A stretch of DNA of 64,000 bases from Peribolospora baueri (lineage: Eukaryota), in the NCBI GenBank assembly GCA_029717555.1, contig JAMDHS010000026.1, positions 124,001-188,000 of the forward strand, written 5' to 3'. The notes under the pieces were generated by a model. It did no database searches. It saw nothing but the letters and a program-made list of their open reading frames with translations, and was not told the DNA's origin. Below, piece after piece: positions 1-64,000 of this stretch. The position numbers were made by a program, and so were the translations under genes. Numbering within the stretch: the first letter of the stretch is position 1; every line of letters begins with the position of its first letter.

Positions 1-789
1 GAGGGCAAGTCCTTCTCAGACATTAACGAAAAGCTCCAGACGGTGAGTTCCTTCGCTCGTCGCTCGTCGCGCCTCCCTGGCTCCCGCGGAAAAGGTGTTT
101 CGAAAAGAGGCTGACAGACTGACCTGTCTCCATCTCGCTCCTTCCCGTCCTCTCGCCCACCCTCGTAGTCTTGGTGGCCGACTTTGACGACCGGATGGAC
201 CGTTTTCATTCCCGTCCAAGCCGTCAACATGGCCGTGAGAACCGTCTCCATCTAGCTGCAGCTCTTCCGTCCTCTTTCTCGTTCCCCTTTTCATTCTTTT
301 CTTCTCCGTTCCCCCTCCCTGCTCTAGTTCGTCCCTCCCCAAAACCGCTTGCTATTCATCAACGCGGTGAGTCCTCGTCCCCTGCAACCCGCTCCCGTTG
401 GAAAGGATCGCTCACTCCTTCGTTTCGTTATCGCCCACTCCCTCGTTTCGTTATCGCCTTTGCGCGCCGCCCAGGTGAACTTGTGCTGGAACACTTAGTG
501 AGTATTTGCCCATGGCGCCCATAGGGGGAGTCCGGGATCGCAGGAAGCCGTCGAGCTCACTTTCGTCCCACCCTTCGCGCCGCGCCGGACAGCCTCTCGT
601 ACGTGGCCAACGCGGGCATGGACAAGGAGGTGTACGCAGAGACGAGGATGACGGACGCCCATGCTACTCCCGAAGTGAGTTATCCGCCCGTGCCCCGGCC
701 GGCCGTGGCTGTCCGCCGTTCCTCCCTTCTCTGGCCACTAACCACCGCTTCCCGATCCCATCTTCCTACCGTGCCGCACGCAGGCTTGA
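1..789 (+). CDS. SYM1: Mpv17/PMP22 family membrane protein (Sym1-like), 3' part; gene starts before the window
   Basis: Not in the ORF track. Manual splicing across GT-AG introns gives EGKSFSDINEKLQT|SWWPTLTTGWTVFIPVQAVNMA|FVPPQNRLLFINA|VNLCWNTY|LSYVANAGMDKEVYAETRMTDAHATPE|A*. This matches the Mpv17/PMP22 C-terminal signature (W..W.P.Q..N...VP...R....N.V...WN.YLS). The last exon (GCT TGA, 784-789) is tentative. Confidence 0.85.
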
Positions 790-1741
790 TTTCCCACGTC
801 CCATCTCCATCCTCGCACCTTTGCGATTCACCGCTCGAGCCATCCATGACGAACCCCTTACACCCGATATACCTTTACTTTACCCCGCATAGACGCATGG
901 ACGCGTGCGCACGCATTGACGCGGATGGAGTTGAGGACAGGACAGCGTCGCACGGCTGCGCCATGTTGGAGAGGCAATAGAACAGCGGGTTTGGAGTGCG
1001 ACGGAGATGATTCGCGTGCCAGAAGAAAAAAAAAAAAAGAAGACAGGGACAAGACTGACTGACTGACTGACTGACTGACAATCGTCTCCGCCGACGACGT
1101 TTGCCGCGTTAACCGCCATCCGTTCGTCGCTTTCTAATGCTGTCTGTCCAGCGGATAGATAGCGCCGTCGCGGCGGATCGCTGGCTCGCGTTCTGCCTTC
1201 GTTCGCTTTTGGTCATCATTGGCCGGGGACGTGGACATGCTGCTTGCTCTACTGTAGAGATGATAGGGTTCCCCAGTGTGCCCGCTCGGCCGTGTTCCGC
1301 TTCCGCTCCCTTTTCCCTTCTGTCCCGCGGCTCCCTCCCGTTGCTCTCGTCGTCATCGCGCCGCTTTCACCATCGGCAAGAAGACGAAAGCATTCGGTTC
1401 ATTCGTCTACATTCTCATCGTATCGTCCCGGGACGCTCTTTCGCTCGCTCGCGCGCTCGTCGTCGCGCGCTGACCTAGCCGCCCCCGGGGAGGAAGGGGA
1501 AGAGGGGCTCCTCACTCGGTGTCGCCTGACTGACTGAACGCAGAGACGACGGGAGCGTCGCACGACTACCCGGAAGAAGCGCGGTGCTGTGGGGTAAGCG
1601 CAAGCTAGGTGTGTGTGAGCTCCTCGCCCTTCCCATTGACGTTGGGCGGCTGCGCAAGGCTCTCGACACTCATCGTCGACGGCCGCCGCCATCTCGACGA
1701 GTGGAAGAGGTGGACCCCGTCGAGCTCCATCGACTCCTCCG

Positions 1742-1772
<31 letters not shown>

Positions 1773-2937
1773 GCTTCCTTCTTTCCACCTCGTAAGTACG
1801 CCTCTCGCTTCGAGCCGGACGTCGACGTCGACGTCGTTCTGTCAGCGTTGGACCGAGTGAGTCGGACTGGTCTGTCAGACAGGGCTACTCTCGGTCCATC
1901 CACCCATCCATCCATCCATCCGTCCGTCCATCTATCTATCGCCTTCGTTCTCCGTGTAAGACGACTGAGTGGGCGGTCGGTCGGGAGGAAACAAACAAGG
2001 CGCTCGGGCTCGACTCGATTCGGTCGTCGATTCGAACGCTGCTCAGCTCAGCGACTGGCGGAGGACGACATTGCGGCGTGAGACGTGCGAGGAAGGAGCG
2101 AGCGAGCCAGCCTGGGTTCAGCGAGCGAGGCAAGCTAGCAAGCGAAGAAGAAGAAGAAGAAGAAGACGAAGACGAAGATGGAGACAAGGCGAGTATCGAA
2201 GACCGTCGTGGTGGTGGTCTTGTCGGGTCTTATCGCTCTCTCTCTCCCTTTCCTCCTCGCCGTTGCACTCCATCTTTCCATCTTTCTTTCCATCTTTGAT
2301 CATTTCGATGCCGTCCCATCTTCTCGATCGTTCCTCCGCCTTCCTCCCCATCGCTTCCGTCCACATCCGCTTCCTCCGCCCTCCCCTTCTCTCCTCCTCC
2401 ATCTTCCATCTTCCCCCTCCATCGCCCACCCACGCCCTTCTCGACCCTTCTACCCGTCCCTCGCGCTCCCTGCGCGGCCCCGTTCGAGTAGATAGGCGGC
2501 GATTCGGACGTCGCACAGATAGATAACAACCGCCGCTCCCACCGCCTCTTCCCTCCATCGCCCCGAGCCTCGCCCTTCGTCCCCGCTCCCCGCTCCCCCT
2601 TCTTGTAGCCGGTTTCGCGTCTTCGGACTGACCTCGCCGCTGTGTTTGCCGTTCCTTCCTTCTTCTCCCGTCGCCTTGGTCTTCGCCTTCGCCTTCGCCT
2701 GGTCTTCGCCGTCGCCGTAACTCATCGCCCATCGTCGGTCCTCCATCGCCAATCGGCCCCTGCTCGTTCCTTGCTTGCTTGGCTCGTGCACACCTCTTTC
2801 GACAACCCCACGACCACGACCACGTCTACGTTTACGGCGGCGACAACGGCCGACGACCCATCTCCCGGCTGAACGGCGTGGTCACTCCTTCCGCCCCTTC
2901 GCCTCTCCCCAGATACATCATCCGACCGTGGCAATAC

Positions 2938-5900
2938 ATGGACGCCATGTTCAACGAGGTCTACATGGAGGAGCCGCCGCGCGCCCTCAAGGACGCCCTC
3001 GAAGCTGAACCCCAGTTGTCCCTCGACGAGCTCCGCGCGTCTATCAAGTCCCTCGAGGCCGAGTACAAGGGCAGGCGAGAGAGCAAGAACGAGGCCCCGC
3101 TCTCTGGCCGGATCATCCATGTCAGCCACTATATCCCCTTCGTCCTCCGCCCTGCCGCCCCTCCTCATCACCACCAACACCGCCCTCCCGCCGGCGAGCA
3201 GCACCCCAACGGGTACGCTCGCCCAGACTCGGTCGGAGGCGGACCGGACCCGAACTGCGTCGTCGATCCGAGCGAAGGCTACGATGGCTCGCAGGACATG
3301 GAGCAAAAGCTCAAGGAGAACCTCGTCCGCGCACAGGCCACCAACGGTCGCTCCACCTTTGACGCCGCTGACAATCCCCTTCTCTCCGCCGATCCCCGGC
3401 GACGGACGCCGACGACGACGTCGTCGTTGTCTTCGTCGCCGCCACCGCCACCGCCGCCGAAAAGTAACGGTTTTCCCTCCGCCGCCGTCCAATTCTTCGC
3501 CACCACCTCTTCTCACCACGACCGCGCTTCCGACTCTCGTGAATCAACCCTCTCCGACGTGGCGGCCGCCAAGGTCAAGAAGCCGTCCCCGTTGGCCGCC
3601 GCCGCCGTCATCGGCGCTGAGCGCCGAGCGGGCAGGCGCTGGACGCTGACGCCTCGCCGAGGACACACGGCCCTCAACTCGGGCATACGCTCCCTCTGCT
3701 CCACCCACAAACAGACCTTTGTCGGCTGGGCCGGCGACGTCCAGTTCGGACCGGGCGACGAGCGTACGGACTCGAGCGAACTGACGGCGGAGGAGAAGGA
3801 GGAGCTTGAGGGGACATTGGCCAGGTTGGAGGACGTGGACGACGATGAGGCTGGCGAGGGCACGAGGACCAGCCCGTCGGAGGACAGCCGGATCGGGCGG
3901 GACGGAGGAGCGGGGATCAAGTACGTGCCCGTATGGCTCGACTACGTGTCCGCCCACGGTCATTACGAGGGATACTGCAAGACGAGTAAGTCTGACGCCC
4001 CATCCCCGCGTTTCCCATCTGGCCACGGTAGCTTCGTCGTGGATCTAATCTCCGACCATTTTTTTTTCTTTTCACCCGTCTTGCAGCACTCTGGCCTCTC
4101 TTCCACTACCTCCTCTGGCAAGATGTCCCCGATGACCGAAGACAATGGGACGAGTACTCGTGGGAGTCGTACGTCAAGGTCAACGAGGCGTTCGCGGAGA
4201 CGATCGCAAGGACGTACAAGCCGGGCGACATGGTGTGGGTGCACGACTACCACCTCCTGCTCGTGCCGAAGATGCTACGCGCTATCGTCCCCGACGCCAT
4301 CGTCGGCCTCTTCCTTCACGCTCCCTTTCCTAGCTCGGAGATCTTTAGGTGCTTGCCCAGTGAGTCGGACCGGCCGCTTCCTTTCCTTTTCCTTTTCTCT
4401 CGCTTCGTCTCGCTTAACTCTCCTCTTTTCCTCCCCGCGCCGCCGATAGAGCGAAAAGAAATATTGGAGGGCATGCTCGGTGCCGATCTGGCGTGTTTCC
4501 AGGTGAGCCGAAGGGTTTCAGTCAGATCGTCATGCTTCGCTCCCACGCCCTCATCGGTGCTCACTTTCGGTCCCCTTCCCCCGTTCTTTCATCCGCCTCC
4601 TCTCCCTCCCGCCTGTAGACGTTCTCCTATTCCCGCCATTTCCTTTCGTCCTGTGTCCGCGTCCTTGGCCTGGAGTCGACGCCGAACGGCATCGACGGTC
4701 CTTCCGGGCAGCTCACAAATATTGCCTACCGCCCCATCGGTGTGGATTATGAGAGGATCGCTCGAGACCGGTGAGCACTTTGACTCCTACGATAACCGCC
4801 CCTCCTCTCTGACGCATGCAGAGCCTCACGCCCTCTCCCATTTCCCTCTTTTCACGTCTGCTCTCCCATTCCCTCTTTTTTTCACGTCTGCAGAAGCAGC
4901 CCCGGTGTGATGCCCAAGGTCGCAGCGATCCGCGAGCTTTACAAGGGCAAGAAGATCATTGTTGGTCGGGACAAGCTAGACGTCGTCAAAGGCGTCATGC
5001 AGAAGGTGGGCGGGCGTGGGGGGATTTACGTTTTGCTCCATCTTACTCCGTCCGAGTTGTTTCGACTGCGTTCTGAAGCCGGACGACGCTCGACCTCCTC
5101 GCTGCGCTTCCTTCTCTTGTTCCCTTTTCTCGTTTTCGCTCGTCCATTTAGCTTCAAGCTTTCCAAAAGTTCCTTCACGATTATCCCGAGTGGCGGAATA
5201 ATGTGAGTGACAATGTCGGCCTCTTCACCGGTCCCAGACGCTCATCCGCCCGCGCGTGTTCTTTCCTTTCCTTTCCTGTGCCAGGTCGTCTTGATCCAAG
5301 TAACCGCGCCGTCCTTGAACGACTCGGCCAAGCTGGAACGAGAAGTGTCCGAAATGGTCTCCCACATCAACGGAGAATTTGGCTCACTGAGTTTCACGCC
5401 GGTGCATCACTAGTGAGTCTCCCCTTTCCTCCGTCCTTCCAATCTCCTTTTCTCAGACCTGACGGAGCTCTCTCATTCGGCGTGTGAATGCAGCCACCAA
5501 ATTATCGAACGCGACGAATACTTCGCTCTGCTCTCCGTTGCTGACCTGGCCCTCATCACTTCGGTGCGCGACGGCATGAACACCACCTCGATGGAGTATG
5601 TGATCTGCCAGGAACGGTCCAACAAGAGTCCGCTCATCCTCAGCGAGTTCACCGGTACCGCCGGGCCCATGAAGGCTGCCTTGCAGGTGAACCCGTGGAA
5701 CGTGGATGTGAGTCCCTCCAGCTGCCCGTTCCCTCTCGCTTTACCTTGGCTGACTGATTCGATGCTGCATGTCTGCGCAGGGAGTGGCGAGAGCGATTGA
5801 TCAAGGCCTTTGTATGTCGGACGAAGAGAGAGAGCTGAGACACGCGCAGCTCTTCCACCACGTCTCCACCCGCACCTCGCACGAGTGGGCCGCCAGCCTT

Positions 5901-7419
5901 GTGCACGAGCTGCTCAAGAACCTCATCGTCGAGCACGCCGCCCACTTTACACCCAAGCTTGAATGTGGCGTGATGCTCGATGGCTTCAAGACGTCCTGCA
6001 AGAGGTTGTTCCTGCTCGACTATGACGTGCGTGGCGTGTCTCCCTTGCATGCGAAAGGGCGGGACCGCCGAACGTGAAGCTGACCTTTTAGCAATTCGGT
6101 CCACTGGAACCTCTTCTCTTCTCGTCCTTGCAGGGCACGCTCACTCCAATCGTCAAAAACCCGGCCGCGGCGGTGCCGTCGAGCGAGCTGATCGCGAGCC
6201 TGCAAAAGCTGACTGGGGACCCTCAGAACGTGGTGTACATCATCTCCGGTCGCGACGGCGAGTTCCTCGACCGGCAGCTCGGGCACATCCCCGGCCTCGG
6301 TTTTTCTGCCGAGCATGGCAGCTTTGTGCGCCGACCGGGTCAGAAAGCTTGGCGCAACCTGACGAAAGAGCTGGACATGTCCTGGATGAAGGACGTGACG
6401 AACATCTTCAAGTATTATACCGAGGTGAGTATCTCTCTAGGTGATCGCCCGTGGAGGAGGGAAAAATGAGATGGAGGTGGGAACTGACGTCGAGAACGTG
6501 CCGATCCTGCTCCCTTTCTTCAGCGCACGACGGGAAGCTGGATCGAGACGAAGAAGAGCTCGATCACCTGGCATTACCGGGCGAGCGATCCTGACTTTGG
6601 GTACGTCCCCCCTTTCCTTTTCTCCTTACACGTCGTGCGACGCGACCCGACGCGACGGCACTCGTGAGGCTGACGTTTCCTTCTGACGCTGTCCGGTCCG
6701 CGAACAGATCGTTCCAAGCTAAGGAGTGCCAGGCTCACATGGAGACGCTGACAACTCAGAATAGGCTTCCCATTGAAGGTGGGTCCCTTGCTCCCGTGCC
6801 CACCACCGTAGGAGAGAAATTTGGAGATGAACCTCGGACAACGTCTTGGCCTTTCGCCCCTCCTTCAGTGCTTGTGGGAAAGAAGAACCTCGAGGTGCGG
6901 CCTCTGGCCGTCAACAAGGGCGAGATTTGCAAGCGCATCATGTACGAGAACCCGGACTCGGACTTTGTGTTCTGCGCTGGTGATGACAAGGTGAGAGAGA
7001 GAAACGATGCGGCACTTTCGGCTTGCACTTTGTTCGCGCACGATTGTTGACCGGATCCAAACGCGTATTCACTCGTTCGTCCGTCTTTCCTCCTCGCCCG
7101 GCCGCTTCCTCGGACGCAGACGGACGAGGACATGTTCCGTGCGCTCTGCCACCTCGCCCCAGCCACACCGTCGGCTGATTCGTCGCCGCTCTCCAACACA
7201 GCCCCGCTCATGTTGTCACCTCCGACGCCGATGTCCGACAGCCAGGAAACGCTGCGATCAGCGGCGTCTTCGCCCATCCCCATCTCCCTCCGACCAGAGT
7301 CCATCTTCTCCACCACCGTCGGCCCGAGGGATAAGAAAACGCTTGCAAGGTGGCACCTCGACTCACCTGCCGATATCATCGATGCCCTTGGCGAGATGGC
7401 TGCCACGCTCAGCGGCTGA
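2938..7419 (+). CDS. TPS2: Trehalose-6-phosphate phosphatase (GT20-like domain plus HAD phosphatase), multi-exon
   Basis: GT20 motifs HYEGYCKT|TLWPLFHY, VWVHDYHLLLVP, GLFLHAPFPSSEIFRCLP, GRDKLDVVKG, RDGMN, LILSEFTG. Intact HAD motif FLLDYD|GTLTPIV, then ISGRD, SAEHG, GKKNLEVRP and GDDK|TDEDMF. Stop TGA at 7417-7419. Confidence 0.93.
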
Positions 7420-8172
7420 GGATGGACCCGAGCGAGAACGTCCCTCTCCTCTTCTTACACGACACAGCGTAGCGCAGCGCAGCGCTTCGCCTCGCATCGC
7501 ATCACAATGCATGCTTCTTGCACCACCGTTCCAACCCCAACCCCTTTCGCCGTCCGTCGTCCTTCACCGCTCCTAATCCTTGGGTTTATCGGCATATGTT
7601 TTTGGTCACCTAGGGTCTTACCGGCTTCGCCTTCCCCCGACCCCTTTTCTTGCGGTCTTACCTTGTTCGCCACATCGTCGTCACCGTCATCCTCGTCCGC
7701 CTTTGGGGGGGGGGGCGCCTACCAATCTAATTCTTACCTTAGAAGGCACGCATCCTCCACCTTGGCCGCACGTCTGTCCAGCATGTCTCGCCTGTACACT
7801 TAGTCGGCGCGGCTGCTTCGTTCTTCCTGTCCTCCTGGGCCGCGTGAAATAGAACCCATATAATTCGTTCACCTCACCTCAGCTCGTGCTACCGCCTGTC
7901 TCGCGAGCCCGTGTCTCGCGAGCCCAAACGGGGTTTGCCTCTTGGGAGGGGTGAGAAGGTCGTGTCGGAATGGGCGCTTTCCATCTTAGGACGTATCCGC
8001 GCCGCTAATCATTCGTAAAGCGCTACTCTACAAACGAGTGCCTCTTTGTACCCAAATAAAAGTCCACCACGGCAGGGCCAGCTTCACCGGCCTTTTCTTC
8101 TCTCTCCCCTCCCTTCTCTCCCTTCCTCCACGGCCTCCTTCGCGCCAATATGGCACCGAGCAACATCTCGGC

Positions 8173-10673
8173 TCAACCAAACGCGCCGGCCTTCTGCATC
8201 TTCTTATCATGCCCCCGCCTCCTCTGCGCGTTGCCTCTCTTCTCCTTGTTCGTTCTGCCTCGCGAGCTCGGCTCTTGTCTGCTCCCACCATCGCCGCCCT
8301 GTTGTCCACCACCTCTTCCTCCGCGCGACCCCCCTCGTCCGCCTCCTCTTCCACCACGTCCTCCTCGCCGACCACCGCCTCCTCCTCCCCTTCCATCGTC
8401 GTGCTCGAACACCGGTCTGCCCTCGCCGGACGGCAAGAGATTCGGGTTAGGCCGTAGGGTGGGACTGTGCGAGGCCAGGATCTTGTCCTTGCGTGGGTTG
8501 CGCGAGAACATGACTGCCCAACCTTCAATTTGCGAGTCATCCCAGCCTGATCATTACGAGTGGGCGGGCGAAAATCCGATCGTGAGTCATGCTGTGACGA
8601 CGGCGTCAAGTTGGGGAGACATGGGCGACACTCACCGGTCTGTGCCTTGAGCTGCTGTCTCCTCTGACCTCTCCGAGTCTTCGAATCCCGACTGAAAACA
8701 CCTTCGCCCTCGTCTTTCCACACCCCGACCAAAATCTTTTGCACCGTCTTGTCATCGACATGCCTTCCGGAGGTCGCAGAGGAACCAAGCTGCTCCCTCC
8801 CATCCTCTTCCAGCCTCGCTTCGTCGTCATCTTCCTCTGCAGATGTCTCGGAGCCTTCGTCGGCCCGTCGCAAGCGATCCCGGGTGCTCTTCCGAACGCC
8901 AGCAGGAAGACGGTGATCATCCTCATCCAACTCCTCCTCAAAGCCCACTTCGCGCTCGTCTTCCGAGTGGTCATCGCCCATAGAATCTTCTTCGTCTGAC
9001 GACTCGCGCTCTGCTAAGGCCAGAATAGACGCCTTGAGGGCCGCGTTGAGGCCCGGATCGTCCTCAACGCTGCATTTCGCACGAGAGAAAGATCGACCAA
9101 GTTGCATTTTGATCCATCAGCATTGTCATCCTGTAGGCCCGACTCGCGGACGAGAGAGTGACAACTCACTTGCGCTTTCCCAGTCTCATCTTCTCGACGT
9201 CGAGCGGATCCGAAAACAAGTTCCTTCTACTCCTGACCAGGTTCAAATCATCTGCCTGAGCAGTCGCTCCGTCCACTCCGGTCGGAGCGGGCGCGACGGC
9301 GCCGTCCTTCTCTTCTTCTTGGAGCTCGACCGACACCGGATCCTCGAGCAACGAAGATACGATTTCTTCCAAGGGCTTGCCCTGGAAGCGAGGAAGAGCG
9401 AGGTGCTTCCGCAAGAGGTTGGGGGCGAGGTGAGGTAGGACGGCATGAACGGATGAGATGATGTCTTCGTCGACCTGCGATGCCGAAGGAAGAAAAAAGG
9501 AAACTGTTTCTCAGTTTCAATTAAGAGCGGGACGAAGCACTCCAAGAAGTCCAACGATCAGTCCTCACTTACCTCATTGTCATTATCCAACGCCCTTTCC
9601 TTTCCCTTGCCATGTGCTTTCGCAACAAGCCCCGACGGCTGTATGCGTGTCCGCCATTCCGCTCTCAACGTTTCCCACCCACCACCCAACTGCTTCCCCG
9701 AGGCGACAGTACTGGCTTTAAGGCTCGCAACGGCAGCTTCAAGGCGAGCATCCGGCTCGCCGGATTTGGAACCAGGAACAGCATAAAGCGCGTGAGACAG
9801 CCGAAAGGCATACTCGAGGTCAGCCATGAGAGAAGCCGAGATGAGAGGCACAGACGGGGAGGGAGGAGAGGACGAAGGCGAAGCCGGCCCGGAAGCCCTC
9901 CAGGATCTGCTGCCTACTGATGCGTCAAGGATAAGGGAACAAAGCTCTTCCACCAGCTTCGAGCGTGTCTCGTCCTCCAGACTCGGATTCGAGAGAGGGC
10001 TCAGGTAGGCGGCTTCTAGCGCTGACCACGCCATCTCGAGCAGCTCTGCACGAGCCCGGAGCCATGGCAGTTGCCATGCCTTGTCATTTGACAAAGAGTT
10101 CGAAAAGCCACCAAAGGTGGAAGCAAGGTGGGGAAGCCAAATGTCATACGCATGTCGTAGAGAGGAGAAGGGCGAAGGCGTGGCGAGCGTCGCGACGAGG
10201 GAGGCAGGCGAAACGAGCACGACGGCTCGAAGGACGTGAACAGCCTTCTGTGTTCGATCAAAGGCTGCGCTAGATGCATCGTTGCCGTTATCCAGCGCAC
10301 GAGCGAGGCTGGCCAGTGCGTTCTGCGTCAAGTCGGGCCCTAGCAGCCGGCCCCTAGAGGCGAGCGCACGGGCGCACATGTCGGACACAACCTTGCGGTT
10401 GGTAGACCCGAACGCGACGGCGAGGTCTACGTAATCTGTAGTAGTAGCCGGATAAGGAACTGTGTCATGATGACTTAGGATAACGATTAGCTTGAGCAGC
10501 GACTTGCGACTGACGCTCGATGCCGGAGACTGGACGACTTGGGAAGCAGGTGTCGACAGAGCGCGGAGTTGCACCTGGGCTTGGAGGAGGACGTGTTGGC
10601 GCACGAGCGGCATTACTGTGGGCGTCGCAGCAAGCTTGGACAAAGCTGCTGCGTCTTCGGCCGTTGCGCTCAT
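8173..10673 (-). CDS. CUE3: CUE-domain protein, Cue3/ASCC2-like (ribosome quality control trigger complex)
   Basis: Spliced ORF MSATAEDAAAL... with CUE-like IISSVHAVLPHLAPNLLRKHLALP...EEIVSSLLED and an acidic region. It continues FSRDSKTRRGQRRQQLKAQTG|WDDSQIEGWAVMFSRNP, an RGG tract, and C-terminal NKEKRGNAQRRRGHDKKMQKAG, which is typical of fungal Cue3/ASCC2. Confidence 0.8.
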
Positions 10674-10923
10674 CTTGGCCAAGACGTCGCGGGTTGTGTC
10701 TGCCTGCCTTCAACGCTTCCTTGCCTACGAAGGGCGGATGACCTTAATAAGGTGGAGTAGGCACCGTCCGCGTAAGGCCGCCAAAGCGCGACGTCCAGAC
10801 GGCCTACGTCTTGTACGACCTCGCCACCGTTCTTCCATCCATCCAACCACTCAATCCATCCCTCTATACCTCTACCCCTCCATCCTCACTTTCCTTCAGT
10901 CTCTCCTCGTAGACATTCAACAT

Positions 10924-13876
10924 ATGTCGTCCAAGGAGGAAGACAGCGCCCCCTCGTCCCTTCCGAAGCGCCCGGACTTTGAGGCCGCCAACGGCGGCGA
11001 GGACAACCGTGAGTACCTCAAGGGACGAGGGCGTGTTCAGGCGGACGCGTGCATTGTGCTCGGTCGTCGACACGGATGCCGTGCCTGGCATCCTTCCTTT
11101 CATTCGTGCTGGCCTTACCGGTACTTTGAGTACCTTCGAGGTTTTCCTCTTCTGAGTACCTTCCTGCTCACGCTAACGCGCGGACATATTTATTGCCGCA
11201 TACAATTACAGACCACCGTCGTACGGAGGCCGACCACTACTCGCCAGAGCGCGAAGTGAGGCACACCAGGGAGGACGACCACTGGGAGCCGAAGTCAACT
11301 CGCCGTGAAGCCGATAGTTACGTGGGTGCTCCTCATCCTCACACGATCTCTTTGCAGACCTCGAACGGTCCTGACTCAGCTCCCGCGTTCCGTCCACCAT
11401 CTCCGCGTCTTGACCCTTCCTGCCTTTTCTTTATCACATACGCGTCCCATTTCTCTAATAGCGCCCCTCGCACAGGATGTCTTCCCGACGATCGCGCTCT
11501 CGCTCTCCAGATCGCGATCGCCGTCGCTCCCCGGAGCGTCGCAGACGTTCTCGCTCTCGCTCTCGTTCCCGCTCTCCCGGTGGCGGCGGCGGAGCAGGAG
11601 GCAGCTCGTTCCGTCCGGCTCGGAGCGTTCAAGAGCGGGCGATCGCAAGCCAAGTAGCCGCCGCCGAGGCGGCCAAGAGGAGCCAGAAAAACTGCCGTGT
11701 CTACGTTGGCAACCTGAGCTACGACGTCAAGTGGAACACGCTGAAGGACTTCATGAGGGATGGTGGGTGGTTGAGTCATTGGATGCGGGTCGCGATGGTG
11801 GACGTGGAGGTAGGCCGGATGGGGTGGCTGGAGGCGACGAGCAGTGGGGGCAAGGATGGAGATGAGATTGGACGAGAAAGGATTGAACATGGCAATTGAC
11901 GGATCTTATTGGTTGGTTGGGCACGGTTCGGTCCTTCTCCTCGGGTCGGATTGGCGGTGGTCCGGTCGGTCTCTCGTTCGCGTCCATCCTCGATCCCCCA
12001 TTCTCCCCTCTATCTTGTCGACTTCCCCATATCCCTCTGTCGCTCTCCTCTTCCCCTGCCTTTCCCGCACCTGCCACTTCATTCGATTTCGCTCTCGTCC
12101 CCACAGCCGGTCAGGTGGTTTTCGCCGAGGTGCTCACTTTCCCCAACGGCATGTCCAAAGGTTGCGGGTGAGTTGTCGTTGGCGCATGTCTCCCAAATGT
12201 TTGGCTGTGCTGTATGCGTTGACATTGTTCCCCCTCCAGAATCGTGGAGTATAGCGCGCCTGAGGAAGCTCAAAGAGCTATCAAGGAACTCAGCGAGACG
12301 CCTTTGATGGGCCGTTCGGTCTTCATTCGAGAGGTAGGTCTTTGAGATCTGCCCAGATTTTCTGCAATCGCTTTCTCTCATCTCGATCCCTTTTTGCCTG
12401 TGCCCTTAGGACCGCGAGGATGAGGCCCGCTACGGTGTGCCCACAGGCGCGGGCCCTCGGGGAGCTATGGCAGGAGGTTTCGCAGGAAGGGGTGGATTCC
12501 CCGCCCGTGGCGGTTTCCGCGGTGGTTTTGGTGGTGGCTACGGTGCGCCAGGTTATGGAGGCGGGTTTGGAGGCGCCGGCGGCGGCTCCAACCAGCTCTA
12601 CATCGGCAATGTGAGTCTGTTGTGTGCATGCTATCTTGTGATCCTGCTGATGTCATGACGCGGTTATGTGTATTGTGACGCCATGTCATATTTTCAAAGC
12701 TGCCTTACGAAGCCGCGTGGCAAGATCTGAAAGACCTATTCCGCACCGCCGGCAATGTCATCCGTGCCGACGTTTTGATGGGCCACGACGGTCGTCCCAA
12801 GGGCAGTGGTACGGTCGTCTTCGAGACGGCTGCGGACGCGCAGAACGCCATCGGTGAGTTACCACGTGCACGGCTTTGGAGGCGATCTGGTGACATTGAC
12901 ACCCTTGGTTTTCGCCCTTCCTTCAGCCATGTACAACGGGTTTGACTGGAACGGACGTCTGATTGAAGTGCGCGAGGTGAGTGACTTGTATACCTGGTTT
13001 ATCCTTCTGGCGTAGCATTTTGTGCTCAAACTGGGCTCCTATCCGACCAGGACCGATTCGCTGGCTCCGGACCAGGCGGTTTCGCCGGCGGCCGTGGCGG
13101 ATTCGGCCCAGGTTTCCCCCGCGGCGCCTTCGGAGGCGGGCGTGGGGGTTTCCGAGGTGGCTTTGGCGGTCGGGGAGGCTTCGCTGGCCGCGGCGGGTTT
13201 GGCGGCGCCGGCGGTGGTGGGTATGGGTATGGCGCTCCTGCTGAACCTGCCGAGCCGAGCACGCAGATCCTTGTCAAGAACGTGAGTGATTTTTTGTTGT
13301 TTTCCGCAGCCGTTTGGCTCCCATGGCTCATCTCTGGCCGTGATGACTTGGGTACGAAACTGGCAGCTACCATGGTCGACGTCGAACGAAGATTTGGTCG
13401 AGCTGTTCCAAACGACCGGCAAGGTGGAGGAGGCGGAGATCCTGTTTGAGGGAGGGCGGTCCAAGGGCGAAGGTGTGGTCCAGTTCGACAGCGTCGAGGC
13501 GGCCGACACGGCGATCCGTGAGTTGGGAAGCGAGTGAAGGCCATGAGACTTTCTAAAGTTTTAGCTCTGAGTGGCACGTATGACTGATTCGCATGTGTTC
13601 CCGTCTCGATTTCGTCGTCGGTGTCGTACAGAGAAGTTCCAGATGTACACCTACGGCGGCCGTCAGCTCGATCTCGGGGTGAGTCCGTCGCTTCTTCCGT
13701 TAATCGAAGCTAGTCAGTCCTCGCGTTGGTCCCGGCCAATGACTGACTGGGGGAGCGAACTGGACGGTCTCTGATTTTATTTTCCGTCCCGACCCTGTCT
13801 TTGGCGCATGGAACAGTTCAACCCGCGCTTCTACACGTTTACGGCCGGCAGCGCGCAGGGTACGGCGATGGACTGA
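10924..13876 (+). CDS. GBP2: SR-like three-RRM mRNA-binding protein Gbp2/Hrb1
   Basis: RS-rich N-terminus (RSRSRSPDRDRRRSP), RRM1 VYVGNLSYDVKWNTLKDFMR, RRM2 LYIGN|LPYEAAWQDLKDLFR, RGG linkers, RRM3 ILVKN|LPWSTSNEDLVELF, ending FNPRFYTFTAGSAQGTAMD*. The 5' exon structure is tentative; alternative ATG at 11477. Confidence 0.9.
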
Positions 13877-14981
13877 GGACTTATCTGTCCGCGTTTGCCG
13901 CGGCGTGCACGGAAGCCGGACCGAGGCGAAGAAGGGAGGGGGGGGCCGGGAGAATCTGCACGATGCAGGTACGTGTATGGATATGTACGCGTGGTGGGTG
14001 TGTGTACATTACCTTCACGGCGGTTGCGATCGTGCGATTCTCTGCTGCAGTTGTGCCTGCCGGGTGGGAGAAAGAAGAAATTGAATCGGTGGGCGAAAGA
14101 AGATGGATTGAAGACCGAGACGCAGACGAGAAGGGATGGTCAGGTCTGGCTTGAATCGGATCTCCGATGCCGGGTGCTGAGGGCGAGAACGCGGCGCGGG
14201 TATAAGGGAAGGGAAGGGAAGATGTGATCGATGACATGTGAAAGCGGGAGCACGTGGTCGGAGGAAAGGGAGCAGACAAATGAAGCAGGCCTCGGGCTTC
14301 GGGGTTTGCTTCCGCGCGGCGGCCCTCTTTGCTTTTGTCTTTGCTTATCGATGCGTCGTGCGTCGTCGTCGAAGAGGAGAGGAGAGGAGAGGAGAGGAAG
14401 CGTCTTGTCTATTCTTCGTTCGTTAGTCGGTTCGAGCGAGGCGGCGGGACGAGATATGAGGTGAGCGGGTGGGAGGGTGAGAAGAAAAAGAAAAAGAAAA
14501 AGAAAAGTAGGCGGGGTCGCATCGCATCTATCTGTCTAGTCGGCGCGCGGTTAGTTATCAGGTACGCTGCCCTGCTCGATCTGGACTGGACGAAGGGCGG
14601 TGGAGAGGAGTAGAGAGACGTTGATCGATTACAGAAGTTTGCTTTCCTCCCTCCAAGCCCAAGCCAACCCAAGCCAACCCAAGCTAAGCCAACGCCAGGT
14701 GGGGCGCGCTCCACGGCCGGCCGCTTATCAAGATCGTCCCTTACGGCTTTTTTTTTTTTGCCGACAAAGGCGAGAAGCGGGCCGTTTGGCGTGGAAGTTG
14801 ACCATGACATGACGGTGACCGGTCTGGTTGGTGGCGATGTCTCATCTCGTCCGTCCGCTCCGGAAAGCTGGCTCGGCGAAGGCGGATGAGATGATTGAGC
14901 GTGAATGGATGGATGGCCAAGGCGAGAGCGCATGTGATATTCACAGATAGGCAGACAGACGGCAGGATGGTCTCTTCGCTG

Positions 14982-14989
14982 TATAAAAG
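14982..14989 (+). promoter_or_regulatory. Candidate TATA box for the perilipin-like gene
   Basis: TATAAAAG in otherwise GC-rich DNA. It is followed by a GTGAGT donor (15165) and, just before the ATG at 16148, a CTAAC branch (16115) and CACAG acceptor (16145). Confidence 0.5.
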
Positions 14990-15260
14990 GGAGCCGAGGC
15001 GCACTGGCGGTGCGAGCGCCAGCCCCGTCCATCGATCGTTCCATCCATCATCCATCCATACGTCCCTCTATCGTAACCCTCACAGCCACCGCCACCGCCA
15101 CCGCCACCGAGGCCCCCGTCCATTTTCGAACCGTTACCGTAGATCGACGAATCCCTGCCACCGAGTGAGTGCCCGAGGCAGCTAGCTCGAACCCTGCCTG
15201 CTTGTGCGGTGATCGATCGGATCGGTGAGAGCCGCCACCCCAACCCCCACCCCATCCGTC

Positions 15261-15320
15261 CACGTTCACGTCCACGTTCACGTCCACGTTCACGTCCACG
15301 TTCACGTCCACGTTCACGTC
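15261..15320. repeat. Perfect tandem repeat (CACGTTCACGTC)x5
   Basis: Read directly: ten alternating CACGTT/CACGTC hexamers. Confidence 0.95.
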
Positions 15321-16147
15321 CCCGTCCGTCTCTCCAGGGTTCTCCGCTTTGGTTTTGTTGGGACGGGAGGGAGGGAGACTGGGATTCTGCTTTGTTTGAG
15401 CGGCGGCCGCTGTCTCTCTCTCTCTACCTCTATCTCTCTCTCTCTCTTTGTCATGCTCTGCACCTCACTCATGCATGCGTCCACCGGAGGCTATCGATTT
15501 GGACGCATGCATGGTGGAGAAGGTTGTGTACATGCGTGGCGCGCGTCAACCAACCAACGGCCCGACGACGATGGGCCCCGTTGGAGGACTTTCACACCCG
15601 CCCTGGCGCTGGCGCTGGCGATCGCGATCGCGACAGCGTTTGTTGTACGGACGGACGGTGCCGATGGCGGTCACCGCGCGGGGGTGGCTGGCGACGCCGA
15701 GGAGGCGGGCCGTAGAAGGGGGGTGGTGTGTCGAGAGGGGGCGTCCTATCGTGTCGTGTCTTGTCGTGTCTTGCCGTGTCTTGTCGTGTTCGTGAGCGTT
15801 TTGTGTCTCAGGCGATGGTCGAGAGATAGGCGAGGAGGGGATAGTGATGGGCAGCAGCGAGCGCACCGACGAGATCGATCAGGACGGACGCAGACGAGGA
15901 CAAAAACAATAACAAGCTCGGCTGACTAATCCTGCCCGCTCCTCTTCTCTCTCTCTCATATCTCTCTTATCCGTCCATCATCACGTTCTTCTCCGCCTCG
16001 CCTCGTCTCGCCCTCGCCCTCGCCTCGCCTTCGCCTCTTCCTTCCCTCCTCCTCACCACCATCTCTCCACCCCAGAACCACCGTCTTCCTCCTCGCCTTA
16101 TCACTTCCCATCCTCTAACCCTCAAACACACCCCTCCCGCCACAGCC

Positions 16148-17131
16148 ATGTCCGCCCCAGCCACGCAGTCCGTCCCCAACGACGACGACACCCAAGGCCG
16201 CTTCCCGCACTCCGAGTTCGCCCTCAAGGTCTACAATATCCCTGTCGTCCACGACTCCGTCAACGGCCTCTACGCCGCCATCGAGAAGAACTCGTACGCC
16301 GCGTCGGCCTACAGGACCGCAGAGGGCCTCACCCTCCAGGCCCTTCGCGTCGCCCGCCCCATCACCTCCCGCTTCGCCCCCCAGTTCTTGTGGGCGGACC
16401 GCAAGGCCACGGACGGCCTCGACTACGTCCAGGCAAAGATCCCCCTGCTCGCCGCGCCCACCGACGAGGTCCTCGCCAAGACGCGTCTCCAGCAGGCCGC
16501 TGACACCATCGCCCGCCTCCAGCACTCGCTCCAGAACAACATCGACGCCATCGCCGCCAAAGGCTCCGAGGGCACCAAGACCTACTCCGACCGCGCTCAA
16601 GGCCTCGCCTCGGCCATCTTCGCAGAGGTCCGTCGTCGCAGTCGCTCGCTCGACCGGACGTCACGCTCATGGCTCGCATTCCCCCATCTCTCCTCTCTCT
16701 TTCGCGCCCACCAGGTCGACAAGGTCAAGGTCTACGTCTCCGGTCTTCCCTCCCACCTCAGGGAGCGCGTCTCTCCTCTGACCACCACGCTCGACAAGTC
16801 TTGTGAGTCCATGCTCAGCCGCGCTTCTTCTTCTTCTTCTGCGCCAGTGCCCGTGCCGCTCGGGACTCGACCGGACGAGACGCTCAGCACTCCTCCCTCC
16901 CTCATCCCCGTGCGGCGACCAGACAAGGACGTAAAGGCGGAGATGTTCAAGAATGAGACGCCGCCGGTGACCAAGTTCAAGAGCATCGTCAACTACCTCT
17001 CCTACGAGTTCGTCCCCGCGCTCACGAGCGCCATCCAGAAGACGGCCATCCAGACCAAAGAGGACGCCGCGTCGGCCGCCGATGGCGTCAAGGAGAGCGT
17101 CAAGGAGAACGTCAAGGACTCTACCAACTAA
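16148..17131 (+). CDS. Fungal perilipin-like lipid droplet protein (CAP20/Mpl1-type)
   Basis: N-terminal PAT-like segment KVYNIPVVHDSV...PQFLWADRKATDGLDYVQAKIP, followed by amphipathic helices. Introns at 16628-16714 and 16803-16922. Confidence 0.7.
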   Translation: MSAPATQSVPNDDDTQGRFPHSEFALKVYNIPVVHDSVNGLYAAIEKNSYAASAYRTAEGLTLQALRVARPITSRFAPQFLWADRKATDGLDYVQAKIPLLAAPTDEVLAKTRLQQAADTIARLQHSLQNNIDAIAAKGSEGTKTYSDRAQGLASAIFAEVRRRSRSLDRTSRSWLAFPHLSSLFRAHQVDKVKVYVSGLPSHLRERVSPLTTTLDKSCESMLSRASSSSSAPVPVPLGTRPDETLSTPPSLIPVRRPDKDVKAEMFKNETPPVTKFKSIVNYLSYEFVPALTSAIQKTAIQTKEDAASAADGVKESVKENVKDSTN

Positions 17132-18214
17132 GCGACGGAGCCACCGTCTTCACCTTCGTCTCGAAGCGCAGAGTGGACGATGACGACGCGCATACATCCA
17201 CCCCTCCGCCCTCAAAAGCGACTGACGATCGATTCGCCCGTCTTCCATTCCATCGTTCGGTTTTAGTCCCCCGCCCACCTCGGCCACCCTTGTCCTCCTC
17301 TCCTCGCATCAGGTATCTCCCCCCCCGGTCATCGTCGTGCATCCTCACGACTACGTGTCTTTCGGGGTTGAGAGACGCGTATCTCGCTCTCCTTTCCATC
17401 CACACGAAATGCCTCTCCAATTCCCCCATCCTCCTTTCGGTCCTCCTCGGTTCCCGGTTCCCATCTAACAGCCTCAGCGCGCGTGATTCAATCAGCCCTT
17501 CCACCTTCTCCACTTCTGTCTCCTCTACCAGGTCGTCCTCTTCTCTCCTCACTCGCGTCTGTCTTTTTCGTCTTCTATCCTGTGTCCCAAGGCCCGTCTG
17601 CCTTTCGTCTCGTTTGGTCCTCTTCTCCCCGTTCATATAGCGTCTCCCGCTTGTACCGCATAGAGACGTTCAAGTTTCAACACATGCCATGCTTACTTTT
17701 CGTCGTCGCCCGTCGCCCGCCGAGCCGTCTGTAAAGCAACTAAAATGGTCCCCTCGGCCTTGCGCTGGCGTTGGCGCTGGTGTGGCGCGGGGACGGAAAT
17801 ACGGCCAAGAAAGAAAGAGAAGGAAACAAGAAAAGAAGGAAAGAAAGAAGACGGCGGCGGTCGTATGCGGTCGCACGGCACCACAGCGCAACGATCGTAT
17901 CGATCGTATCATACCATGGATGGGTCGTATTGCAGACTTGACTGGACTGGACTGGACCGGGCCGGAGCGGTGCTAGCTAGAGTGAGCGCGGTGTAGCTAA
18001 GTGACTACAAACAAACAAAAAAGGGAATGGGACAGAGGAAGGGCGGTGATGGGAGGTGGGGGTGGAAAGGTGGACGAGAGGGATGTGGTGATGGCTCGAG
18101 TAGTGGTGATGATGATGACGATGGGGAAGGTGATGGGGAGGCTCAGCTCAGTGGTAAAGGGAAGAGGAACGAAGGGGATGGGAGATGCGATGCATGCCGG
18201 CGCGTAGAGCGACT

Positions 18215-19368
18215 TTAGATCGAGCACTGCCCAGAGCCGGCGTGTGTGTTCATGATCAGTGCGACGATCTGTCAGGTCGGTCAGGGTTGGGTCAGCCTGT
18301 GTTGAGTCGAAGTGAGAAAAAAAAAACAAATGACGGATATGAAACGCGACGCGACGCTCACCAAGCCGTACAGGCCGATGACCTCAGCAAAGATGAGGAT
18401 GAGCACCATGGCGACAAAGATGCGTTGTTCGAAGAGATATGCTCGGACGCACTGTGCGGGGCGCGCGCGGAACGGACGGGATAGGCCGGCGGTTGGGGGT
18501 CAGAGAGGAATTACCGATTAGCAAACCGGCCAAAACCACGCCGACCGTGCGGGCACCTGTCACTCAGGGATGACGATGCCCAGCAAACGCGCTCGCAACA
18601 TCCAACTCACCGCATCGCCAACGATGCCGATCGCCCAGCCCGCCGCCAGACCCGTGAGACCGCAGCTGAGTCCGGCGCCGAGGTGGACGGCGCCGCCAAA
18701 GAGGGAGTAATTCTCTTTCGGAGAGAGGCCGCCGGCGATGAGGACGGAGACAACGAGACCATAGACGGCGATGATACCAGACATGACTACCGGGATCAGG
18801 GACTGGTCGGGGATAGGCGCATGAGCCGGCGACGCCAACAAGTGTCAGTCTGCTGCTGCAAGGCCTTTGGATGGACGAGGTGAGAGGGAACGGAGGATGG
18901 AGGGAGGCGCACCTTCATGATCAGCTCAGGTCGGAAGGTGCCGATGCCAGCGATGCCGATGCCTGCCTTCGAGGTACCGTACGCTGCACCGACCGCTGAA
19001 ACGGATAACCACGACGAGTGATAAGCACACAGCGGCCACGATACGCTCACGATCAACAACAGCGTGGCCAAGCAGCTAGGTCTGCAGCGCGATTGGGCCA
19101 CATGAAGAGACTCACTGCTCAGCACCATCTATCGGGACCCCGGGGGAAGGAGTGGGGAGGTCGCGGAAAGAAGCAGGGCAAAAAAAATCAGCAAATACAA
19201 CCCCACAAACAGATTGCCCCAGCCGAACTCGATTAGAACGCCCTCGTCGAACGAGGGCACAGGCCGAGCACCTTCACTCGCACTCACCGCGCTCGCTACG
19301 CCCGCGAAGCCAAAGAAAACCGCCCATGGCGGGCATGGATCTGCGGAAAGCGCCGTTGACAGGCTCAT
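18215..19368 (-). CDS. VMA11: V-ATPase V0 proteolipid subunit c'
   Basis: [31 protein letters not shown]|[45 protein letters not shown]...[53 protein letters not shown]. The [14 protein letters not shown] and VVMSG variants are c'-type; the proton-carrying Glu is in FAEV. Confidence 0.92.
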
Positions 19369-19702
19369 CTCGTTTGCATGCGGAGACGGATGAACGACGT
19401 CAATCGAAGAGGAAAGAAGGGGAAGGACAAACGGGCAGGAGGTGGACGAGGATATGTGACAACAGGGTGAGGTGGAATTGTATCTCGCATCTCGTATACA
19501 AGGCGCCCAGTGCCCCAGACCGCCTGCCGCAGCGACGCACCCAGATCTTGGAAGGGCTGAGCACGTGAGGAAACTGGGTGCGCCTGCTGGAACCTGGCGG
19601 GCTCAGCCGGCTCGATGGCTTGGCTCCCCGTCCTTGCCGTCTTCTCTATACGACCTGCCGTCCTTCATCCCGTCCTCCCCCAAAGGTTCTCCCAGTATAC
19701 CC

Positions 19703-21857
19703 ATGGCATCTCCTCCTCTTGCGGGTGGAGAGCTTCCACCGGGAGCTGCGTCCGCAGTGGAACCGGCGGCCACCTCATCGTTGACGGCCGAGGATGCTCT
19801 CACCAAGCCGCTAGAAGAAGTGCCGGCCACGATGACGTCCTCTCATGACGATCCAAAACCGACGGAAGCACGGGCTGGAAATGGGGCCTATGACGGAGAA
19901 TCTGGCGGGCAAGAGGAAGAGGGAGGCGGCCACGAAGGAGGAGGTGGGCGAGAGGCGGAGACGACGAAGGCGGACGGGGAAGCCGTCAGCAACGAGGAGC
20001 GCGTGAGGAAGCTGGAGGAGGAACTGGCGAGGACGAGGGAGGACAAAGAGATTGCGGAGACCCAGTATAAGAGCTTGCTTGGCAAGCTCACGACCATGAG
20101 GAATACTCTCGGAGAGCGGCTGCGACAGGACGCGGTGAGTGACGCGGTTGATTGCCTCGACATCTTTTCGAAGACCGTGACCGTTTATGCGTTCGTCCTT
20201 CTTCTCCGACATGGCGTCTCGATTTACCCTCTTACAGGAGGAGCTCGATCGTCGAGAGCAGCTGGTCAGCTCCTTGCAAGCGCAGAACGAGGACTTGACG
20301 TCCACGATCGACGCGCTCACTGGCGAGCTCGAGACGGCGACGTCCGAGGCAGAAAGAGCGTCTCGTGAGCTCTCTTCCCTGAGATCCTCCACCACCTCTT
20401 CCGCACAGCGGACGGCGGAGGACCTCTCCGCACGAGAGACGGCGCTGAAAGAGCTGCAAGAGGAGGTGGAGAGGATGCGGATAGAGGGAGAAGAGGCGGG
20501 GAGAGAGGCGGAGGCGGAGAGGGTGAGGAGAGAGGAGATGGAGGACCGGATGAGAGAGTTAGAAAGGCTTTGGGAGGACGAGAAGGCGGAGAGGGAAAGG
20601 TTGAAAGAGCTTTGGGAGGCCGACAGACGGAGCGCTGAGAACCTTCAGGCCGTGCTCGAGGAGTTTGAAGCCGGTGAGTGGACGTTCATCATCTGTATCT
20701 GATTCTGTGCCCTCACACCTTTACTCACCACCGTTACCGACTCCAATATTCCACCGGACCTCCTCCCATTTGTCCTGTTTCTAAGCCAAAGACAGCGAGA
20801 TCCAACAAGCTCTTGGCGACCACCAAGCGCGCTACGAGAACGCAATGTCTGAGCTCGCCCGGTATAAAGGAAGGACGTCCACGGCCGAAGGCAAACTCGC
20901 CAAGTTCGAGGGGGACGTGACTAGGGCGGGTGCACTGGAGCAGGAGGTCAAGGAGAAGAACTTACTTATTGGGAAACTGAGACATGAGGGTAAGGGCCAC
21001 GTCTTGGTTTGGGTCCCGAGCTGTAGCGCTGGGTTCTGCAATGAGGTGTCCGTTTCCTCTTCACGCGACTAGGCTCACATCCTTTGCACCTTTTACTTTC
21101 TATCTATATTCAATTTGGCAGCCGTCATTCTAAACGAACATCTGACGGAAGCCCTGCGACGACTGCGAAGAGACTCTTCGGACGTCAACGTAGATCGGTG
21201 AGCTGCTTGCCCGTACCGTTCGCTACCGTTTACTCCTGAACGCCTTACGCCGGTCGTCTCACATGCGGTAAAGCCCGTGCACGCTTTCTGACGTGCCGTC
21301 GTGTTCTCCCTCTGATTGCTCGCAGTCGACTGGTGACGAACATCGTTTTGCAATTCCTAGCGACTCCTCGAGCAGACCCGAAGCGGTTCGAGATGCTCTC
21401 TCTTCTTGCCTCCATCCTCTCCTGGTCCGAGACGGAGCGCGAACAGGCGGGCCTTGTCCGGACCACCGGCACAGGAGGCGTCCCCATCTCCCCCGGCGTG
21501 CGTCTTTCCGCGAACGGAGGAGGCGCGCCGGTGTCTCCAGGAGGTCGAAAGGCGGCTGCCGGTATGAACGGCATGATGACGGTGACAGACGAAGAGAGCT
21601 TTAGCAATGCCTGGGTGGAGTTCCTTCTCAAAGAGTCCGGTGCCGCTAACGCTGCCGCCGGGGCGGCGCCTGGAACGGCAGCTGGGGTCGGGGCGATGAA
21701 AAGTCCATTATCGCCGTCGGCGACCATCACTCCTTCCGGAGCGACGAACCGTAGGGCGTCATCGTCGTCTTCCTCGGGCGCGACAAGAAGCCCGCCGCCG
21801 CCGCCCCTCGTTCATCCGTCCAAGCTCCCGCCGCCGCCTTGGGCCATGGATGGCTGA
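19703..21857 (+). CDS. RUD3: Golgin with GRAB domain (Rud3/GMAP-210 family)
   Basis: Long coiled coil, then EKNLLIGKLRHE|AVILNEHLTEALRRLRR...VDR|RLVTNIVLQFLATPRADPKRFEMLSLLASILSWSETEREQAGL and ESFSNAWVEFLLKES. Confidence 0.88.
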
Positions 21858-22445
21858 GAAGGGACAGCTTGACATCAGCTCCACGATATGGTCCACTTCA
21901 TCCTCGCTGGTTCGCGAGCCTTTCTTCCCTCTCTGCATCGATTCTCTCCGTCCTTTCTTTTTATTTTCTTCAGTGACTTTCTGCTCTCTCTTCAGCACTC
22001 CGTACCCCCTTCCATTTGCGACTACGATCGGACCTGCCCGTGTACTTTTATCACATCGTCATCAATCGATGACACTCGCCGTCGCGATACAGCAGCGGCG
22101 CGTGGCCGAACGGCACGTCGGGGAAAAAAAGAGAAGAAAAAAGCGAGTCCTCTTGTCGTGTCCGTCTGTCGGTCCGGCGGCGGGTAGCGAGCGACAAGCC
22201 GAGCGAGTTCAAACAAGCGTCGTACGAGCTGGCAACCCTCGCAGGGGCGCTCAAACAGCACGGACCACAGGGCAGCGCACCATGAAATTGGGAAATGGTA
22301 TATCGACAGATATCCCAGGGACGACGAGAGACGAATCTCAGGCGGACAGACGGAGCCGAAATGGAAGGCAGGCCGGGAATGGCGAACCGGAGAGAGGTAA
22401 GAAATGCGATGCGATGAAGGGCAGACAGTGAGCGGAACAGATGCT

Positions 22446-23771
22446 TTAAAGGCCCGCCATGCCAGCCATGCCGGTTTGGTCTCTGATGAAAGCAATCTCC
22501 TGTTGGAATGCGAAGATACAGAAGAAAGGCAAGACCGCTTGAGTGGCATTCGCAAAAAAAGAATTATAGAAAAAACGAGGGTCAGGAGGAAAGGGGAACG
22601 GCGGGAAAATACGCACGCTGGGCGACAGCAAATCCTTTTTGGACAAGAAAAAATCTTCCCAAACCGCCCTCGCTTCCTCCCCGCCACCGTCCCCAAACTG
22701 TAACGCCAAAAAGCTCTTGAGACCCTGCCAAAACTGAACGGAGGCTAGCTTGCCCCGCTGTAGCTGACTGACGTTGACCCCCGCCGGGAGGGAAGAGGTG
22801 GCGGCGTGGGACGTTCGTCCTACGCCGGAAAGATCTGCGCGGCGGGGCAAACTGTCCTCGTGCGTTTCGAGGGCAAGGGCCGGTTTGGAGGTATCGGTCG
22901 TTACAACGAGGTCTGGGACGTTCCTGACGGCCTTGGGAGAGGCCTCGGAGGGCTTCGTCGTAGTCGGATCGACAGACATGGGCTCAGCGGTCGTGGCGGA
23001 GGCGGCGCCGGGCTTGATTAAGAGATTGAGTACGGTGCCGTCCTTAAGATCGTACTCCTTGACGAGCTTCGAGTCCGCCAGCGCTTTGCCCTTGGACAAC
23101 AGCCTCTGCGAGTCAGCGGGAGGAGCGGAAGGGTCGGACTTGGCAAGAGCCAGCTTGAGGTCGAGGACGGTGTCGGTGGGGTGGATGGAGAGGGAGAAGG
23201 TGCGAGAAGGCTTGATGCTCTTGACCGTCACGCTGATAGGCGCGGATAGTGTAGCTGAAGTCTGGGAGGCGGCGCCAGATGTGCTCGTGGAGGCGGAGGG
23301 AAGTTCGTGGCGGAAGCGCGGAGGTGGGTGAACGGCAACCTGGAGAGAAAATGGACATGGAAGAATGGTGAGCGTGGTACGGATAGAGGGGGTGGGGGGA
23401 TGAACAGACGGAAAGCACAGTGCAAGCATGTGCGCAACGTCGAATAACGGGACGCCGATGGGCATGACCCGACCCGGCGTGTCCCGTCTAGCTCCCTCCA
23501 AACTCTGCCTTCGTTCTGCCTTCTCCGCTCCCATTTCCACCATCCAGCTTATACGCACACTCCCGTCTTGCTTCTACGTCCTCTCCAGCGCCAATCACGC
23601 GGTACTCACTTGCACTGGCCTGACGCCTTTCAGCGGCAAGTCGTCCACGTTCCACTGCTGGTCGTCGGAGAAGGCGGGCCTGGCTTGGCTGAGGAGATGA
23701 ACGTGGCCTGTGAAGAAGGCGAGTTCTGCGGACGTGGAGGGGTTGGACGAGGGAGTGATGAGCGAGGTCAT
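22446..23771 (-). CDS. GET5: Ubiquitin-like protein Get5/Mdy2
   Basis: Exon 1 (23610-23771, not in the ORF track) encodes MTSLITPSSNPSTSAELAFFTGHVHLLSQARPAFSDDQQW, a Get4-binding-like N-domain. It is followed by a UBL (ISVTVKSIKP...DTVLDLK...QRLLSKGKALADSKLVKEYDL) and the C-terminal dimerisation-like motif FWQGLKSFL. Confidence 0.8.
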
Positions 23772-23893
23772 GATGGGCTACCGTAAGCGAATTTGTCGGT
23801 CACGCAACGACGGGCTGGGCAGAGCAGTGCCGAGAGCGAGACGAGACTCGGTATCCGATAAGCGCCGCAGCCCACCCCTGGAAAAGTGACACC

Positions 23894-23909
23894 CACGTGA
23901 CGTCACGTG
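23894..23909. promoter_or_regulatory. Palindromic composite E-box/CRE element CACGTGACGTCACGTG
   Basis: Perfect 16-bp palindrome with two CACGTG overlapping a central TGACGTCA, about 125 bp upstream of the GET5 ATG. Confidence 0.55.
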
Positions 23910-23989
23910 AAATCCACCTGCCCGTGATCGACACGATCGATCGATGAGGAAGTCCACGCTTCCCTCCCTCCTTCATCTTCTGCTTCTTC

Positions 23990-25760
23990 GCCTATTCTAT
24001 TCGGTTCAGTTCAGTGAAATTAATATGTACATGCCAAGAAATATTGGGATCATAGAAAAGGGTGGCACCATTCCATGTTGGACGAAGATGCCGCGCTGAC
24101 TTTTCTCTTTCCAACTTCTGCACTGCCGCTGACGGAGTTCTTGCTTTATTCCAAAGCTCCCCAACCAGGCGAAGGTCCTGAGTCTTTGCAAGCTCGCTCA
24201 TCCTCTCCGCCAACCACTCCAACTCTTTCGCCTTCTCCGCCGGTGACGGCTGGTAACGACTGTCCCAGTTGACTCTGCTCCTCCTCCTTACCCTGCAGAT
24301 ATGGTAAGAATCACCCTTTAATGAGGGAATTGTTCCTAGACGTCAGGTCCAAACTCAAATGCAGGAACGGTTGTGATCCATGGCCTAGATACGCTTTGAA
24401 TGGAGGCAGGACAAGGTTCAGAGGTGAGTGCAATAATCCCAAGTGCAGAGACAAACTCAACCCCCCAGTGTTTCCTAGAATATGTTTCACAGCTTTACAG
24501 AGACAACACCAGTTCGTGGGACTTGTCCAACCTCCGCTCAGAACCTCGTGCTCATAGGCTCGGACAAAGGAGCTGTGACGTTGCGAGGTTAGAAATAGGA
24601 GCTACGGTGCTGCACCGATTCATGAACGTGTATATAAAGAGAGCCCGACAGGGCGTCCGCATCTTTCCTCCCCAAGCTAAGAATACTTTTGTCACTGCTC
24701 AGGTTTCCTCCAGAGTTCTCCGGCCAGCATCAGCACCTCTGTCCCAGCCTCCGCCCCATCCTCGTTCCTGTCCTCGTCCCTGTCCCCGACTTGCCTGCTC
24801 CTTGCTTTGTGTCGACTTCCGGTGGACCTCCATTCCGTCCTCCGTCTCTGCTCGTGATCCGACCTGAGTAGGGAAGTCCTCCCTGACACCACCTTTGGTT
24901 TCACAAGACCACCTCCTGCTAAGTCCATAGAGAGGATTCTGTTATCTCATCATTTTCAGACACAAGTCCCTCCTTAGGAGGTTTCATTCCACCAATCCAA
25001 CCCTTGAAAACTTGCACTCCACTCCGACCTGGTCTCTCTGGACCGTCACCCAGGATAAAGTCGACACTTCTTCTGAGGTTAGTGCAGCCTTCGACAGGGA
25101 CAGTGTTACCTTGGAAGTAGTCCAGAGAGACCAGGTCGGAGTGGAGTGCAAGTTTTCAAGGGATGGATTGGTGTCCAGGAATGAAACCTCCTCTTGTAAG
25201 GAGGGACTTGTGTCTGAAATTGATGAGATACAGAATCCTCTCTATCAGAAGCAACATAAGTTTCATACAGATTCCTAACCCTCCTTACCCTTCAGATCTG
25301 GTCAAGAATCACCCTCTAATGAGGGAATTGTTCCAAGATATCAGGTTCAAACTCAAATGCAAGAAGGGTTGTGAACCCTGGGCTAATACATCTTGAATGG
25401 AGGCAGGAGAAGGTTCAGAGGTATTTGCAACAATCCCAAGTGCAGAGACGGACTTCAACCCCCCAGCCTTTCTAGAATATGTATCACAGCTTTACAGGGA
25501 TAACACCATTTGGTGGGACTTGTCGACATTTGTTTGGTTCCACAAGACCACCTCCTAAGTCCCTTCCATCTTTTCCTCAACCTATGGACTGGAACCCCTA
25601 TGCTCCCGCTACTATCCTATCGAATACTATCACTGGCAAAAAACCTCAGCTCACAGTTAGGGCTTGGCGCTCCAATGTTGTTGCTCTAACACATAAGACG
25701 CTCCCAGAGCGCTCCTTATATACTCGTGAGGGGTCCAGCCCTCGAATCCGGAAGAGACAT
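23990..25760 (+). pseudogene. Degenerate insert (probable transposon relic) with two decayed copies of a Cys4 domain
   Basis: Visibly lower GC and CpG than the flanks. Internal direct repeat of about 250 bp (~24284-24527 vs ~25281-25524) with frameshifts in both copies. No transposase or RT motif and no terminal repeats recognised; boundaries approximate. Confidence 0.6.
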
Positions 25761-26076
25761 AGAGCGTAAGGGGTCGGGAACTGACGGAGTGAGGAATGCT
25801 CTAGGGTGGGAGGCGGACACAAGCGGAGATGACCGGACCAGTGGACTAGGATCCCACACGTGGCGTCACTTTTTCCAGGGGTGGGCTGCGTTTTGTGTAT
25901 AAGCATCCGATCATCGCGCTGATAGTAGCATAAGTGGTGCAGGCTGCAGCGCCGAGGGTACACCGTGCGCAAAGATACACGTGACCCGCCCATTATGGGA
26001 GGCCGCCCTGGCGCTCGTTATCAGCGACGTTGGACATCGACCGACCGACTTTCTTTCCTCCTCTCTCCACCTCGCC

Positions 26077-27957
26077 ATGTCTGCTCTCCCACCCCATTCA
26101 CATCGCCCGCTGCCCATCCTCTCCAGCGTGGCACAGACGATCGACGCATCGAAATGCTCCTCCTGCGCCAAGAGCCTCGGCTTCTTCGGCTTCGGCGGCT
26201 CGAGGAAGCACTGCACCCATTGCGGTCTCAGCTTCTGCCCGGACTGCACCTCAAAGGAGGGTATCGTGCAAAGGGGAGACGGGTGGGTACCCATGCCCCT
26301 GTGTGTGGAGTGCTGGTCTCTTTCTGTAAGTGAGTAGATCAGAAGTGTCCAGCTCTACCATCTTTCAGCACGCCGGCCGACCGCCTCGCGCTCACGCTGC
26401 GTCTTTCCCATTTGTCGCTTCCGTACGTCGGTCGCTCTCCCGCTCAGTCACTTCTACGCCGCCTTCAGAGCTACGCAATTTACCAATCAAGACACTACGC
26501 CATTACATGTTGTCGTACAACATTGCCGCGCCTCCCGGAGCACTCGAGAAGAGCGACTTCATCAACGCCATCGTCGGAGCGCGGGCTCCTTCTTCCTTCA
26601 CCTTGCCTTTCGCTCATGAGGTTTACTACCGAAGGATGAGGAGTCTAGATGGTAAAACTGCGGCCGAGGCAGCTTCCTCTGCTAGTCCACCGACAGCGGG
26701 AGAGGCCGGAGGGAGGTCAAGTCGACCGAGCATGTTCGGCTACTCGTACCACCAAGAGGCGGAGCGGCGAGCGAGGAGAGCGGGATCGCGGCCATCTCCA
26801 TCTTCGGGGCCGCCTCCGGCACCCTCATACCGGCCTCCACTCAGCCGGCCTCCTCCATCCACACAGCCACCACGGGCGGCGCCTCCTTCGTCCGCTCGCC
26901 GCCCGCCGCCGCCGTCTCAGCGCCATTGGACCGCGCAACCTCCGCACCCGACCTCTAGGTTCTCGGAAAATGGAGAGACAACCACCACGTCGTCGAGGAA
27001 CACGAGTGACCAGACACCAACTTCGTCGTCGGGGAGCAATAGGTCCACGTCCAGTTTGCGGCCAGGTCCCTCCGCGCCAGCGTCGTCCGAAGCTCGCTCC
27101 GTGCCCATAGGCTCAGAAAGCTCAGCTTCCCCAAATTCCAACGCGAATTTTATGACCATTGCCTCCTTGCTCTCCCCCGCCGCACCACCTGTGTCCACGC
27201 TGCCGATCTCGAACTTGAAACGGATCCTCTTGCTCGAGAATGTCTCGGTGGACTATTCTTCGGGAGCGGTGTTGGAGAAAGGCGACCTGGTGAGGAAGGT
27301 GGAAGCTTTGGTGGAGGATGAGAGAAGGAGGGTGAGAGAAAAAAAGGAGAGGGACGAGAGGGAGGAGAAGGAGAAGAGAGAGAGGGAAGAGAGGCTCGAG
27401 AGAGAGAGGGAGGACAGGGCTAGGGCGTTTAGGGAGAAGGCGGATCAGGTAGGGATGTCAGGCGGGGACGGGGGCGGGGTGGAAGGAAGTAAAGAGGAAG
27501 CGAAGGTGAAGACGGGAGGGGAAGGTGGAGGTGTCCAGGCAAACAGTAGTCTCTGCGTCTTGTGTTACGACGGTGAGTCTTACTTGATCCAACTGCCCTC
27601 TACCGCCGTTGTCCCGAATTCTCACTCGCCGCACTCTCCGCTCCCTAATTGCGGCCTCGGACAACGCGCGATGCACCCATCAGACGAAGTTAATCACGCC
27701 CTCCTTCCATGTGGACACCTCGTGCTGTGCAAGGACTGCTCCGAAGGTGAGTGAACTTCCTTCATGGACGCGGCTACGCCGGCTGGCCCGTGCATTGTTA
27801 CACACTCCAGGTGCTTACTCTGTTATCACGGCTCGCCCGTCATGCTCTCCTTTACGCGACCGCGTCTCCCACGTTCGAAGCGATAATGACGACGACGCGC
27901 GAGTGTCCCATTTGCAGAGAGCGCATCAAGTCTACCTTGAGGGTCTTCAAGGCTTGA
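26077..27957 (+). CDS. FYVE-like plus RING E3 ubiquitin ligase, RNF34/RFFL (CARP)-like
   Basis: N-terminal CSSC...KHCTHCGLSFCPDC...LCVEC. Two SAP-like segments (LPIKTLRHYMLSYNI...LEKSDF; LPISNLKRILLLENV...LEKGDLV). C-terminal C3HC4 RING CVLCYD|DEVNHALLPCGHLVLCKDCSE|AIMTTTRECPICRERI. Confidence 0.82.
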
Positions 27958-29993
27958 TTGACGACATATCTTCCCAATTTCGTTGTATTATCGTACATTT
28001 TTCCCCACTCAGTCACAAACAGCAACGGCTTGTACCATTGTCTCTGCAAACTGACGTCGCCAGCCAAGCGTTTGTCTGTCTTTCTCGAGCGCGGTCAGAG
28101 GGGAAGGTGGCAGTCGAAGGTGCTATTGACCCAGCGAAGGGAAGGACTTCCCGATTGTCGCATTTCGCACCCACCACGATGACACCTTTCATACATATAC
28201 ACACCCACTACACCAAACAATCTTCGTCCATATTCTCCCTGGGCGCTCATTTACACCTTTGTTCTACCACAAAGTAGGCAGCACCCCTGTCTTTCCCCCA
28301 TCCTTCCTCCCTCACCACGTCATCCTCTTCATTCCCTCGATTCAATTCGCCGCCCAGCTCGCATCCAACTTCCGGCATCCATGCCCCCGTCCGTCCACGT
28401 CCACCTTATTCATCCGAACCCGTTCTCTTCGAGTGTAGTAGTTGGCACTTCGCTCGAGCGCTCGCTCGCTGGTGCCACCCATAACATAACTTAACTGGAC
28501 GTTGCAGCGCGACTTGGCGGTCTGCACAAGACCGGCGCCGCGTCGTCATTGGCAGAAAGGAAACGTGGACGAGACGGGCGTTCGAGCGATGAAGCCCTGT
28601 GCGACGTTTTTCCATGCTTTTTGATCAGCCCTTCTACACCACGTGTGCTTAGCGGAGGGAGGGTAACTCGGTACTGACGGCGGTGAAGCTAGGTTAGCGC
28701 TCGCTCTTCCCAGGGAAGGCGAGACGAGGTAGGAGTTGGAGTGGAAGCGGCGCTCAGCAGTCGGCTGGCTCCTCCTCGGAGGTCATAAGAACCAAGGGAG
28801 AGGCCGGCCCGATGAGGCGCTGGTTTGTAGACAAGAAGAGCTGTGGGGTGGGCCCATCGACGACGAACGTGGGTGGATGTGCTCGTGACGAGAAAGGGAT
28901 GAGCGAGGTAGAGTCGTCGCTGACGGGAAGGGAACGTTCCAGAGCGAGCGACGTCGACCAGAATGAAGTTTCTTCTTCCGGCATAAACAAACACAGCTAG
29001 GCCAGCGAAATGGAAATGCTCGTTCGAACCGATTGGATTCCATTGGCGTTCCATCCCATTCTCCACCATATACTCGGTCTTGTCGACGACACTCCTTCCA
29101 CCCACTCCGCCTACCAATCCCTCACCCCGACCCATTCCTTCACAGAGAATAAACGAAGAACCGAAGACCGTCGGAAGACGAGGCGAGGCCGGGCCGGGCC
29201 GTCCTCGGGAGTCCTCAGGGTGACCGAATCGGCCGTGCGCGCATATGCTATGATACAACGAGACAGATGACGGATGAAGACGGCGAAAGCGGGGTTGGAT
29301 GAACAAGACGACGGACGGATGTATGTGGGTTAAGAGTGGAGCGGAGCGGAGATAAGGGGGAAGAATGACGAGGGGACCCGAGGGAGCTCCAAACGAAGCG
29401 ACGTCGCCATGATAGTAAGAGCGGGGCAAAACACGAGAGCGTGTCTGTCGCAACGACTGGCGGTGGTAATTGGAGGGAGCGATCGGAAAGGAGCGTGGGG
29501 GACAAGGAAGCCGCGCACGGGGACGAGCAGCTTGCCGGAAGAGCGGGTGATGCCGATGCGGACGTAGCTGAATGGGGAAGGAAAGGAAGGAGGGAAGACG
29601 ACGAAAGGGTGCGGGGCCGGTAGTCGAAGGGAGGTCGAGGGTCGACTGTGAGATGCGGACATTGATAAATGATGATTGGTTTGAGACGTGGACGAGACCG
29701 GTAAGGAAGACGGGTAAAGAGGACACGCGCGTCTGCGAACGGAAAGGCCGCGGGCGGCAAAGGCAAGGCGGATCGACGGCGGCGAGAGCGAAATGACGAC
29801 TGCGAGGCCTCAGACGATGATCTCTACTGAGACACCCCGACAACGTCCGATGCGGTGCTCCGCACCGTCTCTCCGCTCCCGCGCTCCACGAGCCACACTC
29901 TCCTTCCCCTCCCTCCCACCATCACTCGACCCGGCGAACGCGACCGAAGCCTCCGCAGCCGGATGACAGGCGCGCGAAACCCATCGTGAACTC

Positions 29994-30845
29994 TCAGAGG
30001 TCCATCTCGAACTGTTCGTCGGCATCGGCGGTCAACCGCCGATCATCTCCGCGGGGGGCGCCATTCGGACTGACGGGACCGGGGGCGGCGATACCGTTCT
30101 TGGTGGCGGCTGCACCCTTCTTGGCAGCGGCGTTGCCCTTCTCGATGACGTCGCCGAAGGGAGTGAGCAAGTCAACTCCGTTCTTCTTCGAGCCCATCTG
30201 ACCCTGAGCTGACGCCGCGGCGCTGGACTTGGAGATCTCGGGGAAGTTGGCGAGGCCCTTGGGAGGGGACTTGCTCATTGGGGACGAGGAGAGCGCCAGA
30301 AGCTGGGACCGAGAGTAGACAATCTTGGTACTGTGGGAGACGGAGAAGCAATGAATAAGGACGTGGTGCGCTTATCGTCAATGGAACGTGGACTTGACTC
30401 ACCCTCCAGGAGTGCTGTTCGGCGACGTCCACGAGCGAGCGATGGCAAAGCGAGAGAAGGCGTGCATGAGCGTGGGGAGGAATGCACAGCGCGGACGTGT
30501 CGATGCCTTCTAGACTGTCCGTCCAGAGATCTTTTTTCCTTCTTTCTTTTCTTCCTTCTGTCTTTTCTCTGTCTCGTATGACGATTCGTCCTCCTGGGCG
30601 CCCTCCTTGGCTGCACATGAAGTGCGTCGTTACGGTGACACTCGGGGCCAGGCATCCTCCATGCTCGCTCGTCGTCTGCGTCATCGTAACTTCCCCGGAG
30701 CCCCCTCTGTCTCTCTTTACACGCACCTGCCGTAAAAGTTGCCACCCGGGGTCTGGCTGAGGGTGGAGAGACCCCCGGCCGGACGATCGTCCGGACCAGC
30801 CTGGCGGATCGGGATGGCGGCGGCGGCGGGGGTGCTGTGGGACAT
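29994..30845 (-). CDS. eIF4E-binding protein (4E-BP family), 155 aa, 3 exons (30727-30845, 30403-30414, 29994-30330)
   Basis: Spliced product MSHSTPAAAAIPIR...SQTPGGNFYGSTPGGTKIVYSRSQLLALSSSPMSKSPPKGL...DEQFEMDL*. It has two TPGG sites, the YxxxxLL eIF4E-binding motif, an SP/SP pair and a C-terminal TOS-type FEMDL. Confidence 0.93.
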
Positions 30846-32152
30846 GTCCGGTGGGGCGCTGGAAGGGACGAGAAAAGAAGAAGAAGGGCGAACGACGACG
30901 AGCGAACGTGTCGGTCAAGGGAGACGAGAACGAACCTCTTGGTGCGCTGCGAGACACCGATAAGGTTGAGGAGAAAGAGGACAGCGCAAGACTTGACGAG
31001 GTCGCCGGGCGGCGGCGTCGCTATGCGTACGAGGCCGCGTGTGAGTAAGATAGTGTACTCGAGTACATGCGCTATGCGTCGTCACGCGATCAGCCGGCCG
31101 ATCACGTGCAATTGGAGTCCGACAGCGCAGGCGACTGCGGCTGCGGTCTCCTGGCGACTGAGGTCTCCCGCACGTGACTTTGGAATGCCCCTATCAGTGC
31201 CAAGCCAGACGTAAAGATACGCTGGCGCTAGTGTAAATACCACGGCGCTCGAATTCGCTCAGGCGGGCTTGGCACGCTTGTCTCCAACGTCCCTCCGTCG
31301 ACGACATCGAAGAGCTAAGGTGGACGACGCCCTGCTCATCGACGGCGACGGCGCCAAGGACGCATGGGCGCGCTGACACGGCCGCCCCGCAGCGGACGCT
31401 TCTTCTTCAGCCTCGGTTGCGCGCGCAGTTGCTTGCAGATGGGATCTCGCTGGGGACATCCTGGTGGGTGGGTTGCATATACAAATGGATGGATGGATGG
31501 ATGGATGGATGGATGGATAGATGGGGCTCCAGCGGTGACACGAGTCGGTGTCGATGCCGCCCAACACGTTTCTTGCCTCCCCCGCTTGCCAAGCCGCGCC
31601 AAGACTGCTCTCGCATGCGCTACCGCCATCCCGACGGCGCTCGCGGCCTCGTCTCCTTCGCCTTCTCCCTCCCCACAGTCGATACGATTAGGTTGCGCTT
31701 CATTTACAAAATCATCGCTCCTCCGGGCATTCCACCTCCCCCCGCGCCAAGCATCCGCGCGCCTCCAGACGTCCGATGCTGCTGTAGCGCTGCTAGAGCT
31801 TCTAACCTCGACTGTTTCCACAAACCGCTTCCTTTCCGACTCTACTCCGCGTCTACGCGGCGGTCCATCGTGGGGGACCATATGCACGCCGACAAGGACG
31901 ACATCCGCCAGGATATACAAATACCTACGCTCATTCTCATTACAGCCTCTTTCCCTCGACCGTCCTCTCTCTCCTCTTCGTCCTTCCCGTCTCGCGACCT
32001 TATCGCCCGGCGGAGCCTTCGAGTAACAGGCAAGAGCTCACGCTCGCTTCTCACTTTGCAGCTTCCACTTTGCCTCTCGTCGCCTCATCGCAGCTCGCAG
32101 CACCGACTCGAGCGGCATTCTATCTTCTTCGTTTAAAGACCACGCCCGTCCC

Positions 32153-34165
32153 ATGTCCTCCGGATCTGGCAGGGCCGTCTCCCCTCGTCGCTCCCTCTGC
32201 TCCGCCCTCAACCCTCCCCCCGTCTTCGATCGTCGTGATTCCAGCAGCTGCACCTCTCCCTCTCTAAGCGTCGCTGACTCCAGTCAGTCTTCCCCGCGCA
32301 CTTCCATCGACCACGCTACGCCTCTCACACCCGCTGGCTCGTCCCCTTCCTCCTTCACTCTCATTTTCCAGGCCGAACGCCAGACTGATCTCGGCGACTT
32401 GGGACAGCGGCCCGCGGACGGAGGCGCCGATGGAGGCGACATGGACACCCTCAAGGACGTCGTGTGTGCGCTTCCTGCCGACCCAGCTGTCCGCCATGCT
32501 CCCGGCACCCTACCTCAGCCCCAGCCTGTCCCGAGCGAACAGCGGCAGCGGCCCAAGACGGCTCCATCGGCCACCTCGACAGACATGGTCCTTTCTCCCA
32601 TCGCCGCCGCCAGTCCCGTCGGTGCGGCCTCCAATGCCGCTTTACAGCCCCTCAGCCACCGGAGCTCGTCATCCGAAGAGGTTTCCAAGGCGAGCCTCGT
32701 GGACCTTGGGAACCACGACTGGATGCGCCGAACGGTCAGCGACGAGGCGGGCGCAATGTACACAGAAAGGATGGGAATGACGTCGTTTTCGTCTTCGAGG
32801 CGCGGCTCGCGCGTCATCTCCTTCGCGCCTGGCACGACGTACGAGTCCAAGGCGGCGCCGTCGCCCAACGTGCCGCCGGCCATGCGGAGACGCACCGGGA
32901 ACAGACTCGCCGTCCCTGCGAGACCACAGACCGCTCCAACGCCGTCCATCGTCGACGGCGCAGTGGCAGCGTCGGTACCGGCGCCGTTCGGCTCCGAAGA
33001 CGGCGAACTGTCGAGGAGGCGGAGGAGTCTCCTCGTGGATGACTTGCCCTTTCCGCTCGGACCGTCCAGGTCAGCCAGCCCGTCGGCCGCTCGGCCGGCC
33101 CACCAACGTTCGGCCTCCGTCCCCGCGTCCTATGCCTCCATCTTTGTTTTTCCGGGCCGAGAACACATTTACCCTCGCGAGTCGGTCTCTCGCAAGTCCT
33201 TCGAAGGCCAAGAAGAAGCGGCGGCGGGGGCAGCAGCTGTGATCCTGTCCTCCGAACCTCCTCGTCTCGTCAATCCCTTCAAGAGCGCGGCGAGCGGTCT
33301 GCACATGCCTCAGTCGGCCCGGAAGCTGCTCGTGGACAGCTCGGCGCTCCTGGACGACGTCGAGGACAGGCCTTCGACGAGGGCGGGCAAGGCGCTCCGG
33401 ATGCTCTCGAACGTGCTTACTCTCAAGTCCTTCCGCTTCCCCTCGCCTTCTGCGAGCACTCCGGCGCAGCGTAAGAGGATGGGCCCGAGGATGGCGAAGA
33501 GGGGCCAGGCCAGGGGGGACGACTTTTCGGAGACTGCGACGACCTCGGAGACGGTGACACGAGAGACGGCGGCAAGACACGCGATGGGCAACGACATGGT
33601 CGCCCCCCGCCCTAGTCGCGGCGACTCGACGACCCGCAGAGACGGTGACGAGAAGAGGGACGAGGACAAGGGCAAGGACAGGGACATGAGTTGCGAGGTC
33701 CGGCCGCGGCCTTGCCCTGTCCAGCCTCATCGTCGTCCGCGCTCTCCAAAACCTCCGCCGCCGCCTCCGCCGCTCCCCGTCGCGCTGGAACGTACGCTCT
33801 CGCGCCCCAGCAGCAGACCGTCGACGCCGAAACTGTTCGCCCTCAACCGGCGCTCTTCCCGACCGACGACGGCACCGTCCGCCTCGTCGCGGAGCCTATC
33901 GGAGAGGGACCTGGAGAGGCTCCGCGGTCTCGTCGAGGCGAAACGGCGTCAAGCCCTGTACGACGATGGTGATGAGGAGGAGGGGGAGGAGGAGGACGGC
34001 GATGACCGCCCATACCGTCGTCCGCTGAGGTCGAGGTCCGCGAGGAGACGGAGCGGCGGGGGATGGGGAGACGGGGGCGGGGGCGGTGGGGCGACGACGA
34101 TGTGGGCCGCCAGCGGGATCGGGTTGAAGGGCTTTGGAGGGCGACGGCCTAGTTCGAAGGGGTGA
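32153..34165 (+). CDS. Hypothetical intrinsically disordered protein (670 aa, intronless)
   Basis: Long uninterrupted ATG-started ORF, S/P/R-rich, with repeated RPxTAP motifs. No folded domain recognised. Confidence 0.65.
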   Translation: MSSGSGRAVSPRRSLCSALNPPPVFDRRDSSSCTSPSLSVADSSQSSPRTSIDHATPLTPAGSSPSSFTLIFQAERQTDLGDLGQRPADGGADGGDMDTLKDVVCALPADPAVRHAPGTLPQPQPVPSEQRQRPKTAPSATSTDMVLSPIAAASPVGAASNAALQPLSHRSSSSEEVSKASLVDLGNHDWMRRTVSDEAGAMYTERMGMTSFSSSRRGSRVISFAPGTTYESKAAPSPNVPPAMRRRTGNRLAVPARPQTAPTPSIVDGAVAASVPAPFGSEDGELSRRRRSLLVDDLPFPLGPSRSASPSAARPAHQRSASVPASYASIFVFPGREHIYPRESVSRKSFEGQEEAAAGAAAVILSSEPPRLVNPFKSAASGLHMPQSARKLLVDSSALLDDVEDRPSTRAGKALRMLSNVLTLKSFRFPSPSASTPAQRKRMGPRMAKRGQARGDDFSETATTSETVTRETAARHAMGNDMVAPRPSRGDSTTRRDGDEKRDEDKGKDRDMSCEVRPRPCPVQPHRRPRSPKPPPPPPPLPVALERTLSRPSSRPSTPKLFALNRRSSRPTTAPSASSRSLSERDLERLRGLVEAKRRQALYDDGDEEEGEEEDGDDRPYRRPLRSRSARRRSGGGWGDGGGGGGATTMWAASGIGLKGFGGRRPSSKG

Positions 34166-37001
34166 GGGGTCGGTCGGTCGCGAAAGGACGGACGACGACG
34201 CGTTTCGACATGGCGCCACGACACCGACCTAAGGGCCCGATGGCGTCGTGTCGTCCTTCGTTCCTCTAACTCTGACGAGACAAGACGTCTTGTTTTGTCT
34301 TGGCATACTTGCATTTTTCGGACATCCCATCCATCCATCCATCCATCCATCCATCCGTCATCCATCACGCTCTCTTTTCGCTCGTTCTTTCTTTCCTTCC
34401 TTCTTTCTATTTTTTCCTGGCCATCTTCCTCCGCCGTCCGTCCATCCGGTCACCCAACTCATCATCCATCCCTGCATGACCATCATGAGCATGAAGCATG
34501 AACGTGTACACAAGTCAAGTCGAAGTCGAGTCGAGTCGAGTCTGTCTGTCTGTTTGTCTGTTTGTCGATGCGGATGGGGGCGCATGCATGTAGCCATACG
34601 ATCCGATCCGATCCGAATCGGTTGGAGGTGGGAGCGACCAACGTCGTCGCTCGTCGACCGGTACGAGAGACGGAAAGAACGTCGCCGGGGGGGGGGGGGG
34701 CATGCGACATGACGAACAGGGCAAAGCGAACGGACGGCCGTCCACAGTCCTGGAGGATGGTGAAACGGACGGAACGAAAAGAAGAAGAAGAAGGAGAAGA
34801 AAAGAGGCGCATGCCAAACAAACCAAACCGACCGACCGACCGACCGACGCTCGCGGGCAGACGAAATGGGGCCGAGCCTTGGCAGCCATCCACCCTGCCT
34901 GCCTGGTCGCCTGGGTCGACCGACCGACCGACTCCACTCGTCCGTCCTTTTCTTTCTCCATTTTCTTTCTTTTTCCTGCCCGGATCGGATCGGGTCTTTC
35001 CTCACGGCTCACGAAAAGCTATTCATGCATGCATACATGCATACATATATGCATACATACATGCGGGCCGTCGCCGTGCTCGACCGACCTGACTGATGTG
35101 CGTCTGCGTTGCGTTTGCGTTGCGTGCGCAGCGTCGTCGCTTCGACTTGGAGTGGATTCGAGCGGAGGAGGAGAAGCGGGCGAAGCGGAGGGAAGCGAAG
35201 GTGGACGAGGAATTCTATTTCGCTCGGTCTTTTCAGTCCCTTCGGCCGCTTCCGCCGTTTTTTCTCGTGACGCGACGCATGATCGCCCGCTCGCTCGCGT
35301 GGAAGGAAGCAATGCGCGCCTGTTGCCTGGCCTTGTTAGCGTGATGGCCGTGGTGGGTCAGAAGGGCTTAATCTTTCGCACGATCGATCACTCGTGCTGG
35401 CTACTGTACTACGGACGGGCGGCTAGCTTCGTTCGAGTCGCACCGCATCGTCGTCGTCGTCGGCCACGGCGACGCATGCCTGCGTGCCTCAGACGCCTGC
35501 CAGTCGGCCTCGGCCGGGCCTAGAAGGGAGCGACTAGCGCGACGGCTATGGAGGGTAAAACAAGATCTCATCGCATCGCATCTTCCGTGCCGGAAGGCAC
35601 AGACGATGAATCAGGCACGCTCACATTCGGATAGATAGCGTCTGGATGGACGGAGTGGACAGAGAGCAGAGACACACGTTGCAGATGCGGGACCTGGCCC
35701 TGATCGTGACCCTGATCATGACCCTGGTCCTGATTCTCAACGAATTCCAAATCGAGCCAAGCCCTCGACGCGTGCGGTGCTCTTTCTTGGCACCTGACTG
35801 ACTGACTGACGCAATGGCGCGCATATTCGATGGAACGTGTGGCGCTCTGTTCGCCGCTGCAGCCTCTCACAATCGGTTTAGAGTGCAGGGAGATGGAAGG
35901 TGGTAGGTTGAGCCAGCCTTCGCTCGCTCTCTCTCTCTCTCGGACCCGGTCCCACACCTTCCTTCAGTTCCATCCATCTCTCCATCTTTCATCCGCCCTC
36001 CTTCTTTCTTCCCTTCCGCCGCACGCACATGCGCACGCGCACCCTCTCTCCCTCTCTCTTCGCCCCTCCTCGGCCAGCACCACTCCGCACCGCGTCCGCA
36101 TCCCCCTCCCTCGAATCACTGGACTGAATGCCACTCACCGCTCTTCTTCGCTCGGATCACTACCGGAACAGCTGCCCGTCGAGTCGAGTCGAGTCGAGAG
36201 TCGGAGTCGACCTGGCGGAGCAAGCCGGTCGCCTGGGTGTCCTTTGCTCCCCTCCCCGTCCCGTCCCGGCGGCGCCAAGAAAGATGGGGGAGAAGAGCGA
36301 CCTCGTTTCTCCGCCGCGGCTCGTTTCCATTCGTCGACCGAGAACCGAGAACGGGCGCGCTAAGCGGGCATTGTCGCCGGTCGTCGGCCTTCGCTCGCAC
36401 AGAGGCAGGGCCAGCCGAGTTTGCGAGATGGGCGCGACGCATAATAAGTAAGTGTAAGTAAAGCATGCGATGCCCTCGACGAGTGTCGGTGGGGGGGTGA
36501 AAATAGCCGAGACGAGACGTGACGACGACGACGACGACGACACCAGTCTCCACCGCTCACCGTCTCCACTCCGCCAAATACCAGCCAGCCAGAATCATCA
36601 CCACCGTGCGCCCTCCACCGCGGTCCTCCGCATCCCCCCAACACGACACATCACCATCCCATACTTCCCTCGCCCGCGTGAACCCTTCCTGGCCTTGCAT
36701 CGCCCCACGTCTAAGCTGCCTCTCATCCTTGCCTAAAGATCATCCCTTTTCGGCGCATATAGGAACCAAGACGAACGACAACCGCCCCGTCGACGACGGG
36801 CCCCATACGCCATCATGGCCATCAAAGACCCCAGCTTTGCCTTGGCCATCAGTCCTGGCTATGGCGTGAGTTTGGCCTTTCCCCGTCCATACGTACGCAC
36901 CGACGACCCTCACCGATGTCCCTTTCTTCCTTCCTTGCTCCTTCTCTTCGACCCCTCGCTCACAGGCCACCTCATGGCAACCTCTGACCAAGATCGATGA
37001 C

Positions 37002-40000
37002 ATGCTGACCCCCGTCTACGAATCGCCCCTCCAATTCGTCCTCCCAAACCACTTCGGTAACCAGCCCCCCGCGCCTTCCGACAAACCCACCTCGTCGGCC
37101 TCGACCACCGTCTCCTCCTCCGCCTCGTCTTCCTCGTCCTCGCCCTCGCCCGGCTCCGTCGCCCTATCTCCGCCGCCTTCGAAAGAGGGCAGGAAAAAGG
37201 CCTTGCTCAGCGCGTTCCTCTTTAGCGGCGCCGGCGCCGGCAAGCGAGCCAGCACCGGTTATCCAGACCCAATGGGCTTGGGCATAAGGGCCGCCGCTGG
37301 CGTTCCTGGCCCCCTCGACGACGCCCCCGGGTCACCGCCGGGTACGGCGAGTAGCGCCGCCTCTTCGAGTGGAAGTGCCTCTGTCCTTCCGGGAGGAGCT
37401 CCAGAGCCGGGTGCTCTCGCTGGCTCCGCCGCCGCCGAGCAGTCGATGACGTCGGACGCATTCCTCGGTGAAGAGCGAGAGAGGGTACATTCCCTCGACT
37501 CGGATTCCACCTTTGTCGCCCTCTCTCCGCCCTCGCCCGAACGGCCCGGAGAGACGCCGACGGGAGATGTGGACGACGACATGTCTGGACATCGGTCAGG
37601 TCGTCCACTGGCCGACCCGCGCGCTGCGACGCCGACGCCGACGATGACCGCCGTCTGCCCCTTACCTGGCCCCTTCCCCGCCTCGAACTACGCCTGTCGC
37701 TCTCCCACGTTCCCAGGTTCCGGCCCTGTTTCTCCGAGCTTTCATCGACCTACGCCTTCCTCCGTGGCCACCTCCGTCTCCTCCTGCCGCACCAGCGACA
37801 GCACCACCTTTGCCTCCTTCTCCTCCTGCGGCACCGCGCGGGAAGAGTTCTACGACTCCTCCAACGGGGACGGTGCACACGACGGGGGGGGAGACAACGA
37901 CGACTACGACGATGACGACGACGACGACGACATTTTGTCGTTTGCGACGCCCAACTCTTCACCGCCTTGCTCGCCCGTCATCGTTCATCATAACGCCGCT
38001 TTTCATAACGGCCACGAACGCCACCATCTGGCGCCCCCACGGCACGCCGGCGGCGTCCACGGGCACCATCAACAACAGATTTCGGAAGATGCCAAGAACG
38101 TGAACGTGACCCTCGCTCAGGCGCGCGCTGGCCTCGGCGATCTCGACCGCCATCGCCTGAGGGGCCCGGCGATCATGGCCTCTAGGAGGGACCGATGGGA
38201 CGACGACCCCGCCGTGCACGCTTTTACGCCCGCTTCCGGTTCCCCACGGCGCCCTCCACGGACCGTACTCCCCATCGCCGTTCGGGACGGCGACGCCGGC
38301 CGGGCTTCTCCGCCGCCGGCCGCCGCCGTCCCCCGTCCCAGACCTCGACGGCGCGCCAACTCGAATCCCGTGCGCCCGACGGCGATTTTTGTAGTCCGCG
38401 ACGACCCAGCTCCGCCCCTCACTGACGCTCAGTTGGCCCTTCTCGATGCCATCCGCCGTGGAGCCCATCTGGTGGACGCCGGCCGAGAAACGGCGGCGGC
38501 GGCGGCGGACCCAGACGCGGGCTTTTCTTTCGCTTCCCGTGACCGACCTCTCGGGCATTTGGAAGGCAGTACGGCCGTCGGATCGGTTTCTTCCGAACCT
38601 CGAACATCGCGCCTTCCCTCTTTGGACACGGCGGCGGCGGCGGCGGCGGCAGCGGCAGCAACGGCAGAGGCGACGTGTCGCTCGTCTCCCGTGCCGTCGT
38701 TCATCTCCCACAGTAGGTTCATGGGCGTGGTACGCCGGTCTCGCGCCTCGTTGCCTCCCCCTTCACGTCTCCCTCCTCCCTCCGGCCCTCCGCCGCCTCC
38801 TCCTTTCCCGATGCCCCCCACCTCGTCGAAACCGGACGCCCCGGCCGTTCCACCAGCAATCGCTTCACCGACGACGGCGACAACGCCCGCCCGACTATCC
38901 TCGTCTGTGAAGCCGAAAGCGCAACCGGGGCCGCCGGAACCTCAAACTCCTAACCCCCTAGAGGCGTGTTGCGACGAGGCCATGAAGAAGCTCGGGGTCG
39001 ATATCGTCTATCTGCTCCAAGTGGAGCAGCTTGTGACTCCCACTTCATCGCCCACATCCACCTCTGCGAAACGTGTCTCTCAGCCAGTCTCTCCGGAGTC
39101 GATCCACCATTTCCCGTACAAGACGAGCACGGGCACGCCCTTGCGGATGACCCTCCTGGCGTCCAAAGGCCTACCACAGGTCGTCCAGAGCCCTTCTTCT
39201 CCGCCTCCGCCAGAGCCGCGTTCTCTGCCCTCATCGCCGATCGCTTCTCCCAAGCTCAACAACAAGCAGCCCTTGAGCCCGTCCGCCGCGAACGCGAACG
39301 CGATCCCGCCTCAGCCCCCCTCGTCCGCCGCTCCGTACCCGGAGACGTTTGCAGACGCGGCCAAATCGGCCACTCAGGTCCGCTTCGTTCCCTCCATCCA
39401 CCTCCACGCCGTCATCAACCAGGGCGCCTTGTACCGCAACCCGGCCTGTTTTCCGTCGCTGGCTAAGAAGCTCCGTAAGGCCAAGGCCAAGAAGGAGAAG
39501 GCCAAGCACAACAGTGTGTCCGCCGCTTCGTTGGCTGGCGGTGGCGGTGAGCCGGAAGGGTCCCCGCGCTGGTCGTCGTCGCATCTCAGTTCGCCGTCAT
39601 CCGTCAGCGTGGCGACGACGACGACAACGACGACAACGACGACGGCATTCGGGGGTAGAGGAGGCGGAGGACGGAGCGCGGTCGTCGGCGGCGGAGAGTG
39701 GGCCGGTGGGATGAAGCCCATCGCGAGCGGCATCTTGCTCCCTGCGCTCGAGTTTGAAACGGCGCGTGGCATGTCGGTGTGAGTCGTCGTCTTCGTCTCT
39801 TTTTTTATGAATGGATGGCCTCCATCTGATCGTCCCAACATCTCTCCTTCTTTCACTCCGGCCGCCGTTTCATCCCTTTCAGCTCTGTCCTCCTCGTCGC
39901 CCTCACTCGGGATGAGAACCATCGATACAGCGCCGTCGACGTCAACATCGCCAACTCTCTCGTCGAGCAGGCCCTCTGGCTAGCGGGTGAGTTACTGCCG

Positions 40001-40156
40001 TCGTCGTCGTCGTCGTCGTCGGGTTCTTCCGCCGCCTCAAGCCTCTCCTCCTCGCCGACCGAACTGACGGCCGTTTCGTCCACCTCTTCCCCGTCCCGTC
40101 CGTCCGACAATCTGCTCGCGCTCGATGCAGGGCCGCTCGGAAAGGGTCCTCGTTAG
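37002..40156 (+). CDS. Hypothetical low-complexity protein with a possible split GAF-like C-terminal domain
   Basis: 926-codon first exon, then predicted exons SVLLVALTRDENHRYSAVDVNIANSLVEQALWLA|GPLGKGPR*. Hydrophobic structured blocks are interleaved with low-complexity inserts. The 3' exons are tentative. Confidence 0.6.
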
Positions 40157-40772
40157 CGTTCACCTCCGTTTCTCCACCTCCAACCGATCGATCGCTCGCC
40201 GGCCGTCTATTTTTTCCATCAACCCCGCCCGCTCACCGCTTGTCCTCTCCGTATCCCGTCTACGAGTTTAATTTTTCGTTTCCGTCCGTCACATCCTCCC
40301 GTGCCGTGCCGCCACCGTCAGTTTCAGTCCTACCTTCTCCTTACGTCATCCATATCGCTGCATCAATGCTCCTTCCTTTCCATTTTATTTTATTTTTCTT
40401 TTCTTTTCTTTCATGCCCGTCCCCATCACCCGCGTCTCTGCTTCACCACACATTTCACTATACCCCGTCCCCCAGAATCCGCCCGCCCTCTCTCTCCCCG
40501 TCATCTCACCTTTCTCTCTTTGAACTTGTAAGACGTAAGACGTCTCATGGCCGAATGATATAATGTACAACAAGAGAGAGAGAGCGGCCGAGCCGAGCCG
40601 AGGCACTCTGTGTGACAAGCGGCGAGTGGCCCGGAAAGAGTCTCGATGCGCCGTGCAGGCGGTCCGTCGGTCGGGGAGACGATATGGACGCGATGAAAGG
40701 GAAGAACGCGCGGTCGAACGAACGAACGAACGGAACTCGAGACGGAGACCGACACGAGGCAGGACAAGCAAG

Positions 40773-42511
40773 CTACGCTCGCTCGGCCGCCGTCGTCGTC
40801 GTCGCAGCCTTGCGAAGCAGTTCCTGCTTGCGGAAGATCCAATACGACTTGCGCATCGGGTCTCGTTCCTCCAACTCCTTGAACATCTGGATGTCCGGTG
40901 CGGTGCGGATATGCGTGCCAACGGGAGGAGGATTAGGATTTCTCGGCTTTAGATGGAGGACAACGGAGAAGAGAAGAGGGCGAGCGTTGAGACGGGCGTG
41001 TGTGTTTTGCTCACCCGAAGGCCCTCGTCCAGCTTTGCCTTCCTGTCCACCTTCGTCGACGACAACGTCGCCTCCAGCTTCTTCTCGGTCGCGTCGGCGA
41101 GGAACTCGATGGCAAAGACCGGGCTCGTCGGCGGAAGGCTCGCTCCGGGAGGTAACCTTGTCTTCTCTGTCGTGCCAGACCCAGACTCATCGTCGGCGGC
41201 AGGCGTGGTGGACGCCGCGAGGATAGAGCGGGCGAAGGGCTCGACGGTGGAGAAAGGAGTTTGGGTGCGGTTCAAGACCCTGAAAAGGGATGCGATCCAA
41301 ACGTAGAGTCGGTTAGACCCTCCTTCCGGCAGCGACTCGCTGCTGTTCTCGCGAGCCGCGACTCGCTTACCCTCGCAGATAATTCCAAGGACTGGCGTTA
41401 TTCGGGGTGAGCGTGATCTTGGACTTGGCGAATCTGCATAAAACCGTCTCATACACTAAGCGTAGTTCAGCAACGCAGAGACGAAGCAAACGAAGCTCAC
41501 TCGATTTCCTGCTGCACCACGTCCTCCTTCTTTCCACCTGTCTTCTCGTTTTCGAACACGACAAAAAATCGATGGCTCCACGCGCTGTTGTTCCTCACAT
41601 CCTCCTCCAATAGCTGTCCCACAAACGCCAGTTCGCCCTCCCAGAGCTGAGGGAGATCAAAATGGGAGAGGACCCATTGACGATAGGCCCAGGTGTGATA
41701 GTTCTTCGCGTCTCGCGCTAGTGAGGAAGCAATGAAGTCCAGTTCCCTATCAGGACTGTTCAACGCCGTTACAACCACTTTGCGGTGTTGCCTGTATGGC
41801 CAAAATATCAGTGATAGGTCAAATATGAACCCCAGCTGGAAGGGTGGGAGGACGCACACCCGGAACCATCAGACGTTCATCCACTCACCAGACCTGGTAA
41901 TTTTTCAAGTGCTCGTTGGCCAAAACGTCCATAAAATCAAGTTCTTTGTTAAGGTCCATGTTCTGCTCGAGCAAGATCTTCGCACGGTATTGCCTTCGCG
42001 CGCAACGTTAGGAAAATTCGAATCGAGTGCCGGTCAGCCTAAACTCAGCTCCGCCCCGGATTGGAATGGTAAGCTCACCAGATGGAGTAATGCGCAGGAT
42101 TCATACGAATAATCTTCTCCGTCAGTCGCAACGCCCGTTCACTCTGCTCTCCGTTTTTTACTACGGCGCGAAAAATGTCCATAGACCTTGAGTCTGTATG
42201 AGAGGAGCGGCCAAGTAAGATCGTCGGTGCGACATCGATCAGCTAGAGCTGGAGCGACACGAAAGGAGCAGGGAAAGGAGGAAAGGAAGCCACAAATTAT
42301 GGCCTACATTCAGATGAGTAGGCGATGGGTACCAGAGGCGCTGGACCATCGTCCTGTGGGGTTGGAACGATGTCGTGCCAGTCGTCGACCGGGTTGTGGA
42401 CCTTCGCCGTTGCCTGATTGGGTCCGGGCCATCACACCAACGGGTAAGGTCAACCAAGGGGATATGAGCAAAGCGATCAGCACAAGCGATCCTTCCTACC
42501 GAGCTCACCAT
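40773..42511 (-). CDS. RAM2: Protein farnesyltransferase/GGTase-I alpha subunit
   Basis: M|ATAKVHNPVDDWHDIVPTPQDDGPAPLVPIAYSSEY..., PPTA repeats KNYQVW, DAKNYHTWAYRQW, DVRNNSAWSHRF and PNNASPWNYLRG, and C-terminal DPMRKSYW. Confidence 0.93.
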
Positions 42512-42660
42512 GGTGAGTGCTGAGCGAGTGCTTTGCAATAAAGAAAGGGAGCGCAAAGCGAAGGGCTACCTAACGGCAATCGGGGACTATGGCCGGGGTA
42601 GCTGCGGCAATCGGTCAGCTCGCCGCCCGCCGCAGCTGCCTTCGCTACGCGGCTCTTTAC

Positions 42661-42671
42661 ACGCGTCGCGT
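42661..42671. promoter_or_regulatory. MCB-like element (ACGCGTCGCGT) upstream of RFA3
   Basis: ACGCGT plus an adjacent CGCGT about 130 bp before the RFA3 ATG. Confidence 0.4.
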
Positions 42672-42796
42672 GGGATCGACGACGAGGACACGACGACCCA
42701 ACGCCAGCACCAGCGGCAACGGCCAGACTCTGAAGAAGAAGAAGAAGAAGGCGAAACGAATCATCTCCATTTACTGCTTTGATTCATTGGCCGAAT

Positions 42797-43520
42797 ATGG
42801 AGAAGCCAACGCCACGCGTCAACTCGGCCGCGCTGGGCAACTACGTCGGCCAGACAGTGCGACTCGTCGGCAAGATTGTCTCGGTAAGTCCCTCCGCTAA
42901 TGGCTAGTGAGAGGTCGATATGGAGGAAATGAGGTTGTTTTTCGTTCTCTGCCTTGTCCGCGTGAGGCACCTCGCCAAAGAAAACCGGCTTCTGACGTCT
43001 CTCTTCCCTCGCCACATGGGGCTTTGCCTCCAGCTTTCTGGGGACACGGCGCTCGTAGAAGCTTCTGACCAAGGCCAGGTGCAGGTCGCGCTCAACCGGG
43101 TGAGACGAGCGTTCGGAGCGACGACCGAGTTTTACTTACTGGCTTGACTGAGCGTCTGGCTGACATTCTCCGCTTTTCCGCCGCCGCCGCCGTGTGGTTA
43201 TGTGCGTCACGCGAAGGACTCGCACTTTACCGACAACTTTGTCGAAATCATCGGCCAGGTTAAGGACGACTTGACGCTCATCGAGTACGCCTCGATCAAC
43301 ATGGGCAACGAAATTGGTGAGCATGACCGAAGCATCTTCAAACGCTGGCGATGCAAGACGCCGGCTGATTGCGCGAAAGAAAGGTTGCGGCATGCGAAGG
43401 CGACTGATGCCGGCGTTTCCTTATCATCTCTGCCCGCCCTCTACACGTGCAGACATGAAGCTGGTCGATGCTGTGGCAGCGCTCGGCCCACAATATCCCG
43501 AACTCTTCACTGAAAGCTAG
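42797..43520 (+). CDS. RFA3: Replication protein A 14 kDa subunit (RPA3/Ssb3)
   Basis: MEKPTPRVNSAALGNYVGQTVRLVGKIVS|LSGDTALVEASDQGQVQVALNR|DSHFTDNFVEIIGQVKDDLTLIEYASINMGNEI|DMKLVDAVAALGPQYPELFTES*. Confidence 0.9.
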
Positions 43521-44750
43521 TTCTCGCCTGTTCCATCGCCTCTTCGCCCCACCCCCCTGGCCACCAGCTGTCATCGTCCGGAGTAACCCTTCAACGACTC
43601 CATCTCTTCAAATGTAACAGTAGTAGCAGTGTTGAACGCGACTCGAACCTCGTTTGAGAGTACACTACACAACTCCTGTTTTCATCGGGAAAGTACGTAA
43701 AGTACGAGTCGACTTCGAAACTGGGGACCAAAGACAGCGACGAACGGGAGCGGACGAGCGTATGGACATGGATATAGTGGGTACGGGTGCTATGAAAGCG
43801 CCTTCGGGGCAAGCACCTACGGGGCAAGCGCCTTCGTTCCCTCCCCATGCTCAGCCAAAACGGAAACCGAAACCCGACTTGACTTCGAGGTCGCAAGCGT
43901 TGTTACGAAGCCCAACCCCAGCGTCGCCGTCCTCTCTCACGTCGCCATGACTCAGCGTTGCCTTGTCTTTGTCTGACAGACGCGCGCTCTATATCTGGCC
44001 AAAGCCGCCAGCCAGAGCTCGCAGACGCAAGACGCCATTCCCTAACTCAGGACAACGGTCAACTCCACCACGACGTCTGCCATCGGTTCGGAGTCAAGAC
44101 GAGATTGCTCTACATTGGACACGGCGACATGCAGTTACAGACGGCGCTGAACGCAGATGTCCCCATTTTCCTTCCGCCTTTCTTCACGTTCTGATGTGCC
44201 AATTATGTTTACCTCCCTCTGAACCAGGTTGACGCCACTCAGTATGTGGTTCAGCTACTGGGCAAAGGACGGAAGGAGAGGAAGAAGGACACGAGCAACT
44301 TGCTCAAGTAGATAAAGGATATAGCGGACCTGAAGCAGCGCGTCGACAATCTTGCGTTCCCTCCTTTCGGGCGAGAGATATCCACACGGGGGAAGGAAGG
44401 AGGGGGTAAAACAGGAACAAAAGAAGCAAGCTTCTATCTAGCCCGGGGACGACGGCTGCCAGCAGGGATAAACAAAATATTCGAAAGGGATGATCGATCG
44501 AATATGGAACGGTGAACCGGAGCGGCCACAAAGGGGGAAAGTGTACGAATATTCCACCCTTGCTCTCCAGTTGCGGCGCGTCCGCGTCGAAGAAATGAAG
44601 AACGAGCAGGGGCAGGAAATAATTGGAGAAGAAAGAAGGGGAAAGCGTTCCATGTGCATGGGCGAGCGAAAGAGTAAGAAAGGAAATGTCATATCGGCAT
44701 TTCGACTGGGGGATCCGCGATCGAGCGCATTGGAAACAAGACGAACAGGC

Positions 44751-47700
44751 TCAAGGCCCAACGTCATCCAGCTCGACCGAGAAGCTAGTGATCTGGGGAA
44801 GGTAAGCGCAAGCGGCCAGGTCGACATAATGTAGATCATCGTAAATTTCTTTGCCATCGAAACCACCGTGGACGAAGAGTCTCGAGTCTTGTAACCAAGC
44901 TTGGTGGTATCCTCGACCCGGCGGCTTCTTGCCACACACTTTGCGCGTCTCCCATTGAAGGTTCACTGGAGGCGAGGAGCACATTGGATCGATGAAAGAC
45001 GTGTCAGGAGGGACAATGATTTTCCCACAGCCGCAAACCGGGACAGGAGACCGCTCAACTCACCCAGGTTCAACGTCAGGATCTCCGAGGTGTATTGGCG
45101 CGAGTCGTGTCCGCCGACAACGAACAAGTACGATCCGACCTGGGTGGACGTGTGCCCTAGGCGGTTATGGACCTCATCCGTTCGCACTTGGTACCATGTT
45201 TTGTTCTCTGCGAATAATTGCCATTGTTCAACGCAAAAATGACAAGGATGACGTCGATGAGAAGCCAGGAACCTGTACGGCCAAAATGGTAGTGGAAAGA
45301 CTCACCCAACCGCAAGATGTGAATATCATTAAAGCTCATGTGGCCATCGCTCCCACCGATGACAATGAGCTTGCCGTCCACGAGATTGGCGCTGTGATAC
45401 CCCCTTCCAATCGGCAGCTGTCCCTTCGTCTCGATTTTCTCCCACTCCAGCCGGCTCAGATCGGAGACGTCGAGCGAGTAGACGTCGTTCAGCGCACCCA
45501 CGCCGTTGCCACCACCAAAGATGATCAACTGGCGCTCCCATAGGTTTGAAGTATGCGCTCGTCGTGGCGAGGGTGGCGTCCCAAACACCTCCGGTTTCGT
45601 CCACTTCAACGAGACTGCGAGAGGTGAGGTCGCGGATCGTCGGTGGATAGGTCGAGAACGAAATGCGCACGAGACAGACGTCGGCGACACGGTCAGTGCC
45701 CATGGTACTGAACCGGAAAAGCTCGACGGATTGCCGCTCGCTAGCCATTAGGCTCAGAAAACGGCACTCACCGGTATCAAAGATATAGAGATCATTGTAA
45801 TAACTGGGGCCGTCGCCGCCGGCGAACACGAAGAGGCGCTTATCGACCATGGTGGCTGAATGCGCTCTTCGCGGCGGTGGCAGATCGCCGGAGACCTTCG
45901 GCTTGGACCAGCACATCGTCTCTGGGAAGGTTGGACGGGACAGCGTGACAAAAAACGAGAACGAAAGTATATGGAAACACGTCCATCGATCAGCGGACAA
46001 ATTCCGTTCCGTCGGGCTCCCGGAAGGCCACCCCCCGGCCCCTCCTGGGATGCCTCAACGAGTCCACGCCCGGAACGTTCGCGGACCCACTCACCGGTGT
46101 CGAAACAATACAAATCTCGAAAACACCCTTTACTATCGCACCCTCCGAAAAGCCAAAGGACCTCGTCGCAAAGGTTGGCCGTGTGCGCCCTGAAACTTCT
46201 TCTAGGCACGGCGCCGTGCACCGGGGCCTTGGACCAGTACATCGCTGGTGGTGGGGAGGGGAGCATGTTGGGGGCTGAGGGAAGTTGAGGGACGGTGCGG
46301 AGCCGTCTGGAGCTGGCTAGGGCGGCGTGAGAGGACAAGCCGTGCCGGGAGGAGCCAGATGGGCGAGAGGAGGAACTGCCTTCACCCGTTCGAGAGGGTC
46401 GGCTTGAGGAGGCGCCCTTGCCTACGGACGTCGACGTGGCAGAACGCATGCCTGATCTGTCGCGCTCCTTGTCCTTTTCATGATCTCGTGCCCGCTCCTT
46501 GTCCTTATCACGCTCCCGTTCGCGTGATGCGGACGACGGAGACTTTCCGGTCACCATTTCACCTGCGGTACCGCTTGTCGTGGCCGCCGGCGCAGTATGA
46601 GGCGTGGTGGGGATGGGTGAAGAGCTTCCATCTTGCCGTGCCATGGGGAATGCCCCAGAGGGAGTCAGCGAGCTCCCACTACTCCCTTCTCCTCCACTGG
46701 TGGCCTGAGTTGGCGTGAAGGGTCCGAAGGCAGAGTGGGAAGCAGATTGCCCCGCGGAAGAGGGAGAGACGATGCCGTTACCGGAGGCAGAGCGCGAATG
46801 GGCCACAAAAACAGAGCCACCGCGACCCATGGTCGCAGCAGAAGAGGTGAACCCCTTGCCAGTGGCGGCGCCCCTAAACACACCGCTCTCCGCCGATCCC
46901 TCCGTCGTGCTCGGGCTGGCATTCACGCTCGCGGCACCGCTTCCCTTCCCCCCTTCTCCATGCGAACCGCCTTCCGCCATCCAAGAGGTCGCATCCGTGT
47001 CAGCCTTGACGAATTCCTGACCTTCAAGCTCCGCCTCGACATCAGACGCCGGACAAGACGATGCGCCACCTTCGCCAACGCTACCGTGGCCGAGGGCAGA
47101 GGAAAAGTCGAGACTGTTTTTCTGGCTGAGTTGTATGGAGGAAGGTATGGAGGAGATGGAGGCCGCAGAGGGCGAGCCACGACGGACGATATAATTGCCC
47201 TGTGCAGCCGTCGATGGGGTTCGCTCTGCCGCCGACATATCTCGCGAGTTGGAGTTGGTGGGCGTGACGGGATTTGAGGTGAACGGGGAAGCCGTAGGGG
47301 CACCACCAGAGGTGTGTGGACGAAGAGCGAGGGTGCGGATGGGTCCGGAGATGGTGTTAGGTCCGGGATCAACCCAGCTCGACGTGCGCGGCGAGGGGGA
47401 CTCGGCGGACGGTTGGCTGGCGATCGTCGACGCCGGCACAGTTGGAGACGGCGCCGGAGAAGATGAGGGAGGGTCGGATCTCGGACGAGAAATGGACGAG
47501 GCACCACTACCCGAATGTGAGGGCTTAGAGGGACTAGAGGCGAGGTCCTTGAAGGTGTATCCGGTGTTGTAAGGCAAGGCGACATATCCGCTCAATCTTC
47601 GAGAACCTCTCGGAGACACAGCCGAACCTCCTTGGTCGTCGCCGTGTGCGCCGGGAGAGCCTTCGGATGGCGAAGCGCGCCGGGCAGAAGACAGGGGGGC

Positions 47701-48147
47701 GGTGTTTAGAGGAGGCGATGAAGGGAAGCCGACGCTGTTGGCGCCTCCGGCTGAATGGGGTGGGGCGGCGCTGCTTGCGGGCAGCCCGGAAGTGGTCGAT
47801 GCCGGGAAGTGGGAGAGGGTGGTGGAAGAAGGAACGGAGACGGAGCGGGGTGATGCCGGCGGAGGCGTCGACTGTGAGCCGTTCAACCGCGAGTGCGAGC
47901 GAAGATGCTCGCCGCCGACGCGGCGGTCGGGAGCGGTGGTCGAGCCTAGAGATGTGTTGGCGCGACGAGAGGGACGACGGAGGAAGGAGAAGAGGGAACG
48001 ATAGCAAGAGGTGAGAACGCACATCCGTTTGCAGTCGGCTCGCGGCAGAGGCTCGTTGATCCACCAAGTCAAGTCCGACTCAGGACACCGGACGTAGATG
48101 TTCTCCTCGCCCCTTATAACGTTCTCTCGTCCATCCTCATCCTCCAT
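44751..48147 (-). CDS. Kelch beta-propeller protein with long disordered N-terminus
   Basis: Six kelch repeats (LWLFGG, LFVFAGG, LIIFGG, LIVIGG, LFVVGG, LFVHGG, most preceded by an RxxH motif) across spliced exons. Start codon tentative. Confidence 0.85.
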
Positions 48148-49173
48148 TGTCCCTGCGCTTGCTGGAGAGCATGCGGCCGGGCTCGTTCGCACGACGCTCG
48201 TACGGTGTGCGCTTCGCCGCGCTCGGCGTCCAGTCGACGCATCGGCGTCGACTCGGAGCTCAGCAAGACGGGCCGAAACAATCAAAAGACCTGGAACGCA
48301 CCATCGTTGTCCATTCGCACGGGCTTCCGTGCGAGTGAGCCGCTGGACCGGGCGGTACCAGCTTAATGCAAAAGGTTCGTGTACTTTATCGACCTTGACG
48401 GCCTCCTCCCGCTGGTCGAGCGCGTGCTAGCCGAAGCGAAAACGGCGAGCTGCGAGCTGCGATCGAGTCGACGTCACTCGCCGTCAGCACCGTGGTAGAG
48501 TACGGAATGGGTGGAGAGAGAGCGCTGCGTCCAGGTTGGGAAGGGCGGGCGGCGGCGAGACCGATAGAGACGGGGATCCGAGAGAATGCCCGATTGCCGT
48601 CGGCAGGGGTCCTCGACGGGCGACGCGGGGGGCCGGCGGAGGTGCAGTGCGAAGGGATAGGGCCAGACGACGGCGGGCGGCGAGGAAAGCGGTGAATAGC
48701 GAGAATCAAGAGCAAGCAAGGCGATGGCGATGGCGATGGCGACCTGATGGAGCTGATGGGCAGATCTTTCTTCCCTGTCCTGACCTTTGTTCGCGACCGA
48801 CGACGACAGCAACCGCTTTGCCGGCCCAGCGCGCCGACCGACCCGCCCGCCCAGCACCAGCCCGCCGGGAACTAAAGTAAACTTGTCCAGCGCCACGTAT
48901 GGTAGTAAGTACATATACACTCTCGCCCTATACATACTATGCATACTATGCGTGGAGCCAGTCACGTGCGCTAGTTCCGCCGGACACGCGTCGTCGCGTT
49001 CCTCCGCTTCTTCCGCTCTTCCCCATCGACCACCGCCGACCTACAGACGAGACCAAGGTAGAGGACGGACAACGGACAACGAACGACGACGACGACGACG
49101 ACCGCGACGACGACGACGGCCACGACGACCGCCATCCCTTTTGGATCCACCCGTTGCCTGCACCGACCAGATC

Positions 49174-52100
49174 ATGACGATAATGTCCGATTTGCGGCGA
49201 GACCGCGTCGCGTCAGGCTCCAACGTCAAGCTCGAGGACGCCTATCTTCGCATGGAGGCCCATCGAGACGCCTTTTACTCCTGCTGTGAGCCGGACGCCT
49301 TACTCTCCAACTTTGCCAACGTGGACGGATGGATCGAGAGGTACATTCATGGCGTCAAGGAGGGTCTCTCCAAAGGGTGAGTCAGCAAGGGCCGAGGGTG
49401 TCTTCTCCGTCGTCCACTTCTCGCTCACCCCGCTCACCCCTTTTCCTTCCTTTCGCCCATAGTCTTTCCGTCGGGGAGAACCTCAAGACGCCTGGCCGTG
49501 ACAGAGCGGCTGCGCGACGCAAGAAGTTCGGCGCGACGGCCGCAAGCTCTAAGGGCTTCAAGTCGCCCTCCCACCTCGCCTCGTCCGGCTCTTCTTTGCC
49601 CTTCTCTTCGTCTCCTTCCGCCGCCCTGGCACGTAGAGAGATGCCCGCGAAGCGGGATAGATATGAGGACGAGGACAAGGAGAACACGGCGCCCGCGCCC
49701 GTCAATAGCCTCCAACGCGCCCTGTTTAAGGTGAAGGCGGAAAACGTCAAGACACCCCTCGGACAGTCAGCTGCTGCACCTTTCGCACCTCGGCAAGTCC
49801 ATTCCAACGACCACGTCCATAAGGCAGCGGATTCGCCTCCGCGTAAACCCGCCATGTCGGAAACACGCTCCACCACCCCGCCTGGCCCTCCGCAGGAAGA
49901 AGCGCAAAGTCCTCCGAAGGACCTGTCGATGATCGCCGAGGACGAGGAAGAAGAGGAAGAAGAGGACGAGATCGTCCCTCTTGGCGCGTCTTCCTCTTCT
50001 ACCAGTCTCCTGCCCAGGCGTTCTATCGAGGAGAACGAAGAGGACGAGGAATATGACAATGACGTGGTCGGTGTTCACACTCTCCGGCCGAAGGACGGCG
50101 CCCCGGTGGGGAAGAACTCCGGCGAGCCAGCACGAAGCGCCAACGCAGATCGCGTCGATCAGGCTCCACCCCAAGCTGCCTCCGTTCAGGCCCATCTTGT
50201 CGAACAAGCCCCCAAAGCGCCTGTCCAAAGCGGCCCGGCTCCTACTAAGACCCCCGGTCCGAACGCTCGCTCGTCGACGACCGTTCAGCAGCAGCAGCCG
50301 TCTTCGTCGGCTGCCCAGCCCACGAGAAAGTCCTCCTTCCTCCCTCCGCGCGAGCCGCTACACAAGAAGTCCTTACACGGCGGTTCGTCCCATCGCCCCT
50401 CTGTCATCGCCGGCGAGAACGGGCCTACCGCCTCGGCGAATCCTGTTGGCGGTGCCACCTTGAGGGCCAGTTTGTTCGTGCGCACGTCGAACTCGGTTGA
50501 AGAAAGGCCTGTGGAGGACGGCGTGTCCGGGAAAGGCTCGGCGGGGGTGGGAGACATGAGGATGGACGAGCGCGGCTCAACAAACAAGGACGATGGCGAA
50601 GGTGACAACGACGACTTGATGGAGGTGGAGGAGCTTACCCGCTTCGGCAAGGCCGCGGAAGCGAGAGCCGCCCAGCATCAACAGCAAACTGCTAACCTTC
50701 CGTCATCGACCAGGGACGAGCAGCAGCAGCACATGCTCGGCGGCGAACGAGGGTCGTCCCGACAGGGCATCAAACGCAAGTCGGACGAAGATGAGGAATT
50801 GGACGAATCTCACACGCCGCATTCCCGTCAAGGGAGCGGTGGCTCGTCCTCTTCCCACCATCAAGCTTCCCAACCCTCTGCCGCCGTGATCGCGGACCAG
50901 CACCAGGAGCGCATGAGCGAAACCGCCCATATCCCGGCTTCAGAGAGCCATCCGGAGCTGCAGACCCACCCGCGTCCGGTTAAGACGCCCCGTCACGAAC
51001 ATCCCGTATCAACGGGCCCGCGTCTGCGCGCCTCCGTTGTGACGGCCGCTGGCGGTAGTCGGCCCTCCGCCGCCGTCTCTAGTCGACAGTCCTCCGCTAC
51101 CACCTCCACCTCCACAGCAGGCCCTAACGGCGCCGCAAACGCCAACGCCAACGCCAACGGCAGTGCGGATCCGCTGGAAAAGATCAGGGCAGGCATCGAA
51201 GCCGTCAAGAGCGCATCGATGCGTTCCTCCACCATCGGCGGCGGGGGCATTCTAGGCATGGGCATGAATCTAGTAGGCGGGAATTTGGGTCTTGGCGGGA
51301 TTTCCAGGGCCGGAGCTGGCTTTGGGAGTGGAAATGTGCCGGGTCAGCAGCAGCAGCAGCAACAGCACCAGCACCAGCAACTCCCGTCTCAGCACCTACC
51401 GCAACAGGCTAAAGATGACGCCCGTACGCTTGCTCAGCAGCAAACGGAGGTGCGACGGCAGGAGCAGGAACAGAAGCTCCAGCAGGAGCAGAAACTTCAG
51501 AAGGGTGTGGAAGCGCCGGCTCAGTCGTCGCCCGAACTGGAGGCCGTTGCGCAGCCGCAGCCGCAACGGGAGGCAGAGCCACAACTGGAGACCCAACAAG
51601 TGTCCAAGCCCCAATCTCAACCCCAGTCCCAGCCGATTCAGAAAGCTCAGCCGGCTAAGAGTCCTGCAAATGCTCATTCGCAGCCACTGCCAGAGCTGAC
51701 ACAGCCGGAGAGACAGCAGTCACAATCGACGCAGCCGGAGAGGCCACAGTCACAGTCACAGCCGGAGAGACAACAGTCGCAGCCGACACAGCCGGAGAGA
51801 CAGCAGTCACAACCGACGCAGCCGGAGAGACCACAGTCACAACCGACACAGCCGGAGAGACAACAGTCGCAGCCGACACAGCCGGAGAGACAGCAGTCAC
51901 AACCGACGCAGCCGGAGAGACTACAGTCACAACCGACACAGCCGGAGAGACAACAGTCGCAGCCGACACAGCCGGAGAGACAGCAATCGCAACCGACACA
52001 GCAGCAGTTACAGCAACAATCGCAGCCACAGCGACAACAGCTTAGGAGTTTACAGCAAGCACAGGAGGCGAAGAAGAAGGTTTGTAGTTGCTCGGTAAAG

Positions 52101-53633
52101 CGCCATTATTAGTGGAGACGGGCAGTCGAAGCGGCGAACATCCGGACCGCACGCTCATGTTCACATTCTCCAATCCCCTTGATCTTTTTTACCGTGATCG
52201 AACGGCTTTAGGAGGAAGAAGCAGCCCTTCGCAAGGCTCAGCAGAAGAAACAAGTTGAAGAGCGCAGAGCTGCTGCCGCCGCGCAGAAGAGAGCGGACGC
52301 CGAGCAGCAGAAGTCTACTCGGCCTATATATAGGGCCAAGCCCGCCTTCGGGGCCCAGGGACAAGCGCCGGGACAGAGGGCGAAGGTGAGCTCGCAGTTT
52401 CATGTCGTGATGGTGGTCCTCTCCGGCCGGATGGTTCCGCCTCACCGGATTGATTCGTCCTCTTATCTTCTCCTTACAGCAGGACGAGGAGGCAGGAAGA
52501 AAGGTTCCGCTCAAGGCAGAGCGGCAGGCACCGGCCCGTCCAGGACAACAGCCGTCCAAAGTGGCCGTCAAGGCTAGCACCCCCTCCGCCGCTCATACAA
52601 GCACCGTTGCGCCTTCGTCGGTCTCTCGTGCTGCCCCGTCTTCGTCTCATGCTCAACGCCAAGCTGCTCAACCTCAGCGGCAAGCGCCGGACGCCACTCC
52701 TTCCGCTGTTCGCGCGCCCGGCCAAGCCCATCCCCCGCGGCCAACGACGCAAGCCGGTCGGCAAAGCCAAAGTCAAGCAGCTGCGGCAGCTCGAACAGGC
52801 GGTTTCAACTTCGGCGTGCAGCCAATCCGCTTCGATCGGTCTTCCGTCGCTCCTTCGGCCCAAAGCCAGGCACAGCGTCCTCACCCACACGCCGCGACGG
52901 CGGGGCCCTCGTCCGCCACGTCCGGGGCGACTGGAGGCAAGGCACCCGCGCAGCCTGGTGGTGGTCATCAGCAACAAGCTCAGTCGCACCATAACGCACA
53001 GGCTCAGCAGCTTCAACAGTATCAGGCGCAGCTGCAGCAGCAGAAGCAGCAACAACACTTTAAGGAGGCGAAAGAAGCTTTGGAGGAGCCGGAGCTTCCG
53101 GACATCAATAGCGAGTGAGTGGATCCAGATCTGGATGTTACTCGTGTACCTCGATCCGCCGGCCACACATCCCCAGCTCGGATCGATCTTGAACCTGAAC
53201 CTGTTGAATTCTCCGTGCCCTGCAGATACTCCGACTCGGGCGACGAAGAGCGCCAGAAGGAGAAAGAAGCTCTGCCTTCGTGGGCTCAATCGCCCGCCAT
53301 TATCCCCGCACTGGAAGCTCAGAGCGCCATCAATCCGGACGACATCTTTGGCGTCATCAAGCCGCTTTCTATGGACGGTGAGTTATGACCTCTCGGAAGA
53401 CCTGTCTTTCTCTTTCTCGCCTTGTCTCGCTCTATTTATTTAGCTGACTTTCCCTTTGCACAACGGCCTCGACCGAATCAGATATCTTCCGAGGCCGCGA
53501 GCGCACTCGCTTCCGGAGCAGGTCGAGCTCAGCCAACTGGACCGGCCAGGACAGGCTTACGATGGCCGAGGAGGCGGAGTACGCTAGGAGGATGGGATTT
53601 AAGTCTAGAGGCGATGCCCCGGGGATGAGCTGA
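49174..53633 (+). CDS. INCENP: Inner centromere protein INCENP (Sli15/Pic1), chromosomal passenger complex
   Basis: C-terminal IN-box ELPDINSE|YSDSGDEE...LPSWAQSP...INPDDIFG...|DIF...RFRSRSSSANWTGQDRLT..EE.EY..RMG. N-terminal LKTPG and a disordered middle region. Confidence 0.9.
51699..51995 (+). repeat. Coding tandem repeat: 10 units of ~30 bp (TQPERQQSQP) organised as a 90-bp trimer
   Basis: Read directly; unit variants recur in the order A-B-C-A-B-C-A-B-C-A. Confidence 0.95.
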
Positions 53634-53902
53634 ATTCTTACCGTTCGGGGCGCATGGGCGGACGCTTGCCGGGGACGACGTGACGTGGCTTGAGCTGTCC
53701 GTCATCCATCCGGTCTTTTATGTGTATAGCGAGTTTGATAACCTATATTACTATATTCGCTTCCTCTGACGGGAATAGACGCTACAGATACGGTCGCCCC
53801 TTGCTCGAGGTTCGCTCGCATAGTCGACGAAGGGAAAGCGTGACGGATATCTGTTCGTACGTACGCATGTCGAGCGCGAACGACGCAGAAACGCCCCAAA
53901 GT

Positions 53903-55212
53903 TCACCGCCTTTGCGCGACCTGAGCGACCCACCGCTCTGGCTCCCCCTCGGTTTTGCCTCCCGAAGCGGGAGACGCCGCCTGCATGGGGACAAAGGCCT
54001 CAAGGGGGCTCTTGTTCAGCTCTCGCCGTCGGCGATCCATCTCTTCCCTCTCCTTCTCCTTGGTCGCGCGGTTCGCAGCTCGTTGCGCTTTGGCTTTCGC
54101 GAACGGATCTGAAGCATCCTTGTCAGCGAACTGGTGCTCCAGCGAAGAGGAAGGAGGGGCAGAGTTGAGTGACGACGTGGGCGCTTGAGTGGAAGCATCC
54201 GTGCCCTGCTGGTGCAGGCGCCGTCGCGACGCCTCCCACACGGAGCTGTCCGGCATGCGCTCTTCGCGGCCGTGCTCGTCCTCGCCCACGATGCGGCCCT
54301 CCTTTCCCTTCCGTTCTTCGTCGACAGCCACATCGCTTGTCGGCACCGCCACCGACTGTCGTCCGCTTCCGTGTTCGTCCAACCCCTTGGCAGCTTTCGA
54401 ACGCGGCATGGTCCCTAAGGGAGCGAAAGAAGAGGCGGCATGCTTGAAAACATCGGACGGCGCAAAATCAGAGTGTGAAGTTTCCCCGGTGGGAAGCGTC
54501 GTCGACGCTCCCGGGCCGAGGGCCTGCAGCCGCTCCTGTTCTCTGAGCGCCTTGGCTTCCGCCTCGCGCGCAGCAAGGATCGCAGCGTTCTGGGCAGTTA
54601 TCTGTCGTCGGCGAAGGTCAGCTTGGAGTTCCTGAACATGTACGGAAACACGAAGGGATAACATCAATGGCTAGTGCTCCGTGGTCATGGCGGCTCGAGT
54701 GACACCAGCCAGCTACCCGGCCGGCTACTTCTTCGTGACGTTGAGACGCTCACCTCAATCGTTGGCGCACTCCTCCTGGTGTGTCTGAGCCACATGGTCC
54801 ATTGCACAGGTATAGAGGACTGGTCATATTCGCAGTAGTCCCGAGTGATGCTCCATTTGATCACTCTGGGACGTCGGAAGGGCAGCGAAGAGACACAACA
54901 GGGTCGGGACGGACTGTGATCAGTTTCATCGCCTCTGATGACCGTTGAGCACGAGAAATCCAGCGTCCATGGTACACGCCAACGCCCACCTTCGAGTGTG
55001 CCGAGGATCTGAGAAGGACGATGGCAGCCGATAACGAGGTTAGATCGCCCGGACGGGCTAGAGCGCTGGGCGGGACGAGAGCAGAGCTCACCAGTAGAAC
55101 CCGACGCTGGAGGGAACTCGTAATAGGAGTTGCCCTCAAGGTCCTTTCCGATGAAGTGCCGAGCATTTCCGATGCGAAGGGTTCGCGACAGGGCTCGCAA
55201 GAAGGATGCCAT
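53903..55212 (-). CDS. NDUFA12-family complex I assembly factor (NDUFAF2/mimitin-like)
   Basis: MASFLRALSRTLRIGNARHFIGKDLEGNSYYE...RR|VIKW...IPVQWTMWLRHTRRSAPTIE|ELQADLRR, ending EPERW. Confidence 0.82.
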
Positions 55213-55463
55213 GGCTCACGATGTCGCAAAGTGCAACAATTGTCCTGTCTCTAGAGCTGTTTCTGTACTCCGGCTTCGAACACCGACGTAATAATGCTGC
55301 GGCAGCCGATGACGAGGTACGTAATCACGGCGTCTGACCTTAACCGTATATGTACATACATCATGGACGGCGGATACGTGTACTGTTCGCGCCGCCACTA
55401 AGCCCACTCGTCACCGCAACCTCAACGCTCTCCGAAGCGAGCGAAACGGGCGCGCTCGACGCC

Positions 55464-56316
55464 ATGAGCTGCAACGAGGAGGTCACCTCCATCGAGACGG
55501 TCGCGCCGCAGATCCAAGGTCGAATAGGCGGCGCCGGGCTGGGCGACGAGACAAACCTGTACGAGTATATCGAGCGCGACAAGGTGAGTGGCTGGGGGGG
55601 GGGAGGGGGGGGGAGGACGAAACCTTTTCGGCGGGTCATCCGCAGAGTGCTCGTGGGACCTTCCTGATGGACCTGCTGTGATCTTTATAGGTATGGGGTA
55701 GCGGCATCGAGCCTCCAGAGAGCGCGAAGAATGTGATCAAACCTTGGAACGAACGAGAGAGTACGACGAGTTGGGTGGAGAGCAACGTGGACGATCAAGT
55801 GAGAGAAAGCGTCCTTACTGCTGTTGATGATCACAGGAAATGTTCGACTGACGAATACGGCCCGGCCCCCCTCCTTCCCAGCTGATTCTGAACATCCCGT
55901 TTACCTCGCCAGTCCGTCTCAGATCCATCCTGATCAAAATCGGCCGAGGCGATGTGGCTCCGCGACGGATCAAAATGTTCGTCAACCGACCATGGGGTGT
56001 TGATTTTTCGGAGGCGACGTCGGGTTCTGTCAAAGCGTCTCAAGAGTTCCAGCTCCTCGAGGGTGAGGCAGGCGTAACAGAGTATCCGGTGCGCGTCGCC
56101 GCGTTCAGCAACACGAGCTCCGTCAGCCTCTTCTTCTCCGACTCGTCCGGCGAACTCAGCAGTCTGCTCTACTACATCGGCTTCAAAGGCGTTCCTCTTA
56201 TTCTGAAAAAGGACAACTCTATGCAGCTGGACGTTGGCGCAGAGACGACGGCCAAGTCTGTCGTCGGAAGTGTCAAGGAGGAGAGGCGGGCACCCTGGAG
56301 CGGCGGTGTCCGCTGA
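55464..56316 (+). CDS. PITHD1: PITH domain protein (PITHD1-like)
   Basis: NLYEYIERDK|V...VIKPWNER...VESNVDDQ|LILNIPFTSPVRLRSILI...PRRIKMFVN...VDFSEA...EYPVRVAAFSNTSSVSLFF...LYYIGFKG. Confidence 0.88.
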
Positions 56317-57100
56317 TGTGGTCGTCTCGTTTCGTCGCTGAATGGCTCTCACACGAGAGCGCCGACGAAGCAAACGCTTTGAGCATTCAGTCTTATCCGT
56401 GCATTCTGGCGTCCAGGAATACCGTCGTCCATACCCACGCTTTGGAGGAGGCGACGACGGCAAGGGGACAGACCGTTCTAACAAGGCTCAGAGCACGTAG
56501 ACGCACGCAAATAAGAGAGGTGTACACTAGGTTATCCTTCGGCGTCGTCTCCACCTGCGGTAGGGAAGGAGGCGGTCTTCTTGAAGACGATGTAGATGCT
56601 GGAAGGAGGACGGCACACCAACGGTTATCAAGGAACGTCGTGCATATGTGACCGGAAAAGCTAGGCTCGAAAGGTCGCGCCTGGCGAAGAAGAAAACGAA
56701 CGAAAGGGAATGGTGGGGGAGTTGGGCCCGGTGTACCATGTTCGACCCAACAAGGACAAGTCCATAATCTTACTAGCGAAGGGCGGGCTAAGCAGCGCAG
56801 TTATAGGCAGGGGGGGGGAGCACGAAAATGTCGCGACCGAGCGTCCCTATCAAAGCCTCCATAAAGAAAACTCTCAATCAGTTGCTGGGGACCTGGACGG
56901 TTTAGGCGTCGCGCTTCCATTGCCCTTCTGGCGACGTCGAGAGCGCGCGTCCCCCACCCCTACCATACCCCAAACACCCAGATTTAGGGTGCGCCAACGA
57001 GTCAAAGACCCGAACGACATCAGCGTGCTAACCCACACCGCTTTTCAGCCCTCCAGCTGAAAGACGACCTGCGGCAATTAACCCTACTCTCGTTTACTTT

Positions 57101-57120
57101 ACGCGTTCGCGTCGCGTCGC
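57101..57120. promoter_or_regulatory. MCB-like cluster upstream of PSF1
   Basis: ACGCGTTCGCGTCGCGTCGC about 100 bp before the PSF1 ATG. Confidence 0.45.
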
Positions 57121-57204
57121 ATCGCATGCCTGGCTCTTGCTCTTCCTGGACGCCAACTCTGAAGAAGGCCTTCAAAGGCCGCAAGCCGTCGATGCGCTCC
57201 TAAC

Positions 57205-57932
57205 ATGTTCGGAGACGAAGCGCTCAAGCTGATCAAGGAGGCTAGGCGGTCGACCGCAACGGACACGTTGAGACCGTATAGGTGCGTCTTTGACCCAGCT
57301 CGAGGCGCAACTCTCCATGCCATGCGCTGACCGGCTTAGGAATTGTCGACAATCTCCCTACCTACGTACCTGTGCTCATCGCCCGCCCGCCCTGCAGCGA
57401 TGAGACGGTGCGCAGCGTCTGCCGCGAGACGCGGCTTTTGATGGACGACATCCAGGCGAACGTCGCCGCCCGCGGCGCGGCTCTTTCCACCGACCAGGGC
57501 CAGGCGTGCGCGCTAGTCGTCCAGCACCTCGCCGCGCAGCGCAATAAGCGCCTCCTGCTCGCCTACCACCACCACCGCCTCGAGCGGCTCAAGGACGCTT
57601 TTTGGTCCACCGGAGGCGCGCTCGATCATCTTCTCTCCGAGCGAGCCTTTCGACAAGCACTCAGCCCCGCCGAGCTGGACTTCCTCAAAGCCTACGACGA
57701 GCTCCTCCTCGACTACAAGTCTGAGTTCGACGACGTGCTCGACGTTACCGCCGCCGGGGGACACCTTGCGCCGCCCAAGGATCTCTTCGTCCAGGTCAGG
57801 GTTGTCAAGGACGCTGGGAGCATCCAGACCGAGGGCGGCACGCTTGAGCTGCGCAAGAACGAGCAGTTCTTCGAGCGCAGGACCGACCTCGAACGTCTCA
57901 TCCTTCAAGGCTATCTTGAGGTTATCGAGTGA
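57205..57932 (+). CDS. PSF1: GINS complex subunit Psf1
   Basis: MFGDEALKLIKEARRS...LRPY|SDETVRSVCRE...QRNKRLLLAYHHHRLERL...LSPAELDF...PPKDLFVQVRVVKDAGSIQTEGG...LERLILQGYLE. Confidence 0.93.
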
Positions 57933-58371
57933 CGCGGCGCGTTTGTTGCGGTTCGAGTAACGCAACCAAGCCGAAGCCCCGGCTCCTCCCGCCCGGTCTT
58001 CGGATTTCCAGATCGGCTCGTCGATGAATGGATGTCGCATACGATTAAGCGCACTCGAGCATGTCATCTGGATAACCCTGAACGGAGATGCTGGGGACGC
58101 GTCGACGAACCTGTCCTCGGCGCCGGGTACAGTATGTACAGTACTGTATGTATGTACTGTACACTTCGTCACCCTGGCGGTCGTTGTTTATATGAAACGC
58201 CGTGATGACTGCACCCGGCCATTCGGGCTTCATGACCCGGCCATCGACGACACATCAAAATGTGCTTGCTCAAATAGAGCCTGCGAGACAGTGGAGGGTT
58301 GTTCTATGCTCCTCCGACGTCCTCTTTTTGGCGAATGTATACTACTAGTACATCTAGCCACATGACCCCTT

Positions 58372-61300
58372 TCAAGGTCTCCGCACCTCGACTTTGCGGA
58401 TTAGGCCCTGCCCGAGCTTCTCCATATCCGCCAAAATGCTCTTCACAGTCATTTCTTCGCTACCCTGTTGCTTCGCCTTCTTTCCCTTGCTCGTGCCCTT
58501 CTCCTTCGGCTCCAGGAAGCTCGGGTTCCAGAGGCCCCCGATGACCGTGCCGCCGTGCTCGTCGTGGAAAAGCGCGAGTGCACTGGAGTATTTGCTCCGA
58601 ACGAGGTCCACGAATTCCGACGCCGGATCAAAGTCGAGGCGAATCTCTTCGCCATAAACCGAGTCAGATTGGCTCGCCAGCTTTCCCTTTCGACCTTGAC
58701 CTTTGACATCGCCCTCCCAGACGGCGGGATCCGGGGAAAGGTTTTGCACATAACGGGGAAGCACTGAAAGGAAAAGATGAATGACAAAATCGAATGCGTC
58801 TAAAGGGCTCGTGAAGAGCGACTGCGAATTGTGCGCGGCGAACGCGTTAAGCGACCGATCAGCGCAGTTCTCCTCCCGCTCGGTCCAGAAGCGTCCAAAC
58901 TCACCTGTACGTGTAGTTCTCCGCTCTCCACACCGTTGTCCATGGCCACGACGGTAGCCTTAGCGAGCTGAGATGTCCTGTTTGCGATCATGAAATTCGG
59001 GTCGAACGCCCACATCTGCCCCTCTGGATCATGCTCCGTCGCAACGAAGAAGGCCCGATGAGACAGGGCCGGATCGGAAGAACGGGAAAAGGAAAAGGCG
59101 CTCATGCTCCGTTGCCTTTCGGCAAGAGGGAAGAACACGCGGCTACCAATCGTCTCCGCACCGGCGGCGGAATAAAGTGGTACGAGGAGAGGCTCGTCCT
59201 TCCATCGCCAACTCGCCAGCAAGCGCATCGTTCGGGCGAAGCCTGCCGAACCGGTTGAAGGAGGCGGGCAGGCGCCCGGCTCCAAATACACGCTGGCGCA
59301 GATGAGCTCTATGAGTTCCGCAGGGACGTGTGAAGACAGAAGGTGGGCGGCGAGCCATCTTCGAACCAGCCGGACGGTCTGCGAGAGGGACGGGTGGCGG
59401 TGTTGCAAGGCAGCGATGGCTGCGTGATGTCGAGGGCGTTCCTCGAACCGTCGCTCGTACCGAGTCAGAACCGCTTGTGCCTCCTTCCGCTTGCCGGTGG
59501 TCGTCCCCTTCTTGTCAAGGATGATACGCTCCAGCAGTGTCCTTTCGCGGTCGTGATAGATGCGGGCGCGAAAGGCGAAACCGGCAGGGAGGATGATCTC
59601 CAACGCGCAAGCGTCTTGGATCGCGCTCCTATTGGCGTCGAGGTCGAGAGCTACGACCGCCAGCGACCCTTCCACCTTGTCCATTACCAACCGGGCCATT
59701 TTCTCAAAAAAGGCGGCCTTCATTTTCTGGATCATCTCAAGGTCGTCCGGCCAGTGGCCCGAACTCTCGAAAGTGAGGACAATGTCATGAGCCGGAGTGT
59801 ACTTGGCACAATCCGGCACGAGCGTCCCGAAAGCGTCAAAGTTCATGGCGGGGGGGACAAAGACGCTGGTGAATCGGAGGGCATCCGCCGCCGGAGCGAT
59901 ATTAACCAGGCCGAGCGGCAAATCCTCGCTGAGGGCCTTGAGCTGCCGAACGAGATAATCGTAGACGGTCATAACGGTGTGAAAGCCCTTTTCCTCAGGA
60001 TCTGCCAGGTACGCTCGACTCCGGATGGATTTAGGCACTTCAAGGAGCCCAGCAAATCCGCCAGAGAAGAAGGAAACGCGTTCACCGCGAATGGCGAAAT
60101 GATGGCCGAGGATGTGGCGGACGATGAGCTCCGGAACTCGAGTGCGGTCTGTCGGTCGGTCCACGTCCCATACGACGCTCTCGACGATCTTGCCATCCTT
60201 GAACCGACGTAATTCAGACTTTGGGCCCCATAGTTCCCGAAAGGAAGCGGCAGCGTCCTCGTCCTCTGGCGAAGGGCCATGGTCGACCAGACGGAAGGCC
60301 TGTTCGACGTCGAGATACGCCCCCAATGCGACGACAACCTCGTCTCCGCTGGACGCAGCAGAAGGTCTCGTTGCTGATGTTGACCATGGCGTCAAATAAT
60401 CGTCAGTCGAGGGCAGCAGCACTGAAGCGACTGTTGCCCGATTCCCGAGTGCTCTTCGCACTAAGCTCGAGACATTGAAGATGGTGTGCTGCGTCGATGA
60501 AGACCAGTCCACGCGAGAACCGTCATGCGCATCGCGCTTTGTACTTTGCGAAAACGAGACCCTGTGACATGAGAAAAAAGCGACGGCGGTTAGGATGAGC
60601 AAGCCGTTCGAAAAGTTCGAATGCCTGGCTCCACCCACCTAGCACTGATATCGAAATGCTCGTGACTCGCAGTCAAGTTCTGCAAGAACAGATCGGCAAA
60701 GTGATCGTTATCGTTATCATTCAAAAGCGCAAACGTTTGACGCGCTTCGTGCTGGAGGAGTTCGAACGAGCTGGGAGGAAAGCTGGCCGCGAGATTGACC
60801 GTGCCCGTTGGGTCAACAAAGACAACATCGAATGCGGATGTGAAATCCTCCCGCTGGATCTTCAAGATGGAGCCGGCGACAAAGAAAGAAAATCAGCAAT
60901 CGGCAAGAGTACAGGGGCAAGGGTGGAAGGCTCACTTGGAGTGTGTCGCCGATCATCTTCATGAACACGGGCTGTTCAGCAAAGTTGTGCTCCCCTGAAG
61001 AGCGCACAAGCCGCGGGACGCGAGTAAGATCTGCATCAAGAATGAGACTCGGTCCTGAATTCGTAAGACTTACCAAGGTAATCCATCACTCCCCGGAAAA
61101 GCTGATAGCTACTGAAACCGTTGGCCAGCTTCGGTCGTGATGCGCCCTTGCCAGGTCCCCCGTCCTCGCCCACGAGCAGGTGAGCTAGTACCATGATCAA
61201 GAAGAATCTCGCTCCTTGCATACCGAACACTGTTCGTCTATGTTTTTCGTTCGCGGCAAGGCCGGAACCGAAACCGCGTTGGAACGCCCAGACTTTGAGG

Positions 61301-62478
61301 AGCAACGCCGCATCTGCGAACGCGGGACAAGACTTGGACGCGTTGAAGAGGTAGACGAGGTGAGGTATGTGGAGGGTGTCCATGAGGAGGGAAGTGTTGT
61401 ATCTTGGCGTCGGCGGCTGAGGAACGTCCTCTCCCTCGGAGACACTTCGTCCAGCCAGTCTGACATTGTTGCGCATCGGGCCGAGTCTCGCCGCTGGGAA
61501 GGTGCCATGTTCGACACCCAGATGGATGCGGACACGACACTTGAGCTTGCTAAAGTCTGTGTCAGACTTGTCCTTGACCGGGGTGAGAACAAGGATGGGT
61601 CGGCGTGGGTCAGCGTCAACGAGCTCAAAGGCCGTCTCGACGCCTATAGACTGTGACTTGGTCGTGCGGATCGCGGAGGCGAGGACGGAAAGATAGTAGG
61701 CTCGTTTGTGGAAGTAGCGATAATTTTTATAGTCCTTCTCTTGGAAAATGCTCTGCACATCGAGTACCCGCAGCTCGTGCGTCAGCAAGGGTTTAGGATA
61801 GTAATTTGGAGTAATGGGCTTGCACGGAACCATGTACTCACACTTGGCATGATCACTACCATGTCCACATCAAACCCTGCCGGCCTCTTTGCCGCTGTCT
61901 TGAGGGGCCAACTCCCGATCAGCTGGACGTCCTTTGGCTTCTCGAAAGCAAACTTGTACTTGACGTCCTCGGCCGGGAGGGGGTCGCAGAACGGAATGAC
62001 GACCGAACCTTTCTTCTTCTTGAGCAGCAAATCTCGAGCGGCGGACAGATCTTGTGGCGGTATGGAAGGTAGAGAGTCGAAGAGGGATTTGAGTCGTCGA
62101 AGGACGGTTTCCAGCGCGGTCGCTCTGTCGTACGCAGGACGCACTTCCTTGAGGAGCTCATCGATCTGTGCGCATGAGGGAAAAGGTCACATTGGTGGCA
62201 GATGAGAAGAGCGTCCACTCAGAACAAAAACACTCCATCCTGAAACTTACCTGCAGCTTGAACACGTTGCTCTTGAACAGCTCTCCAGTCTGCTTCAAGC
62301 TTTGCACCTCCTCGTGCGACGGCGGCGCGTAGAGCCCTGTGGTGCCCTTTCCCTTCCTCGACGAGCTCTCCCCAACTCCCCGCTCAGCATTGTTACCGGC
62401 GTTGTCTCTCCCCAGACCAGCAGCCGCCATCTCTTCGTCGTCTAGTCCTCCATCCATGTCGGAAAGCGCGGTCGGCAT
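58372..62478 (-). CDS. UTP22: U3 snoRNA-associated protein 22 (Nrap/NOL6)
   Basis: ELFKSNVFKLQ|IDELLKEVRP, IGSW..KT...VDMVVIMP, FQEKDYKNYRYFHKRAYYL, LLKVWAFQRGF, FSSYQLFR, FVDPTGTVNL, LVDHGP, WGPKSELRRFKDG, FESSGHWPDDL. Start codon uncertain. Confidence 0.93.
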
Positions 62479-64000
62479 GGGAAGATGGCCACACTTGGAT
62501 CGGCGGTGTGAATCTGCTCGAGTTGCTTTTGAGTTCGAGATCGAGGGAAAGACTGCGGCCACCGTTCTGGTTCTCACGGTCGTCGATCACCGAGGTCGGG
62601 ATCGCGTGTGTAGCGGAGAGCCTGAGGATTATCAACATGGCCGTCGACAATCCCCTTTGGTGACAAGGATGGGCGGTTGAAAGACGTCAGGAGGGCCGTC
62701 GAAGCTTGGCGCCTAGTCTATCCAGCGTCTCGGTGGTTGCTTGGAGGGGTTCCTCCATGATGTAGTCTTTTGGTAAGGATGCTTGTCATCGGACCCCTGT
62801 TTTCACTTCTCCGAATCTGGACGACAGATGAAATGATGGAGACGGAGACGCAGGCGAGGCGAGAGGTACCAGGCGACCACGTAGATGAACCCGGTAAGGA
62901 GGACCGAACTTTACGTCGGGAGGAAGTGGTCCAGGCATTCGCGCGAGCACCTCGCCGACACCAACATCGGGTGGGAGAGGCGCATTCCCCGGCTGCGATG
63001 GGAGCCTTCTCGGACACGCCCTTCAGGACCTCGTCATCCGATTTCTGCGTCATGTCCATCTGGCATCCCGCCTCTGTGACTGCTTCTCCCCCGTCAGATC
63101 TGTCGCCTTAAAGACATCGCGCAGTCGAGCAATGCAGGTGCGGACAAGATCATCTTCATCTTACCTGGCTTCCTCCCGGCGCCAACGCGTTGGCAAAGTG
63201 AGCATTCAAGGACCAAGAACTTCCGATCTACTGTGCCTATTCCGAGGTGCGGATCAGGGTATAGACGTTTTGGCTATGATGTGAGCCGGCGTCCTCCTTG
63301 TTCGACTCCTTCCGCGTGGCTCCTGCGATTACGCTCTCTCTTGGAGTGGCTACCAGCGGAATCCAGAAGCCGTCCTCCGTTCGTGCGTACGGTACGTCCA
63401 CTTTGCGAGTGGCCTTGCCAAAACAAAAGTCGGAGATTGGCGCCTGCTGAGCACCCGGAAAACAGTCAGCTGCAGAATCACGCTCGAGACGACAGGCTCC
63501 GTCCGAGAACTTGTGAGCCTACACCTGCTCCAGCTAGCTAGCGAATGGGAAACGACGGTGAACAGAGGGGAAGGTGCTTGTCAACAAAGGAGACGAAAGG
63601 ATGCGCGCGGGTCGGCTTTCGAAGATCTCTCGGCGGATAACGCACTGGGCCTGGACGCACGCCGACGGTTCGAGGCTCCTTTCTCGGCGATACATTGTTT
63701 TAGTTTGTTCTATGGATTGACAGGAAAAGGGCCATGGAGGGAAGCGCGCGCACAGATGCCGGCGTTCTCATGTCGTCGCAGGCGGCTTGCCCCGCGACAA
63801 CAGGTATACCTCGACCATGGGAGACTACATACAGGTAGGCAATGGAGGCGAGCACTGGCACTGGAACGCTCATTGAGAAGAGTGAACTGTCGCTCGCGAT
63901 GTTTCCCGACCAGGGTGGCCGGACTGACGTCCCTTGATAGCCCGACCAACCTCTGGACTCGGCTGTCCGCTTCGGTTTTACGTAGATAGTAACCCACGAT

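Follow-up and report, generated by a model that had tools for sequence, protein, structure and literature searches.

A 12-nt micro-exon carrying the second TPGG site of a fungal 4E-BP gene is probably included constitutively

Can an exon of only 12 nt work as a switch for translation? The question is raised by a small gene on the minus strand of the window, the whole stretch of 64,000 nucleotides that we have analyzed. The initial annotation proposed that this gene codes for a 4E-BP, that a TPGG phosphosite of the protein is found on a 12-nt micro-exon, and that skipping of this exon could give a repressor which is desensitised to TOR. Animal-type 4E-BPs are usually discussed as metazoan. We consider here whether the gene and its micro-exon are what they appear to be, and whether skipping is a likely use of the exon.

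Read from the window sequence, the gene has three exons, all in the minus strand, from the ATG at 30845, which is the first ATG downstream of an in-frame stop, to the TGA stop at 29994-29992. Coding exon 1 (30727..30845), placed by alignment to Jaminaea, Parajaminaea and animal homologues, encodes MSHSTPAAAAIPIRQAGPDDRPAGGLSTLSQTPGGNFYG plus two bases, AG, that begin a Ser codon. Its last bases are AAC TTT TAC GGC AG, up to 30727, followed by gtgcgt. The first TPGG, equivalent to T37, lies within this exon (30752..30741), and the alignment also places in it an IPxR stretch resembling the N-terminal RAIP region. Intron 1 (30415..30726) has 312 nt and runs from GTGCGT to AACAG. The micro-exon CACTCCTGGAGG (30403..30414) completes the Ser, encodes Thr-Pro-Gly and provides the first two bases of a second Gly; its minus-strand context is gccgaacag / CACTCCTGGAGG / gtgagtcaag, the exon being read from 30414 to 30403. 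Intron 2 (30331..30402) has 72 nt, from GTGAGT to CCACAG, with a pyrimidine-rich 3' end. Both introns are phase 2. Coding exon 3 (29992..30330) starts as T ACC AAG ATT at 30330, preceded by tctcccacag, and contains the final base of the split Gly codon, followed by 111 codons and the TGA. In its translation, the stretch TKIVYSRSQLLAL includes the canonical eIF4E-binding motif YxxxxLL (YSRSQLL, 30317..30297), and the terminal DEQFEMDL includes the TOS motif FEMDL (30009..29995).

We joined these pieces by script. With the 12-nt exon (119+12+339 nt) the product has 155 aa, one terminal stop, and TPGG at residues 32 and 41. If the exon is left out, the product has 151 aa and the same stop, its sole TPGG being that at residue 32. 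The junction reads NFYGS/TKIVY in the 151-aa form and NFYGSTPGGTKIVY in the 155-aa form. The frame is kept on skipping because 12 nt is divisible by three, so the phase of the introns is not a separate observation. The lengths of the two introns, 312 and 72 nt, are also divisible by three, yet each intron has in-frame stops. Retention of either intron leads to a stop at codon 42 or 44 (codon 42 for intron 1, as given by the script). Retention cannot therefore yield a longer protein, and a protein from an intron-retaining transcript is ruled out by these stops.

Exon 3 alone is enough to identify the family. It matches the Pfam family PF05456 (eIF_4EBP) with 37.6 bits (cut-off 24, E 2.2e-09), exon-3 residues 1-49 falling on profile positions 47-82. 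The best solved-structure matches for this exon are human 4E-BP1 chains, whose T50-S86 align to exon-3 residues 1-37: residue 1 is aligned exactly to T50. In the same matches, QFEMDL of the window is aligned to human QFEMDI. The YSRSQLL motif corresponds to residues 49-55 of the spliced product and is aligned to human YDRKFLM. The spacing also agrees with that of five animal sequences, with 9 residues from TPGG to TPGG and 8 residues from the second TPGG to the Y of YxxxxLL. The second TPGG site is in place only when the 12-nt exon is included. The RAIP motif of 4E-BPs, as generally defined, is not found literally in the N-terminal region: the window has AAIPIRQ, relatives have VPIRR, AIRR and IPIK, and animal contigs have IPSRR.

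Judged by its sequence, this gene is a canonical (animal-type) 4E-BP of an Ustilaginomycotina-like basidiomycete. The initial annotation is borne out in all of its structural claims: the gene is a 4E-BP, by the Pfam score and the human 4E-BP1 alignment; the TPGG of the micro-exon is the equivalent of the T46 site, by the 9- and 8-residue spacing; the exon is flanked by AACAG and GTGAGT on the minus strand, as the sequence at 30414..30403 confirms; and both introns are phase 2, so that, in the joined sequences, skipping is in frame and gives GNFYGSTKIVY, minus exactly TPGG. YxxxxLL and TOS would also survive skipping, as had been claimed, since both motifs sit in exon 3.

A TPGG string of this kind might be present in an intron as a relic or as a coincidence, the gene being misread or a pseudogene and the micro-exon not used at all. 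We have found no annotated protein from this genome in the protein collections, which would agree with such a reading. Against it, the pattern AG-N-ACN-CCN-GGN-GG-GT has one match in both strands of the 64-kb window, at the micro-exon itself, and none in 100 dinucleotide-preserving shuffles. The order, phase and spacing of the string are also correct for its place between two exons which both match relatives, the frame is open to the conserved C-terminal FEMDL, and the splice signals are intact on all four sides. We find this reading scarcely credible. The interval from the exon-1 donor to the exon-3 acceptor contains 77 AG..GT pieces with lengths of 3-60 nt; 27 are divisible by three and 25 are stop-free. 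The only candidate with a GTRNGT donor and a STPGGT product is CACTCCTGGAGG. We also considered another in-frame piece within this 396-nt interval, and rejected it: the 24 other stop-free pieces have neither a GTRNGT donor nor homology. The micro-exon string is more than chance. As the spliced model indicates, the 12-nt exon is real, and it is the sole source of the second TPGG.

Relatives of the gene are few in the protein collections. An exhaustive HMMER search gave only three matches at E values up to 0.001, and none of the 16 candidates from a word-indexed protein search with exon 3 was significant. A follow-up search with the Parajaminaea protein (P0004) gave four matches, three of which are ORF calls covering only exon 3. 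The named relatives are Jaminaea rosea PWN29421.1, an "unnamed protein product" of Parajaminaea phylloscopi and Testicularia cyperi PWY99023.1, all of them Ustilaginomycotina; they score 56-79 bits on PF05456, all above the cut-off. The eight loci from a metagenome scan are all arthropod-like 4E-BPs, without a fungal one among them; in six, which are spliced (cDNA-like), the two TPGG sites are contiguous. In the prokaryote genome scan, none of the 30 pattern matches was related.

We aligned nine full-length sequences: the window model, three fungal sequences and five arthropod-like ones from cDNA-like contigs. The second TPGG is present in all nine (window model included), and the first in eight, the Testicularia model being the exception. 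The second TPGG is found 8 residues before the Y in eight of the nine sequences, and 9 residues before it in Testicularia. Scored with a profile built from the eight homologues, the included form reaches 108.9 bits, compared with 86.8 for the skipped form, a difference of 22 bits. Since it has both this alignment layout and the higher profile score, the predicted included form is the canonical protein. The corresponding stretch of Jaminaea is STLSQTPGGMNFYGSTPGGTKLMYSREQLL, to be compared with STLSQTPGGNFYGSTPGGTKIVYSRSQLL in the spliced product of the window.

Two sequences in these sets deserve a comment. The Testicularia cyperi protein (P0003) has only the TPGG equivalent to T46; where the first would be, a run rich in Ser, SSSSSSSGGGVYG, is found. 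Either this smut lineage has truly lost the first priming site, or the gene model is in error. An arthropod-like spliced contig (L003, positions 153-467) codes for a 4E-BP with a divergent 5' part, MVDSVGINVTYSGLGFACRSPDLG/TRIVYERNF. Both TPGG sites and the IPSRR region are absent from it, and YxxxxLM and FEMDL are present. It is not a simple case of intron retention, because the bases before the junction are not AG; an alternative first exon could account for this 5' part, as could a chimeric assembly.

We now turn to the splice signals, which bear on whether a real micro-exon would be skipped. As a yardstick we have used the general fungal splice consensus. By this measure, which may not be that of the host, no weak or ambiguous splice sites were found around the micro-exon. 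Its donor is AGG/GTGAGT, and its acceptor, AACAG/C, is the first AG after an AG-free zone of 92 nt. Neither intron contains a further GTRNGT. A strict CTRAY branch point is absent from both introns, where only looser YTNAY sequences are found. In intron 2 there are 76% pyrimidines before the acceptor, with the branch-point-like CTTAT and TTCAT at -26 and -22. The last 200 nt of intron 1 contain a single branch-point-like site, CTCAT at -53, downstream of which the AG-free zone begins. The signals of intron 1 are less ideal than those of intron 2: a GTGCGT donor is weaker than a GTGAGT one, and the distance from branch-point-like site to acceptor is 53 nt. The lack of strict CTRAY sites also leaves some room for skipping. 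An intron of 312 nt, which is long for a fungus, with a GTGCGT donor and a distant branch site, could result in a weaker upstream 3' splice site and some skipping. The middle of this intron (about 30530-30568, minus strand) has an AG-rich tract with imperfect 16-nt and 4-nt repeats and no Rfam match. In fact, no Rfam family matched anywhere in the window, so there is no known RNA within the long intron 1, and a tRNA scan found none.

Skipping might be regulated. The exon would be omitted when TORC1 is low (starvation, TOR inhibition) or at a developmental cue, and the resulting 151-aa form is predicted to bind eIF4E and raptor and to be unable to fold away, so that reactivated TOR could not fully release it. 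The less ideal donor and branch-point-like site of intron 1 agree with this proposal, as does the fact that skipping is in frame and deletes exactly TPGG. When T37 and T46 of 4E-BP2 are phosphorylated, the protein adopts a four-stranded fold in which the eIF4E-binding helix is partly sequestered. This switch has the TPGGT hairpins as its structural core, and both hairpins contribute to the phospho-induced fold (PMC7305185). By analogy, loss of one hairpin plausibly weakens release from eIF4E. The earlier suggestion that the skipped form would be TOR-desensitised is thus reasonable as far as the 4E-BP2 phospho-fold described in PMC7305185 goes, that is, as an argument from mammals. The arthropod-like contig with neither TPGG suggests that nature may make such forms, but it is a single contig and possibly a chimera.

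Other observations argue against regulated skipping. All the full-length sequences, four fungal (window model included) and five animal, carry the second TPGG. No skipped form appears in the protein collections, which hold very few relatives. The micro-exon has a consensus donor and an unambiguous acceptor, and the downstream intron is short (72 nt). Under the intron definition proposed for fungi (PMC3925392), skipping is not favoured, because the exon-1 donor must span 396 nt to the branch point of intron 2 with a perfect donor about 45 nt away from the latter.

The frequency of skipping in fungi points in the same direction. It accounts for 3% of alternative events across 23 fungi (PMC3925392) and for 0.5% of splice events in Coprinopsis long reads (PMC12230235). 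Ustilago maydis, a related smut fungus, does skip exons, in 12 of 193 events (PMC2219887), which may be counted in favour of the proposal; on the whole, these sources put skipping at 0.5-6% of events. Intron definition has been proposed for fungi, so that failed recognition leads to retention rather than to skipping (PMC3925392), and retention here gives a premature stop at codon 42 or 44. The length of the exon is no stronger an argument. Internal exons of 15 nt or less are found in 1,165 Coprinopsis gene models, about 9%, and their omission causes a premature stop in 835 of these models (PMC12230235), which by subtraction leaves about 28% without one. A length that keeps the frame is expected by chance in about one case in three or four, and that of our micro-exon is not special. 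For these reasons, we consider regulated skipping very improbable.

A less demanding alternative is that the exon is normally included, and that skipping or intron retention affects a small, unregulated fraction of transcripts, without a dedicated function. Many fungal genes have low-level alternative events when coverage is deep (PMC2219887, PMC3925392), and an exon of 12 nt puts an acceptor and the next donor very close to each other, which may make errors likelier. Such noise differs from constitutive inclusion only in degree. We think it unlikely to be the better description of this gene, although it has more to be said for it than a regulated switch.

We regard it as probable, and as the best explanation, that this is an ordinary canonical 4E-BP gene whose micro-exon is constitutively included. 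Inclusion is favoured because homology (TPGG in 9 of 9 sequences, a gain of 22 bits) is combined with strong splice signals. The mature mRNA would consist of exon 1, the 12-nt exon and exon 3, coding for the 155-aa protein, and essentially all productive transcripts would be expected to include the micro-exon. By analogy with mammals, the unphosphorylated protein would block the binding of eIF4G to eIF4E; TORC1 would dock via FEMDL and phosphorylate the threonines of both TPGG sites, upon which the protein would fold and eIF4E would be freed. The micro-exon itself results from the presence of two introns only 12 nt apart, intron 1 being the additional one.

The position of intron 2 can be followed in other species. 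Some ORF calls on unannotated contigs of relatives read through the intron before exon 3. Of these, P0008, which shares a 90% cluster with the Jaminaea rosea protein, has STLS/TKLMY; P0005 and P0009 have DTNS/TRLVY, and reading through in the window gives SVSHS/TKIVY. Since a Ser directly before the Thr corresponds to AG plus a pyrimidine at a read-through phase-2 acceptor, place and phase would be kept. These protein strings suggest that the place and phase of intron 2 are common to at least two other fungal lineages. In animals, a genomic arthropod-like contig (L008) has the acceptor tttcag/GA ACT AGA, where the same Gly codon is interrupted one base earlier and the phase is 1. The first CDS of Drosophila Thor holds both repeats and ends with TPGG, and its second CDS begins with T (PMC13386439). 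The animal intron is thus found within 1-2 nt of the intron 2 site. That fungi and animals have an intron at nearly the same site after TPGG may point to an ancient opisthokont intron; the shared site may be due either to common descent or to parallel gain. Intron 1 is a different case: by the account in PMC13386439, it has no counterpart in Thor. The 392 nt that precede the acceptor of L008 contain no TPGG-coding piece. An N-terminal alignment search for short exon-1 ORFs in relatives had 98 candidates, none of which scored.

Other features of the window may be mentioned briefly. A long open frame in the minus strand (58800-60638) contains Nrap domains 3, 4 and 5 (nucleolar RNA-associated protein). 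For the seven other long frames tested there was either no match or a weak one (RING finger, Kelch). The region 24001-26000 has a GC content of 0.51, compared with 0.54-0.66 elsewhere in the window.

The value of this gene lies chiefly in annotation and evolution: it is a warning on tiny exons and adds one observation on intron conservation. An exon of 12 nt is enough to conceal a key phosphosite, and ORF-based or weak gene callers may drop such an exon and lose or garble the N-terminal half of the protein. The five stored ORF calls (P0005-P0009) are an example, all of them without the TPGG region: P0005, P0008 and P0009 run into the intron, while P0006 and P0007 begin at a Met inside exon 3. 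This is how, for want of spliced models, a small gene of this kind loses its N-terminal half. Basidiomycete 4E-BPs have been named automatically in public databases. Our literature search, supplements aside, found no paper describing a canonical 4E-BP in a basidiomycete and no description of a 4E-BP micro-exon. In a term search of PMC2997006, PMC11791286, PMC5745459, PMC3388326, PMC11836306 and PMC11447835, any mention of 4E-BP is mammalian, general or limited to the reference list. The full set of TOR-responsive motifs is present in an Ustilaginomycotina-like fungus, which places animal-type 4E-BPs in fungi outside Saccharomycotina. If regulated skipping did occur, it would mean a splice-encoded memory or brake on cap-dependent translation, a rare case of functional exon skipping in fungi, and the first natural 4E-BP isoform without one of the priming sites. 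Speculatively, skipping might also offer a simple genetic handle on TOR-independent translational repression.

A comparison with known systems places this gene among the animal-type 4E-BPs. Metazoan 4E-BP1/2/3 and Thor belong to the same family, with the same order and spacing of TPGG, TPGG, YxxxxL-hydrophobic and C-terminal FEMD[LI], and with an intron directly after the second TPGG, as in the window gene. The window protein differs from them in being fungal and in having a longer disordered C-terminal half. Compared with L008 and Thor, the second TPGG is found on its own 12-nt exon because of an additional upstream intron; the phase of the following intron is 2 in the window and 1 in L008. 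Among fungi, the three annotated Ustilaginomycotina 4E-BPs have 36-44% identity to the window exon 3 over the alignment, and the Jaminaea stretch STLSQTPGGMNFYGSTPGGTKLMY is nearly the same as that of the window, while the Testicularia cyperi model has a single TPGG where the window has two. Non-phosphorylatable 4E-BP1 mutants (T37A/T46A and the like) serve as dominant translation repressors in mammalian cells. Like the hypothetical skipped form, they are without a priming threonine and keep the eIF4E-binding and TOS motifs; however, they are engineered point changes, whereas the skipped form would have a four-residue deletion and a shorter linker to YxxxxLL. The repressors Caf20 (p20) and Eap1 of Saccharomyces are also fungal eIF4E-binding proteins with a YxxxxL-hydrophobic motif, like the window protein. 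Nevertheless, they are found only in Saccharomycotina and are not homologous to metazoan 4E-BPs (PMC7139794); by its sequence matches, the window protein is a true homologue of the metazoan family. Finally, the micro-exons of 15 nt or less in Coprinopsis cinerea are very short internal exons with ordinary short introns, constitutive and easy for annotation to miss (PMC12230235). The window micro-exon resembles them, but unlike them it coincides exactly with a known regulatory phosphosite.
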